Source: Yuukianura sp. NJ FZ-2021 (Eukaryota). Taken from it: a stretch of 64,000 nt of DNA. The stretch covers positions 2,976,001 to 3,040,000 of the forward strand of contig CM102288.1 of assembly GCA_046563655.1 (NCBI GenBank), given 5' to 3'. Shown here piece by piece: positions 1-64,000 of this stretch (the first letter of the stretch is position 1; each line of letters opens with the position of its first letter). The notes under the pieces were generated by a model. It was not told the DNA's origin and made no database searches. It was given only the letters and a program-made list of their open reading frames with translations. The position numbers were made by a program, and so were the translations under genes.

Positions 1-2264
1 ACCCTCTGTCCAAAACAGCAACGTCGCCAATCTCGAAAAGGTTTAGTATTTCTCCAGTCTTCATCATCGCTTGCAGGATTGAAGAATCGTTATTCCCGTT
101 ATCTGCTCCAAAGGGTCCTTCGCATTCAAGAATGTAGCCAGTACTTGTCACAACAGTCATAAACTTGACCAAATGACGTAGCTTTTGCAGGGAGTAGAGC
201 AGCCTTTGGTCCTTATGATCTGCAGGACGTTGTATGTAAAAGTAAGTGCCGTCCAAAATCACAATCAAAACGTCATCGTCTTGCTGGAGAAGACTTTGGA
301 ATGACTTTATGGTGTGCTGAGAAATGATTTCCTCCCTCGATTTGTGGTGATACCCAAGGAATTTCGGAACGAAGTTCTCTTCCAATGCTTTCGCTGCTGC
401 CGTGATGGTGTCGCTAACGATGGAGTTATTTAGAATTCCGAACATAAATCCGAGCAATTTCAAGCTCAAATTCAGCCTCATCTTCATCAGCAACATGGCG
501 ATTCCGTTTCGTTTTGTACGATTTTTGCTGGCCTTGAATCCATGTGCGTAAGACATGAGCTGGTCAAAGTTTTCCCTCGAAATTCCAAGCAACAGTTTGT
601 AGTCATCCGTAGACAACTCCGACGATATCTCGAAGTCTACTCGGAGCTTCTTCAATGAAATTGAGCTGGTCAAAGAATGAATCCATTTAGAAAGAGCCTC
701 AGGAGTAGTTTTGAAGTAATTCTTCATTGGCTTGATTAGTTGTAGAGCTTCTTCGTTCAGTCTGGAGTACTGTAGATGATCACCACAACATCTATTAGTC
801 GCAGGGATTACAATTCTGTTCTTCTTCCAAGCGTCTTGAATGGCAGTCACTGGTACCCTCCTCCGCCCTTTTCGGTCGCCACATATGAAACAGCAGCGCT
901 GAGTTGAACGGCATGTCAAGACGGAAGGAAGACGGACAACACCAGAAAATGAGACATTGGCTGAGACGCTACATACGGAATTCCCCACCGACATTTGTGA
1001 CAACTGAGAGTTCAACTCCAAGGAAAAATCCGATGCTTGTGATTGGTCCATTTCAGAAGAGGAAGCGTCATAAGGTTTCTCAGTATGGAAACGGGGGCTT
1101 CGAACGACACTGTTGAAGTGGTTCCCTGTTGAAACATTTCAGAAACAAAAAATCAAAACGGACTTCAAAGAAAAAAAACCAAGAAGCGTAAAGGCCATAA
1201 AAGTACGCTTACCGTTATGGTAGGATAAACGCACTTCGGTGTTGTCGTCAATCAGGTCATCTTCAAAAGCGATCTTCAAAGGCTCTACATTCAACTGATG
1301 AACGACAACAGCAAGTTTTTTCCACCGACTGAACGCCACAATCGCATCATTGCCACCCCAAGTTCCCCACGTAGACATTTTCTCCACTACAAATAGTAAG
1401 ACGTATTTGATCATCAGTATATTATAACTGCAACAGATTTTCATTGTTTCAATTCTAACCGTATTTGTCGAACGGAACTGAAGCATCCTCCAAGAAAGGT
1501 TCGAAGTCGTCTCGGTGTTCACCAATGAACTCTGCGACAGCTTTACGATATGCGATATGGTTTTCTTCTGTTCCGTCAAGTTGATGGGAGAACGCTCGGA
1601 AAAGACAGTTCCCATCGCCGATTATTTTGTGGACGGTTAGTCCGAGAGGAGCCAATTGTTGATTGAGAAGTTCTACCGAGTCCCGGGTAGGAAGCGATGG
1701 TACTTGAGCAAGGTCATCAGGGTTCAAAGGCAAGTCAGAGGGATGTTCCAGAGGAGTCCGTGGTACTTGAGCAGAGTCGTCAACGTTCAATGGCTGGCCA
1801 GAGGGAATTTCCAGAGGAGTCCGTGGTACTTGAGCAGAGTCGTCAACGTTCATTGGCTGGCCAGAGGGAATTTCCAGAGGAGTCCGTGGTACTTGAGCAG
1901 AGTCGTCAACGTTCATTGGCTGGCCAGAGGGAATTTCCAGAGGAGTCCGTGGTACTTGAGCAGAGTCGTCAACGTTCATTGGCTGGCCAGAGGGAATTTC
2001 CAGAGGAGTCCGTGGTACTTGAGCAGGGTCATCAACGGTTGTGTTCAGTCCATGAGAGGAATCCAATGGGAGCCGTGATACAGAAGCCGTGTCGTCAACA
2101 TCATTGTTCAGTTCAGTAACTTTCATCATACCCGAGGCACGCCTGAAACTTGCGAAGCATTTTGGACATAACCGGCGCAACTTCGATTCCATGTAGTAGG
2201 GTCGCTGTTTAGAAGATTGCCACCGGCTGCATCCGCACTTGCACTGGCAATTCCAGTTCACCAT
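1..2264 (-). CDS. OTU deubiquitinase-transposase fusion: Cys-rich N-terminus, 21-aa repeats, OTUD3-like domain, C2CH finger, HTH and DDE domain; 3' end off-window
   Basis: Exons 2264-1460, 1386-1213 and 1125-1, with GT-AG phase-1 introns at 1387-1459 and 1126-1212. Translation gives GDGNCLFRA..FEPFLED..FDKY|VEKMSTWGTWGGNDAIVAF..SYHN|GNHFNSVVR, then CFIC..RCCGDHL, MLLMKMRLNLSLKLLGFMFGI, FVPKFLG, VILDGTYFYIQ, YSLQKLRHLVKF, GPFGADNGNNDSSIL and GDVAVLDRG, with no stop codon. Confidence 0.85.
1697..2040 (-). repeat. Coding tandem repeat, 63-bp unit (VDDSAQVPRTPLEIPSGQPMN), about 5.5 copies
   Basis: TTGAGCAGAGTCGTCAACG recurs at 1767, 1830, 1893 and 1956; the flanking copies are degenerate. Confidence 0.97.
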
Positions 2265-3372
2265 TTTCAGGCTTAACAATGCTATAACTGAGTTAACTGA
2301 AAAACTAATCTAATGCTGAATACGCTAAATAAAATGAACAAATCTCAATTGATTTTTAAATAAATCGTATAAAAATGACCTCAATGAACTCCAAACTTCG
2401 AATTTCAAATGAAAAAATCAACTACTAACCAACAATATCATATCAATCAGAAAGCTTTTAATTTATTTTTCAATATAAATAAACTTCCTTCATCAAACGG
2501 TTGCCATGGCATCTTCTGCAGAATTTGTGAAAAAAATGCTCTAAAACCCAAAGATCTGCAAAAGTCGGGCCAGGAATTGACCATGTTGGGTACCGAGCAA
2601 CATTACAAAAATTTTGGACAACATTCTCAAGAGGGTCATTAACATCGTGTCCAAATTTGATAATGTTGCTCCATCCCCAACTTCCATTTTTTCCGGGGCC
2701 CAGAAATCGCTCAAACACGAAACTGTCCTTTGTGTGCAGAAAAATAAGACATCAACAAAAAGTTTTCGTCGTGGCAGAATTTGTCCACCGTGAAATTGTT
2801 TTGGTTCCACCATGATTGTTGTGGAGGTCAAGGGAAAGTGTCCACCATTTCATGCAGATCCAAATGTCACTCTCATCGTTTTGGTTTCGGAAGAGTGACA
2901 GTGACTGACCTCCATACGTGTCTAGCCGTTGGACGTCCGAATTGACAACCATCTATCGACCATTGTCTCTTCAAAGATTCACTTTCTCACAGTCTTTGTT
3001 TGGAACAAGCCAAGGTCACTCTATTTCTGATCTCTTGGACCCAATTTTCGAAATTTCGAAATCCTTTCAAAAAGAAAACCTTTTGAACTTTTGAAGGTGA
3101 AGTGAAAGTGTTTCAAATTTGAATAGTCTGCTGACCAATGCACAAGTGTATTGCCAACGAGCCTTTTTGCTTTTAGCACAACATCCTAGAAATGTGTCAA
3201 TTTGGCAATTATTGGCAGCAGGATTAACCACAGAGACACAAAACCAAACCGTGTGCAAAAATTAGTAGAGCATTGGCAAAATTGCTTGCAAAAATTTGGC
3301 CAAGCCTGAAACAAAAGTTTCCGTACTGTTCCTAAACATAAGCAAAAGTTTTCTTAACTTTTTGTGGTTCAA

Positions 3373-5261
3373 ATGTCAAAGGTTATTGGAATGACCTCGA
3401 CCGGAGGTCACGGTGAAAGTGACAACAAGGAGATGGGTAACTCGGCTCTTCAAATGCCCTACCCTGAAGAATTTTACAAAAGATCAAAACGAAACACACT
3501 TCCATCAAATGTCGCCATTCCAGTGGGATTGGCTCAGGTAAATTTTGAAAATTTTTTCTTTGGATTTTGAAAATATGAAAATTCAGAAGAAAAGTCTAAA
3601 ATAGACTTTCTTTTTCCTTTTCCATTTTTTTTTTTTGCTAATATGAATAACTTTTGAAATAAATTAAACTGCTTATAATAACTAATTGCAGGGAAACTGA
3701 AAACTGCAATTTGCGAAAAACTGCAAAACTGAACCGTTGCAATTAAGTAACCTTGAGCCCAATTTCCCCTTCAGCTTCAATTTCAACTTGCAATTTACAA
3801 TTCGCAAATTGCAATTTGGAATTTGCGAAAAACTTAAAACCACAAATCCAAACAGGATTAGAATCTTAATGGCTGAATTCCTTGCAGATTTTCAGAGCGT
3901 GACTATTTATGAGCCCGCATGTATGACCACAAAACTTTTGTGTCCTCAATTAGTTAACTTAACTTTAATCTTGTTCCTAACTCCAACAGTTACCTAACTA
4001 AACATATAATCTAACATACATTTTATTAATTAGGTTTTCATTGGAGTGTCCATGGTCATCTGTGGAAGTTTGGCTCTCCGTTATCGCAGTTACTTATTCT
4101 ACTATGGAACTGGGCTGTGGGCCGGCACAATTTCTGGCATCACTGGAGCCCTGATGGTGATGGCAACAAAAGAAGGGCTACCGAAACCAAGGTGGCTATG
4201 CGGTGGCAAAAAGTGGCAAATCCATGTCGTCATTGCAGCCACAATGCTGGCTCTGACAGCTTCCGTCCTTATGTCAATTTTTTCAACCTCAGGTTTAATG
4301 CAAGATACAATGCATCCTGTTGGCGTAGTAAGAAAAAGAATCTAAAAGTCTGAAATTCCTGCTTTTTGAAATTTAAAATTTTGAATTTTTGAAAATTTAG
4401 GACATAGGAACGCCCACAAGAGATGAAGAGACTTTTGAAAAACGGAAATCCTCTGGAGTCGTTATCAATGCAATTCTGCTTTTACTGGCAATGCTGGAAA
4501 TACTGCTCAGCTTTTGTTCACTGGGAATCGGACTCCGAGTGCTTTGTCGATCCACATCGGGGAGTTCCCTCTTTTCCGCCGATTCGGCGGGTAGTGAAGT
4601 GACGATCCATGACATTCTTGGATCCGGTCCAGAATATGAAGCTCGCAAAGACCGTCTTCTACGTTGGCTTGGACATCAACGCAGAAACTTCTTTATGAAT
4701 CCAACTTATACGCAGCCGCAAATTCAAATTCAAAGTCAACTTAAATCAGGCGTTCCCGTTCCCCCTGGGGCCATTTCCTCTCCGAACATTTCTTGTTCCA
4801 CCATTTCCGGAAGAACGAGAGGGCGAACCCACTTGGTGGCTCTGAAGCCACCACAACAGCTTCTCATTCCACACCTCCCCCAAGGTCATCCTCAAGGTCA
4901 CCCTATCTACTACCAACATGACACAAGGTCATACCCGTACCCTGTCATGGTTCCAGTTCCGTTGTGTCCCGCTCCAGTAAGGAGATCAGTGACGCCTATG
5001 TCGGGACAGGTCAAGAGCAAGCGCAGAAGGAAGGACCAGAGAAGCGGAAGTCATGGAAGCATGAGCAGTGGGAGCAAAGGAAGCAAGAGATCAAGTCGCT
5101 CAAATGGAACTCACAGGAGACAGTTGAGAAGCAAAGGTCAAGGTCATCCAGAGGTCAAAGTTCATAAGGAAATAACAGAAGAGGAAATTGGCAGAACTTA
5201 TACTGGATTGGATAGAATTGTGGCTGAGAATTTCATTAGTAACTCCATGGACAAATATTGA
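3373..5261 (+). CDS. CD20/MS4A-like four-pass membrane protein with a long Pro/Ser/basic C-terminal tail
   Basis: Exons 3373-3537, 4034-4327 and 4401-5261, all phase 0 with GT-AG boundaries. GLAQ|VFIGVSMVICG..YYGTGLWAGTISGITG pattern and four hydrophobic segments. Confidence 0.7.
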
Positions 5262-6080
5262 GCTCACGATGTGTTGCTCTGAAAAAAAGAAACTTAATGA
5301 GCGTAGCGTTTTGAAACAAATTGCCAAATTAATTAAGATTTTATTTCATAGTTTCTTACTTTTTGTAAAACTAGAGTTATCTAAAAATACGCGAGTTCAC
5401 AAAAAGTAAAATACGTTTTTTAATATAGTAATTTGAAAAAAAAATACTAGAAAAGTCCCTTCGATTTTTACTTTTTTAAAGAATTTTTGTATGAACCGTT
5501 TCTTTGAATTATTGCGTGAAAATTTGACAAAGGCTCAATGACCTTTGCAGATACTGATAAACAACTGAAAGTCGATGGTGAATTTTTCACAACTTAATTC
5601 ATCTGTGCAAATAGTTATAAAAAGTAAGGTTCTTGTTTGTGGTTAAACTGGAGAGGTTATTTACAACATTTTTTTTTCAAATTCGGTTCAGGTCTAGTGA
5701 AATTGAAATTATTTTCAAAAATTCCGGACATTTATTTTAGTTCATAAAAATTATAGTAATTTGTATAAAGTAAAATGACTACCAAAATGAAAAACAAAAG
5801 TTTCAAGTTTCTCATCCTAGTACAACGACGCTAAAAAGTTCAATGGTTTCACTCACTCCACTTCAACGACCTAACGTAAATGAAAAAAAAATAGTACGTG
5901 CCAGAAATTAATATCAATCAGAATAAAAATTTTGCCATAAGTCTTTGCAAAATTTAGTTGGTATTTTTAGCATTTTCTGAACTTTTTTTTGCGTTCTAAC
6001 AAAGCGTTTTTGGAAATTACTATTGTTCTAACTGTTCAAACCGTAATTTTTTTGCAATTCGGGTTTCGGGAAAAATCAAA

Positions 6081-7246
6081 ATGGTAGATATGATTAGAAA
6101 TTTCGGTAAGCAACGATTCTGCCTCGAAATCCTTCTATTCCTGCTACTCGTTTTTACTTTTTTGATTTGGCTGAATCAGCGTTCCATGGTGGTACTTTTT
6201 AGTTCGGATGAAGAAAGTGGCAGAGGTGAGAGCTTCATTTCATTTTAATAAAGTATTGGAATACAATAAATACATTTAATATATAATATTAAAACAGCCC
6301 CTCAGGACGAATTGATCAACGAATTCCTTGCGTCTAATCCACCCAGAGACGCTGGAATCATTTCGTATTTGCACGAATTTCATCTTGAACCTCCCTCAGC
6401 CAAACCATACAAATTTACACCAATTAAAGACGAACACCCATCCGAGTTCCTGTACATTTTGCGCCAATTATTTGGACAACAGGTAATTCCAAAAAATATT
6501 TCTGAATTTTCATTTTATAAGATTTCAAAATTTCAAAACTTTTTCAGACAAATGGTTTCTTCGTTGAAGCTGGAGCCAACGATGGTCAACTTTTGTCCAA
6601 CACTCTTTGGTTGGAAATGGAACAAAACTGGACTGGACTTCTGGTTGAACCGAATTCGTTTATGCTTCCTACTCTGCGATTGGTCAACCGAAAAGCTTGG
6701 ATTGCCGACGTCTGCTTGTCTACCGTTCCATATCCCGTTAAGGTAACCACCGTAACCACCATGTAGTAACCATCACATAACACTTCTATTCAATAGGTTC
6801 GGTTCACTCATAATATTCAAACACACCCCTGGAACAGCGGACAAGGTTACATTGAGAAATCAGCATTTCGTGACCTTGACAATTACGTTTTCGCGGGAGC
6901 CGTAGACTGTTTTCCACTTGCGACACTTTTGACTGCGTTGAATCAGACGGTAGTGGACTACTTTAGCCTGGATATCGAAGGAGTCGAGCTAAAAGTACTC
7001 AAGACTATTCCATTTGACAAAATTACAATTAAGGTAGTTTCAAAATTTTGAATTAGAATTTTCGAAATTACTAATCTTGTAATTCCTCCGCAGGTCATTT
7101 CGATCGAACATAATTTGATTCCAGAAGGATTCGAAGCTCTAAAGGACCTGCTTGATACTAATGGTTTCGAAATTGTTTTCAAAAGTGACGGAGACTTATT
7201 CGCAGTTCATAAAGATTATACTAAAACATACAAACTAAGTAACTAA
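6081..7246 (+). CDS. Star-like FkbM (Methyltransf_21) type II membrane protein, copy 1
   Basis: Five exons. N-terminal TM helix, then GFFVEAGANDGQLLSNTLWLE..WTGLLVEPN and CFPLATLLTALNQTVVDYFSLDIEGVELKVLKTIPFDK. Confidence 0.9.
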
Positions 7247-7573
7247 ATTAGTTGAAAGTAAAGTCTTTAATTCAACACTTTAATAAAATTAAACATTAAA
7301 ATAATGTCTTATTGTCCCAAAAATTTTTCCGGTTTAATGGGGCAAGCGGAGATTTTGGGCAAAAATGTCTTCGAATTTTGCCCGTCAGCTGGAGGCCTTG
7401 GCACTGTTAACGGTTTTTTTTTAACTTAGTACTTAAGTAAGCAGGCCCCAACAAAGAATTCTTTCGTTTCAAAACAGAAGGTCTCTTTCAACGGCATCCA
7501 CTTTCACGATTTTTTTGAAATTCTGTTCGAAATCCAGCGGTTTTCTGAAATTTGGGTTTGAGAATTCGTCAAA

Positions 7574-8829
7574 ATGGCTGACTTATTTCGAAATTTTGGC
7601 GCGCCTGGGCTGTACCGCCAAATCATTCCGATCGTTTTCCTCCTCTCCGCCATCTTGTTTTGGCTCAGTCTCCGTTTGGTTGTGTTCTCCAGCGACAAAA
7701 CAGTTCAGAGTGGTGAGAGTTACATTATACTTTACTATATTAGATAAATATTTATGTTTAAAATGTATTTATATTATATTACTGTTAAATCAGGATCGCA
7801 TAATGATGTGGTACATGTAGTTCGTGACCATTCTTACATGTACCCATATCGGAAGCAGATGACCAAGCAGTTCCTGATGCTGAATCCACCACAAGTCGGA
7901 GTAAACTTAATCATTTCCTACTTGCATAAGTTTCATCTTCAACCGCCTTCAACCAAACCATACAAAACGGAACCAACTAAAGGATCTGAGTATACCAACA
8001 TTTTGAAGCAACTGTTTGGAAATCGTGTAAGAACAAACGTTTTCGAAAATTTTGTGTCCATTTTTTGAAAATTTGACAAATTTTGAAAATTTTTGTTGTA
8101 GACGAATGGATTTTTCGTTGAAGCTGGAGCTAACGATGGCCAGTATTTGTCCAATACTCTTTGGCTCGAAATGGAACAAAACTGGACTGGACTTCTGATT
8201 GAGCCCAATTCGTTTTTAGTTCCGGCTCTGCGATTGGTCAACCGAAAAGCCTGGATTGCGGACGTCTGCTTGTCCCCAGTTCCATATCCCATCAAGGTAA
8301 CCACCGTAACCACTTTGTAGAGTAACCGTCCAATAACTTATTTTGTAACCATCTCATATTCTCATACTTTAGGTTCGTTTCACCCACAATGTTGGGAAGT
8401 ATGATTGGAACAATGGACAAGGGTTCATCGAGAAAACGGCGAAGCGAGACGCGGATTCGCGAATTTTTGCGGGCGCAGTAGACTGCTTTCCACTTGCGAC
8501 ACTTTTGGCTGCCATAAATCAAACAGAAGTGGACTACTTTAGTCTGGATATTGAAGGAGTTGAGTACAAAGTACTCGAACATTTTCCATTTGACAAAATT
8601 CTTATCAAGGTAATTCGAAATTTAAAAAAAAAAATGATGATTTTTTTCAAAATTTTGAATTCTGCGCGTTTCATCTTAGGTCATGTCGGTTGAGTACAAT
8701 TTGATTCCTGAAAAATTCCCACGTCTGAAGCGTCTCCTCACTGCAGCTGGCTATGAAATTGTTTTCCAAGATGGTCATGAGTTGTTTGCAGTTCACAAAA
8801 ATTACTCAAATGTCTACAAACTAAACTAA
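7574..8829 (+). CDS. Star-like FkbM methyltransferase-domain protein, copy 2
   Basis: Same five-exon layout. GFFVEAGANDGQYLSNTLWLE and VDYFSLDIEGVEYKVLEHFPFDK; TAA at 8827-8829. Confidence 0.9.
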
Positions 8830-9471
8830 ACTAACATAAGTAAAGTTAGTTAAACTCAAAAGTAAAAATAAAAATGTTACGCTTTAGGGAAAGCTACAGT
8901 AAAAGTTCAATGACTTTAGAAGTTCAATGCTACGCGTACTAACCACACTAAAAGGTGTTTGTACCTTCTATATATTATATGAGAAAATCACATCAATCAA
9001 AAACTTCACAAAAACAAAATTAATTTTTACACTCAAATCAGTGTCATTGTCTGCATCAGTTTTGCGTTTTCTTCAATTTTTCTGTCAGTCTCTAAAAAAA
9101 TAGCTTTCCTTGAGCTATTTCGCAGAAACCGGCTAAATTATTACACCAGAGGCGCTACGTTACCACGGCAACAGCTACTGTGTTTCTTTAAATGCGAATT
9201 TCAAACAAACAATTTTGAAAATTACAAATTCTGGAAAGCGTTTTGGAAAATTTCAAATTCTTGAAAACGTTTTACAAAAGGATTTCATGTTGTCTTGAAG
9301 TTTGTAAAGACGAAGAAGCTGTGGATTTTCTCTAGCAATTCAGAGAAAAGCGACGATTTGTCCGGAATTCGGTCCGAAAAACAGCGGGAAATCCGATTTT
9401 TGTGGAACTCGGTTTGAAAAGCAGTTGAAAACCCGAAAACCGGAGTCTTCTCAAGACTTCTGTTTTGAAAA

Positions 9472-10709
9472 ATGGTCAAGATGGTTGACATTATTCGAAG
9501 TTACGGTAAACCGCGAATCTGTTACCAAGTTCTTCTGCTCGTTCTGCTGGCAGTCATCGTCTTGATTTGGTCCGGTCTTCGCTCTGCATCCGAAGCATTC
9601 GACTCTGAACAGGAGAAGTTTGAACGTAAAAGTTCCAAATTCCAGTAAAACAAAATGTATCTTAAAAATATATAACTGTATAATAAAAATTGTTAACTTT
9701 AGAATGGAAATACGGTGTTGTTCAAACGTACAGACGTGGACACTATGGGCATCCGGAGCTGGATAAACCGTCTCATACGCTGGACCGGTCAATAGTAACT
9801 GAATCTGACCTCATTTCGTTTTTGCACGAATATCACCTTGAACCTCCCTCTACTAAACCATACAAAATCGAAACAACCGGAACATCAGAGTACATTGACC
9901 TTCTCAAAAAACTTTTCGGAGATCAAGTAAGCAATTTTTACCAAATCCATATTTTTGAAGTTTCAAATTTTGAAATCCATTTTTCAGAAATATGGCTTCT
10001 TCGTGGAAGCTGGAGCCAATGACGGCGTGTACTTGTCCAACACTCTTTGGTTGGAACGAGAACAAAAGTGGAGTGGACTTCTGATTGAACCCAATTCGTT
10101 TATGCTTCCTGCTCTGCGATTGGTCAACCGAAAAGCATGGATTGCCGACGTCTGCTTATCCATCACTCCATATCCTATGAAGGTAACCACCATAACCATG
10201 AAGGTTACTGCGTAACCTTCCAATACCTTTTAATGTAACTATCTAATGTCATCATAGGTTCGATTCACCCACAATGTTGGAAAACATGATTGGAACAATG
10301 GACAAGGGTTCATCGAGAGAACAGCTAAACGCGACGCCGATTCGCGAATTTTCGCGGGCGCAGTTGACTGCTTTCCACTTAGAACTCTTTTGGCTGCGAT
10401 TAATGAAACGGAAGTGGACTACTTTAGCCTGGACATCGAAGGAGTTGAGTTCAAAGTACTCAGGAACTTTCCATTCAACCAGTTTAAGATCAAGGTAGGT
10501 TTTCAAAATTTTGAATTTTGACATTTCAAAATTACGAATCTTGTGATTTCTTGCCTTAGGTCATGTCCATTGAACACAATTTGATTCCAGAAGGATTTGA
10601 AATGCTTAAGGAACTCCTTACTACTAATGGCTACGGAATTATTTTCAAAAACGATATAGAACTATTTGCAGTTCACAAACATTATGCCGATATTTACAAA
10701 TTAAACTAA
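9472..10709 (+). CDS. Star-like FkbM methyltransferase-domain protein, copy 3
   Basis: Same layout. YGFFVEAGANDGVYLSNTLWLE and VDYFSLDIEGVEFKVL; TAA at 10707-10709. Confidence 0.9.
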
Positions 10710-13050
10710 GCATAATCCTCTTTTTCGAACTTGAGAGTTTTGAAAAGATTAACTTTTCTTATTTGTACAGTTTTCCACGTCTGTTTTCCATTTTGAAGAT
10801 TTTCAATTCATTCTTTCTTTTTTGAAAAAATAATTACAGAGGAAATCCTGTGAGTGGAAATTGAAAAAGTAAGCGGAAGAAGAAAAGCTTGGAGGGTTTT
10901 GCCTTTTTCCTTATTTTCCAATTTTCACTTCCATCACTTTTTGAATTTCATCTTCATTTTTTACTTTAGAAAGAAAAAGGAGGAGAAGAAGAGCAATAAA
11001 GCATAAGGAAATGATTGGACTTTTCTTGTAAACACAAAATTCAATATCTCTTTTCTCTTCTTTCAACTCCAGAAAAACTGTTTCATCTTCCGCTTATTTT
11101 CTGTTAAAATAAAAATCAGCACAAACACAAACTTCGAAAGCCCAAAAGGAAAACTCCACTTTCTCCGACTTTCTCCAAAAATCAAATTTTTACCTAAAAA
11201 AATTTCACTAAATTTCCATTTTTCGTCTTAATCATCATGATCAACAGAAGCCTTTAAGTATTCATTAGCCTCATAAACTAATCTTCAACTTCAACGATTT
11301 TTAAAATTCATTTCCAAAAACATCGCTGCAAAACATTTTTTTCATTCCTTTTATTTTTGCTAAGGCTGGTTTGCAAATCAGCTGCTTTCTTTTTATTTAA
11401 GAGCGTTTAAACTTTTCTGAGAGCGGTTTCTCAATTTTAGCATAAGATCCTGAGCGTTTTTTAAATTTTGGGAGGTATGGGTTAGGCTTACGTGTTATGT
11501 TAAGCTGAAGACAGACGTTTAGCTTCAGTGTTCTGATCTTCTCAAGGGAAACACTTCCGAAGGTGTTACTGATCTCGAGCAACAGAATTTTGAAATACTA
11601 AGAACTGCCAGTTTTAACACGTCCTTTTTCAAAAGCCTTGTTCCTAATTTCCTACACGCTTCACATCAAAGTCAAAAGCTCACCAGGGAATTTCAAAAGA
11701 ACCGAAAGAAAAGTTCTTCAAAATACTTCCAGCACAACATCCGCTTTCACTTCTTTTCCCATTCACGTCGGAGTTCATTCAATTCTAACTAAAAATTAAA
11801 AAAAAAATACAAATTCTTAGCCTAATTTCTGCTACTAAAAATTAAAAAACACAAAATCTTAGCGTCATTTCTGCTTTCTCCGGGTTTCATAAGGCTCATT
11901 CAACAGAGACTCACAAACTATTTCGGATTTTGAGAAATGATGTAATTTTGATGGAATTTGGAAAATGAGAAGGTAATAATTTTGGAGAGGAGAATGACAT
12001 TATATTGTGGAGATGGAAAATGGAACGGAGTAAGAGATATGAAATGCCGTTGCCAATTACAGTTCGTTTCAACCTGTCTCCAGCGTCTCAATCTGTCGTA
12101 TCAAATGTCGTATGTCGCTTTCCTTTCATCCCAACTCTCTATGTCGCATCAACAGCCTCTCCCAAATATCACAATTCCAATAAGGTAACACGAGTAACCT
12201 ACATTCTTCACTGAGAAGAAAAAACTGAGAATGGAAGATAGAAAGATAGAAAGATAGAAAGTTTCTGACAAAAAATTTTAAGAATTTTGACTTCTACAGT
12301 TACCTTCCATGTTAGAATTTTAGAAAATCCAGAACAACATTACACAGATTGTTCGTTAGTTTTATACGTCATGGATTTCCATATCATGTGTGTAAGTTGA
12401 TAGAACAACTATTGTAATTATTTTAATCATTAAGTTGTAATTATTTATAATATTTAATAAAATAAATAATATATTTTTATACTAAAAAGTGAGCGACTGT
12501 GTATGTACTAGTTTAGAATGGAAAGAGCGAGAAGGATGAAAATCCTGAGATCCGAAGGTGAAAGTTTTCAGTTGGAAGAGAAAGTTGAGAGAAGCGACAC
12601 GCAAAACCTCCCGCTGCTGCTCTTATTGTTCGCAGTGTTCAAATTCATTTGAGCTCCAGAGTTAGGTTAAGCTAAGCCTAATTTAACCTAACCAAATTCT
12701 ATTCCAGTTTCTATTAATTCCAGTTTTGTGTTTGGGTTAACCAGGCTCCTGTTTCGTGTTTAAAAAACAAAAGAGAGTGAAAGTGGGTCAGTTAAATTAA
12801 TCAACTAAAATTTCAACCGATTAATTTCTGAGCGTCAGTAGCATGACATTAACGGAAGGGTGGAGCTACCGTTGACACGCCAACAATTAAAACCTATTGC
12901 AGTTAAATTGAACCCTGTCACTCCAATGTCCGAATTATCCGGATCTTCCAGAACGTCAGATGAAGCATCCAGCAGAAACCTCAATGATTCGTTTGACTTT
13001 GGAATCGCTGGAAGTGCAACTGCTGGAAGCTAGAAGTGACCTGTGACCTC

Positions 13051-16000
13051 ATGAGTTTCCTGCGTGGTGGCGTGCCGAAACGGGCCGAGCGTGCCGTTCC
13101 TGTGCTAAGCTGGCTGACTCCATTGGGTGCCATAGTTTCTGTGATTAATGTGGCAGTGTCCCTATGTACCAGTGAGTGGCTCAAATCAATTGAACGAATT
13201 CCCATTGACTCCCCCAATGGAACCAACAAGGAGGAATTCAGATACAAAAGTACTGTCTCCGGACTCTGGACTTTATGTTACTCCAACATAACCAAAGAAC
13301 TCAACGTAGGCAAAGGTAAAAGTTAACCTAATCTTAACCTAACATAAAAACATAACCTAGCCAGCCTACTATTTTAATGAAAAAAGGAAGTGCAATCATT
13401 GATCTGCTTGCACAAGTACAAATGTTCTGACGGGATGAAAAAATTTCTTGTCAAGTGGAACTGAGCCGAGGAAAGTGAAATTAAGTTTGGCTTTTGGTTA
13501 GGTTAGGGATAACCTAATGTAGATTAGGTTTTGGAAGTGGAGACAAAAGCGATGAAGATTTGTATCATTTCGGTATCATTTTAATCTCCAAATGCTCAAA
13601 ATTTGGTTATGTTTTTGGTACTGTGAAAGCCACAGCTTCCGCTGATGATTTATGGAAACTCGTTCTCGAAAATCCAAATAATTGTATCGTATCTCCACGG
13701 TTTCGACTTTCACTCCAAGAGCATTAGGTTATGGTCATGGGGCATCTGCGGAATCACGTGACATTATATAAATATAATATATTATTTAAATCAATATTTT
13801 AGTATATTTATCTCGTAACGAGATCACTTTTCCAACGGCTAAAGTTTTATCTAAGGAATTAAATCAACAAAACTTTTCGACATTTTACGATTTTCTCCAC
13901 TTAAGTAGTTACAACGTGCAGAATTTCACCAAGAACTTTCACTGCATAGTTTCTTGAGATTCAACTCTTAATTTTTCAAAATTTTCAAAAAAAAAAATAA
14001 TCTCGTGGTTACACTCTCATTGAAAAGCATGAAATTTATGAGTAGATCAAAAATTAATGTAAGATGAAAATTTAGGCCCTAAGGGCTTTCTCTTTTGCAT
14101 AACTTATGTTGTTAAGGTTATGTTTTTTGTAACTTATGGACCGTTGGATACTTTATGTTAAACTAACGTGTTTACTCTGTTGTTGAATAGTGATTGAGAA
14201 GATGAGTTTGGCATGTCAAAGGGAATAAAGTTAACTTGTTGCAACCTTTTTATGTTAGGTCTTTGCATTTTAAAGTTAGGGCATTCACTAATGTGTACTT
14301 TGCGTAAAAGGTTAGGTTAGAAAACATTATGTTTCAGTTACATAGTACTTATTTCAACATCCTCCCAAATGTCAATTTTCACTTTCTCTTTTGTACTTTC
14401 ACTCTCTTTGGTGGCATGGCTCTCTTCAGTGCTCGAATGGAAAGTGAACAAAAATGAAAAGCGATTCTGCTTTGAGCTTCTTCTTCTTCTTTGACGTTCC
14501 TTCACCCAGAAAATCAATTGGACTTGGAAGTACTGGAAAAGTGCTGCACAAGCATTTCGCCAGTATCTTTTCAATCTCATTCTTTAAAGTTTCAGTTGTA
14601 GAAAGCGCAACTTTCACTTTTGAATCTTTCGCTTTCATTTGGCACTGGGAAAAGCGATGGAAGGTAGAATTGACAAATGAATCTTCCTGTAGTCATCAAT
14701 TAGTAATTCAATTAATTCATTTACATTTTGAAAACGGAGGTTCGCTTTAGTAGTAAAAAGCACAGGATGAAGTATTCCTTTGGTTCAAAATTCTCGAAAT
14801 TTTGAAAATCAATAAATTAAAGTGCTCAAGATCTCAAGGTTGGGTTAGGCCTGATGAGGGAAAGTTTAAATTTGATGTTCAATGCAACGAAAGTTGAAAA
14901 ACTTTGAGTCGTTTGATCTTTTGAGATGCTTTGAGAGTTTGCGAGAAAAAGCGGAAAGCTTGGGTCAAAGGTCACGTTGTTTAATTGTCTGTCCTGACTA
15001 AGGGCTTTGGTAGGAACTTATTCTAAGACTCAAAAAAACTATGTTTGTTAAACTTTTGTTCAAAAGGATTTTAGTCAACACTTAACTTTCCGAGGCAATT
15101 GAGTTTCATTTCAAATCTCCAACTTTCTCTGGAGAAAGCTTTTTGTTTCGTGTTGGTTCATCCAAAATGAGGATTTTGAAAATGACAATGACTGGAAGCC
15201 GCAGGCTACATGGGATGTCATTTGTGTGACTCAAAATTGGCACATTTAATTCCAAAATCCTCATAATCTTCTACGTTTTGTACGCAAAACATAGCAAAAC
15301 AATTTTGAACTTTCACTACTAAATTCTCGTGAAAACTGTTTTTAGTTGTTTACGACAAGTTATAAAGTGTTACATCATTTTAATACAAAAGTGAAGTCAT
15401 ATTTAGTTACTCCCTTCACTTTTTTTTCCGTTGAGTTACTCCTTCCAGTTTTCTAGTATGTGAAAAGTTTAAATTGATTGCGTAAGTCATTTGGTGTTTC
15501 TTCACCACATTTTTTGTGTCGTTAGAGCCTTCAAGCAATCTCATGAAGGTTTTTTTCAGGAATCTTCTGACGGTACTTTCAACTTATTTTTCTTCGTTTA
15601 AATTTTGAACTAAGAAAAAGCGGAGAAAGTGATTGAACTTGACTTCTTTCCAGAAAAAAAAAAGTTCATTATTCAAAGTCACAACTTGAATTGAGTCTCT
15701 TCCGCCACAAAACGCACTGCTTTTTCTCAGGATTCCGAAAATGGGAAACATTAGGGCTCATCAAATTCAAAAAATTCTCGGTTCAAAAACTGGCACCAGA
15801 ATTTCCACAAGGACACAAAAAAAACCCAAAATATATAGAAATGTGGATATTAATACTATTTATAATTTACAGTACTTTTTAGTATTCATAATCAAACGTC
15901 AAAAGTTATGCAAAAGAAAGTTTTCTTCTTACGAGAAAGTTTTGCCTAATCAGGATTTCCAAAAAGAGAACACAAACGACGCGCTGGGGAAAGCTTACTT

Positions 16001-17821
16001 TCTCCAAGTGCTTTTTTAATTTGAAATTGTCGATTTCTGCTTTTGGTTTGGAAAGTTAATGTACAATTAATATGTTACAATAAAATCAAAGGCTTAGTAA
16101 TTATAATAAACAATAATTATTATTGATTGTGATTCAAAGTGTAAATTACTTTCAGGACAGGATTTGGAGTACCATTGTTTTGGAATTGAGTATTTTGCTA
16201 AAGATCGATACACTCCGGATCCCCATGACTCCACTATGGCCATTCCATGTAAGTTCTTTCACTTCTCTACTTTTAGTACTTTGTAGTACTTTCTAATAGT
16301 ACCACCAAAGTCTCTTCTAATGAGGTTATCAACTTCCTTCAAACTACTCCCAAGTACTAAAACCAAACTACAATCTAAGATTTACAATCACTTTCTCCTT
16401 GTAGTCACCGCTTTCTCCTTCCTTTCTCTTAGTCTTTTGGCTCCAATTGGCTTCCAGCACTCCTAACCGCTTCTAAAAGTATTTGCATGTTTTGTCCACC
16501 ATATTCCCAAATCTACTTCCAATATTATTAACACAACTTTGAGCAAACTTCTATTCATTGTCAATTTTCATACTTTGCTAAACTCATTCATAAGTTCAAA
16601 AGAGGCATTAAGAATATAAATGTAGAACAAAAATTTCAACAGAACGCTTTTTGAATTTTTGGAATACAAGCCAAACAGGTTTAAGAAAACGGAGTTAAAA
16701 AAAATAGACCGTTTTTGTAGGTGTCAAGAAATTGTAAATTGGAGGTGTGAACTTTGACACTTTTTTGTAGATGCAGTGACGAAGGCTGGTCCACTGTTCA
16801 TTGTAGCAGCAATTCTACTAGCGATGGCCATTTCTGCAGCAACAATGGGCCACTTGTCAAGGCAGCGTCGAATGGCCATGTTCGTCGCAGGAATTATTTT
16901 CATCATTTCTGGTAAAATTTCGCCTAAGATTAAACGCCATATGAAAATAAGTTTGGAATTTCAATGTCCAAGTCCAATCCAAATAATTTTAGATTTCTAA
17001 CAGAATTACCGAATTCGACAATATTTCATTTTTTTTTGAAATTCTTAGGACTCATAATGCTTATTGGTCTTGTGGTTTACCTGTCCGTTTTGCAATCCGA
17101 AATTGGCACAAAGTTGCGTCCAAGAAATTCTCTGGAAGATCCACTTTTTTCATACTCTTATGGATTCGGATTCATACTGGTCGTCATTGGCTTCATGTCG
17201 ACTGAACTTACAGGAATTTCTGCCATTTTCTGGTACATGTACTGGCATCAGGTACAGATTTTCTAAATTTCAGACTTTTTGGCATTTTGGATTTTGAAAT
17301 TACAAAAATCCTAATTCCAGTTGGACTGGGCTCGAAAAGCTACAACAAATTCTCTAAGTGAAAACTCGAATAACTTCAGTGCTAACTTTGGCATGATCTG
17401 TGATGTTGGTGGACGAGAGTTGACCTATGACCCTCCATTGACCAATTACAATCCAAGGAATGCTCAGTTCCAAGCTCCTGCAAGGAGAGAAGCAGCCAAT
17501 GGGAACAGTTCGAGCAAGTACGGCTGGCGTTGTGATCTGCACTATCCAAATAACCCGCCAGATTCAAATCATCCAATTGAAAACAAGAACCAAAGTAGAG
17601 GGCGCAAGTCAAAGCATCATGGATCTTCTTCGGAGGTCAAAGTTCAAACACACCGCTGTGGAGGTTTGCATTTTTATGACGTTGACCTTGACCTCCCCCT
17701 GCCCCCTCCTCCTCCTTTCCCGCGAGATTTGACCTCAACGACGACAGTTTCCGGTGATGGATTTCTAGCAAATGAAGATGGAACGCTGGGAAGATGTAAT
17801 CGGAAAACTACACCAGTGTAG
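13051..17821 (+). CDS. Stargazin-like (voltage-dependent calcium channel gamma subunit/TARP, claudin superfamily) protein
   Basis: Exons 13051-13315, 16156-16248, 16771-16911, 17049-17251 and 17321-17821. Motifs AVSLCTSEWL, SGLWTLC, CFGIEYF..YTPDPHDSTMAIPY, FIISGLIMLIGLVVYLS, FSYSYGFGF; C-terminal PDZ-binding RKTTPV. Confidence 0.9.
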
Positions 17822-18047
17822 TCGATCCAGTGCTTAGAAAGGTGCAAGAGAAACCGAAAAATCAAAATTTTGAAAAAAAAAAAAAATTCAAAAATTTCCA
17901 GAGCTTTATATAAAAAAAAACTCACTGCACAAAATGTACTGGTTACATAAATACTTGTTCCGACGCTGTTTTACTGTTGACGATTCTTGTTGTTTTTAGC
18001 GTTAAGTTTTCACTAGAAAAATAAACTTCTTGCAAAGACGATGTAAA

Positions 18048-19032
18048 TAAGTATCGTCAGATCAGTTATAGAAAGTTCCCGCGCAGGATATTGTTGACTA
18101 GACCTCTGATATGGTTAGAGGTCACTTGAGGTCAAACAACATTCGGAATTTTAGTCCTCGCGTCGTCAAACATCCATCCCCGGAAACCATTTCCGCATCG
18201 GTCCATTCGTTTCCGAATTGTAGAAAAAAACGAGGACCGTGAGCCTTGACCCTGTTAGAGGTCACTCGAGGTGATCAAAATCGGATCCCCGCAAACCGCT
18301 TCCGAGTCTGTCCATCCGTTTCCGTATTGTAAAGAAAGCATAACCTTGACCTTTGACACTATTGTGCAGACAGGCAGACGGCCAGACAGACAGACAGCCA
18401 GACTCGGGAGAAAACATAAAGTAGGTCATGCTTCCCCGACTAGGACGAGGGACGCCATTTTGCAACTTCTATCGTCTGTATCTCTGGAAACGTAGATCAA
18501 AGCTCAAGGTCATCTTTACAAAAGTTGTGCAGCAGAACGGGATATACAACTTTTGTAAAAGTAATTTTTTTGATTTCCGCCAATAGAGTACTTGACCTTG
18601 ACCTTTGGCCCGGACCTGGACAACTTCCGGTCAAGCTGGACAATGATTATACACCCCTGGTACATGTGAACCGCAACCGCGAAAACAGATTGAAAATCGG
18701 TCCAGTGGTTCTGGAGTTATAGACGCGAATTGCATGAGCCTCGCCATAATGCAACTTCTAAGACCTATATCTCCAGAGCCCCGGGTCAGAGGTCAAGGTC
18801 ACCTATACAAAAGTTGTTCGACTCGATGAGACGGACAACTTTTATAAGGGTGACTTTCCCGATTTCCGTCAAAAATGGATTTGACCTTGACCTTTGACCC
18901 GAACCTGGACAACTTCCGGGCAAGCTGGACACCGATTAATCATCCCTGGACAATGCCAAGTTCATCTGTAAAGACAGATTGAAAATCGGTCCAGCGGTTC
19001 CAGAGATGTTGTGGCTAGTATACGGACGGCCG

Positions 19033-19071
<39 letters not shown>

Positions 19072-19108
19072 GGACATTACGATCCCTATAAGTATCTGAC
19101 GATACTTA
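18048..19108. mobile_element. Non-autonomous DINE-1/HINE-like (Helentron-associated) element
   Basis: Inverted ends TAAGTATCGTCAGAT (18048) and ATCTGACGATACTTA (19094-19108). Terminal hairpin AAGTATC-TGAC-GATACTT; (GACA)n microsatellite at about 19032-19074; internal ~290-bp diverged direct repeats; no convincing ORF. Confidence 0.7.
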
Positions 19109-19300
19109 ATAAAAATGCGACACAAAATACAAAGCAACGTAAATTTTTATCTAAATTCCCAAACTTTTTTTTTGATTTGTTCCAACATGCTCTCTTTTTT
19201 CTTGGATTCTTTTGTAGAAAAAGTCTTTTTTCATTTCGTTTCTTTTAGATTTTCGTTTGGAAAAAGTCTAAAGTCAGAAGATGTGGTGTAGTGAATGTAT

Positions 19301-19773
19301 TTATTTTGATTTCCCTGCCTTGTGTCTCACTTCATGATTCATTCTGAGATTGTGTAGGAGTAAGCGAGTGTAGTGGTGTAAATGGTTCAACTTCATGCAC
19401 ACGTCCATCACGTTTGATTGCCCAGATTCAGTTTCTAAGTTCCTAGAAATCACGTCCGACTGAACCCTGCGGTTTTCTTCATCAGAAGACGAGAAATGGG
19501 AGCTCCCTGGAGCCACTGGCCAATCGTCTTCAACTGGACTTTTACATTGAACAAAATCTCCACTCAGATTCAATTTTGTTTTCACTTTCTCTTCCTGCAG
19601 CAACTCAAGAGAAAGTGCTTATTGAGCTTAGGTCTAACTTAACCTCAGTCTTAAACAGAATTTTCACGCCTAGGATTTCTACCCTTTCTAGATTTTCTAA
19701 GATTTCATCAAATTTCAAAAGTTCTGGAGGACACGAATCCCAAATGCCGAGTTCTTCCAAGAAGCACAAATTT
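19301..19773 (-). CDS. Putative 3' exons of an uncharacterised gene
   Basis: Exon 19773-19644 (NLCFLEELGIWDSCPPELLKFDEILENLERVEILGVKILFKTE) splices in frame via a 49-nt GT-AG intron to 19594-19301. No start exon found. Confidence 0.35.
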
Positions 19774-22506
19774 CTAAATTCAACAAATTAATACATGTAA
19801 CATCTCTTCCTTTGGGTGTGAGCTTTTGTGAAACAGAAAAATACAAAATTTTGTTTAGAATTTATACATGTATTTTATTTGATTTTGAACTAAAATGATG
19901 CAGAAAGTGAACGAATTGGGTCAAGAAAGAAGATTGGCGGAAAAGACTTGTTAGTTGTTACTTGGATGTCGTTCGAAGCGTGAGAAATTGGATTTCCCGT
20001 TTCGACTCAAACATTGAATGTTTCCAGAAAAACAAGAATTTTGAAAAAGGAGTTTCCAAGTTTAAACGACTTTGTTTAGGAAATTTGTGTGCCTCGAGGC
20101 GAGTATTAACAAAACTTTTGTAAATATTCATAAATTAGATTATTTCTGAACTCTACTGGGTTAGCCAGGGCCACAATTCAACAAAATCTTGAAAAGTGAA
20201 CTTTTTTTTGAAGATATTTGAATAACCATAACTTTTTTATGAAATTGAATAGTAGTGGTTAGGTTGTGGCATTGGAGAAAGTTGGTGTAGGGGAAAGGCC
20301 TTTCCATTAATGAAGTTAAAATGTTTCCATTGTGTGTTCACAACCACCGCTGACGTCTTTTCCTTTAACTTCATTTCACTCTTTCCCTCTTAATTATTTT
20401 CTTGTCCCAAAAATAACTCAATTTCCATTAAAATTTACAACTTTTCAAAAACTAAAAACAAAACAGGCTTTCAAAATGTTTAGGTTATGTGGACCAACAA
20501 CGAACTAAAAAGTGAAAGTGGCGTTTGAGGTGCAAATTAATGAATGGAATTTTGAAAGTGGCGTTAAAGTTAAACTTATTTTTTTAAGAAATGTTTTCTG
20601 TTTGAATTTTTTTTTTACTAATTGAGATACTTAATTTGTTTTATAGATTTAAAAAAAGTTGTAAACTTTTTCCACTTTATTTTGTTATTTTGTTTCTAAT
20701 TTTTTTAGAACTCTTACTACAAAAGTTTACAAGTGAAAAAGTTCATTAAAAGTTTCAAGTTTCTCAAAGATTTCCCGCATTTTTGTGCTTTCAGAATTTT
20801 CTTTACAAAAAAAAAATCAATCTTCATTGTTCTAAGCTTCCCTAAAGTTAAAAACTCAAACTGCTAAATTGGTTACAAAGAAAAATCAGCCCGTAGAAGA
20901 TTAAAGTGGAAAGTTTAGCAACTCAAAGTTCGCTAAACCAAAAAAATCCAAGAAAAAAAATCTACTTTCGATTTTTTTCAACCTTGGATTTTTCCCATCA
21001 TTTTCTTTTGTTTGAGCAAATACGCGCCGGCGGTTAATGAACTTGGACTGAATGTCATTTCCTGCATTCCTTTCGCATTTCGCTTCACAATGTTTCTTGA
21101 CATTTCCAATTCCGAACGTGACAATACAGTTTATGATTTGTTTTGTTAAGTTGGATTAAGGTTAGCCTAACTTTTTCTTAAGTAGGCTACTCGGTTAAGG
21201 CATTACCCAAAAGTCGGCATGGACAATGGTCACTCGTGACACTGACAGACGAGTCAGACTACTTTAAAAAAAACCGAGTTTCTTTGTTGCTCATGCCCAT
21301 TCAAGAATAAAATGTTTCGACATTTCTTCAAAAACTTTTTTCAAAAAATATTTTGAACAAGTCTTACAGGAGACTTCACAATAATATCCTTCATGCTCGT
21401 CCGCTCTCACTTTCTCTTTCCGAATCGTTAGGTTGCTTATGTTGTTTTTTTAAGGTTAGGCTAGTTATTCCTGAAGTTTGTTTTTTGAAATGTTTCTTTT
21501 GTAAAAGTGTGTGTCAAGGTTTGTGTCCTTGTGCCATAGTTCCTCCCTCCACTTTTCCCTCGTCCATTTCCTGTCGTGAATGAGCCATCCTTCCTCTCTC
21601 ACTTTCTCCAGCCATTTTTCTTGTAAGGTTGAGGAAAAGAGAAGAGTGATTGATGGTGTCTGTTGTTCTGATGAATAGGCTGCCCGGTGACACCTACCCT
21701 ACTCAACGCAAGAATCAGAACAAGTTCTTACCCCACCTTGACCTCTTTCATCTTCCTTTAATTCACAAAGTCGTTTAGCTCATCCCATTCAAATGACTTT
21801 GTTTCAAAGGGTTTCTGGAATTGCGGGCTTTAGTTCAAAATGCTTTCACTTTTGTTTCAACTTTTCTTAAGAGTTCTCGTTAGGAGAAAGTGGGGTTTGA
21901 TGGTTTAGAAATTAACATGAGAAAGACTACGAAACCGCAAGGTTCCTTTTACTTTCACTAAAAACAAAAACAAAACAGTTTTTCAAGCTAAGATTATCTT
22001 CTTTTCAATAAAAATTCAAATAAAAATATTTAAATTGCTGAAAATGATAAGTGAGGTGTCCTTTGATCATTAGCGAAACATCAAACTAAAGTAAAATGAT
22101 CCGGAAAACTTAGGATTTATGTGAAAATGAAGATACAGGAATCTGGAAATTTTTGGGTCGAGTGTAAAGTATCGTTTTAATTAATTACAAAATGACTTGA
22201 AATTTTAAAATCATTAAGAACTAAAATCACAGGAGATTCGTTAATGCCAGTAATTAAAAGTGTCGGATTAATTGCACAATAATTGTAAAGCTTCTTGATT
22301 CTCAACTTTTGACTAAAGATTTTTGACTTAATTCATTAAAAATAAAAATATAATACATAATAATTTAAATCTTAACATTCCAAACAACAAAGCTGAAAGT
22401 TTGTACACTTTTTAAGCCGAGTGGCGGTCCTCCGGATGAAGCAGTCGATCTAACCGGCAGGTAGTTGATATTTAGAAATGTAATGTTTGTTTTCTCATGT
22501 GGCTTT

Positions 22507-24530
22507 TTACCATTCGGTTTCATTAATTTCACTTTTGCGTTTGACGGTCACGGAGTCCTTGACCTCTGTAATAATTTTGGCCAGGATGAGCAGTATACCG
22601 TGGTCCAAATCCACTTGCTTCTCTAGCACTTCCAACTCATATGTCGCCCCAAGAGCTTCTCCTGCAAATTCGTCCGGGTCAACGAATTCTAAAACCGAAA
22701 AACATCGGTCATTTACGAAACTTTTTTCAGCAATACAAGAAGCACAGCAAATAAAACTATTTGAAACGCTTACCATCAAATTCTCTGAAAATTTGGACAA
22801 AAGCAGTTCGTGGAGGTACGCTAGCTGTGAGTGATCCCATTTTGCGTAACTGAAGAACCGGAACATCTCGGGTCTCGCCTTTATCCACATCATGAGCCTT
22901 CACGGTAACAGTATGCATGGCTTTGGTGTAATGTGGAAGTGGTTCTGGCAGTTCAACGGGAGTCAGAAGCTTGACCCTGACATTGGTCTTGTCCTTGTCA
23001 CTTGTCTTGACCCGGAAGAAGTTGCCGTCCCAGAGACATCCGCACGAGAACTCAAGCAAGTAGTTGCCTAAAACCAAGTAAAAACACATTAGAGATTAAC
23101 TTAACCCAACAATTCTTACTCCACTGACCTTTGACCAGCTTCGGAAGTGGAACGGGGTCAAGAGGTTGAACGTAGAAAGAGTTGCTGGAAAAAACTGACG
23201 TGACATGTCCGAAAAAGCGGGTTCCTCTGTCCAGGGTGAAGATTCTCTGAGCTCCTTTGCCCCAATTCTGACCGTTGTACGCCATCTTCCAGTTGGCTAG
23301 ACTCGAAAATAGTCTTTTTCGAAACATATGATCAAGCCCGGGTTCTTCTGGACGACTATTCTGTTGATTCATGATTGCTTGATTGTAATTGAACGAGGTG
23401 GATCCCAACGGTTCAAAGATTTCTGCGACAGCAGTAGAACTGTGCCGCGGCGGTTCGGCAATTTCGACCGTGACTTGTACCTGGCTGTAGATTGTGTTTG
23501 CAAACGTTCCGTCTGGAAATCCATCCACTCCATTCAGCGTGACTTCAAGTGCTAACGGTGGAATGCTGGTGATAGCCGGGTAACGTGGAAGTGTCTTCAT
23601 GATTCGCAGTGGATAGTCCTTGTCATAGACCATTCTGACTCCCGTGTCAATGAACGTGACGATAACATCGGACCAAGGTTGACTTGCCTTATCCGTCACA
23701 GGTTTGATGGTACACCGTTCAAATGTGTCGGGGTTTTCAAATAGTCCGAGATAAACTGTATCTTGTTCGAAATCCCTAAGGATTCGGATGACATCTTTGG
23801 ACGTTAATCGGGCCAGACTGAGGTATCGATTGACATGTTGGACCAAAGGGGTGTTGATTTGGACAGAGAGAGATCCGATGTGCTCAGCTGTGATGAGACT
23901 GTTTGGCCAGTAGAGATGTTTCTGGATGAGCAGCCTCGGATCATATGCGGCATAGAGATAGTTTAGTATGATTTGGTTAACAGTTGTGTTCCGGTAAGTG
24001 TCGGAGTGGCAGATTATGGTAGGAATGACCCCTGTCTTGATCACAGTCACCTTGAGGTCACTCTTCCAGTCAATTTCGTATTGGAGAATATGGCGGAGGT
24101 GGAAAGCAGAAGCAAATGCTGAGAGTCCCTTCAACTTGCAAGTGATGATCCGATGTTCGAAGAATGTCCACTGCTGATCCATGGCGAAAATGAGCGAAAT
24201 GTGAACGGCAGTGACCGTACCGACGTCGGGCAGGAAGACCTTGGCCATGTTAACACGCAAAACGGCCTTGACGATTGCTCTCCGGTAATGATCTTCGTGG
24301 AAAACGATGCATTTGAGACCAGGGTAGACATCTTCGACTGGTAGAGGGCGACGGCTGAAATCTGTTACTTTCTGGATCTGGTCATGGAGAACTCGGTACT
24401 TATTGTTAATCATGGGGTCACACAAGGTCAGCTTAATATGATGATATGGCCCAGTGAATTGGGGCACATCGGCCAAGGTCACGGCCATGACCTCTCCTAG
24501 CTTGCATCCAGGGTCAAAGGGATTCTCCAT
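22507..24530 (-). CDS. Multi-Tudor domain protein (three degenerate Tudor units)
   Basis: Exons 24530-23120, 23067-22774 and 22688-22507. Unit 1: PGLKCIVFHEDHYRRAIV..VFLPDVG. Unit 2: FERCTI..VIVTFIDTG..IPPLALEVTL. Unit 3: GHVTSVFSSNSFYVQ..CGCLWDGNFFRV..HDVDKGETRDVPVLQLR. Confidence 0.75.
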
Positions 24531-26438
24531 CTTATCCTAAAAAACATAATAAGTTAATCAAGATCCTTTCAACATAGTTAATTGATAGTGTGAACCTTAG
24601 TACTTACCACGCGGGAGGTCACTCGAGGTCAAGTTTGTGTAAAAATTCTGCAGAGATCCGTTTTTTTTTAACTTGATGAATCGAGTTCGAACTGAAGATA
24701 CAAACTGTGCAAAAACAAGCAGCAAAGCAAAAGCCTAGGTTAGTAAACTTTACCTTAGGCATTGCAAAACCTGTAAAAAAAAGTAATTTACAAAAATTTG
24801 CATTTTATATTTTCAGCAAAAGCAATTTCCACATTTGACAAAAATTATAGCATTCTTGAGTTACAAAATTTTTATCATGCTCATAAGGAAGCAGCAACGC
24901 CAATTTGAATTTTGCCGCTAGAAACATTTTGATAGAAATCTTTTTGTAGCGTCTGTACACCTAATCGGTATGAAATGTGAGAAGCTAAAAACCAAAAAAA
25001 ATCTGAAAATGAAGTCCAAATTTTTTGCTTTCCAATTCAATTTGAATTTTAATTACTCTTCTAATTACTAGTCATTATATGGAAATTTGTTCGTTTGCAA
25101 ACCTATGTTCTTGAAATCCTACAGTTTTACAGTTTTTTAATTTATGTATTTCCAAGTTCGTTATTTACGAGACTGTCAGCGTCCAATTTCAAAATTTTAA
25201 TGAACCAGGAACATGGTACAGGAAACCTAAAAAATTTGGGATCCTGTTGCCTGCCTCTGTCTAGCTTCATTTCGATCTCATCCTGCTCATTTCCGTTTCC
25301 AATTTTCCATTTTAGCATAATTTAGATTCTGAATGAAGAGAAAGTAGTGAAAGCAGTGAAGTATCTAACGCAAATGAGCATTACTAAGAACGAAACCAAA
25401 TGAAATCGTTATTTTCTATCTTTTTTTTCGTTTTTGTTCAAGATACAAAGAACTGTGTGCTCGGAGGTTCCATTTTTCCGCTTTCTGTAAATGTAATTTA
25501 CGAATTTCTCATCTCTTCATACCCCAGATCAGCTTTTTCTTTTGCTGTATCAATTTCAAATCCTCCCTTTTGTCATCACCTTCAAAAGAAAATTCAATTC
25601 CAACATCATTCACAGTTTATAAGAAAGAAAATGTCCAAGAAAGACTTTTTGTCACTTCAAAAAGCTTACTTTTCACACACACAAAAATTCTATGCTTTTT
25701 GGATTATTTGAGCGGTCAAATTCGAAATTGACCTGAACAGAAAAGCCTTTCGGCCATTTTTTTTTGGGTTTTTGAAAAGGAGTTCATTAGGAAGTGAAAG
25801 TAAAGTGAATTTAGAGGAACCCGCCGTGTTTTCTCTCAAAAAGAGAGAAAAGAAAAGTTCTTGTCACATTCAATTCATTGTCTCGCTTCTTCCCTGCAAA
25901 AGTGAGTGGTGTCCAGTGGTTCGATTCCAGTTTGCGGGGACACTTTTTGTTGGAAGTGAAAGTGCTAAATGTCATTTCGAAGAGGATATGAGATTTCTTT
26001 CATCATTTTTCCATTGACTTTTTTTGACCAATTCCAAATCCTTGTGGATTAGACCACGGAAAGAAAATAGCTCAATCTAACCACCAAAACCGCAAAGATC
26101 CCAATCCTGTCTTCCGGCACTTTCACCACAACTACTCTATCAATATCTATCAAAATCAACTTGACCTCGTGACCTGTTCCATGACAGCATAGGACAAATG
26201 TTAAATCTTAAACAAAATCTAGCTTAAACTAACATAACTAAGGTTAGATAGATCATGGATGACCAAAATTTACGTTTTCCATGCGCTAATTCTGAAAATT
26301 TTTATTAAGTCATTCTCGAATTTTATTAAACACATCTTTTAACTTGCGTTTTTGACACAGAAGTTGCTATACTGCATGTTGATAATTGCAAATTTTAACA
26401 AAAGTGAACTTTGACCTAACTTGGGCTTCTATTTTTTC

Positions 26439-29137
26439 CTAGTCAACTTGAAACGAAATGTCAGTAATCGGCAAGTTTCGACGACTCTCGGCATTTTGTG
26501 TTGTCAAATGTTTAGTAAACTTGACCAATCGTTCTTCCATGCCGCTTCGATGTAGTTCTTGTCTCAGTTTGAACAAATCGTATCTCGACACTTTGAGTGT
26601 CCAGGACGGTTGTCCAGTTTTTGGTTCTTGGCCTTTTGGAGCCACTCGCTGGCGATCTTTGCTTTTGACCTTGAACTGAAGTGAGCCTGGAAGTTGTAAA
26701 CGTGGAGACGGCGCGGGAACTGTCAAGCGTGGCATTGGTGACGGAGCATAGCTTTCTGGAGTGGCCAAATCCGGAAATACTTTAGGTTGACCAAGGGCTG
26801 AGGTGGGCAGTGACGACAGAGCAAGTGACAGTGGAAGCAAATTCAGCGTCGATGGGGTCACATCCACCACTGCCGAATCTTGAATATGAATCTAAGAAAA
26901 TTGAAACACAATTCGACGAATCCTATATTTTGAAAATTTTGAAATTTCTAAATTTAAAATTGATGGGTTTTACCGATTGAAACTTGTTAACGCTAGACGA
27001 TGACGATGGCCGACCAGATAATTTGTAAAGATCAAAGGGCGTTTGTGCAAGATTTTTACTTCCTACAGTCTTCAGTTTTTCAATTTCCTTCTTTACATTA
27101 ACGTTGGTTGCCTTTGCTGCTTCTTCAATTTGTTTTTGAAACTGAAAACGTGAAAACAATATTTTTGAAAATCCAATGTCTGAAATTCCAACATAGTCAG
27201 TTTTTTTCTTCTAAAAATGTACCTTCTGATCCCGTTCTCTAACAATTTGATAGCCATCACGCAACTTAGCCTTGCAAGCGACACAACACAAGCGATTCTT
27301 CGTCTTGAGTTGCTGTTTGACTTTTTCCGACTGCGCAACTCTTGCTGACATGCGATGATACCCGTTGAGGACTTCGTCAAAGTCGAAACTCGGTGCCGTG
27401 TCGGTCGGTCGAAGGTCAACGACCGTATCAGGTCGAGGATTAAGTAAAGACTCCACTGGCATTGGATTTTGAATCTCAACAAGATCCCAAGCTCTTCCGA
27501 AATCAGTTGACGAAACTCCGGCCACACACTGCTCAAATTCTGAATTCGTAGCTTTTCCTTGATTTTGAAGTAATGAGCAGTACTTGGTGTTAAGGGAAGT
27601 AAACGTGTCCTGTTTCAATAGTTTTTCTAAAAGTCCAATTGAGCAGAGAGCTTTACACGGATTCTTGCGTCGAACTTCACGAATCATTTTTCCAAGAGTT
27701 ACGACATTTTCAACTTCATTGATCAAGCTCCGAACGATGAAGTCAAGATAAGAACGGTACTGGTTCTTAATGGTCAAGTTTATGTTTCGCTTCGAACGTC
27801 CGGTTTTCTGGATCGGTTTGTCGCTGTCATCTGCAAAGTCAAATCCACCTTGGTTGATATTCGGCACGGCAAAATCCAAAACGGACGATACCGGATGAAT
27901 CTTCCAGTAACTATCGGTATCGTTATCGGTTTCGACGGTATCTTTGGCGGCTTCATCTTCCGTATGATTGGTTTCGCTATTTTTGGCGTTCTCTTCGTCA
28001 GCAATTTCTTGTAACTTGTTCATCAACGCTGAAATTTTGAAAATTTTGATATTTGAAATAAGAAACGCTTAAAACAGAACTCTTATTTGCTAAGAAGCAA
28101 CGATTACCTTCGTTCCACGCATGAGAGTCGAATCCTTGCAAACCGTTGAACAAACCACTGCCTGAGGTAGCGGCTTCCAGCATTGAAAAATTTCCATGTT
28201 CGCGTCTGAAATTTCGAAAATTGATTTTTTTTTCGAAACATGAATTTGACATTTTTCAGACAATTGAAGCTTGAAAGATTGAGTTACGCTGCGGAGTTTA
28301 GACGCAGTTCGGCTTGGATTCTGATGGCTTCGAACAGATTTTTGATTAGGGTTGCTCTGTACTTGCGCAGTGAAGTGGCCAGATCTTGTGTATATGGAAA
28401 CAATACCAACGATTCATCAACTGCTGCCTGTCTCAATCCGTTTACAAATTGCACAAGAAGTTGCGGATTTCGGCCTAACAGGGCAGTAGTGCGGAGGTCA
28501 CAGAGAATCGGGAGGACGTCGGGACAAGACAGGATTTCGTCCAGAATTGGGTTGTCGGTGACTACATTAGCTGCTTCATGTTCCAGAACGCCTTCGGTTC
28601 CATCAAGCTTTCAAAATTTCAAAAAATTCAAACACAGAATTTCAAAAAAAAAGTAACCTAACAACGACAAATTTTTACAGAACGCATGACACGACTCGTT
28701 TTTGATTGGTAGATGGACACTGGTCGACGTGCCACTCCATTCCTCTTGTAACAAAATCCTGGAATGTTCTGGCCGTAGAGAACGGAAGTATGTTTCTGAA
28801 ATTGTGAATTCAAAATTTTTCCAAAATGTCAAAAACTGCTTTTTTGAACTTTTTTTTCCCAAGAAGCTAAGCTAACAATTCCTGGATCCAGATAAACGTC
28901 ATTTCCTAGGAGGCTTGTGATTCCGCGAATCGTTGCCGTATTTTTCCTTTCACTGATTCTGTACTTGCGATCAATTTGTCTCTGTCCTTTCCTTATTACG
29001 CCAACTTCGCGCCTAAATTTGGCTTCTTCCGCCCGAGCCCTAATAAGCCCCGGAGTATTACTTTTACTTCGACTTAGTCCGTCCATGACCTCTTGACCTT
29101 TCGTCAATTTAGAATTTAGACTCTTGTAGACTTTCAC
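26439..29137 (-). CDS. Uncharacterised multi-exon protein (about 7 exons); start uncertain
   Basis: Successive minus-strand open frames (about 29.1-28.88, 28.8-28.68, 28.6-28.29, 28.2-28.06, 28.0-27.22, 27.14-26.97 and 26.89-26.44 kb) separated by short AT-rich GT-AG introns. No recognisable domain. Confidence 0.6.
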
Positions 29138-30789
29138 ATCTAAAGGCTAAAACCTTTAGCCCCTCCACTTCCTAACTAAGGAGTTTCAGCAAATGCTGAA
29201 CTTATGTGTGACTCAAGAGCCACTTGAGCATGCTGCAGTTACTTTTCATTGTTTTTGTTTACTAACACAAGGCACCAAAAAAGGGAAGAAGGACTTGGCG
29301 GCATAGAAATGGCGAGGAGAAAGTCGAGGTGTGAAAAGTGAAGAGCGTAAAAGGTTGAAGTGGGACTTTGAACGTAAATTTTCAAGTGAATGAAGTCACT
29401 CGTGCTGCTGGGAGAAAGCCCTTGGTGGGTGGGAATACGATACTTGGACAGTACTTGTAACTAGTTTGCGGTTCCCTTTAGTCTAAAGTGTATTGATGTT
29501 TTGTGCCAAGAAAGTACGGGTTAAGTTGGTAAATCAGCCAACTTTTACTTTTCTAGAGTCTCCTTCCTGGAAAACTTTTGGATAACAAACTTCCAAAACT
29601 CAACTTTCACTTTATGTAGTACTTTTGGTGACTCTTTACTTTATTAGAGGTTTGATAAGGTAATTTTACACTCTAAACGTGTAGCAACGTTTTGCAGTTA
29701 AACATTTTCATGTGCTTCTAATAGTTGTTAATAAAAATCACTTTAAATAGTTGAAGTTTTTGAAAAGTTTCATGTCGGAAAGTTTGAACGTTTTGTCAAA
29801 AGTGGCGTCATTTTTGTTTTAAAATTGCTTAGCAATGCCATCTACTGGGGCAAATTGAGACACATTTGTGGCGTCGTCGAATTTAGCGCGAACTTTGACT
29901 TTTTCAAATTTCGGGTGCTTGTGTTCTTTTGCTGCTGGCTTTTCGTTGTTTTTTTTTCTCCTTTTTGCGGATGGGTCTCTTCCTCCCATCCTCTCTCTCT
30001 TTATGAGAATCATAAGGTTGACTGTTGTGTAAGTGTTGATTGATTAATCAATTGTTTACAGTTTTGGATTACATAATTAATCGTTTTAGTTTCAATTGAT
30101 AAAGGATTTGACAGTGAGTGAGATTCCAACACGCATGGTCCCGGGAACTCGTTTTTTTCACAACATCGACGAAACGAACAGGTGAAGAATCATCTAATTT
30201 TCTTGTTTCACTTAACTGCTGCTGTGCTGTGTATGTAAAGGTTACGTTTACGATTATTGTCATGTCTGTCATTATCCCTTTCGTTGTTAACTCAGGTGAC
30301 TGACATACAAGAGCAGACAGTGGAAGAGTAGACACATATTCATCGCCAATAAATCACGACGACTTCACGCAAGCTGCGTTGAAGGAATCCGTAGGAAACG
30401 CAGACCCCTTGTGAAGGGCAAGGAAGGATCCATCCAGTGTCTGTGTCAGTGTCCAATAACCATTCTGTTCCTTCTGAAGTTGCATTGTCTTCGTTACGAG
30501 TTTAACAGAACTATGACGATGGAGATTTGTTCGGTTTCGAAGTAGAGCGGACTTTTTAGCAAGGTACTGAGTTTACAAATGTTTGGGATTTCCTAGTGAC
30601 ATTGTTGTCATTGTCAGTCTGTTGTCATTTAGTTCGTCACCACTTACATAGGCGACTACTGTACTGTGAGATCCTGTGCTGTTTAACTTGGTAAGCTCCT
30701 TGATAAAGAAAAATACTTTAACAGCTAAAACTGAATGAATTGAACGTTACTTGTTTTTGTCTTTAGGCCAATTATCCCGTGTGTCAAAG

Positions 30790-33700
30790 ATGTCTGTCCA
30801 TTATAAATTCAAGACAGAACTAGCTTTTTCAACAGTTACCTTCGATGGAATTCATATTTCCGTTGAGGAACTAAAGAAAGCAATCATTGATCAGAAGCGA
30901 TTAGTGAAAAGCGCTGAATTCGACTTACAAATTACAAATGCTCAGACCAAAGAAGGTACGTACGACGCCACATTACCATTACGTAATTTTATGTGCTTGT
31001 AAATTGTTTGTAATTGTAACGAGACGTATTTCTTTGTCTCTAGTTTACGAGAAGGAGGATGACTTGATTCCCAAAAATACTTCTGTATTGGTGGCTCGTG
31101 TTCCAGTGTCAGGGGACAAGAAGCGACAAAACACAAATGGACCAGCGACAGGGACTCCTGGGGTTGGAGGCTTTCCTAACCGGCACAATCGGCATCTCCC
31201 TCCACCAGTTCCAGCACTTCAGCCATCATCAGTGGCCAAGGCAATTACAAAACTTAACTCCTCATTTATATCACTACTTACTATTATTTTTAGTAACCGT
31301 ATACCTTAGCCAATCATAGAATAAGGATCTACCTCTAAGCTTTAACTCTTCCCCACTCAGGAATTCGCTTTCAATTACTGATTTCCCGATAATGCAGTTT
31401 GAGTCGTCCAGATTTCAATGTTACTGAAACATAAGTTAAGTTTTCCCGAAAAGTGCAGTTTAAGTTAGCACTCTTAAAACTTAGTCTTAAGGTAACTGAT
31501 TACTGCGTATCGAAATGGAATACGTCGACCGTGACCTTCTGAACCCGGGGTGAACGTGATGCCATTGTGACGCTCCTTGCCATAGGGTCGGTCAATCGTT
31601 TCTCCTTAAAGCCTTAGAATATATAGTTTCAAAAGTTAATATTTTTTTGTCATTCCTTTCAGCCTCATCCCTTCGTATCCTCTTACGGGCAACTTAATTT
31701 AATGATTCACTGAATCCTGTTTCACAGGGGATTGATTTGACCACAATGGAAGGATCAGAAGAAGAGAAGATTCAAGCTATGATGAATCAATCGACGGCAG
31801 ACTATGACCCTGCAAACTATATGCGATTGAGAGGTCAAGGTCAAACCGGTCGTGTTCCAAATTCCTATCGTTGTAATAAGTGTAACCAGTCTGGTCACTG
31901 GATAAAGGACTGTCCTATGAATAAGGTAAGTGGATTATTGGATATAATTTGAAACAAATAAGTTCGAGTTGAAAGACATTCAATCTGTGATTTGTGTAGT
32001 GAAAAAATACAAATTGTCTGCGGAAATTTTTTAGGCTGACGCTGGAGCGGTGACAAGGAAGAGCACTGGGATTCCGCGAATCTTCATGGTGAACGTGGAA
32101 GGTCCAGACGTTCCTGGAGCTTTACTCACCCCTGAAGGACGTTATGCTGTTCCCTCAGTTGATCAGTAAGTGTGCACTGAATTAAGTTAAAGGTTAACAA
32201 TCACTAAAGCCAAAACGTGCTAAAAAAAACTGTCCAATTTTTTTTTTGTAAACTCAGCAAAAAGTAAAATCTCAACAATTACTTTATTTTAATTTCAAAA
32301 CAATTTGTCTTTGAATTTAAGTTTTTCTTAATTTTTGTTTCAGTGCTGCTTATACGGACAGGACAAAAGTCGTTGCAGAACCACCTCCTCCAAAACCCAA
32401 AATTCCAGAAGAACTTGTGTGTAGCCTCTGCCAAGATCTATTGACTGATGCATTACTGGTTCCGTGTTGTGCCAATTCTTACTGTGATGAATGTAAGGGA
32501 TTAGTGTTCGCTCTTTACTCCAATACATCTCAATCTCAGTACATCCGTCCGATTCTGAATTACAAAGTTGTGGTTTCATTTTAGGTATTCGGAATGCTCT
32601 GATTCTTGATTCAGCTGACAATGAATGTCCAGGGTGTCATGAGAAGGACATCTCACCAACTTCGCTAATTCCAAATCGCTTCTTGCGAACTGCAGTGAAT
32701 GCTTTCAAGAACGAGACAGGTTATTCCAAACCGCAGAAAGTTGAGGTTAAAAGTACGGCACCCACCGTGGATTTGACGGAAGGCGCTGGGAAAGAAAAGC
32801 CAAGGACCCTGTCAGTGTCACTGGACGATTTACCGGAAGATCTCTTCCCTCATTCACCGAGAAAAGTGGACGAGGAGGAAAGTAAAGATGACAAAAAAGA
32901 GCAAGAAAACCGTGAGCCGGATTCTGATGGTAAGAAACTTTTTGTCATCTACGATTAAAAACTTCTTTTTGACGAGTTTTTTTTTATCCATAATCTCACA
33001 TGTTTTCTTTCAGATTTGTATGACTTCAACGATATGCCAGCAATTCCATCACTTATGGGAGACCAAAACAAGCTGGATCAAAATATTCGTACAATTGGAA
33101 ACCAGGAGCATGATCACAGGAGACCTCCTCGTCGAGATGACTATCATCAGTACAGAGGAGACCAACGAAGGCCATTGGGAAGTGGTATGCCACTACCGCC
33201 TGGACCTGGACACTACAAATCTAACAGAGACAGAGAACCGCCACCACCGGGTTTTGAAGACGGAAACCAAGGAGACAAATCTGGGAGAAATCGGTATGAT
33301 GATGAAAATCGGCCGCCCCACCATGGTCCACCAGGCATGATGGGCCCAGGACCACCAATGGGAATGGGATTTCCACCGAACATGATGCCGCCTGGATTTA
33401 TGCCACCACCGTTATTAGGTCCACCGGGAATGTTTCGTAAGTTCAAGAATAACATCTATTTGCTAACTCCATGAACTCTTTTCTTGTAAAATGGTCCTTG
33501 TTGCTGGCAATTGGTGTCATTGTACTGATTACTGAAATTTTTTGCCCTTATAGCTGGACCGATGGGGCCAATGGGGCCAATGCCGCCATTTATGCATCCA
33601 CATTTCGGGTAAGCAGCAAACTATCTTATTTACTTATCTCCAACTTTTCAAAAGTCTATTGCAGCTTTAAAATTTCATCCTTATCAAATTTTCAAGTCTA

Positions 33701-36700
33701 TTACACTGCAACTGCAACTCTCATCCTTTTCTTTTCAAGTCTATTGCGTTGCAATTTTAAAATTTCATCTTGTCAAATTTTAAAAAGTCTGTTGCTCTAA
33801 AATTTTCTTATTCTTGTCAAAGGATGGTTTCGGATTTGTGTTGTTGAAACCGCAAATGAAACAGCGGCATTTGTTTGCATTTTCTCCGGCCCAATTTATA
33901 AGGTTAGGTTAACTATCGAAATTTTTTCCCCAAGAGCTTCTGCCGCCTCCGGCTTACATCAAAATGTTGCCATAAATGGTTGGATTATGTCTTGGTAGGT
34001 TTCATTGGGGCGTTCATGTGAAATTTAAAATCCGAAGCAGTTAAAGTTGAAATGCGCGAATTTTTGTATTAATTTTATTTATATTTCATTCAATAATTTT
34101 AATTTATTTCGAACTTGCAGTCCAATGGGCCCTGGAGGTCCTCCGCCTCCGCACATGTTTCCCGGAGGTCGTCCTCCGTACCACAGTGATGACAGAGACA
34201 GAAACCGATACAGAGACCGAGAGCGTGACAGGGAACGTGACCGAGAAAGAGACCGTGACAGGGGCAGAGATCGGGATCGTGAAAGAGAAAGAGAGCGCGA
34301 TAGGTCGTCGAGAAGTTCTTTTCCACCACGTTCTAGAGATCGAGAACCGCCAAGAGAAGCTGCTCCTAGAAGAGAACCTGTTCCAGGGTATGGAAATTGA
34401 GGATCTAATTTTATATGTTGGGAAGTTAACTTAGTTTTTTTTTCATTTTTCTAGGGCAATTGAAGATCCGTTGAAGGAATTTGAGCGAATCATGCGTGAG
34501 AAGGATCGACTGAAGGAAATTGCTGCTGCTGCGGCAACTACTGGTGGCACAAACCCACCCAAAAGGTCTCCATCCTTCTCTCCTGGTCATCGTTCTGCTT
34601 CACCATTTCCGAAAAGGTCGAGCCGATCTCCAGGAAATTTTTCAAGGTCACCATCACCAAAGCGGTCACGCGTTGCTCCACCAGTGTCATTGTCACGGCG
34701 CAGGAGTTACTCAAGGTCAAACTCTAGAAGTCCAAGACGACAGGCCAGGTCAAGGTAAAATCACATTAATTATGAGTTTTTACTAGACACGTTAGCTCCA
34801 GTCTCATCTTTCTCATCCTAAATAGCTATGGATTGATTGAATTGACGTTTACACGTAGTTATGCTATGGATTGGAAGTGTTGTATGATGGGTTGTTTGTT
34901 TGGCTTAGGACTCCACCGAGAGGTCCTTCGCCAGCTAAGAGACGATCTCCTAGAAGGGCTCCTCCATTTTCTCCTTCTCCGCCGCGGTTTGCAGGAGGCA
35001 GAAAATCGGACAAAGTGGAGTACCATGAAAGCCGCTCTTCGAGGTAAATGCTTTGGGTTTGGGACAAAATGTCAAAATGTGATTTTTTTTCAATTATAAT
35101 AACTTTATAATGGTTAATAACTTTAGTTACTCTTTCTTTAGGTATGAGTCCTCTCGTTATCACTCATCGTCATCATCAAAACCTTACGACCGAGAACGTG
35201 AACGGGAACGTCCTCGTGAATCACGTCCTTCAGATCGGGACAGAGACTACGATAAGAAATATAGAGAAGATTCGCATTCATCATCATCTCGAAAATATCC
35301 AGGAAGTAGCAGCGTAACAAACAACAGTGGAAGTAAGAAATACGATTCATCTCGAGGTTCTGGACGGACTGGATCTCATCTTCATGGTTCTTCACATCAT
35401 CATGGTAGCAGAGAGCGGGAGATTGGATCCCATGGACACGCAATCATGGAACCGATTCAGTCCAATAACCCTGGTCCGCCTTCACTCTTTGACCTCAACA
35501 TCAACTCACCCCCTCACTTATTCGGAGACACAACTCTGGCATTCTTCCGAAACGAACCTGAAACAAAAGTGGTTCCTGTCATTGAAACTACTGAACTGAA
35601 AGAACATCACCATCATGGTAGCACGACCACTAAGCATGAAGAGAAGAAAGTGAAGAAAGAGAAGAAAAAGCACAAGAAGAAAACAAAAGATGAGAAACCA
35701 GACAAAGAAAAGGGCAAGAGGAGGAAGCGAAGTAAAGCTGGGGACAAGAGCATGGAGAAGAGTGAAGAAGAAGGTGGATCTGAAAATGCTTCAGCAAATA
35801 CATCCAGACGAACTTCTGGAGAAGGTGAAGCTGATTCGCTGCTGACTCTTGGAGAGAAATCGACCAATGTTCCCATTGGGACGGCCACGGTCATTTGCGA
35901 CTCTACGGTCAAATCACCAGAACATTTAGATAAAGGAGACGACACGGACACTTTGCTTGGTAAATTGGAAATTAGTGGCATGACTCAGATTTTGCAACCG
36001 AAGCAACTGGAATCGCTCATTGGGGCAATCGATGTTGGAGAGGCGTTGCTGGACTTAGATATCAATTTTCCAAAATGTGAGTCAAATTTGGAAACAATTT
36101 TACTGCTTATGCTTCATCCGTAGTGTTGCTGTCTTCTTAAATACATTCTTGTACACTGCTCTTAAGCTTGTTGCTTAGATTTAAAAAACACCTCAATAAA
36201 TTCTTGTATTGAGCACTGCTTTGCTGTGCAAATGCTTTCCTATATGCTGGTTGGCTTTTAGTTTATGTACGATGTATTCATTGAAAATATCTTTACAGTG
36301 GAGGAGCATTTTGCAACAGAAGCAGTTATGGAAAAGTCAGACCTTCCTCCGTCAAAATGGGACAACGATGACGAAGTTACTGAACAAACAGACGATTTGA
36401 TTTTGAAAAAAGCGAAGGAGGACGAAGAAAAAGAGATGTCAAGTGGCAAAGACGTTTTGGACAAAGAGAGTTCAGCAGGGCTGGTCACTTCTGAAGTTCT
36501 CAAACGAGCTGAGAGTGCAATTTTTGAGAAGAAGAGTTCAACGTCTCTGTCGAGTGCTACTGAAAAGCGGACGTCACCACAGACAAAGTCAAAATCGGAT
36601 AAAACCGCAAAGAAGGATAAAGATGGGAAATCCAAAGGTAATTAATTAACTATTTAGCAAATTCAGATTATGTTGTAGAGGGCAATTTGAAAAAAAGCAA

Positions 36701-38054
36701 CAAAAATAACTTTGAATTTGAAACCTGGAACTTGGATATTTCAGATAAGGGAAGCGAAAGTCAGCAGAAGAGCCTGAGAAGTTCGGAAACTGGGACACCG
36801 ACACCAGACGCTCAGCCAACGGATACTAGCACAAAACGTTCAGTACGTGATAGACTGGGTTCCAAAGTTGACGAAGCACCTCCGACAACACTATTGTCAA
36901 CTCTGGCCACTACCCCAGCAACACGTTCCCGTGATACGGACAAGTCAACTAAAACCGTCCAGTCTGAAGTCAGAAAGTCATCTCGTGATAGAGACCGTGA
37001 CCGAAGTCGGGATCTTCGTCGCGATATAGAACGCAAACGCAGTCGCTCACCCCTCACGCTTCAATCTGTTCGCAGATCCCGTTCAAGGGATAGACGAGAT
37101 CGGAAAGATGACTCCGGAGATCGCGATAGAGATAGAAACAAGCAAGATTCTCGACGGGATGATCGGAATAAGGATAAAAGCGATAGAGATAGATCTCCAA
37201 GGAAAGATAGAAGCCGTGATCGCTCCCCACGAAAAGATAGAAGCCGTGACCGCTCTCCAAGACGAGGGAGAAGTCGCGACCGCTCTCCAAGGAAAGATAG
37301 AAGCCGCGACCGCTCTCCAAGAAAAGATAGAAGCCGCGATCGCTCTCCTAGAAAAGACAGAAGTCGTGACAGGTCTCCAAGGAAGGACAGAAGTCGTGAC
37401 AGGTCTCCAAGGAAGGACAGAAGTCGTGATCGCTCTCCACGTCGCGCTGATAGGAGAGATCGAAGCCGTGATGACACACGCTCGCATCGGCCAAGGTCCA
37501 GGTCTGGGTCAGCTAGACGACGAAATCGTTCACGCTCGCCACGGCCCAGGGATAAGTCAAGAGACAGGTCACGACGATCACGTTCGAAGTCACGTCAGAA
37601 AGGAGCTTCCAAGGACGTTGGAGTCAAATCCGAAGTAAAAGTAGAAGATCGAAAAGAAGATTGGAAGTTATCTGATAAATTCAAGCCTATTTCTGCTCAT
37701 CAAGTATTTGATGCTTTCAATGCTGCGTCAATTGGGGTAGTTGAGGACAAATCTGGAGCTCCCATGCCATTGGCTGTTAGGAAACAGAAAAGAATTAACA
37801 TAAAATTGACATCGACATCCAAAATGGAGGCTGACAGCGACAGCAGTTCCACGGCGGAAGAAGGGGATGCTGATGCAGACAAGACTATTGAAGGACTGAA
37901 TGAAAGTAAAGAAGAAAAGAAGCTCAAAAAGAAGCTGAAGAGACGAAAGTCACATTCGTCGACAGAGTCAACTTCTAATACGGACGATGAAAAGAAGAGC
38001 AAGAAGAAAAAATCTAAGAAAAAGAAGAAAAAATCCAAGAAGAAGAAAAAGTAA
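30790..38054 (+). CDS. RBBP6: E3 ubiquitin ligase RBBP6/SNAMA (DWNN, zinc knuckle, RING, Pro-rich, RS and Lys-rich tail)
   Basis: MSVHYKFK..DLQITNAQTKE|VYEKEDDLIPKNTSVLVARVP (DWNN); SEEEKIQAMMNQS; CNKCNQSGHWIKDCP; KSTGIPR; PEELVCSLCQDLLTDALLVPCCANSYCDECIR..CPGC..LIPNRFLRTAV. Confidence 0.95.
37180..37445 (+). repeat. Coding 30-bp tandem repeat (DRSRDRSPRK, about 8 copies) in the last RBBP6 exon
   Basis: Recurring GATAGAAGCCGYGAYCGCTCTCCAAGRAAA-like units. Confidence 0.9.
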
Positions 38055-38509
38055 AGATGGTAAGGTCAGGTGAAGTAGAAACTTCAGCAGCATCCAGCAC
38101 AGACTCCTCTATTGGAGAAAAACTCCTAAACTGAAAATAATTATGTTATTTGCTAAGTTTTAGTTTGAAGTGTTGGTGGTTAGTTTGTCCAGGAACTTCC
38201 GTTAATTTTCTTTTGTTAAATATTTAGTCAATTAATTGGATATATTTAATGTGGAATTTATAAAAAAAATAAACTTTTATAAATTCAATTGCTTAGAATT
38301 ATATTTCAACATTTTTCATTAGCTTATATTTAGCGGTTTTCACGCTTTCTTCTCGAGGGCTGAAATGCTTTTCAGTTCCCAGGGAAGTTACCTTCAAAAT
38401 TCAACAGTAAGTTTCAAAATTCAATAATATTTTTAACAATTTCGACAATTTTTAAATTTTTGTAATTTGTTTTTTAGGTTTGATTTACGGAAGTACATAC
38501 ACTTTTGAC

Positions 38510-39882
38510 ATGTCCGATGACGACTTGGAAGTAAGTGAGCATGAACATTTCTTATATTTTCTGTGTTCAGTTGAATTTTAAAGTGATACTTTTTTCAAAT
38601 TGTTAGGCCAATGAACACCGCCGCGGGCATCATTACCGTCGTCGGGCGTCGAAAGAAGACAAGAGACTCATTCATCATAATCACTACAAACATGGGAGTG
38701 TCGTGTCATCCTACACTGCAATCAATGGACAAACCGGCGTACTACGACCACAACTGCATCAGCAGCAACGTAGAACAACGCCATTCAAGTCCTGTCGTCC
38801 TAAAGGGAAGAAACGAATCGAACTTGTGATCAAACAAGGTGGAGGAATTGGATATGCTGCCCAGGAGCAAATACAACTACCACAGACAACTATTCGTCAA
38901 GTACCGCAAGCAATACAATTTCAGCAACCACAAACCACGTTTGCCACGGGCGCATGCGCACCTCCACCACTACCTCCAGCCCAGTATTATCCTGGGCCTC
39001 AATATGCCCCGATGGAACCAATTTACGAACCTCCGCCTCCTGCTAGACGTTACGAAGTTTACCGAAGAACGGAAGAGGATGATAGAAAATACCAACAGAT
39101 GCGACGAGATCTTGTTTCGGAAGGAACTGGAGCAAGCATGGCCGTTCTCCCAGAGGATGCGAAGAGGAAACGAATCAGCTCTGGAACTGGTCCAAGTCAT
39201 GTCACGTTTGCGGACAAAGTGAAGAAAGGGGAGATTGCCAACGAAGGAACTGCAACAAGCATGATGCTGGACAATACACCCAAATTGCTCATCATAAAAC
39301 GTGATGAGCACATGCCCCATTCATCACACTATACCGGTATGTTCCACATTTCATGCTTCAGGTCATTCCATCTTGTGTAACACCCTACATTATTTTTTCG
39401 TTTTTAATAGATTTCACTTCGGCTCCTCGTGTCATGTCTGAGCAAACTGAACAGTACGTTTCCAAGTCAAGGACGGAAGTGCGAGAAGACGAACTCTGTC
39501 CACTGTGTCACGTAGGCCCTCAATTGCACACTTCCTAAAAATTTTGGAGGAATTCTGACAATTTTTTATTTTCCAGAAAGGCTGGTACGTCAAGAAGTTC
39601 ACTTGGTCTGGAATCATCTCCGCCATTTTCTGTTTCCCCTGCGGAATTTACTTTTGTTTCAAAATGCGGGTCTACGTTTGTTCATTTTGTGGAGAACAAC
39701 CTGTAGGAGAATTTGTAAAGTACAAAGAAGCTGACATAGAAAAGATTGAAGGAAACGAAGAGTCCAGAAGTAGACTGATTCCTCCGCAGAAGGCTTCTAA
39801 CTGGACACCGGACAAGAAGCGAGAGGACGAAGATTCGGACAAGGACGCCAAAGGTCAAAAGAAGGCCACCAAAGACAACTAG
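38510..39882 (+). CDS. BRI3 (brain protein I3)-domain membrane protein with a long Gln/Pro-rich N-terminus
   Basis: Four coding exons. CPLCH|KGWYVKKFTWSGIISAIFCFPCGIYFCFKMRVYVCSFCG matches the BRI3 CxxC-hydrophobic-CxxC motif. Confidence 0.75.
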
Positions 39883-40087
39883 CGATTTTGTAGTATTCAA
39901 TTACAATGCTGGAGGTACTGGAAGGAAGCTTTGTTCAAATTACGATGTAAAACGATGCAAAAGAATAAAACAAACAAAAAAGTTCATTTCCACTGCATTT
40001 CATTTATGAGATGTGATTTTTCAATGTTTTTTGAATTTTGAAATACGTTGTATGGATGTGCGTTTGATAGACGAAAAGTTTGGGGAA

Positions 40088-41402
40088 CTTTTTAAGGCGT
40101 TAAAAAGTACTTGAGATCATTGAAAATTTTGGCGTGAAGAGATTGGGTTTCTAACGCATTTCGTTTAAAAGATATAAATTTTTAAAGTTTTTGAATTTTA
40201 GAATTTTTTGGAAAAGATTTTACGTGGCGAAGCTAAAGGTTCTGCTTTGAAACTAGCCGGAGCTATGCGGGGATCGTACAGTCCACAAAGGCTCCTCGCC
40301 TTTCTCAACTTTTTTCCCACTGGCGGCATTCCCATACAAAAGCCAGGTAGAGAAGGATTTCCTATCTACCTCTTTGCTTCGTATAATCCCCTATCTCAAA
40401 CCTCGAAAAATTTTCGGTGCACTCTCAGAATCTTCGCCCTTACAAAACACAGCAACAGACGCAGCATCTTCTCTACTTTTCACAAGCGCTTCAAACGCTG
40501 TAAACCAACGCTGAAAAATCAGCACCGGAAGCACTCCGCTCACACAATTTTCAAACTTATTTACATTTTTAAAAAACTTTAAAAATTCAATCTTGCACCA
40601 TTTTTTTGTGAATGGCGCAGCGTTCCTTCAAACAATTTTGAAACTTTTTTTTTTGCATTTTTCAAAAAGTTAAAGAACCTTCAATTTTGCATCAAGTTTT
40701 AGACTCCACGGTTGAAATTGTCGCTTCCCCAGAGACACAGAACTGCATCTTCAAAAATTTGCATACATGTAGATAAATGGGAAGTCTTCCCATTTTTTAA
40801 AAATCAAAACGAAATTTTGTTTGATTTTGAGCTTTTTAAACCGTTAAAAAATACTTGAGGTAATTATGAATTTAGGCGTGAAGAGATTAGCTTTCGAACG
40901 TATTTTGTTCCTGAGATATGAATTTTTAAAGTTTTTTAATTTTAGAATTTTTTGGAAGAGATTTTACATGGGGAAGCTGAAGGTTCACTTTTGAAACTGT
41001 CCGGAGCTATGCGGGGATCGTACGGTCCAGAAAGGCTCCTCGCCTTTCTCAACTTTTTTCCCACTGGCGGCATTCCCATACAAAAGCCAGGCAGAGGAGG
41101 ATTTCCCATTCACCTCTTTGCTTCGTATAATCTCCGATCTCAAACCTCGAAAAATTCCCAGTGCACTTTCAGAATCTCGCCCTTCCAAAACACAGCAACA
41201 GACGCAGCATCTTCTCTAATTTTCGCAAGCGCTTCGAACGCTGCAAACCAACGCTGAAAAATCAACACCACAAGCACTCCGTTCACACAATTTTCAAACT
41301 TATTTGCATTTTTAAAAACTTTAATTTTTCATTTATTTCTTTGGTCCCTGAGTTGAAATTGTCCTTTCCTAAAAACCAAACGCAGAATCTTCATCTTCAA
41401 AC
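40088..41402. repeat. Diverged direct duplication (~490-bp core, copies 744 bp apart); probable TE or satellite relic
   Basis: 40088-40580 aligns with 40832-41323 (e.g. CTCCTCGCCTTTCTCAACTTTTTTCCCACTGGCGGCATTCCCATACAAAAGCCAGG in both). Weaker similarity at 40710-40755 versus 41352-41402. Confidence 0.9.
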
Positions 41403-41789
41403 ATAAAACCGCGCGAAACGAAAGATGAACTTGCAAAAACCAAAAATTCGCAAAAACTGCAGAAAAACTTGACTCCCTTTCTCCCATTCACACAAACTAA
41501 ATATGAGTAAATTGTCAATTTTTTAGCCTAAAATTGATGCAAAAAAAATCGGAAAACAACGGGATTGTTTTAAAATTTGTTTAAAAATAGAAGATGCTCT
41601 TTTATTCCTACTCTGAAACCCTTTGAAAAGGTGCATTAGAAAGTGGGCATGCAGAAATGCATTGGCTCTCAAATAAAAATTTGAATTATGAAAACTGTTC
41701 TCAATTCCAAATGCATTTGTACAGGATAAAAATGGTTGCTCGGATTCTTGGTTCTTCCTTCTCAACAAATTCATTCTGTTCTCCGCTTT

Positions 41790-44722
<2,933 letters not shown>

Positions 44723-46539
44723 TTCGTCTTCAACCGTTGTAGGACACGTGATGCTGCCCAAAAAATCCAGAGTTCCTCAACTTCAAACGACTAGAACACA
44801 AACAATTCACAAGTTGTAAAAATCAACAAGTTTCACTTTCACAAAATATCACAAATCACTACTACTTGACGATTAACACACAAGGATTGCCAAAAATTTG
44901 CCAACGGACGGAACTGGACGGAGGAGATGCCTGAGGACTCGGGAATCCCTTTAGGCTCCTCTTTAACAGCGAAAACCAAAACCAAAAATTCAAAATTCTT
45001 ATTTCTGCGGATAAGATTGTACTGGGGAAGTTGTAAAAGTCAGTCCAACGTCTAACGACAACTTGGATTGCAGTACTTGCGTCGTCTTCAAGTAGTTGTT
45101 CATTCAATTTCTGAGGTTGACGGGGTTATCTTATTCCTTTTGGACCAGTCAGTAAGATCCTCACTAAAAAACTAAGTATAGGCAACTTTTAGGAGTAAGT
45201 ATTATGCACTTTAGCAGACGTAGACCTCATCTTTCCAACTAAAACTCCTCGCTGCTCTCAGCATTCGTCTCCCCCCGTTCTTCCATCGTCCTCATCTACT
45301 TCGTAACAACGTTAAGTTACACCAAAAGAACCTCATACACCAGCAGCCACCGACCCCACCACTCCACTTCATTCTTCATCTATTTACTAAACACTTCAAA
45401 ATTAACAAACTTAACTAGTAGTATACCCAATTTTCAACGGACACTCACATGAAATGCGAACCGAACTCATTCATTCACAATTTAGCACAACAATCATCCT
45501 GTGCTGCTCAAGCATTCCAGCATCCAGCATCTCTAAAACTGGCGAACCTTCGCCAATCCAAAGTCCCTAAAAGCAACAAAAGACTGTACAAAAAAAACTT
45601 GTAAAACTTCTGAAGCAAAGCATGGCCACTTCAAAAAATTCCACTCCCCGTCGTCAAGCAATGGCTCACCATTTTGCAAATTTTTTCCACATCCCTAACA
45701 ATTTTTACGCATTAATTTTTGTACCACTAGTGTGAATGAGCATATACTTTATAAGCTTAAATTCTTTGCTTTATACACCAAAAGCGTAAAAGTATATGCT
45801 CCCAAAATCCAAAGTGCAGTAACGAAAACGATAATACCAGCACAGCATTACCACCACAAAAGCATAGCCCCACCAAACAATAAAATCATACACCCAACTG
45901 CCATTTAAGCCTATATAACTTAACCATAAAAAAAGTTAATGTTAAAAATGTTCTAGAAGTGGCCAATTTCTCCCCTTCTGCCTATCTAATAGTAAGCAAT
46001 ACATAAGCAGTCAGAGTCTCTCTAAGTGTTATAAGTGGTTAGTAAGCTATGTATTGTCGTTATAGCGAAATAGTACCTACTACGTGTAGCGCCAGGCGCC
46101 AAGTACTTCATCTCTCCCTATTTGCAAACCAAGGCTTCAAATGCAACTTTTGTCTCCCCATTTTTTTGCTGCCCTGAGCTCATCTCTCCTTCAAGTGCCT
46201 TCTGCATTTACTTTCATCCGCGTGGAATGCAGTGGTAGGGATTTTAGCAAAGGAGGAGACCACCGTCGGCACAACAGGCGGAGTCACCACTAAACTATTT
46301 TTTTTTTTTTGCAATTTCCGCCATGTTGCAAATGGAAGATGATACAAATCTAAAGAATTTAGAATTTAGAACAAAAATTAGCTTGTTGAATTCTTTCGAA
46401 AATATCTGAAAAATTGTAAAATAATTTGGAAGTGACTTGCGTTCCACTTTCCCTACAAACTCACACCTCATCAATTGGGGAAAGCGGCTTGAGTAGGTTA
46501 TGAATTCCAATTTTTAAAATGGCGTACAATTTCAAAAAA

Positions 46540-47720
46540 GCGCGAAAACCGAAATTTCAAAATTCAAATGGGACTGAGGCCTGGTAAAGTGAATTTAGCA
46601 CCAACAAGAACATACTAATGAGTGACTTTCGCACATGGTTTTGAGCATTCTAATTTTTTCAAAATTTTTGAAAATTTCATGAAATTCTGAAACAAAATTC
46701 AAAATTTTAAAATTGACACAAGAACAGGGAGTTGGGAGGATATTTTAGAAATTATGAACGGCTTTCAAATTTGGTTTTACATGTTTGTTTCATAAAATTC
46801 ATGAATTTTCAAAATTTTAATTTTTTTCATAAAACTGAAATTAAAATTTCGAAAAATTAAATTTGATATAATGATTTTAGTTATATCGGAATTTAATTTT
46901 AATTTGAAAATATATAATAACATTAGCAAAAGGAAAGCATATGTATACTTTGTTGCTTGCAATGCATGCGAAGGGTACCGGTTGAATAATTTGATGCCCT
47001 GAAGGGCCTACCAAGAAAAAGTGCAATTGCAACGTCGGAAGTTGATCATAACAAGGGTCACTAATTTTCTAAAAATTGAAATTTTTGAAAATGAGTGTTT
47101 TTCAACTCCATTTTCAAAAATTTCGAAATTTCGAAAACGGACATGATATTCAGTCCCCTTAAGGGCCGTAACTGAAAAACCATTTTTGCAAAACCTGAAG
47201 TTGGTCTAAACACAACAAACTAATTTTCCAGTCACTGAAAACTATGGAAAACAATTCTGTTCTAAAAATTTTTCAAAATTTTGAACTTTTTTAAAAAACG
47301 ATTAAAAAATTAATTACATTTCGAAAAACATGAAAGTCATCCTGCGAAAAATTTCTATCCGTGAGTACCAAGGCCTCCAGGACTTGAAATAGCAAACTTT
47401 ATCTCGTTTTGAACCCTTTTTTAAAAAATTTAAAATTTTCTAAAAAATTGCAAAAAATTGAAGCCCTTTTTGAAAAAGTCAAAATTCAAAACCGGAAGTG
47501 GCTCTAGTAGCCTATCAGATCCCTTCTGCAGCAAAAAAATTCAGAATTTACTTCGAAAAGCCCTTAAATTCGGTTATCGTATTCTACCGGGTATCCGCCA
47601 TGTTGGTTATTCCCGAAATCTGTGCAAAATCACCCAAAGAGACAAGAATTAGCAAAAAATTATGCCGGTTTTAGCAGTCAAATTTAACTACATCTTGCTT
47701 TTATGGTTTAGAGATATCAA
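46540..47720. repeat. Degenerate repeat/TE-like tract with phased A/T runs upstream of Imp
   Basis: Related motifs TGCCCTGAAGGGCC..GCAACGTCGGAAGTTGATC (about 46996) and TCCCCTTAAGGGCC..GCAAAACCTGAAGTTGGTC (about 47154), interleaved with TTCAAAATTTTGAA-type runs. No termini identified. Confidence 0.4.
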
Positions 47721-50700
47721 AAATAGTTAATTGTAGTTAGTTAACTAACTAAACCGGAGATCGGTTGGGGTGCGGGATGGTATTGGCAGAGATGTAATTT
47801 GCGAATCTCTGTGTGGGATGGGAATTCGGAAACAGGTTGGTGGAACAGAGATTCGTAATCTCACTGCTCCAAGCCCATCCCACTCAAAGCTAAGAAGCAA
47901 TCTCACTCCAAGCCGCTTCAAATCTTTGCAACAACAACGCCAAAGACTGCAATTGAACAAGAAAATAGCACAAATGAAACCAAAATTCCTAAGGGCCCAC
48001 ATCCAAAAACCTAATCCGGCTAATTACTCTCACGAAATCAACTTATTGCCAATTTAACCCCAACCGCTTAAATTGATTCAATTCATACATTCAAACACAC
48101 ATGCATATTCAATTGCATTATCATATCTGTAATTAAAGTTATATTAACTAACCTGATTAAGTTTAAGTTAGGCTAAACTAAACATAAATTACACCGGTTA
48201 CCGGTAATCATGCTCCTGAGAACATGATCCGGTACAAGTTTAGCGTTAACTCCTACCTTCCAATCCCTTGAATTCGTTGGCAAATTTGGCAAAACCTCAA
48301 GTGTAAATCGTCAAGTAGTGTTCAATTACTAATCTAAACACTTTAGTCAAGTTACCAATATCGTTCACCGGTCACTGTTCCTTATGACTTAAGTATAAGC
48401 CGTCGTCTCGTAAGCCGTACCCGGTAGATGTGATCCCGCCAAACAGATGATAGTTTTCACTTCCAAGGTACGTGTCAAGTGTCCCTTGACCTCTTCAGTC
48501 GTTGACCCACACCACTGTTACGATACTTGACTGAAATGACCTATTAGTATTCGGAAAAACCCACAATGAAAGATCCAAATGACAGTGACAGTGACATTTT
48601 CATAGGCAAGAGATGAGAAACAACCACGAAAGGACAGATAAACAAGAAATATAAACAGACAGAAAGAGTTAAGTTTGAAGTACCTCAATCCTAGTAAACC
48701 GATGAATGCGACTTACGTTAAGACAATAGTCTTGAAGTGTAGATAATTGTTGACATTATGCAATTAAAGTGTTGTTTTGAGTGCCTTGTCAGTTGGTGAG
48801 AGTCCTTAGCTGCCTCCGTTTCCCTTTATAAAAGTGTTCCTCTCCTTGTCCCAGTGTTAAAAGTTAAGAGTAGAAGGGGCCTCTTTTAGTTTGCGTAGTA
48901 AAGTGTATGAGGCTGTTGTGGAAGGGAGGGAGAGTGGCAGCCATCTTGTGAGAGGTGACGTAGCGGAGAGAGAGAGACGCCCAGCCACAGATCGGCGTGT
49001 CTCGCTCCTCTCTCACTCCACCCTCGGTGCCCCTTTGCCAAAAATTGGCAAATATGCAAATTCAACTCCCCTCCTCCTCCTGTGGGCTCCAAACAACACA
49101 GCTTACGCCACTGAACACTTCACGAGAGAGGCCAATGCACTCAACACATGTCGTAGACTTAACACTTTATCTTGTAACTGATACTAAAAACCACTCACCT
49201 TACACTGTTTTAACATTACATAACTAACATTTAAATAGCATTTTAACATGGCAGAGTTAAAACTCAACTAGCCTAACTAATGTTTAACCAAGTTAACAAC
49301 GACTTAATTAATTTGATAATTGAGGGCATTCAAAATAACATTAGGTAAAAATTTTTTAAAAACTTCTGACTTTTAGCTTTAGAATGTCAAAATAATTCGA
49401 ATTTCAAACGAATTTGAATATTTGAATTATTAATGTTCCCGCCAAAACGTTTTTGGCAACTCCCTTCGCGACATATCTGAAAATGGGTAGAAAAAGTTAA
49501 AACTGTTAAAAAATTATTATAATTACTGATGGCAATACTTATAAAAAATATAAAACTATTAATGCTACTCTATAGCTAGGGTAAAGATCTTCTTTGCTGA
49601 ACTAAAGTAAAGTAAGTCTAGTAAGGGAAGAGGATTCATAAAAGTAGGGCACCAGAGAGTCGTCAATTTGTCAACAACCGATTCATTTTTGAGTCATCGA
49701 TGATGAAGATGATAAAAGCTGTAAGTTTAAGTTTAAATGAAGTGTTAATTTTACTTTGTAAGTATAGACTGGACGAAATGCATTCTAACTGGCGCCAAAA
49801 ATTAACAATTAGTATTTGCATTGCAAATAAATTCGCCAGCCAAGCAGCTATTTTAAGCATAACGATGCCTTCCTTATTTAAAGTTTTTGTCTCTCACGAC
49901 CACTTCCAGAAAAGGCGTCACTGGCGATATTAAAGAGACAGTTAAGAAGTTAACTGCATTCCACATGACATTTACGTTCATCAACCTCCTAATTCCTTCA
50001 ATTTTAGTCAATTGCCAATTTTTATAACGATAGATGACACATCGCCAAAAAAACTGCATTGCTTCATTCTTAAATCAAAATCTTAGACACCCCACCCCAC
50101 CGAATCACAATTTGTGCGTCGAAATGCAACAAAGTAAGTGAGCTAAAGTTTGCAAATTGAAAACTTAAGTTTTGCAAACTCAAACGCTACATTATGGCAT
50201 GCATGCCACACCATGTATTATGCATGGGATAGACGCCGGTTGATATTTACCTTCATTGCAACTTCCATTGCAATTTCCAAGATCCAAGGTCATCTGAAAA
50301 AATTCCTCCACTTTTAATAAACCACTCTGCCTAACAACAACTTTGGTATCATCCTTAAAATTGCAAAATCTCCATTCTCCATTCCTCCGTACACCTTTCA
50401 GTCGGTGAATGTTACCGTCGCTATGTTAGGTTGAATCCAAGCATTCCTGCAGTTGCAGTGCCAAGCCCATCGCCAGGATCCACATCTCTCCAAAAACATG
50501 CAAATTCCTATTGTTCTGCTCAGCTTGCAGACAGGGTTATGCACTTGTTAGCTTTTGGAATACAAGGACCCTGGAGGTGGGCCCTTGTACTAAAAAGTGA
50601 AGTTACATGCGTCAGTCCCCCTCCCTTTGTTCTTGGATGATCCGTTGGCCTTAAGTGGTTGGAAGTGGAAGTGACAGGTGCTTTGGAGGCTCATCTTCCA

Positions 50701-51164
50701 ACCGATCACACTTCCTCTCCCAGTACAAACTCCACTCTCATTATACACGATTTACGATGATCCACTTCCCATGTACCCTTAACTCTACTTCCAGAACCCT
50801 TAAACAAGTCAATAAACTCATAATTAACACACTGAATCACTCAAAAACCAACTTAATCAACCAATTACAATCCATTTCTGCACTTTTAGTCTAATAAAAG
50901 TACTAAAAGTTTTAGTAACTTTTAAAAAGTAAGTACAGAAATGGATTGCCCAGTTTTTGATAAACTTGGAGCCATTTAATTTATATTATGGTTTCCAGCA
51001 GCATATTTCTTTCAGATCTTAGCTGTTTGTGGTCTAATCTATCGTACGGTTAAGTAGTTACGTAATTTGAGACTCTGTGAGAAAGAATTTGAGGGTAAAA
51101 ACCGGGAAGGAAATTTGGATGGACCAGGAAGTGACCTGTGAAGGTCACTTAAGGGTCAAGGGAC

Positions 51165-54100
51165 TCAAGGATCAATAAAGGAAACCATAATGTAGCGCGT
51201 GCCTGAATGAACTCGAAGTCCTTCATGCTGATGCGTTAGTTTCCCGGGGTGCATGATCAACCAGCCAACTTTCGTTTCCGTTACGGAGCAATTGTATCTC
51301 GTAAATCTACAGCCACCGCCCTACAACAATTCGGAAAGAATTTGAAAACTCGTTTCAAAAACTTTTAACTTTACTTATACTGCTTACCGTAAAGTCTTCG
51401 TTGACCTTGTTCAGTGCAATGTTGATTGTGTAAGTAGAAGTGTCATGATGGGGTTTCAGTTCCCGCTGCTCATCAGGTTTGTACCGAACAATAAAATTCA
51501 TAGATGCAAATGGGGGCTAGAAAGATAGAATTTCAAAATTAGTTAAATTTTTCGGCAGGAAGTTATGAAAATAACGTTTTTTCGTCGCTTACGTAATGGT
51601 GATAGCCAACATAAACTCTTGACTGGAGGGGTTCTACATAAAGTCTGAGTATTTCGAGCCAGTGAGCTTCAAATCCAATTTGATTCATATGGATATCCAC
51701 CGTTGGAACATTTTCATAACCTCCATCGAGTCGAGGGTCCTACCAACAACATAACAGGTTCAAAACAGGCATCTTTGTCATAAGACTCATCAATTCCAAA
51801 ATTTCATTTTCAAACTTTTTGAAAATACTCACATAATTTGATCCATCGGACCATTTTCCAAAATTTTCGGCTTCTTCCACCTTCTCTTTGCAATATCTTT
51901 CTGTCACTATCGGAAACCAGTAGACGTCCGGACACGGCTGAAAAACGGCAAGAAATTGAAAATTGACCAAAAACAGTTTTCAACATCATTTTCAAAATCT
52001 TTTTCTTTCACGGTTTTCAATTTCTTACTTCCAGTAAAGTAACGTTGGGATCCACTCCTTGTGACCAATTCGGATGCAAGTATCTTACTTCCCAATCCCA
52101 CCGATTATCAAACAATTGGAACAATTCATTATGGAGATGCGTCGTTTCGAAATTATCTGCATTCACCTATAAAAGATTTTCAAAAAACCGATTTAAAAAT
52201 TTCAAAATTCAATTTTCTGAACTTCTTCGTATTTGCTTACCAAATGCCCAAAATCGACCCTGTTTGACACGAACATGAAGATGCCCCTGTCTCGGTTATT
52301 GGTACAAAAGGCCATGTCAGCATCCAACAAATTGTTAATGTACGAAGGCTTCGTGGCTTCATTTCGTATCAAGGATCCATTGACAAGGTAGGCAGCACTT
52401 ATAAACGGAACGTTCCATAGACCTCTAAAATACAAAAGCAAAAAGAACTGCACATAAAACAAAAACTGTAAAACTGATGACCAAAATACACCAGCAAATT
52501 AAACACCGATTCACAAAAGTGTTCCAGTCATTCCAGTCCATTTTGGTTAGTAATTTTAAAAACTACAACTATATGTCTAAAAGTATAAAAATTTCTGGAA
52601 ATTTTCTATTTCGGACTTTTCTATTTGTTTTGAAAGGCTCCCCTCGAAAGCTTACAATCGATTTTCGGTGGAACTACACTGGGAAACTCCTAGACAGAGG
52701 GGAAACACCGGAGTGTGTGGTTAAGCATGAAACTTTTACTTATAGATTTCCAACAAAAAAGGAAAGTCCAGAAAATGGAAACTTTTCCAGGAATTCAGAA
52801 ACGGGAGAAAGCTGGAGAAACATGGAGGCTAAATTTTTTTTACTGTTAGTCATAATTTTGATTTTTTCATTTCTTGAGCCAATTGCAGGAAGACGCGTAA
52901 GTAAAAAAAAAAAACAACGTATTTTACACAAAAAAAAAGTCCGTCACTGTTTTTAGAAAATTAGTTTTGTGATTTCAAAATTTCAATTTTCCGATTTTAT
53001 GAAATTAGTCCAGGGGCAGAGCAAGAGTTAAAACACAATTGACAAGTCATCGATTGCCAATCGGAGCAAAATGGAAAGACGACGAAACCGCTAAATATTA
53101 CGAACATCCCGGTGTAGGTTACAAATCAACATGGTTTTCAGAAATTTTTCGAGGTTTCAAAATTTTCAAAATTTCAGGGAGCCAAAATTTTGAAAGCATC
53201 TCACTTTGATATGGAGTATTCCCTTGGACATAAAATATATTTCATGTGCATTGCTGAAGGAAATCCGCGTCCCGAAATCCTTTGGATGAAAGATGGAATC
53301 GAAATCTATGCACATCAGCATCTCATTGTAAGTCCAAATTTCGTTTAAAACCCGTTTTCAATACTTTTTTCCAAAAAGTTTTTGAAAAATTTCTTTTCTG
53401 TTTCCAGATACACGAATGGAGAACGGGAACGCAGAAACTAAAATCTAAAATGGAAATTGACCCGGCTACGCAGCGGGATCAAGGGCTCTACGACTGCATT
53501 GCCCACAACAAATATTCATATGACAGACGCGTATTTCGAACTGAACTGGATCTGGATTAAACGAAACATAATCAAAATCACAAATATCAACACGACATGA
53601 TAGAGGTCACGAGGTCAACATTGTAGATAACACACAAAGATGCAATAAATCCAATATATCACCTTACCTTCTCTCTCCTTTGACAATTTCCATGTAGTCG
53701 TTGCTCCTCGCATAAAATCCTTCGGTGTTAAGTGCTCCCCAGAAGTTACTCCAAGCCTTGTAAGGTCGTACAAGTATTGGTGCTAAAATCAAACGATTTT
53801 GCTCAATCATCAACTTAAGTGTGAACGGATTGTCCAAGTGAGCCTCTCCGTCGACACTCATGTAGTAGTCACAGTTCTTCTGGGCACATAGATCTCTGCA
53901 AAACCAAACAAACAGAGTTAAGGTCAAAGGTCAACATCAACAAGGGGTCAACGGCATAAGCAAAAGTTACTGACACTGCAAGGTTCCTGGCATGCCATTC
54001 CTTGGTGTTATCCGTTGGCAAAATTATTTTGACTCCAGCGTATTTTCCGCTTTCATTTTCTACAAAGTCGTTCACTATTTTTTCATGATAGGGAGCCTAA

Positions 54101-57100
54101 AAATCAACAACAACAACAAATTAGTTAAGTGTTTGACAAATTCTCAAATTCCGTATTTTCGTTTTTTAAACAGTATACATACAGCATTGTGTATGAACAG
54201 CGTAATTTTGTCCTTAGGATACTCCAGCCTTAGTATCTTTTGAAAGAATTCTTCAAGAAATGGAATCGGTCGTTCAATGAAGATGCCAAGTACTACAGTT
54301 GGAAAATTCTCTTTCTAAAATTAAGAAAGACGAAGGTCAAATGTCAACGTTTGAAAATTACGCTTTCTCCCGTTGATTGTTGTAGAAAGCTGACGATTAC
54401 CTTAACATTTGATAGCGAAATCATTCTATCCCAGCAGGCCACACATCCATCTCTAGCGTTTGCTGCATTGCCCAAATAGTTTGACAAAGAATTCAGCACA
54501 GTTTTCGTTGGGCCCTAAACAACAAGTTTTGTAATTTACAGTAATTTGGAATCACATTTAAAATTGTGAAACGTTTGACATTTTTGGTTTTCCGTTTTCT
54601 TACATTTCCGTGGAGGACGAGCGGATGAGTATTGAAGGCTGTGTTGAGCAGTTGTGGAAATCCATCGTTCATTTCCCTTAAAACAATGAAAGTTTACAAA
54701 CAAGTAGTAAGTTGGAGATTTGTCAGTTACTGGAAATAGGGTGATGCTGGATGCTTACAGTTCAACTTCACTCGTTGCTCCGTTGAGATTGTGGAAGATA
54801 CTTGATTTCGAGTCCAGTTTGATTTTGTGTTCTTTTCTAAGCGCCTCGTCCAAAAATATTTTGGTGAAAAATCGTTGATCATCATCTCCGTCTTCAATGG
54901 GCGACGAGGTCACTAGGGCATACAGGTCCGATGCATATCCAATGTAACCTCCTGAATTTAAATATCGTTTTCCTCGCAGTACTGGAGGGTATGTCTCAGC
55001 CAAGTCTTCGTCTGGCCAACAAAACGGCTCTGCTCCGAACAGCACTCGAGCGTTGGCCATTTTGAATTGGGCCAAAATCTTCTCTGCTGTTCCCAGGAGG
55101 AGGACATCGTAACTATAAAAATTCAAAAAAAATGCTTGAAATGCTTGCCAATTCTAACTCAAATACTTGGCAAGTAGTGGGAACATTACCTATCCGTAAA
55201 CATAATGATATGTTCAGTGTTATCCTTGTACTGTTCCAGTTCCTGTTTGACTAAGTTGACCTTTTGACCTCCTCCGGGACTTGTCCTAACGTCACCCCCT
55301 CTCCACTCTGTGCCAAGTCCAAGCACTTTGACATTGAGGCCATGAACTTTGGCTGTTCTAAGATATCGCTGCAAGGCTTCATTCTCTTCAGTTGCCACCG
55401 TTAGCACAGTCAACTCTGGAAAATTCAAAAAACAAAAGACTGTAACTCTTAACTCTTATAAATGCTTTTGATTAAGTAATGCCAACATAATGAAAAAAAA
55501 GTAATTTAAAAATTGAAATTTTTTTAAACTAAAGTGTGAAACATTTCTTTTTCAAACGGCGTTAACGTTTATAAAATTTACAATACTTTCGCATTACAAG
55601 CCTCCAATTTGAAGCTATAAAATTCACATGCTGACTGAACCAATTGAGTAGTGATGCGGAAAATTGGCGACAAGGGAAACCAGAGCATGAAATCGCGATG
55701 CATTTCTCATTCTTTTACTCTAAAAGTTTCATTTTCTTTACGTTTCGTAGTTTTTTTTATCAGTTTGAATTCAACATTTTTGAGAGTATTGCAATTTCCA
55801 ATTTGGAAACTGCAATGTGAATTTCATACATGAATTGAAATGATGCTTTGGGCAATTCATCAGATCAGTTCTGGAGTTCAAGTTGTATAGTTCATGGTCA
55901 CTCTCAAAAGCTGAAACCGGTTTTTTGTAAAAACAAAAAAGAAAGAATTAGTTTTCAAAGTAAAAGTAAACTAATGAGAATGACTGCTGATTTTTCGTCA
56001 AGAATGGACATTAGACTTGACAAAGACCGTCCGGTGTGTCCCATTGTTTAGGTAATAAGTTGAATGACTCTTAATATTTAGATTCTATTTTTAGCACCCA
56101 AACATTACGGTATCAACAAGATGATGGGATAATTCCGAATCATTTTGCCAAGTTCACTGCCCGCCGGCAGCCGTAAGTGCCGCTTCGTCGAATTGCGAAT
56201 TCATTTTAACAATGATCTGCCTAATTTTCAATGTCATTGGCCTTATTCCAACGGTTCAGTTCCAGTTCTTAAGCAACAAGAACTAAGCAATGGTAAGGTC
56301 ACACACTAGCAAAATTGCACATAGGGGTCATCTTGACCTCACACATTCAAGAATCTAAAATTTAAACCAAAGATTGTGACAGATAACAAGCTAAAAAAGC
56401 TAAAACTTACAATGTTGTTGGTATGTTCAGAAATATAAAAACGTCTGAATGGATTTTAACGTTTGCAAGTTCTCCTTTTTGAGACATGTTATTCAACATC
56501 AACAAAGAACGAACACTTTGGATTATCGGTTCGTCGTGGCCTAGCAAAAAGCATGTTTAATTTTTAACGCTGTTTGATTAACACTCCTCTAAAAGAGAAA
56601 GAATGAATGACTCTTTTTGGTTAAGTTAAAAGATAACTTTGGCATTATTTAGCTTCCTGTCGTCTCTGAACTCCATAGATAAAACTGTACTTTGTTCAAA
56701 ACACTTTCTTCAAAATTGAACGGAGATGAACTTTACATCCTCTTCATTTCCTATTTTTGCACATCCGTAGCGGTTAACTTTTGTATGAAGTAACTAATTA
56801 CTTCAACCTAGCAATCACACCTAAGGTTAAGAATCTAACCATTTCAAAACATAAACTACTGCATCTAATCTGTTTAGGTGCTGCAGTGACAACATTTATA
56901 AACTAAACTATGAGAATGAGAGAAGTTGAAAATTAAACTTACGTGATTTGGATGTTGGGGCAGTTGATTCTGTAGTTGCCGTCTTTGTAGATTCCTGATC
57001 TTCGGTGGTGGCCTTTACAGATGATTGGATGGATGACAACAGAATACCCACAAGTGTCAGTCCGCGTAGTAAACACCGACATCTTCCTGAACCACTTATG

Positions 57101-57108
57101 ATGATCAT
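51165..57108 (-). CDS. Plod: Procollagen-lysine 2-oxoglutarate 5-dioxygenase (lysyl hydroxylase/glycosyltransferase)
   Basis: Signal peptide; [124 protein letters not shown]. Confidence 0.97.
52822..53560 (+). CDS. Secreted single-Ig-domain protein (oig-4-like), nested antisense in a PLOD intron
   Basis: Four exons. Signal peptide [95 protein letters not shown]. Confidence 0.88.
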
Positions 57109-58513
57109 AATGACTAATTAAACTACAAACTTTAAATTAAAACAACTAAAACTTGATAAGAAACGAACAGAAGAGAGCACGAAGTAAACACTTCCTCTCC
57201 TCTCAACTTCGATGTTCCAACTAAAGAAGGGATCTTCTCAGACATCATCTTCCTCTTCCTCTGGGCCAAGACACTTCTGCTAAAAAAAAAACTCAACACA
57301 AAAATGTTATTATCTTTTTCAATTTAATTGAATTTTAGAAGATGTTGTAAGGAAAAAATGAAAAATGATGGAAAATAAAACGAAAAGTGGGAAATGCTGG
57401 TAAAAGAAAAGCGGAAAAAAAGTAAGAAAAGGAAAAGCAGAGAAAAGAAAAGTGGGGAAAACGAAAAGCAGGGAAAGGAAAAGTAGTAAAGTGGAAGAAA
57501 AGACGAGAAAATGATCTACTGAAGAGAGAATGTCAAAGATTGGAAATGATTTTATTTTGTCACCTGGGAATTGACAAAGAGCGAGCAGGGATCGATGTAA
57601 AATTTATCCAATGCCATCATTTCAATCCTTGATTAATTAATTAGCGCTGTTTTCTTCAGTTTAGCTCCTTTTAGTAGTAGCTGCGTGTAAACTCGCATCT
57701 TCTTGGTGTTTTCTTTTCTGGATCCATGATGATGATCTTCTCATCCTTTAGAAGGATGTCTGCGTATTTCTGGAGGCAGGGGGTTTAACAAAGCTTGGGA
57801 ATTTGCCATTTTTAACAATACACTTATTGTTCTTGGAAATCAAAATACGAAATTAAGTGATAAACTTAAGAAATCAATTAGTTTAATCCTATTTCAGTAA
57901 TTATAAACCCTAATTACTTCAGGGACATTCTAATCTCTCCGCCTAAAACTTCCATGACTTCTTGGCTGGGAGTTACATCAACAGGGGGGGGGGATGATTT
58001 TAAGGGGGGGGGGCAACTACAACCATCTAATAAATTAGTAGAGGTCATGGGGTCAAGGTTCAGGTAAAAAGGACAAAAGACAAAATTTGTTTCCCATCAA
58101 CAAAAAATCAATTCGGGGGGAAGGAATAAATAAAAGTATTTCTGCATACTTAAAAAATCAAAATGCTTGGTCACGTGGCTCAGCCAGCATGTTTACAAGT
58201 CATTTTGAATCCTGAATCAACACCTTCTTCCTCGACCTCAATAACCTCTGACCGTTCACAACTTATTTAAGGAGGATCGCTTGAAGCGATTCGCTTCCTC
58301 CTTCTTCTAAAAACCTGTTCTAACATTTTTTCCAAACTTTTCTTAAAAAATAAACTTTTGACTAAAATCTATTTTCCTTCTAGACTTAACTCAATTAATA
58401 AACTCTGCCTTAATTACAACGTAATCCTTACTTCTGCATCATCATTTGAAATCCTAACTAAAACTTCTTACAATAGGAAAAGTCAATACCAAAAAGACCT
58501 CAGGCACTTAAAA

Positions 58514-61500
58514 TTATTTCGCCTTTTCCATTGGGGCAATCTCCAGCGGAGAGAGGATTCCCCAAATTGCTTCCCTTTGGTCTAAAATAAAAATCAATTA
58601 AAATACATTCACAAAAATTCAAAAAACACAACAATGTCGTTTTTTTCTCACCTGGATTTACATTCTGGCGTTCCATAAAGTCTTTTACTTGATTCCAGAT
58701 GATTGGAAAGTGTTTGGTGTTTTGTAAACTTGGCAATTGGCTAAAGAAACGTTTTACTGTGATTGGATCCCACTTTTCAGTGCTCGGTGACCAAGATACA
58801 ATACAAATCGACTCTGTCACTCCCTTCATGACATCCGTCTCGCGAAAGTCAAAGGAATTTTCCTACCAAACAAAGTAATTACAATGCACTGTAATTGACA
58901 ATTAGTTCATCTATTAATTACGAACTACTGCTTATATAGTAACTCACCTGCAGTACAGAGCCTAACGTATCCTCTTCGGACATACTACGTAGCACCTTAC
59001 TCAACTTGTCAGCAATCGACTCCAGCGATTCTCCGTGTACCCATTGGCAAGAATCCTGACAAAGACAAACGCACAATCATTATCCAATCTTATCCTTTAT
59101 TTATCTTATTCTTCTTCTAGTTAATTTTTCATAAGGTTGAGACGTGAATGTTTACTTCAGTTGGAAGACGATCGGCTCCTTGAGTCTTTTTATAAAGCCC
59201 TTGCACCACTGCTTCTGAAAATCGATGTTTCAGTTTCTCCAGCACTTTTGAAACAAGATTTGTCCAAGTATCGCCTAGGTCCTCTTCGATTCCTTCGCCC
59301 AACCGGATCAACCAGCCCAAGTCTTCTTCGTCCATAAACACTTCCGTTAAGCACGTTGCCAAGTAGGACGTTGCCTATAAAAACAAATCAAGTCAAAACT
59401 TCTTTCACACAATTTCCAAATGTTACAAAAATGAACTTACGAGAGGAGCATCGATTTCAACATCAGGAAGTAGCAACAGGATTCCGTCTTTCTCTTTGTC
59501 TTTTAGTGACTGGATTACCTGCCACAAAAATGTTTCATTAGATTTTTGAAAAGTTCAAAAACAAACTCTCTTTTTTTTTAAAGAAAACTTTAAATTACTT
59601 GAGCTTTGGTTATTTTGTCAGCTTTAATTAAACATTTAATGAGGCCTCCAGCAGTCTTTTCATCATCTTCCTTGCTCATATCGCAGACTCGCGTGCAGAG
59701 TTCATTTACAAAGTCCAGTCGTCGATCTCCTAAAAAACAGAAAAAAATATCCAAAAACAATTTTCGAAAAGTTTTTTTTTTAAAAGCTGAAATAGTACCT
59801 GGAAATCTCTTCTCTATCCAATCAAAGTCAACTTTCTTGACACTGCGGAACTCTTCAAAGATTTGCTTCACGGCGTCCTTGGGATCAAAATCTTTGATTT
59901 GTTCTGGCGGTTGTTGAGGAGTTGGTGGCGGTGTTTTTCTCGTCGTCATCGTCAATGGTGGAGGTACCCTTGGACTTCCAGAATTGCTGTCTCTCGTTGG
60001 AGTTTGTGGTCTTGAAGACTCCCGACTACTGTGTGACGATGGACTCTTCGTTTGCGGAAGTGCTTGAACAATCTCATCACGGGAAGGAGTCAGTGGACCA
60101 TCAGAGGACTCGCGGGTATTACTGAAACGAGGTGGGAGTGAACTGCGTGGCGGATATCCTGATCCACCTCCTCTTGCAGATTGCATTCCCCAAGGACCAC
60201 CGCCGGGAGCCAACTTCGGCAAGTCTCCACTACTGTCAGGTCCAGTCTTCTTGGCAGCAGCGGAGAATCGAGAGGACTTTTTGGCTGACACGCTCATCCA
60301 TTCGTCAGTTTTCTTTGGAATTGGGGGTCCACCCATTGGTCCACGAGGAGAAGAAGCTGGAGGAAGATTCATCAACTGCTTCTTCTCTTCTTGTTCCTCC
60401 CGAATCATTGCACGTCGAACTTCCTCTTTTGTCTTTGGCGCATTTAAATCTCTCCTGGGTACCCAGCTATCGGCACGAAGCTCAACCACGTCCTGTAACA
60501 ATCAAAAATTCGTTTCGAAATTCAAAATTGTAACGAAAATGAGTAAGGCTAGGAAACTAAACTCACGAGTAAGGCAAATCTGATTCTGGAAGAATAGGTC
60601 TTGTCATCACTGAGGGCTCTGAGTTTGGTGAACGTATTGTTCATGAAGTTTGGATCTGGCATCCATTTTGATGGTGGAGGTTTCTTGATTCGCATAGTTT
60701 CTATCATTTGAGCAATATTCTCTTCCAGCCTCTTTCCAACAGTTGTCAGGAGCTTGCACAGACACTCCAGGCTCTCTTCATCTCCACTCGAAATCAGCAT
60801 ATTGACACACTCAATCATGATCTTTGGAGTCAACATTTGAAGTTTAAAAAGTTCTCCGATAAATCGCACGTTCCCTAAACTTCGGCGTCTCGCAGTGAAT
60901 CTAGAAAAAGAAACAAAGGAACATTTAGCAAAAACTTTCAAAAAGAAAGTTGAAAAAGAAACTCTAGGTTTTAAAAAACATACTTTTTATCTTCAATTTC
61001 TAGTTTGATTAGTGGTTTCTTGTCTTCTTCGACCTCTGCTGCTAATTTTTCCTCTAAGACTTTCACTTCGTCTTCTATAGAATTCCCTTGCTGAAATTCC
61101 TTTTGACATTGATCCAAAATCTTCTTTCGGAAGATTTTGGAGGTGACAGCGGTCGCTTTACTATGAACTTGGTGAACCTGAAAGCAAATTCAGAAAAATA
61201 AGCACTCACCTTCAAAAATTCCGAAAACAAGTTTTGAAAAACTTACCATTTTGGCATACGCAGCCGAGAAGCTCGGTTCGTCGATAGCTTTTTCAAAAAC
61301 CACAGAAATTACAGCACCAATTCTTCCAGCCGTTACTGCTTCAGCTTCTGCCCTCTCCGCATCACTTCTCTTCTCGGGTTCCTTGACCTCCTCTTCAAAT
61401 TTTAGCATAAGAAACTTCTCCAGCTAAAAAAAAAACAAAAGTAAAAGTGAGTTCATGACTTCAACCTTTCAGCTCCGTATAAAAATTGTCACCAAAAATA

Positions 61501-63230
61501 AAAACTTTAACTTACCAACTTGTCAAAGTTCTCTGGAGTCAACTTGTTCAGAATTCCCCGAGTATTCTTTTTCATTTCCTACAAAATCGTAAAAAACCAA
61601 AGTTAAAGTTCATTTAACAAACTCAAAATGTTAGCAATCTTGTTTTGAAGAAAATATCTGGATCTTTTACCTCGATTACTCTCTCTTCTTGGTCTTTCGT
61701 CTCATCGATTCCTCGTCCTGGCTTCCAAGCATCTTTCGCTTTGTGTAGACTGACCGGTCTCGTTTGAATTGTCACTGGAGGTCGATTTGGTCCTGGAGGT
61801 TGCGGTGGAATTTGAAATGGACCTCGCATAGGATCCCAGCCTCCTGGTCCTTGCATTCCTCGCATGCGATTAGGAAATGGACCCGCATTATTGTTACCCA
61901 TTCTTCCGCCTTGTGCAGAATTTTGTCTCCCGTAACCTCCACCTACGCCGTAGTTTACGCCTTGAGACCGTGGAGGCTGCAACGACAAAAGAAAAACTTT
62001 GTCACGACCGTAACATTAAAAACATTATGTCTTTCAACTTTTCGTCGCTCACCGGTCCTATATTGAAGGGCGAATTGCCATCTCTAATAAGCTCAGGCGG
62101 AATGGAATCACTAATTCCTGGAACTAAATCCTTGCTTGCACTCGTCTTATAGTTTATGAGGGTATCACGGTCATAAACTATTCTACCCTTCTTGACTGGT
62201 TCTCCTGATTCATCACTCTCCATATCTCCTACAAAAAGATATCCATTAATCGTAACATATTTAATTAACATCTGTGTATAAAGTAATAAAATATAACAAG
62301 TTTTCACTAACCTTCATGCAATTCACCTTCTTCTATGTCGTCGTCTCCCATTCCTTCGTCAATCTCGTTTCCGCCATTGGTAAAAATAGGTTCAATTTGA
62401 GCAGAATCAACGGCCGTAATCTTCAACTCCTCCAGTCCTTTTTCCACTTTGCTAATTTCATCTTCCGTTTTCAGTTCTGAGTTGGTTGGAGGAGGTCGGA
62501 TCTCTTCTGTCTTAACGACAGGGACTTCTGGGACAGGCACTGATGGTTCAGTTTCACTGTCAATGGAAATAGGAGAAGGCTCTCCGGACTGCTCACTAAC
62601 AACCTCTGGAATCTTTTCTGGAGTACGCTCAATGTATTTCTCAATTGGTTCTGGAGAAATTGAAGCCATTGAAAGATCCTGGAAAAACAAAAAACAAAAC
62701 TAAAAACTCTTCCTCCACTTTTCTCAAAAACTGCTTTTTTTTTCAAAATTCTCTTACCAAAAACTGATCTCCTCTCCCACCACTCTGTGGCGTGGATACA
62801 ACATTGTCTGTATTGTTCATTTCCTCTTCAGTCGTTATCGATAGGAGTGAAGTTTCTTCGGCCTGTTTACTCACTGCCGCCTCGTGACCAAGGTCAGAGG
62901 TGACAATGGGGGGCTGTAGAGGCTCAGTCTCAGCTTCAAGGTCAGGGACGGAGCCCCCTTGGGGTTCACCTCCAATCGGCTGCTGTTCCTTTGGAAGTTG
63001 TGACGGAAGACTCGTCGATGTGTCCAGTTTCTCTGGTTCACCCATGGTGGTGGGTTCTTGGGAAATATTGGTAGGTGGAACTTGGGGGTGGGTGAAGGCA
63101 GGCGGGGCAGAGGCGGCGACAGTCACTGGTGTCTCCAAGGCAACAGTTGCAATAGCGGGAGTTTTTGGATGTAACGGTGCTGGAGGATGTCCAGTCACTG
63201 TGTGGGCGTCAGGGGTGCTATGCGATCGAC
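58514..63230 (-). CDS. eIF4G: Eukaryotic translation initiation factor 4 gamma-like protein; 5' exons not identified in the window
   Basis: eIF4E-binding motif IVYDRDTLI (about 62155-62181); LHKAKDAWKP; MIF4G motifs RGILNKLTPENFDKL, VFEKAIDEPSFSAAYA, RRRSLGNVRFIGELFKL, DEESLECLCKLLTTVGK and SSRIRFALL|DVVELRADSWVPRR; MA3-like helical region. Confidence 0.93.
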
Positions 63231-64000
63231 CTACGAAAAGAACAAAAAACAAACATTAGTATTCATGAAGCTTAGCAAATTCGTAGTTTCGACGTTTCTT
63301 CAAAAACGTTTTCAAAATTCCTAAAATCAGTTCCTCCAGTCGCTCAATTTCAAAAATCCCACACAAGTTATCAATTCTTAACAAAAACACTTTTAACTTT
63401 CCACAAAAAAACTTTACCTTTGCCCCACTTATCTCTAGGCCTTCCCCTAGCATGAGGCATTTCGTTATTCCTCGAAACTCTCAAAATTTTAAAAACTCCA
63501 CTTCACAGTTACTTTTTACACCAAAAACCGCTACTCTAAAACCCAAAACTTTACTTCAAAAAATTTCAAATTCAAAACCGAAAAACTATTTTTTGAGCAA
63601 TCAAAATTCAAAGTGCGACGTCTTCTGAATCATGCTTTCCCTTTTGAATCTTATTTTTAGCCCCCTCTTCCTCTTCTCTATTTTTATCCTTAACCAAATC
63701 CATCCAAGAATTCAAAGCACTCCGTTCAAAATACACCACTGACTAAAAAACTAAAACCGAAAAGATGCAAGTAGTGGGATATTCCCCGAAAAAAAACTTT
63801 TCAAAAAAAGTTCTTACTAACCCTGATTATTCCAAACAGCATAACACTTTTTGAATCATTTCAAAAAACTCTAAAATTTCGTCTCCTCCAGTACTTTTAA
63901 ATATGTCTCACCCCTCTTCTCCTTTCCACTCTTCTGACCCATGATTAGTACTTGTACTTGCAAGCAGGTTTCAAAAAAATTAAAAAGTTATAATAAAAAC

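Follow-up and report, generated by a model that had tools for sequence, protein, structure and literature searches.

At one edge of the window, i.e. the whole 64-kb stretch of Yuukianura sp. NJ FZ-2021 DNA that was analysed, an OTU-type deubiquitinase domain and a DDE transposase are encoded next to each other on the minus strand, which raises the question of whether a mobile element here carries its own deubiquitinase. The initial annotation had proposed that two canonical phase-1 introns rebuild one uninterrupted frame, and the three exons (2264-1460, 1386-1213 and 1125-1, minus strand) do join to 2104 nt, or 701 codons, with zero stops, in a frame still open at window base 1; read in the sequence, every coordinate it gave is correct, for the ATG, both introns and the Cys, His and DDE codons. 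Without splicing, exon 1 reads into a stop two codons inside intron 1, and the open frame of exon 3 starts no earlier than 1138. Fifteen codons 5' of the ATG there is a stop in the same frame. Given that the spliced OTU domain aligns with ten OTUD3 orthologues with no indel at either junction, the GT/AG pairs at the junctions are unlikely to have arisen by chance, and the prediction that two phase-1 GT-AG introns join the OTU domain in frame to the transposase is supported. The predicted gene is laid out as follows.

2265..2716, minus strand: 5' non-coding stretch, from the element terminus to the ATG
2264-2262, minus strand: start ATG
1460..2264, minus strand: exon 1, 268 codons + 1 base, with the N-terminal Cys-rich module, the repeat array (21 residues per unit) and the OTU domain's first third including Asp217 and Cys220
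2142..2249, minus strand: N-terminal Cys-rich module, CxCxCxC ... CxxC, residues 6-41
1698..2037, minus strand: tandem repeat within the coding sequence, 5.4 copies of a 63-nt unit (21 residues), 94% matches, also seen in self-BLAST
1616-1614, minus strand: Asp217 codon
1605..1607, minus strand: catalytic Cys220 codon (GDGNC), from the alignment with OTUD3 orthologues
1387..1459, minus strand: predicted intron 1, 73 nt, GT..AG, phase 1
1213..1386, minus strand: exon 2, middle of the OTU domain with the GNDAIVAF loop
1126..1212, minus strand: predicted intron 2, 87 nt, GT..AG, phase 1
1..1125, minus strand: exon 3, running off the window edge, with the OTU His box, then ~60 residues of linker, followed by C2CH finger, HTH and the DDE core to its second Asp
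1118..1120, minus strand: catalytic His329 codon (GNHFNSV), from the alignment with OTUD3 orthologues
776..892, minus strand: C2CH zinc finger, C-x2-C-x31-C-x2-H, from the transposase-family alignment
374..502, minus strand: HTH_Tnp_4 DNA-binding motif (Pfam), residues 208-250 of exon 3
2..256, minus strand: DDE_Tnp_4 catalytic core, first part (Pfam), Asp codons 253-251 and 10-8

The protease had been described as an intact OTUD3-like domain with its Cys in exon 1 and a WGGNDAIVAF loop in exon 2, and the database matches and the kept catalytic triad bear this out. Pfam OTU (PF02338) matches exon 1 alone (E 1.3e-7, 32.6 bits against a curated cut-off of 23.3), and the top PDB match of exon 1 and of exon 2, queried separately, is in both cases the OTUD3 OTU domain 4bou (E 1.3e-15 and 2.2e-5, respectively), the values for exon 1 against OTUD1 and OTUD5 being 3e-5 and 1.9e-3. 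The OTU piece of exon 1 is 49-61% identical to 94 proteins, of which those with names are mostly OTUD3. Once spliced, the domain is colinear with OTUD3 at 41-49% identity over about 146-148 columns, the ubiquitin-site loop is conserved, and D217, C220 and H329 fall in the same columns as in the ten orthologues. By these comparisons the domain is of the OTUD3 type, closer to OTUD3 than to other OTU subfamilies. As also claimed at the outset, the His box and the transposase share one exon, the His codon of GNHFNSV (1120-1118) lying within exon 3.

The likeness to host OTUD3 thus consists of the colinear OTU core, the Asp/Cys/His triad and the best PDB match. It stops ~12 residues past the His box, where the transposase begins, and none of the ~200 further residues that follow the OTU domain in OTUD3 orthologues is present. 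Because the OTUD3 C-terminal region is absent and a transposase stands in its place, the window gene is considered to contain an OTUD3-derived domain, the OTU core only, and not to be an OTUD3 orthologue. In an OTU tree the window domain sits on a very long branch (4.76), in a polytomy with animal OTUD3 and has no supported sister; the underlying alignment of 378 columns is not confined to the OTU domain, and since trimming did not limit it to OTU columns no origin is drawn from this tree.

The transposase half was likewise read correctly from the start as an HTH followed by DDE residues. Pfam identifies HTH_Tnp_4 in exon 3 at E 1.8e-6 (27.9 bits, cut-off 27) and DDE_Tnp_4 at E 2.8e-5 (24.2 bits, cut-off 24.8), the latter domain being clipped by the window edge. 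The spacing is D(80)D, with the second Asp the last in the window and the catalytic Glu beyond base 1, and 13 relatives of the transposase show D(80-88)D(47-50)E. Upstream of the HTH, the finger residues C78, C81, C113 and H116 are nearly invariant (in at least 90% of the 14 rows of alignment A1). Pfam THAP does not match this finger of exon 3 at E <= 1, nor any of 49 relatives at E <= 0.001, which qualifies the earlier remark on THAP partners in this group, although the C2CH finger itself is conserved across the family. The Cys-rich module at the N-terminus resembles a pattern present in 5/75 relatives with a long N-terminus vs 1/3750 shuffles, a pattern that was written after the sequences had been seen. 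One related metagenome locus, L039, encodes a transposase with the same Cys module and the same C2CH finger. Searches with the N-terminal 60 and 200 residues against 248 proteins, 154 homologues included, gave nothing significant. A similarity of the first 11 residues to the start of the relatives' C-terminal SWIM-like motif was rejected as too weak (best E 0.009, against a very small database).

Where the element begins can be read on the 5' side of the gene, and the features of this end are given below.

1..2728, minus strand: transposon portion within the window, from the 5' terminus to the second DDE Asp, with the remainder and the 3' end beyond base 1
2717..2728, minus strand: element terminal bases GGACAGTTTCGT, which begin with GGA, common to Spy termini
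2729..2731, no strand assigned: flank, TTT in plus-strand reading and AAA in that of the gene, presumably one half of the AAA|TTT site that Spy targets
Visible end, minus strand: terminal sequence GGACAGTTTCG, of which an inverted copy is expected at the 3' end

The gene strand at 2729|2728 reads AAA|GGAC, the flank being CACAAA directly ahead of GGAC, and no AT adjoins the terminus. According to the available part of the description of Spy transposons (Han et al. 2014, PMC4122938), these elements insert at AAA|TTT without target duplication and have GGA termini, with a 'relatively well conserved' terminal consensus, GGANNNNG. The terminus in the window, GGACAGTT, has the GGA and fits this consensus at 7/8 positions, the eighth base being T, not G. 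As the flanking AAA directly abuts the GGA terminus, there is no space for a target duplication at the visible end. Public contigs break at exactly this point (2728|2729): those matching exactly end at 2732, and flank contigs match from 2729. Two of the latter (X1 record 5 and X2 record 12) match from 2729 rightwards only, each leaving 801 letters to the left of it unmatched, and they are a putative candidate for the empty site. One exact contig extends 371 nt beyond window base 1. The 20-base terminal sequence has a single occurrence in the window, and Rfam has no match there. Since all OTU exons lie downstream of the terminus at 2728, the element encloses the OTU domain, not the other way round.

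Inverted ends were sought in 80 related metagenome loci, among which clean AAA|...|TTT ends were seen in L039 only. This relative is a complete 3,954-bp element, AAA|GGACCCTATCCG ... inverted copy|TTT, whose terminus also begins GGAC and is without the eighth G. Two other loci, L050, which also gave a match, and L057, were discarded as elements with inverted ends, their matched arms being symmetric about the contig centre and looking like fold-back assemblies.

Compared with known transposons, the window element is most readily set beside Spy, of which an active member, cgSpy, has been described (PMC11304231). The two share a transposase of the DDE_Tnp_4 type in which the HTH is N-terminal, a D(80)D spacing and, at the one visible end, the AAA abutting a GGA terminus; there is no second gene in 1-2728, and the AAA|inverted ends|TTT arrangement is shared by way of L039. 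The Spy spacing given in the available part of PMC4122938 is D(79-80)D(44-62)E, and most Spy transposases are described there without a zinc finger. The D(80)D fits Spy, though it does not set Spy apart from ISL2EU. Unlike Spy, the window gene has an OTUD3-type domain, an array of 21-residue repeats and two predicted introns, its family has a conserved C2CH finger, and its eighth terminal base is T, not G. ISL2EU, the sister group of Spy, has a C2CH-type zinc finger, HTH and DDE, and termini that start with GG, and it duplicates the AT of its A|AT|T target site (PMC4482050). The window element shares with it the combination of finger, HTH and DDE and the GG terminus, but differs in the AAA directly before GGA without an AT duplication, in the finger that Pfam THAP does not match, and in that no YqaJ gene is seen in 1-2728, the 3' part lying beyond the window.

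Zisupton has been named, as a further type of element beside Helitrons and Ginger, as carrying OTU or Ulp1 protease cargo. That OTU proteases travel in Helitron/Helentron and Ginger elements, as the initial annotation had stated, agrees with PMC11417382, PMC9741609 and PMC2836005, at least in the extracts available of them. Ginger1 transposases are described in such an extract as having a C-terminal OTU or Ulp1 domain, and so combine, like the window gene, a cut-and-paste DDE transposase and an OTU cysteine protease in one protein, with introns in some families (PMC2836005); the Ginger1 transposase is however integrase-like and not DDE_Tnp_4, and its OTU is C-terminal where that of the window gene is N-terminal. 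Helitrons and Helentrons have captured deubiquitinase domains (OTU, VTD) more than once and with the catalytic residues kept, but they encode a rolling-circle RepHel and not a DDE cut-and-paste enzyme (PMC11417382, PMC9741609). A Trichomonas vaginalis protein, known here by its description as cited in an extract of PMC2836005, joins an IS5-like transposase (pfam01609), of a kind related to IS5 and PHIS, to a Peptidase C19 ubiquitin hydrolase, which is of the USP class and not OTU, and in a protist.

Within the transposase family itself no comparable fusion was found. An OTU domain is present in 0/154 homologous proteins, by Pfam in 0/49 relatives and in 0/80 related metagenome loci, and no relative carries one, which indicates that the family in general can transpose without OTU. 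No longer fused relative was found among 4434 candidates, which is weak evidence. The literature search returned no report of OTU with ISL2EU or with a Spy transposon, and the word 'OTU' has no occurrences in PMC4482050 or in PMC11304231. In an atlas search, which provides leads only, exon 1 returned OTU clusters exclusively, with scores up to 0.76, and exon 3 returned DDE_Tnp_4 sets, some with THAP and none with OTU; clusters combining THAP, HTH_Tnp_4 and DDE_Tnp_4 are near neighbours at 0.85-0.88. Transposon-borne deubiquitinases are therefore known from Ginger1 and Helitrons, and an OTU in Spy, or in PHIS elements more broadly, reads as not found before, consistent with the suggestion first made for this locus that the fusion is new for the group.

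Within the 64 kb, neither self-BLAST with 1-6000 as query nor tblastn of the joined protein gave a second copy. Further copies were looked for in contigs from four runs, three of which are of one sample, possibly the source of the window, and several that keep OTU exons are 80-92% identical. All four runs contain a copy, ~82% identical, that matches 48-916 and 1257-1393 (OTU exon 2) on one contig, and other contigs, 81-90% identical, extend over exon 2, intron 1 and also exon 1. Among the latter, one has a codon-aligned 33-nt deletion of codons 185-195. One contig has a net 32-nt loss at 1055-1089, which indicates that some copies are probably broken. The 39 listed differences in 83-497 fall 27 times on the third codon position, 11 times on the first and once on the second, where 13 each would be expected, and this third-position bias shows the pattern that purifying selection would leave. 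Contigs of the element in the source sample have a depth of 121-136 and those of the flank 29-43, and the element appears low-copy there. In run X5 (organism B, a close relative) the flank has a depth of about 5, 2137-2670 a depth of 0 and the diverged copy a depth of 417, values that are suggestive only, contig depth not being a copy number.

Taken together, 1-2728 (minus strand) probably represents the 5'-most two thirds of a PHIS transposon of the Spy type, whose transposase gene would hold the captured core of a host OTUD3-type gene and two introns. The catalytic core would have been taken up from the host gene, with two of its introns, into the transposase gene, where it would now occupy the linker between what is apparently an N-terminal Cys-rich module native to the transposase and the C2CH finger, HTH and DDE core. 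Removal of the two phase-1 introns would yield one protein, with an Asp-Cys-His OTU site ahead of the transposase. An unlikely alternative is that the OTU exons are passenger DNA, i.e. a young in-frame capture of a gene fragment that has no role in transposition and is perhaps not even spliced into the transposase mRNA. Such a fragment would be in keeping with a family that works without OTU (none in the 154 proteins or the 80 loci) and with an element that appears low-copy by contig depth (121-136, flank 29-43), but it fits poorly with a 701-codon open frame in which both introns keep GT..AG and phase, with the conservation of the catalytic Asp, Cys and His and of the ubiquitin-site loop, and with OTU exons that persist in contigs only 80-90% identical, one deletion (33 nt) being codon-aligned and not a frameshift. 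A neutral fragment is disfavoured because the divergence exceeds what it should survive with an intact frame.

The initial annotation had also asked whether the locus is a mobile element or a domesticated single-copy gene. The Spy-type terminus at 2728, the diverged copies that keep OTU and the insertion left uncovered in the relative's run favour a mobile element. An immobile OTU-transposase chimera kept for a cellular function could account for the lack of a second copy in the 64-kb window, would be equally suited by the third-position bias that suggests purifying selection, and gains from the visible part ending at base 1, with the 3' end and second terminus beyond the window; it is nevertheless very unlikely in view of the Spy-type terminus with its AAA flank exactly at the contig break, the several diverged copies within one sample, and organism B, in which the flank is covered and the insertion is not, and the diverged copy, by a contig depth that is suggestive only, stands at 417 against about 5. 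It is scarcely credible that a Spy element simply landed in a host OTUD3 gene to give an accidental read-through frame. The linker from the His box to the first transposase-like residues, ~60 residues, is short enough to be open by chance, yet the terminus lies upstream of all OTU exons, diverged copies hold OTU exon 2 beside the transposase, the Cys-rich module, like some relatives' N-termini, sits upstream of OTU in the same exon, and the ~200 residues that should follow the OTU domain of OTUD3 are missing.

If the locus is indeed a Spy-type transposon with a captured OTUD3-type core, two roles can be envisaged for the protease, which are not mutually exclusive. One possibility is that the OTU domain strips ubiquitin in cis off the transposase, which would then escape proteasomal turnover; it may, just as plausibly, trim ubiquitin on chromatin or repair factors at the excision or insertion site. 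That the domain shields the transposase or opposes silencing, as first suggested for this locus, is pure inference. OTUD3 is reported to prefer K6 and K11 chains, and K6 chains have been linked to DNA damage. We tentatively propose, as a somewhat doubtful extension, that the OTUD3-type domain could be an active deubiquitinase required by the element in its host, removing K6/K11-type ubiquitin from the transposase or from chromatin or repair factors at the cut site. Comparable ideas have been put forward for other elements: the Ginger1 study proposed, in the extract available, a role of the ubiquitin pathway in transposition (PMC2836005), and guarding of the transposition proteins from the proteasome was proposed for Helitrons and Helentrons (PMC11417382, PMC9741609). 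The OTU domains of transposons have, according to PMC9741609, never been assayed.

Were this proposal true, the element would be the first cut-and-paste member of PHIS to counter ubiquitin-based host control by an enzyme of its own, and would represent, beside Ginger1 and Helitrons, another independent convergence of DNA transposons on deubiquitination. An independent capture of an OTUD3-type core with its introns by a Spy element would strengthen the view of ubiquitin as a general lever in the conflict between transposon and host, and the locus would provide a clean example of exon capture into a transposase coding region. In human cells, Spy transposases are active without any host-specific factor (PMC11304231), so what a built-in deubiquitinase does to the stability of the transposase and to its rate of transposition is directly measurable.

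The candidate gene occupies the minus strand, and its three coding stretches are predicted to be joined across two short introns as follows.

Predicted features of the OTU-transposase gene
2264-1460, minus: exon 1, ATG-opened frame; Pfam OTU, E 1.3e-7, 32.6 bits (cut-off 23.3)
1459-1387, minus: intron 1, 73 nt; GT 1459-1458, AG 1388-1387; codon cut after base 1
1386-1213, minus: exon 2, second coding stretch
1212-1126, minus: intron 2, 87 nt; GT 1212-1211, AG 1127-1126; codon cut after base 1
From 1125 past the window edge, minus: exon 3, third coding stretch; Pfam HTH_Tnp_4, E 1.8e-6, 27.9 bits (cut-off 27), and DDE_Tnp_4, E 2.8e-5, 24.2 bits (cut-off 24.8, the profile clipped by the window edge)

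Without splicing, the exon 1 frame is terminated two codons inside intron 1 and that of exon 3 is open from 1138 only, while the predicted join, made by coordinates, gives 2104 nt and 701 codons with no stop. The catalytic codons named in the initial annotation are confirmed at their positions, the OTU Cys at 1607-1605 and His at 1120-1118, and the transposase Asp codons at 253-251 and 10-8. The part of the element in the window stops short of its 3' third. Judged from sequence, a Spy-type element occupies the locus, and its transposase gene has, we infer, taken in the OTU core from a host gene of OTUD3 type. Capture would have occurred at the DNA level, with the host gene's introns carried along.

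The OTUD3 character of the domain is evident in both OTU exons, as the solved OTUD3 OTU domain (4bou) is the top structure for exon 1 (E 1.3e-15) and for exon 2 (E 2.2e-5) when each is searched alone, the OTUD1 and OTUD5 structures being far weaker matches. Over the OTU part of exon 1, identity to 94 proteins is 49-61%, and those that are named are mostly OTUD3, from liverwort, springtails, copepod and vertebrates. Aligned with 10 of these 94, the spliced OTU is colinear, with no indels at either junction, and the catalytic columns are filled by Asp217 and Cys220 (GDGNC) and His329 (GNHFNSV). The resemblance stops about 12 residues past the His box, and the window protein lacks OTUD3's long C-terminal region. 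In a tree the window OTU forms a very long branch amid animal OTUD3 proteins with no supported sister, and no origin of the domain was inferred from it.

Exon 3 encodes a member of a large transposase family, with 1467 relatives in the representative library at E <= 0.001 and 105 at E <= 1e-30; the closest among the matches listed, P0001, has 639 residues and is 53% identical. Alignment with 13 relatives reveals a nearly invariant C-x2-C-x31-C-x2-H finger, the HTH and the DDE core; full-length members also have a SWIM-like C-terminal motif (Pfam SWIM in 2 of 49 relatives scanned). The window has D(80)D, the relatives D(80-88)D(47-50)E. Spy elements are defined by insertion at AAA/TTT without target duplication, the terminal motif GGANNNNG, a D(79-80)D(44-62)E spacing and a single transposase gene with an HTH, the zinc finger mostly missing (PMC4122938). 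Their sister group ISL2EU has an AT duplication and a THAP transposase with a YqaJ gene (PMC4482050).

Contig evidence places the OTU exons within a mobile element. We compared public contigs from four runs with window positions 1-8000 at 80% likeness; three runs (X1-X3) are a single sample, organism A, possibly the source of the window, and the fourth (X5) is a different organism, B. An exact contig spans 1997-2732 and stops there. In two flank contigs (X1 record 5 and X2 record 12) the match starts at 2729 and extends rightwards only, and each has 801 extra letters that have no match in 1-8000. At this break the gene strand reads CACAAA, then GGACAGTTTCG. The AAA flank directly abuts the GGA-initial terminus, as in the Spy signature, and an AT duplication of the ISL2EU kind would not fit between them. 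At the eighth motif position T stands instead of G. A weak palindrome lies at 2585-2681 in the 5' non-coding part of the element (self-BLAST, 70.7% over 99 nt).

Among 80 metagenome loci encoding relatives, L039 holds a complete 3,954-bp element bounded by AAA and GGACCCTATCCG at one end and the inverted copy and TTT at the other. Its transposase shares the C2CH finger and has a Cys-rich module (C-x2-C ... C-x2-C) upstream of it. Window exon 1 likewise begins with a Cys-rich module (residues 6-41, 2142-2249; CxCxCxC ... CxxC), and, among 75 relatives whose N-terminus is long, 5 show the Cys pattern, devised post hoc from the sequences, versus 1 of 3750 shuffles. Between this module and the OTU domain lies a coding tandem repeat (1698-2037; 63 nt x 5.4 copies, 94% matches) of 21-residue units, whose number seems to vary among copies, as an X3 contig goes back 63 at 1762>1700. 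The presence of the Cys-rich module in the window, L039 and other relatives suggests an insertion of OTU core and repeats into the linker between possibly two native DNA-binding modules. The first 11 residues show a weak likeness to the beginning of the C-terminal SWIM-like motif in the family. In two further loci that encode related transposases, perfect inverted arms mirror each other about the contig centre (L050, 443-1757 with 5901-7215; L057, 115-134 with 5054-5073). Fold-back assembly may have produced these arms, or they may be very long inverted ends, and both loci were excluded from the inverted-end evidence.

Among the relatives searched, with the best 150 of 1467 representatives covered, the OTU domain is restricted to the lineage of the window element. 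It was found in none of 154 homologous proteins (local phmmer, E <= 10), in none of the 49 of these scanned by Pfam, nowhere in the 80 loci (270 kb; tblastn with the window domain and seven OTUD3 proteins, E <= 1) and in none of the family sets of Atlas neighbours. The literature searched yielded no paper joining either ISL2EU or Spy transposons with OTU, passages from some of the papers that mention both OTUD3 and transposons describe no such capture, and the term OTU is absent from PMC4482050 and PMC11304231.

Several diverged copies retain the OTU exons. One, at roughly 82% identity (151-152 differences over 869 bases), aligns with 48-916 in all four runs, and its contig also matches 1257-1393, in OTU exon 2; exon 2, intron 1 and exon 1 are spanned by X2 record 11 (81-85% identical) and by X1 record 3 (90%), the 90% identical contig lacking 1680-1712, exactly codons 185-195. 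By manual count, the 39 differences listed in 83-497 fall 27 at third, 11 at first and one at second codon positions. Some copies are probably broken, given a net loss of 32 nt in one contig. That the frame is open, that the catalytic residues are kept and that diverged copies still have OTU exons argues for use of the OTU domain by the element. The likeliest use would be to remove ubiquitin in cis, either from the transposase or from factors where transposition takes place.

Transposons carrying deubiquitinases have precedents. Ginger1 transposases have a C-terminal OTU or Ulp1 domain, Helitron proteins also have OTU domains, and a Trichomonas protein combines an IS5-like transposase with a C19 ubiquitin hydrolase; the authors proposed a role for the ubiquitin pathway in transposition (PMC2836005). 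Helitron-like elements have acquired OTU at least twice (PMC11417382), and Helentrons also carry VTD deubiquitinases, proposed to shield transposition proteins against the proteasome (PMC9741609). According to the same source, OTUD3 prefers K6 chains and also cuts K11, and assays of transposon OTU domains are lacking (PMC9741609).

As contig depth is not copy number, we took it only as a hint. In the presumed source sample element contigs have depth 121-136 versus 29-43 for single flank contigs; in organism B depth is 417 for the diverged copy, about 5 for the flank beyond 2849 (differences 1-6%) and 0 across 2137-2670. These depths suggest that organism A has a few copies and B many, and that the window's insertion is missing at the matching site of B. 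Flank contigs of X1-X3 differ by 3-10% from the window across 2729-6434, with two versions at near-equal depth (29 and 30) in 5183-6167, which points to high heterozygosity in the sample or to a duplicated flank.

Elsewhere in the window, Pfam assigns a Tudor domain (E 1.8e-9) to a 494-residue open frame (23052-24536, minus) and matches none of the 11 other long frames tested. Summed contig depth is very high in both organisms over three short flank stretches (4362-4398, 6520-6546 and 6947-7052), where loose ends are numerous. Contig joints jump 1.4-2.6 kb from one stretch to another, and the stretches look like termini of other repeated elements.
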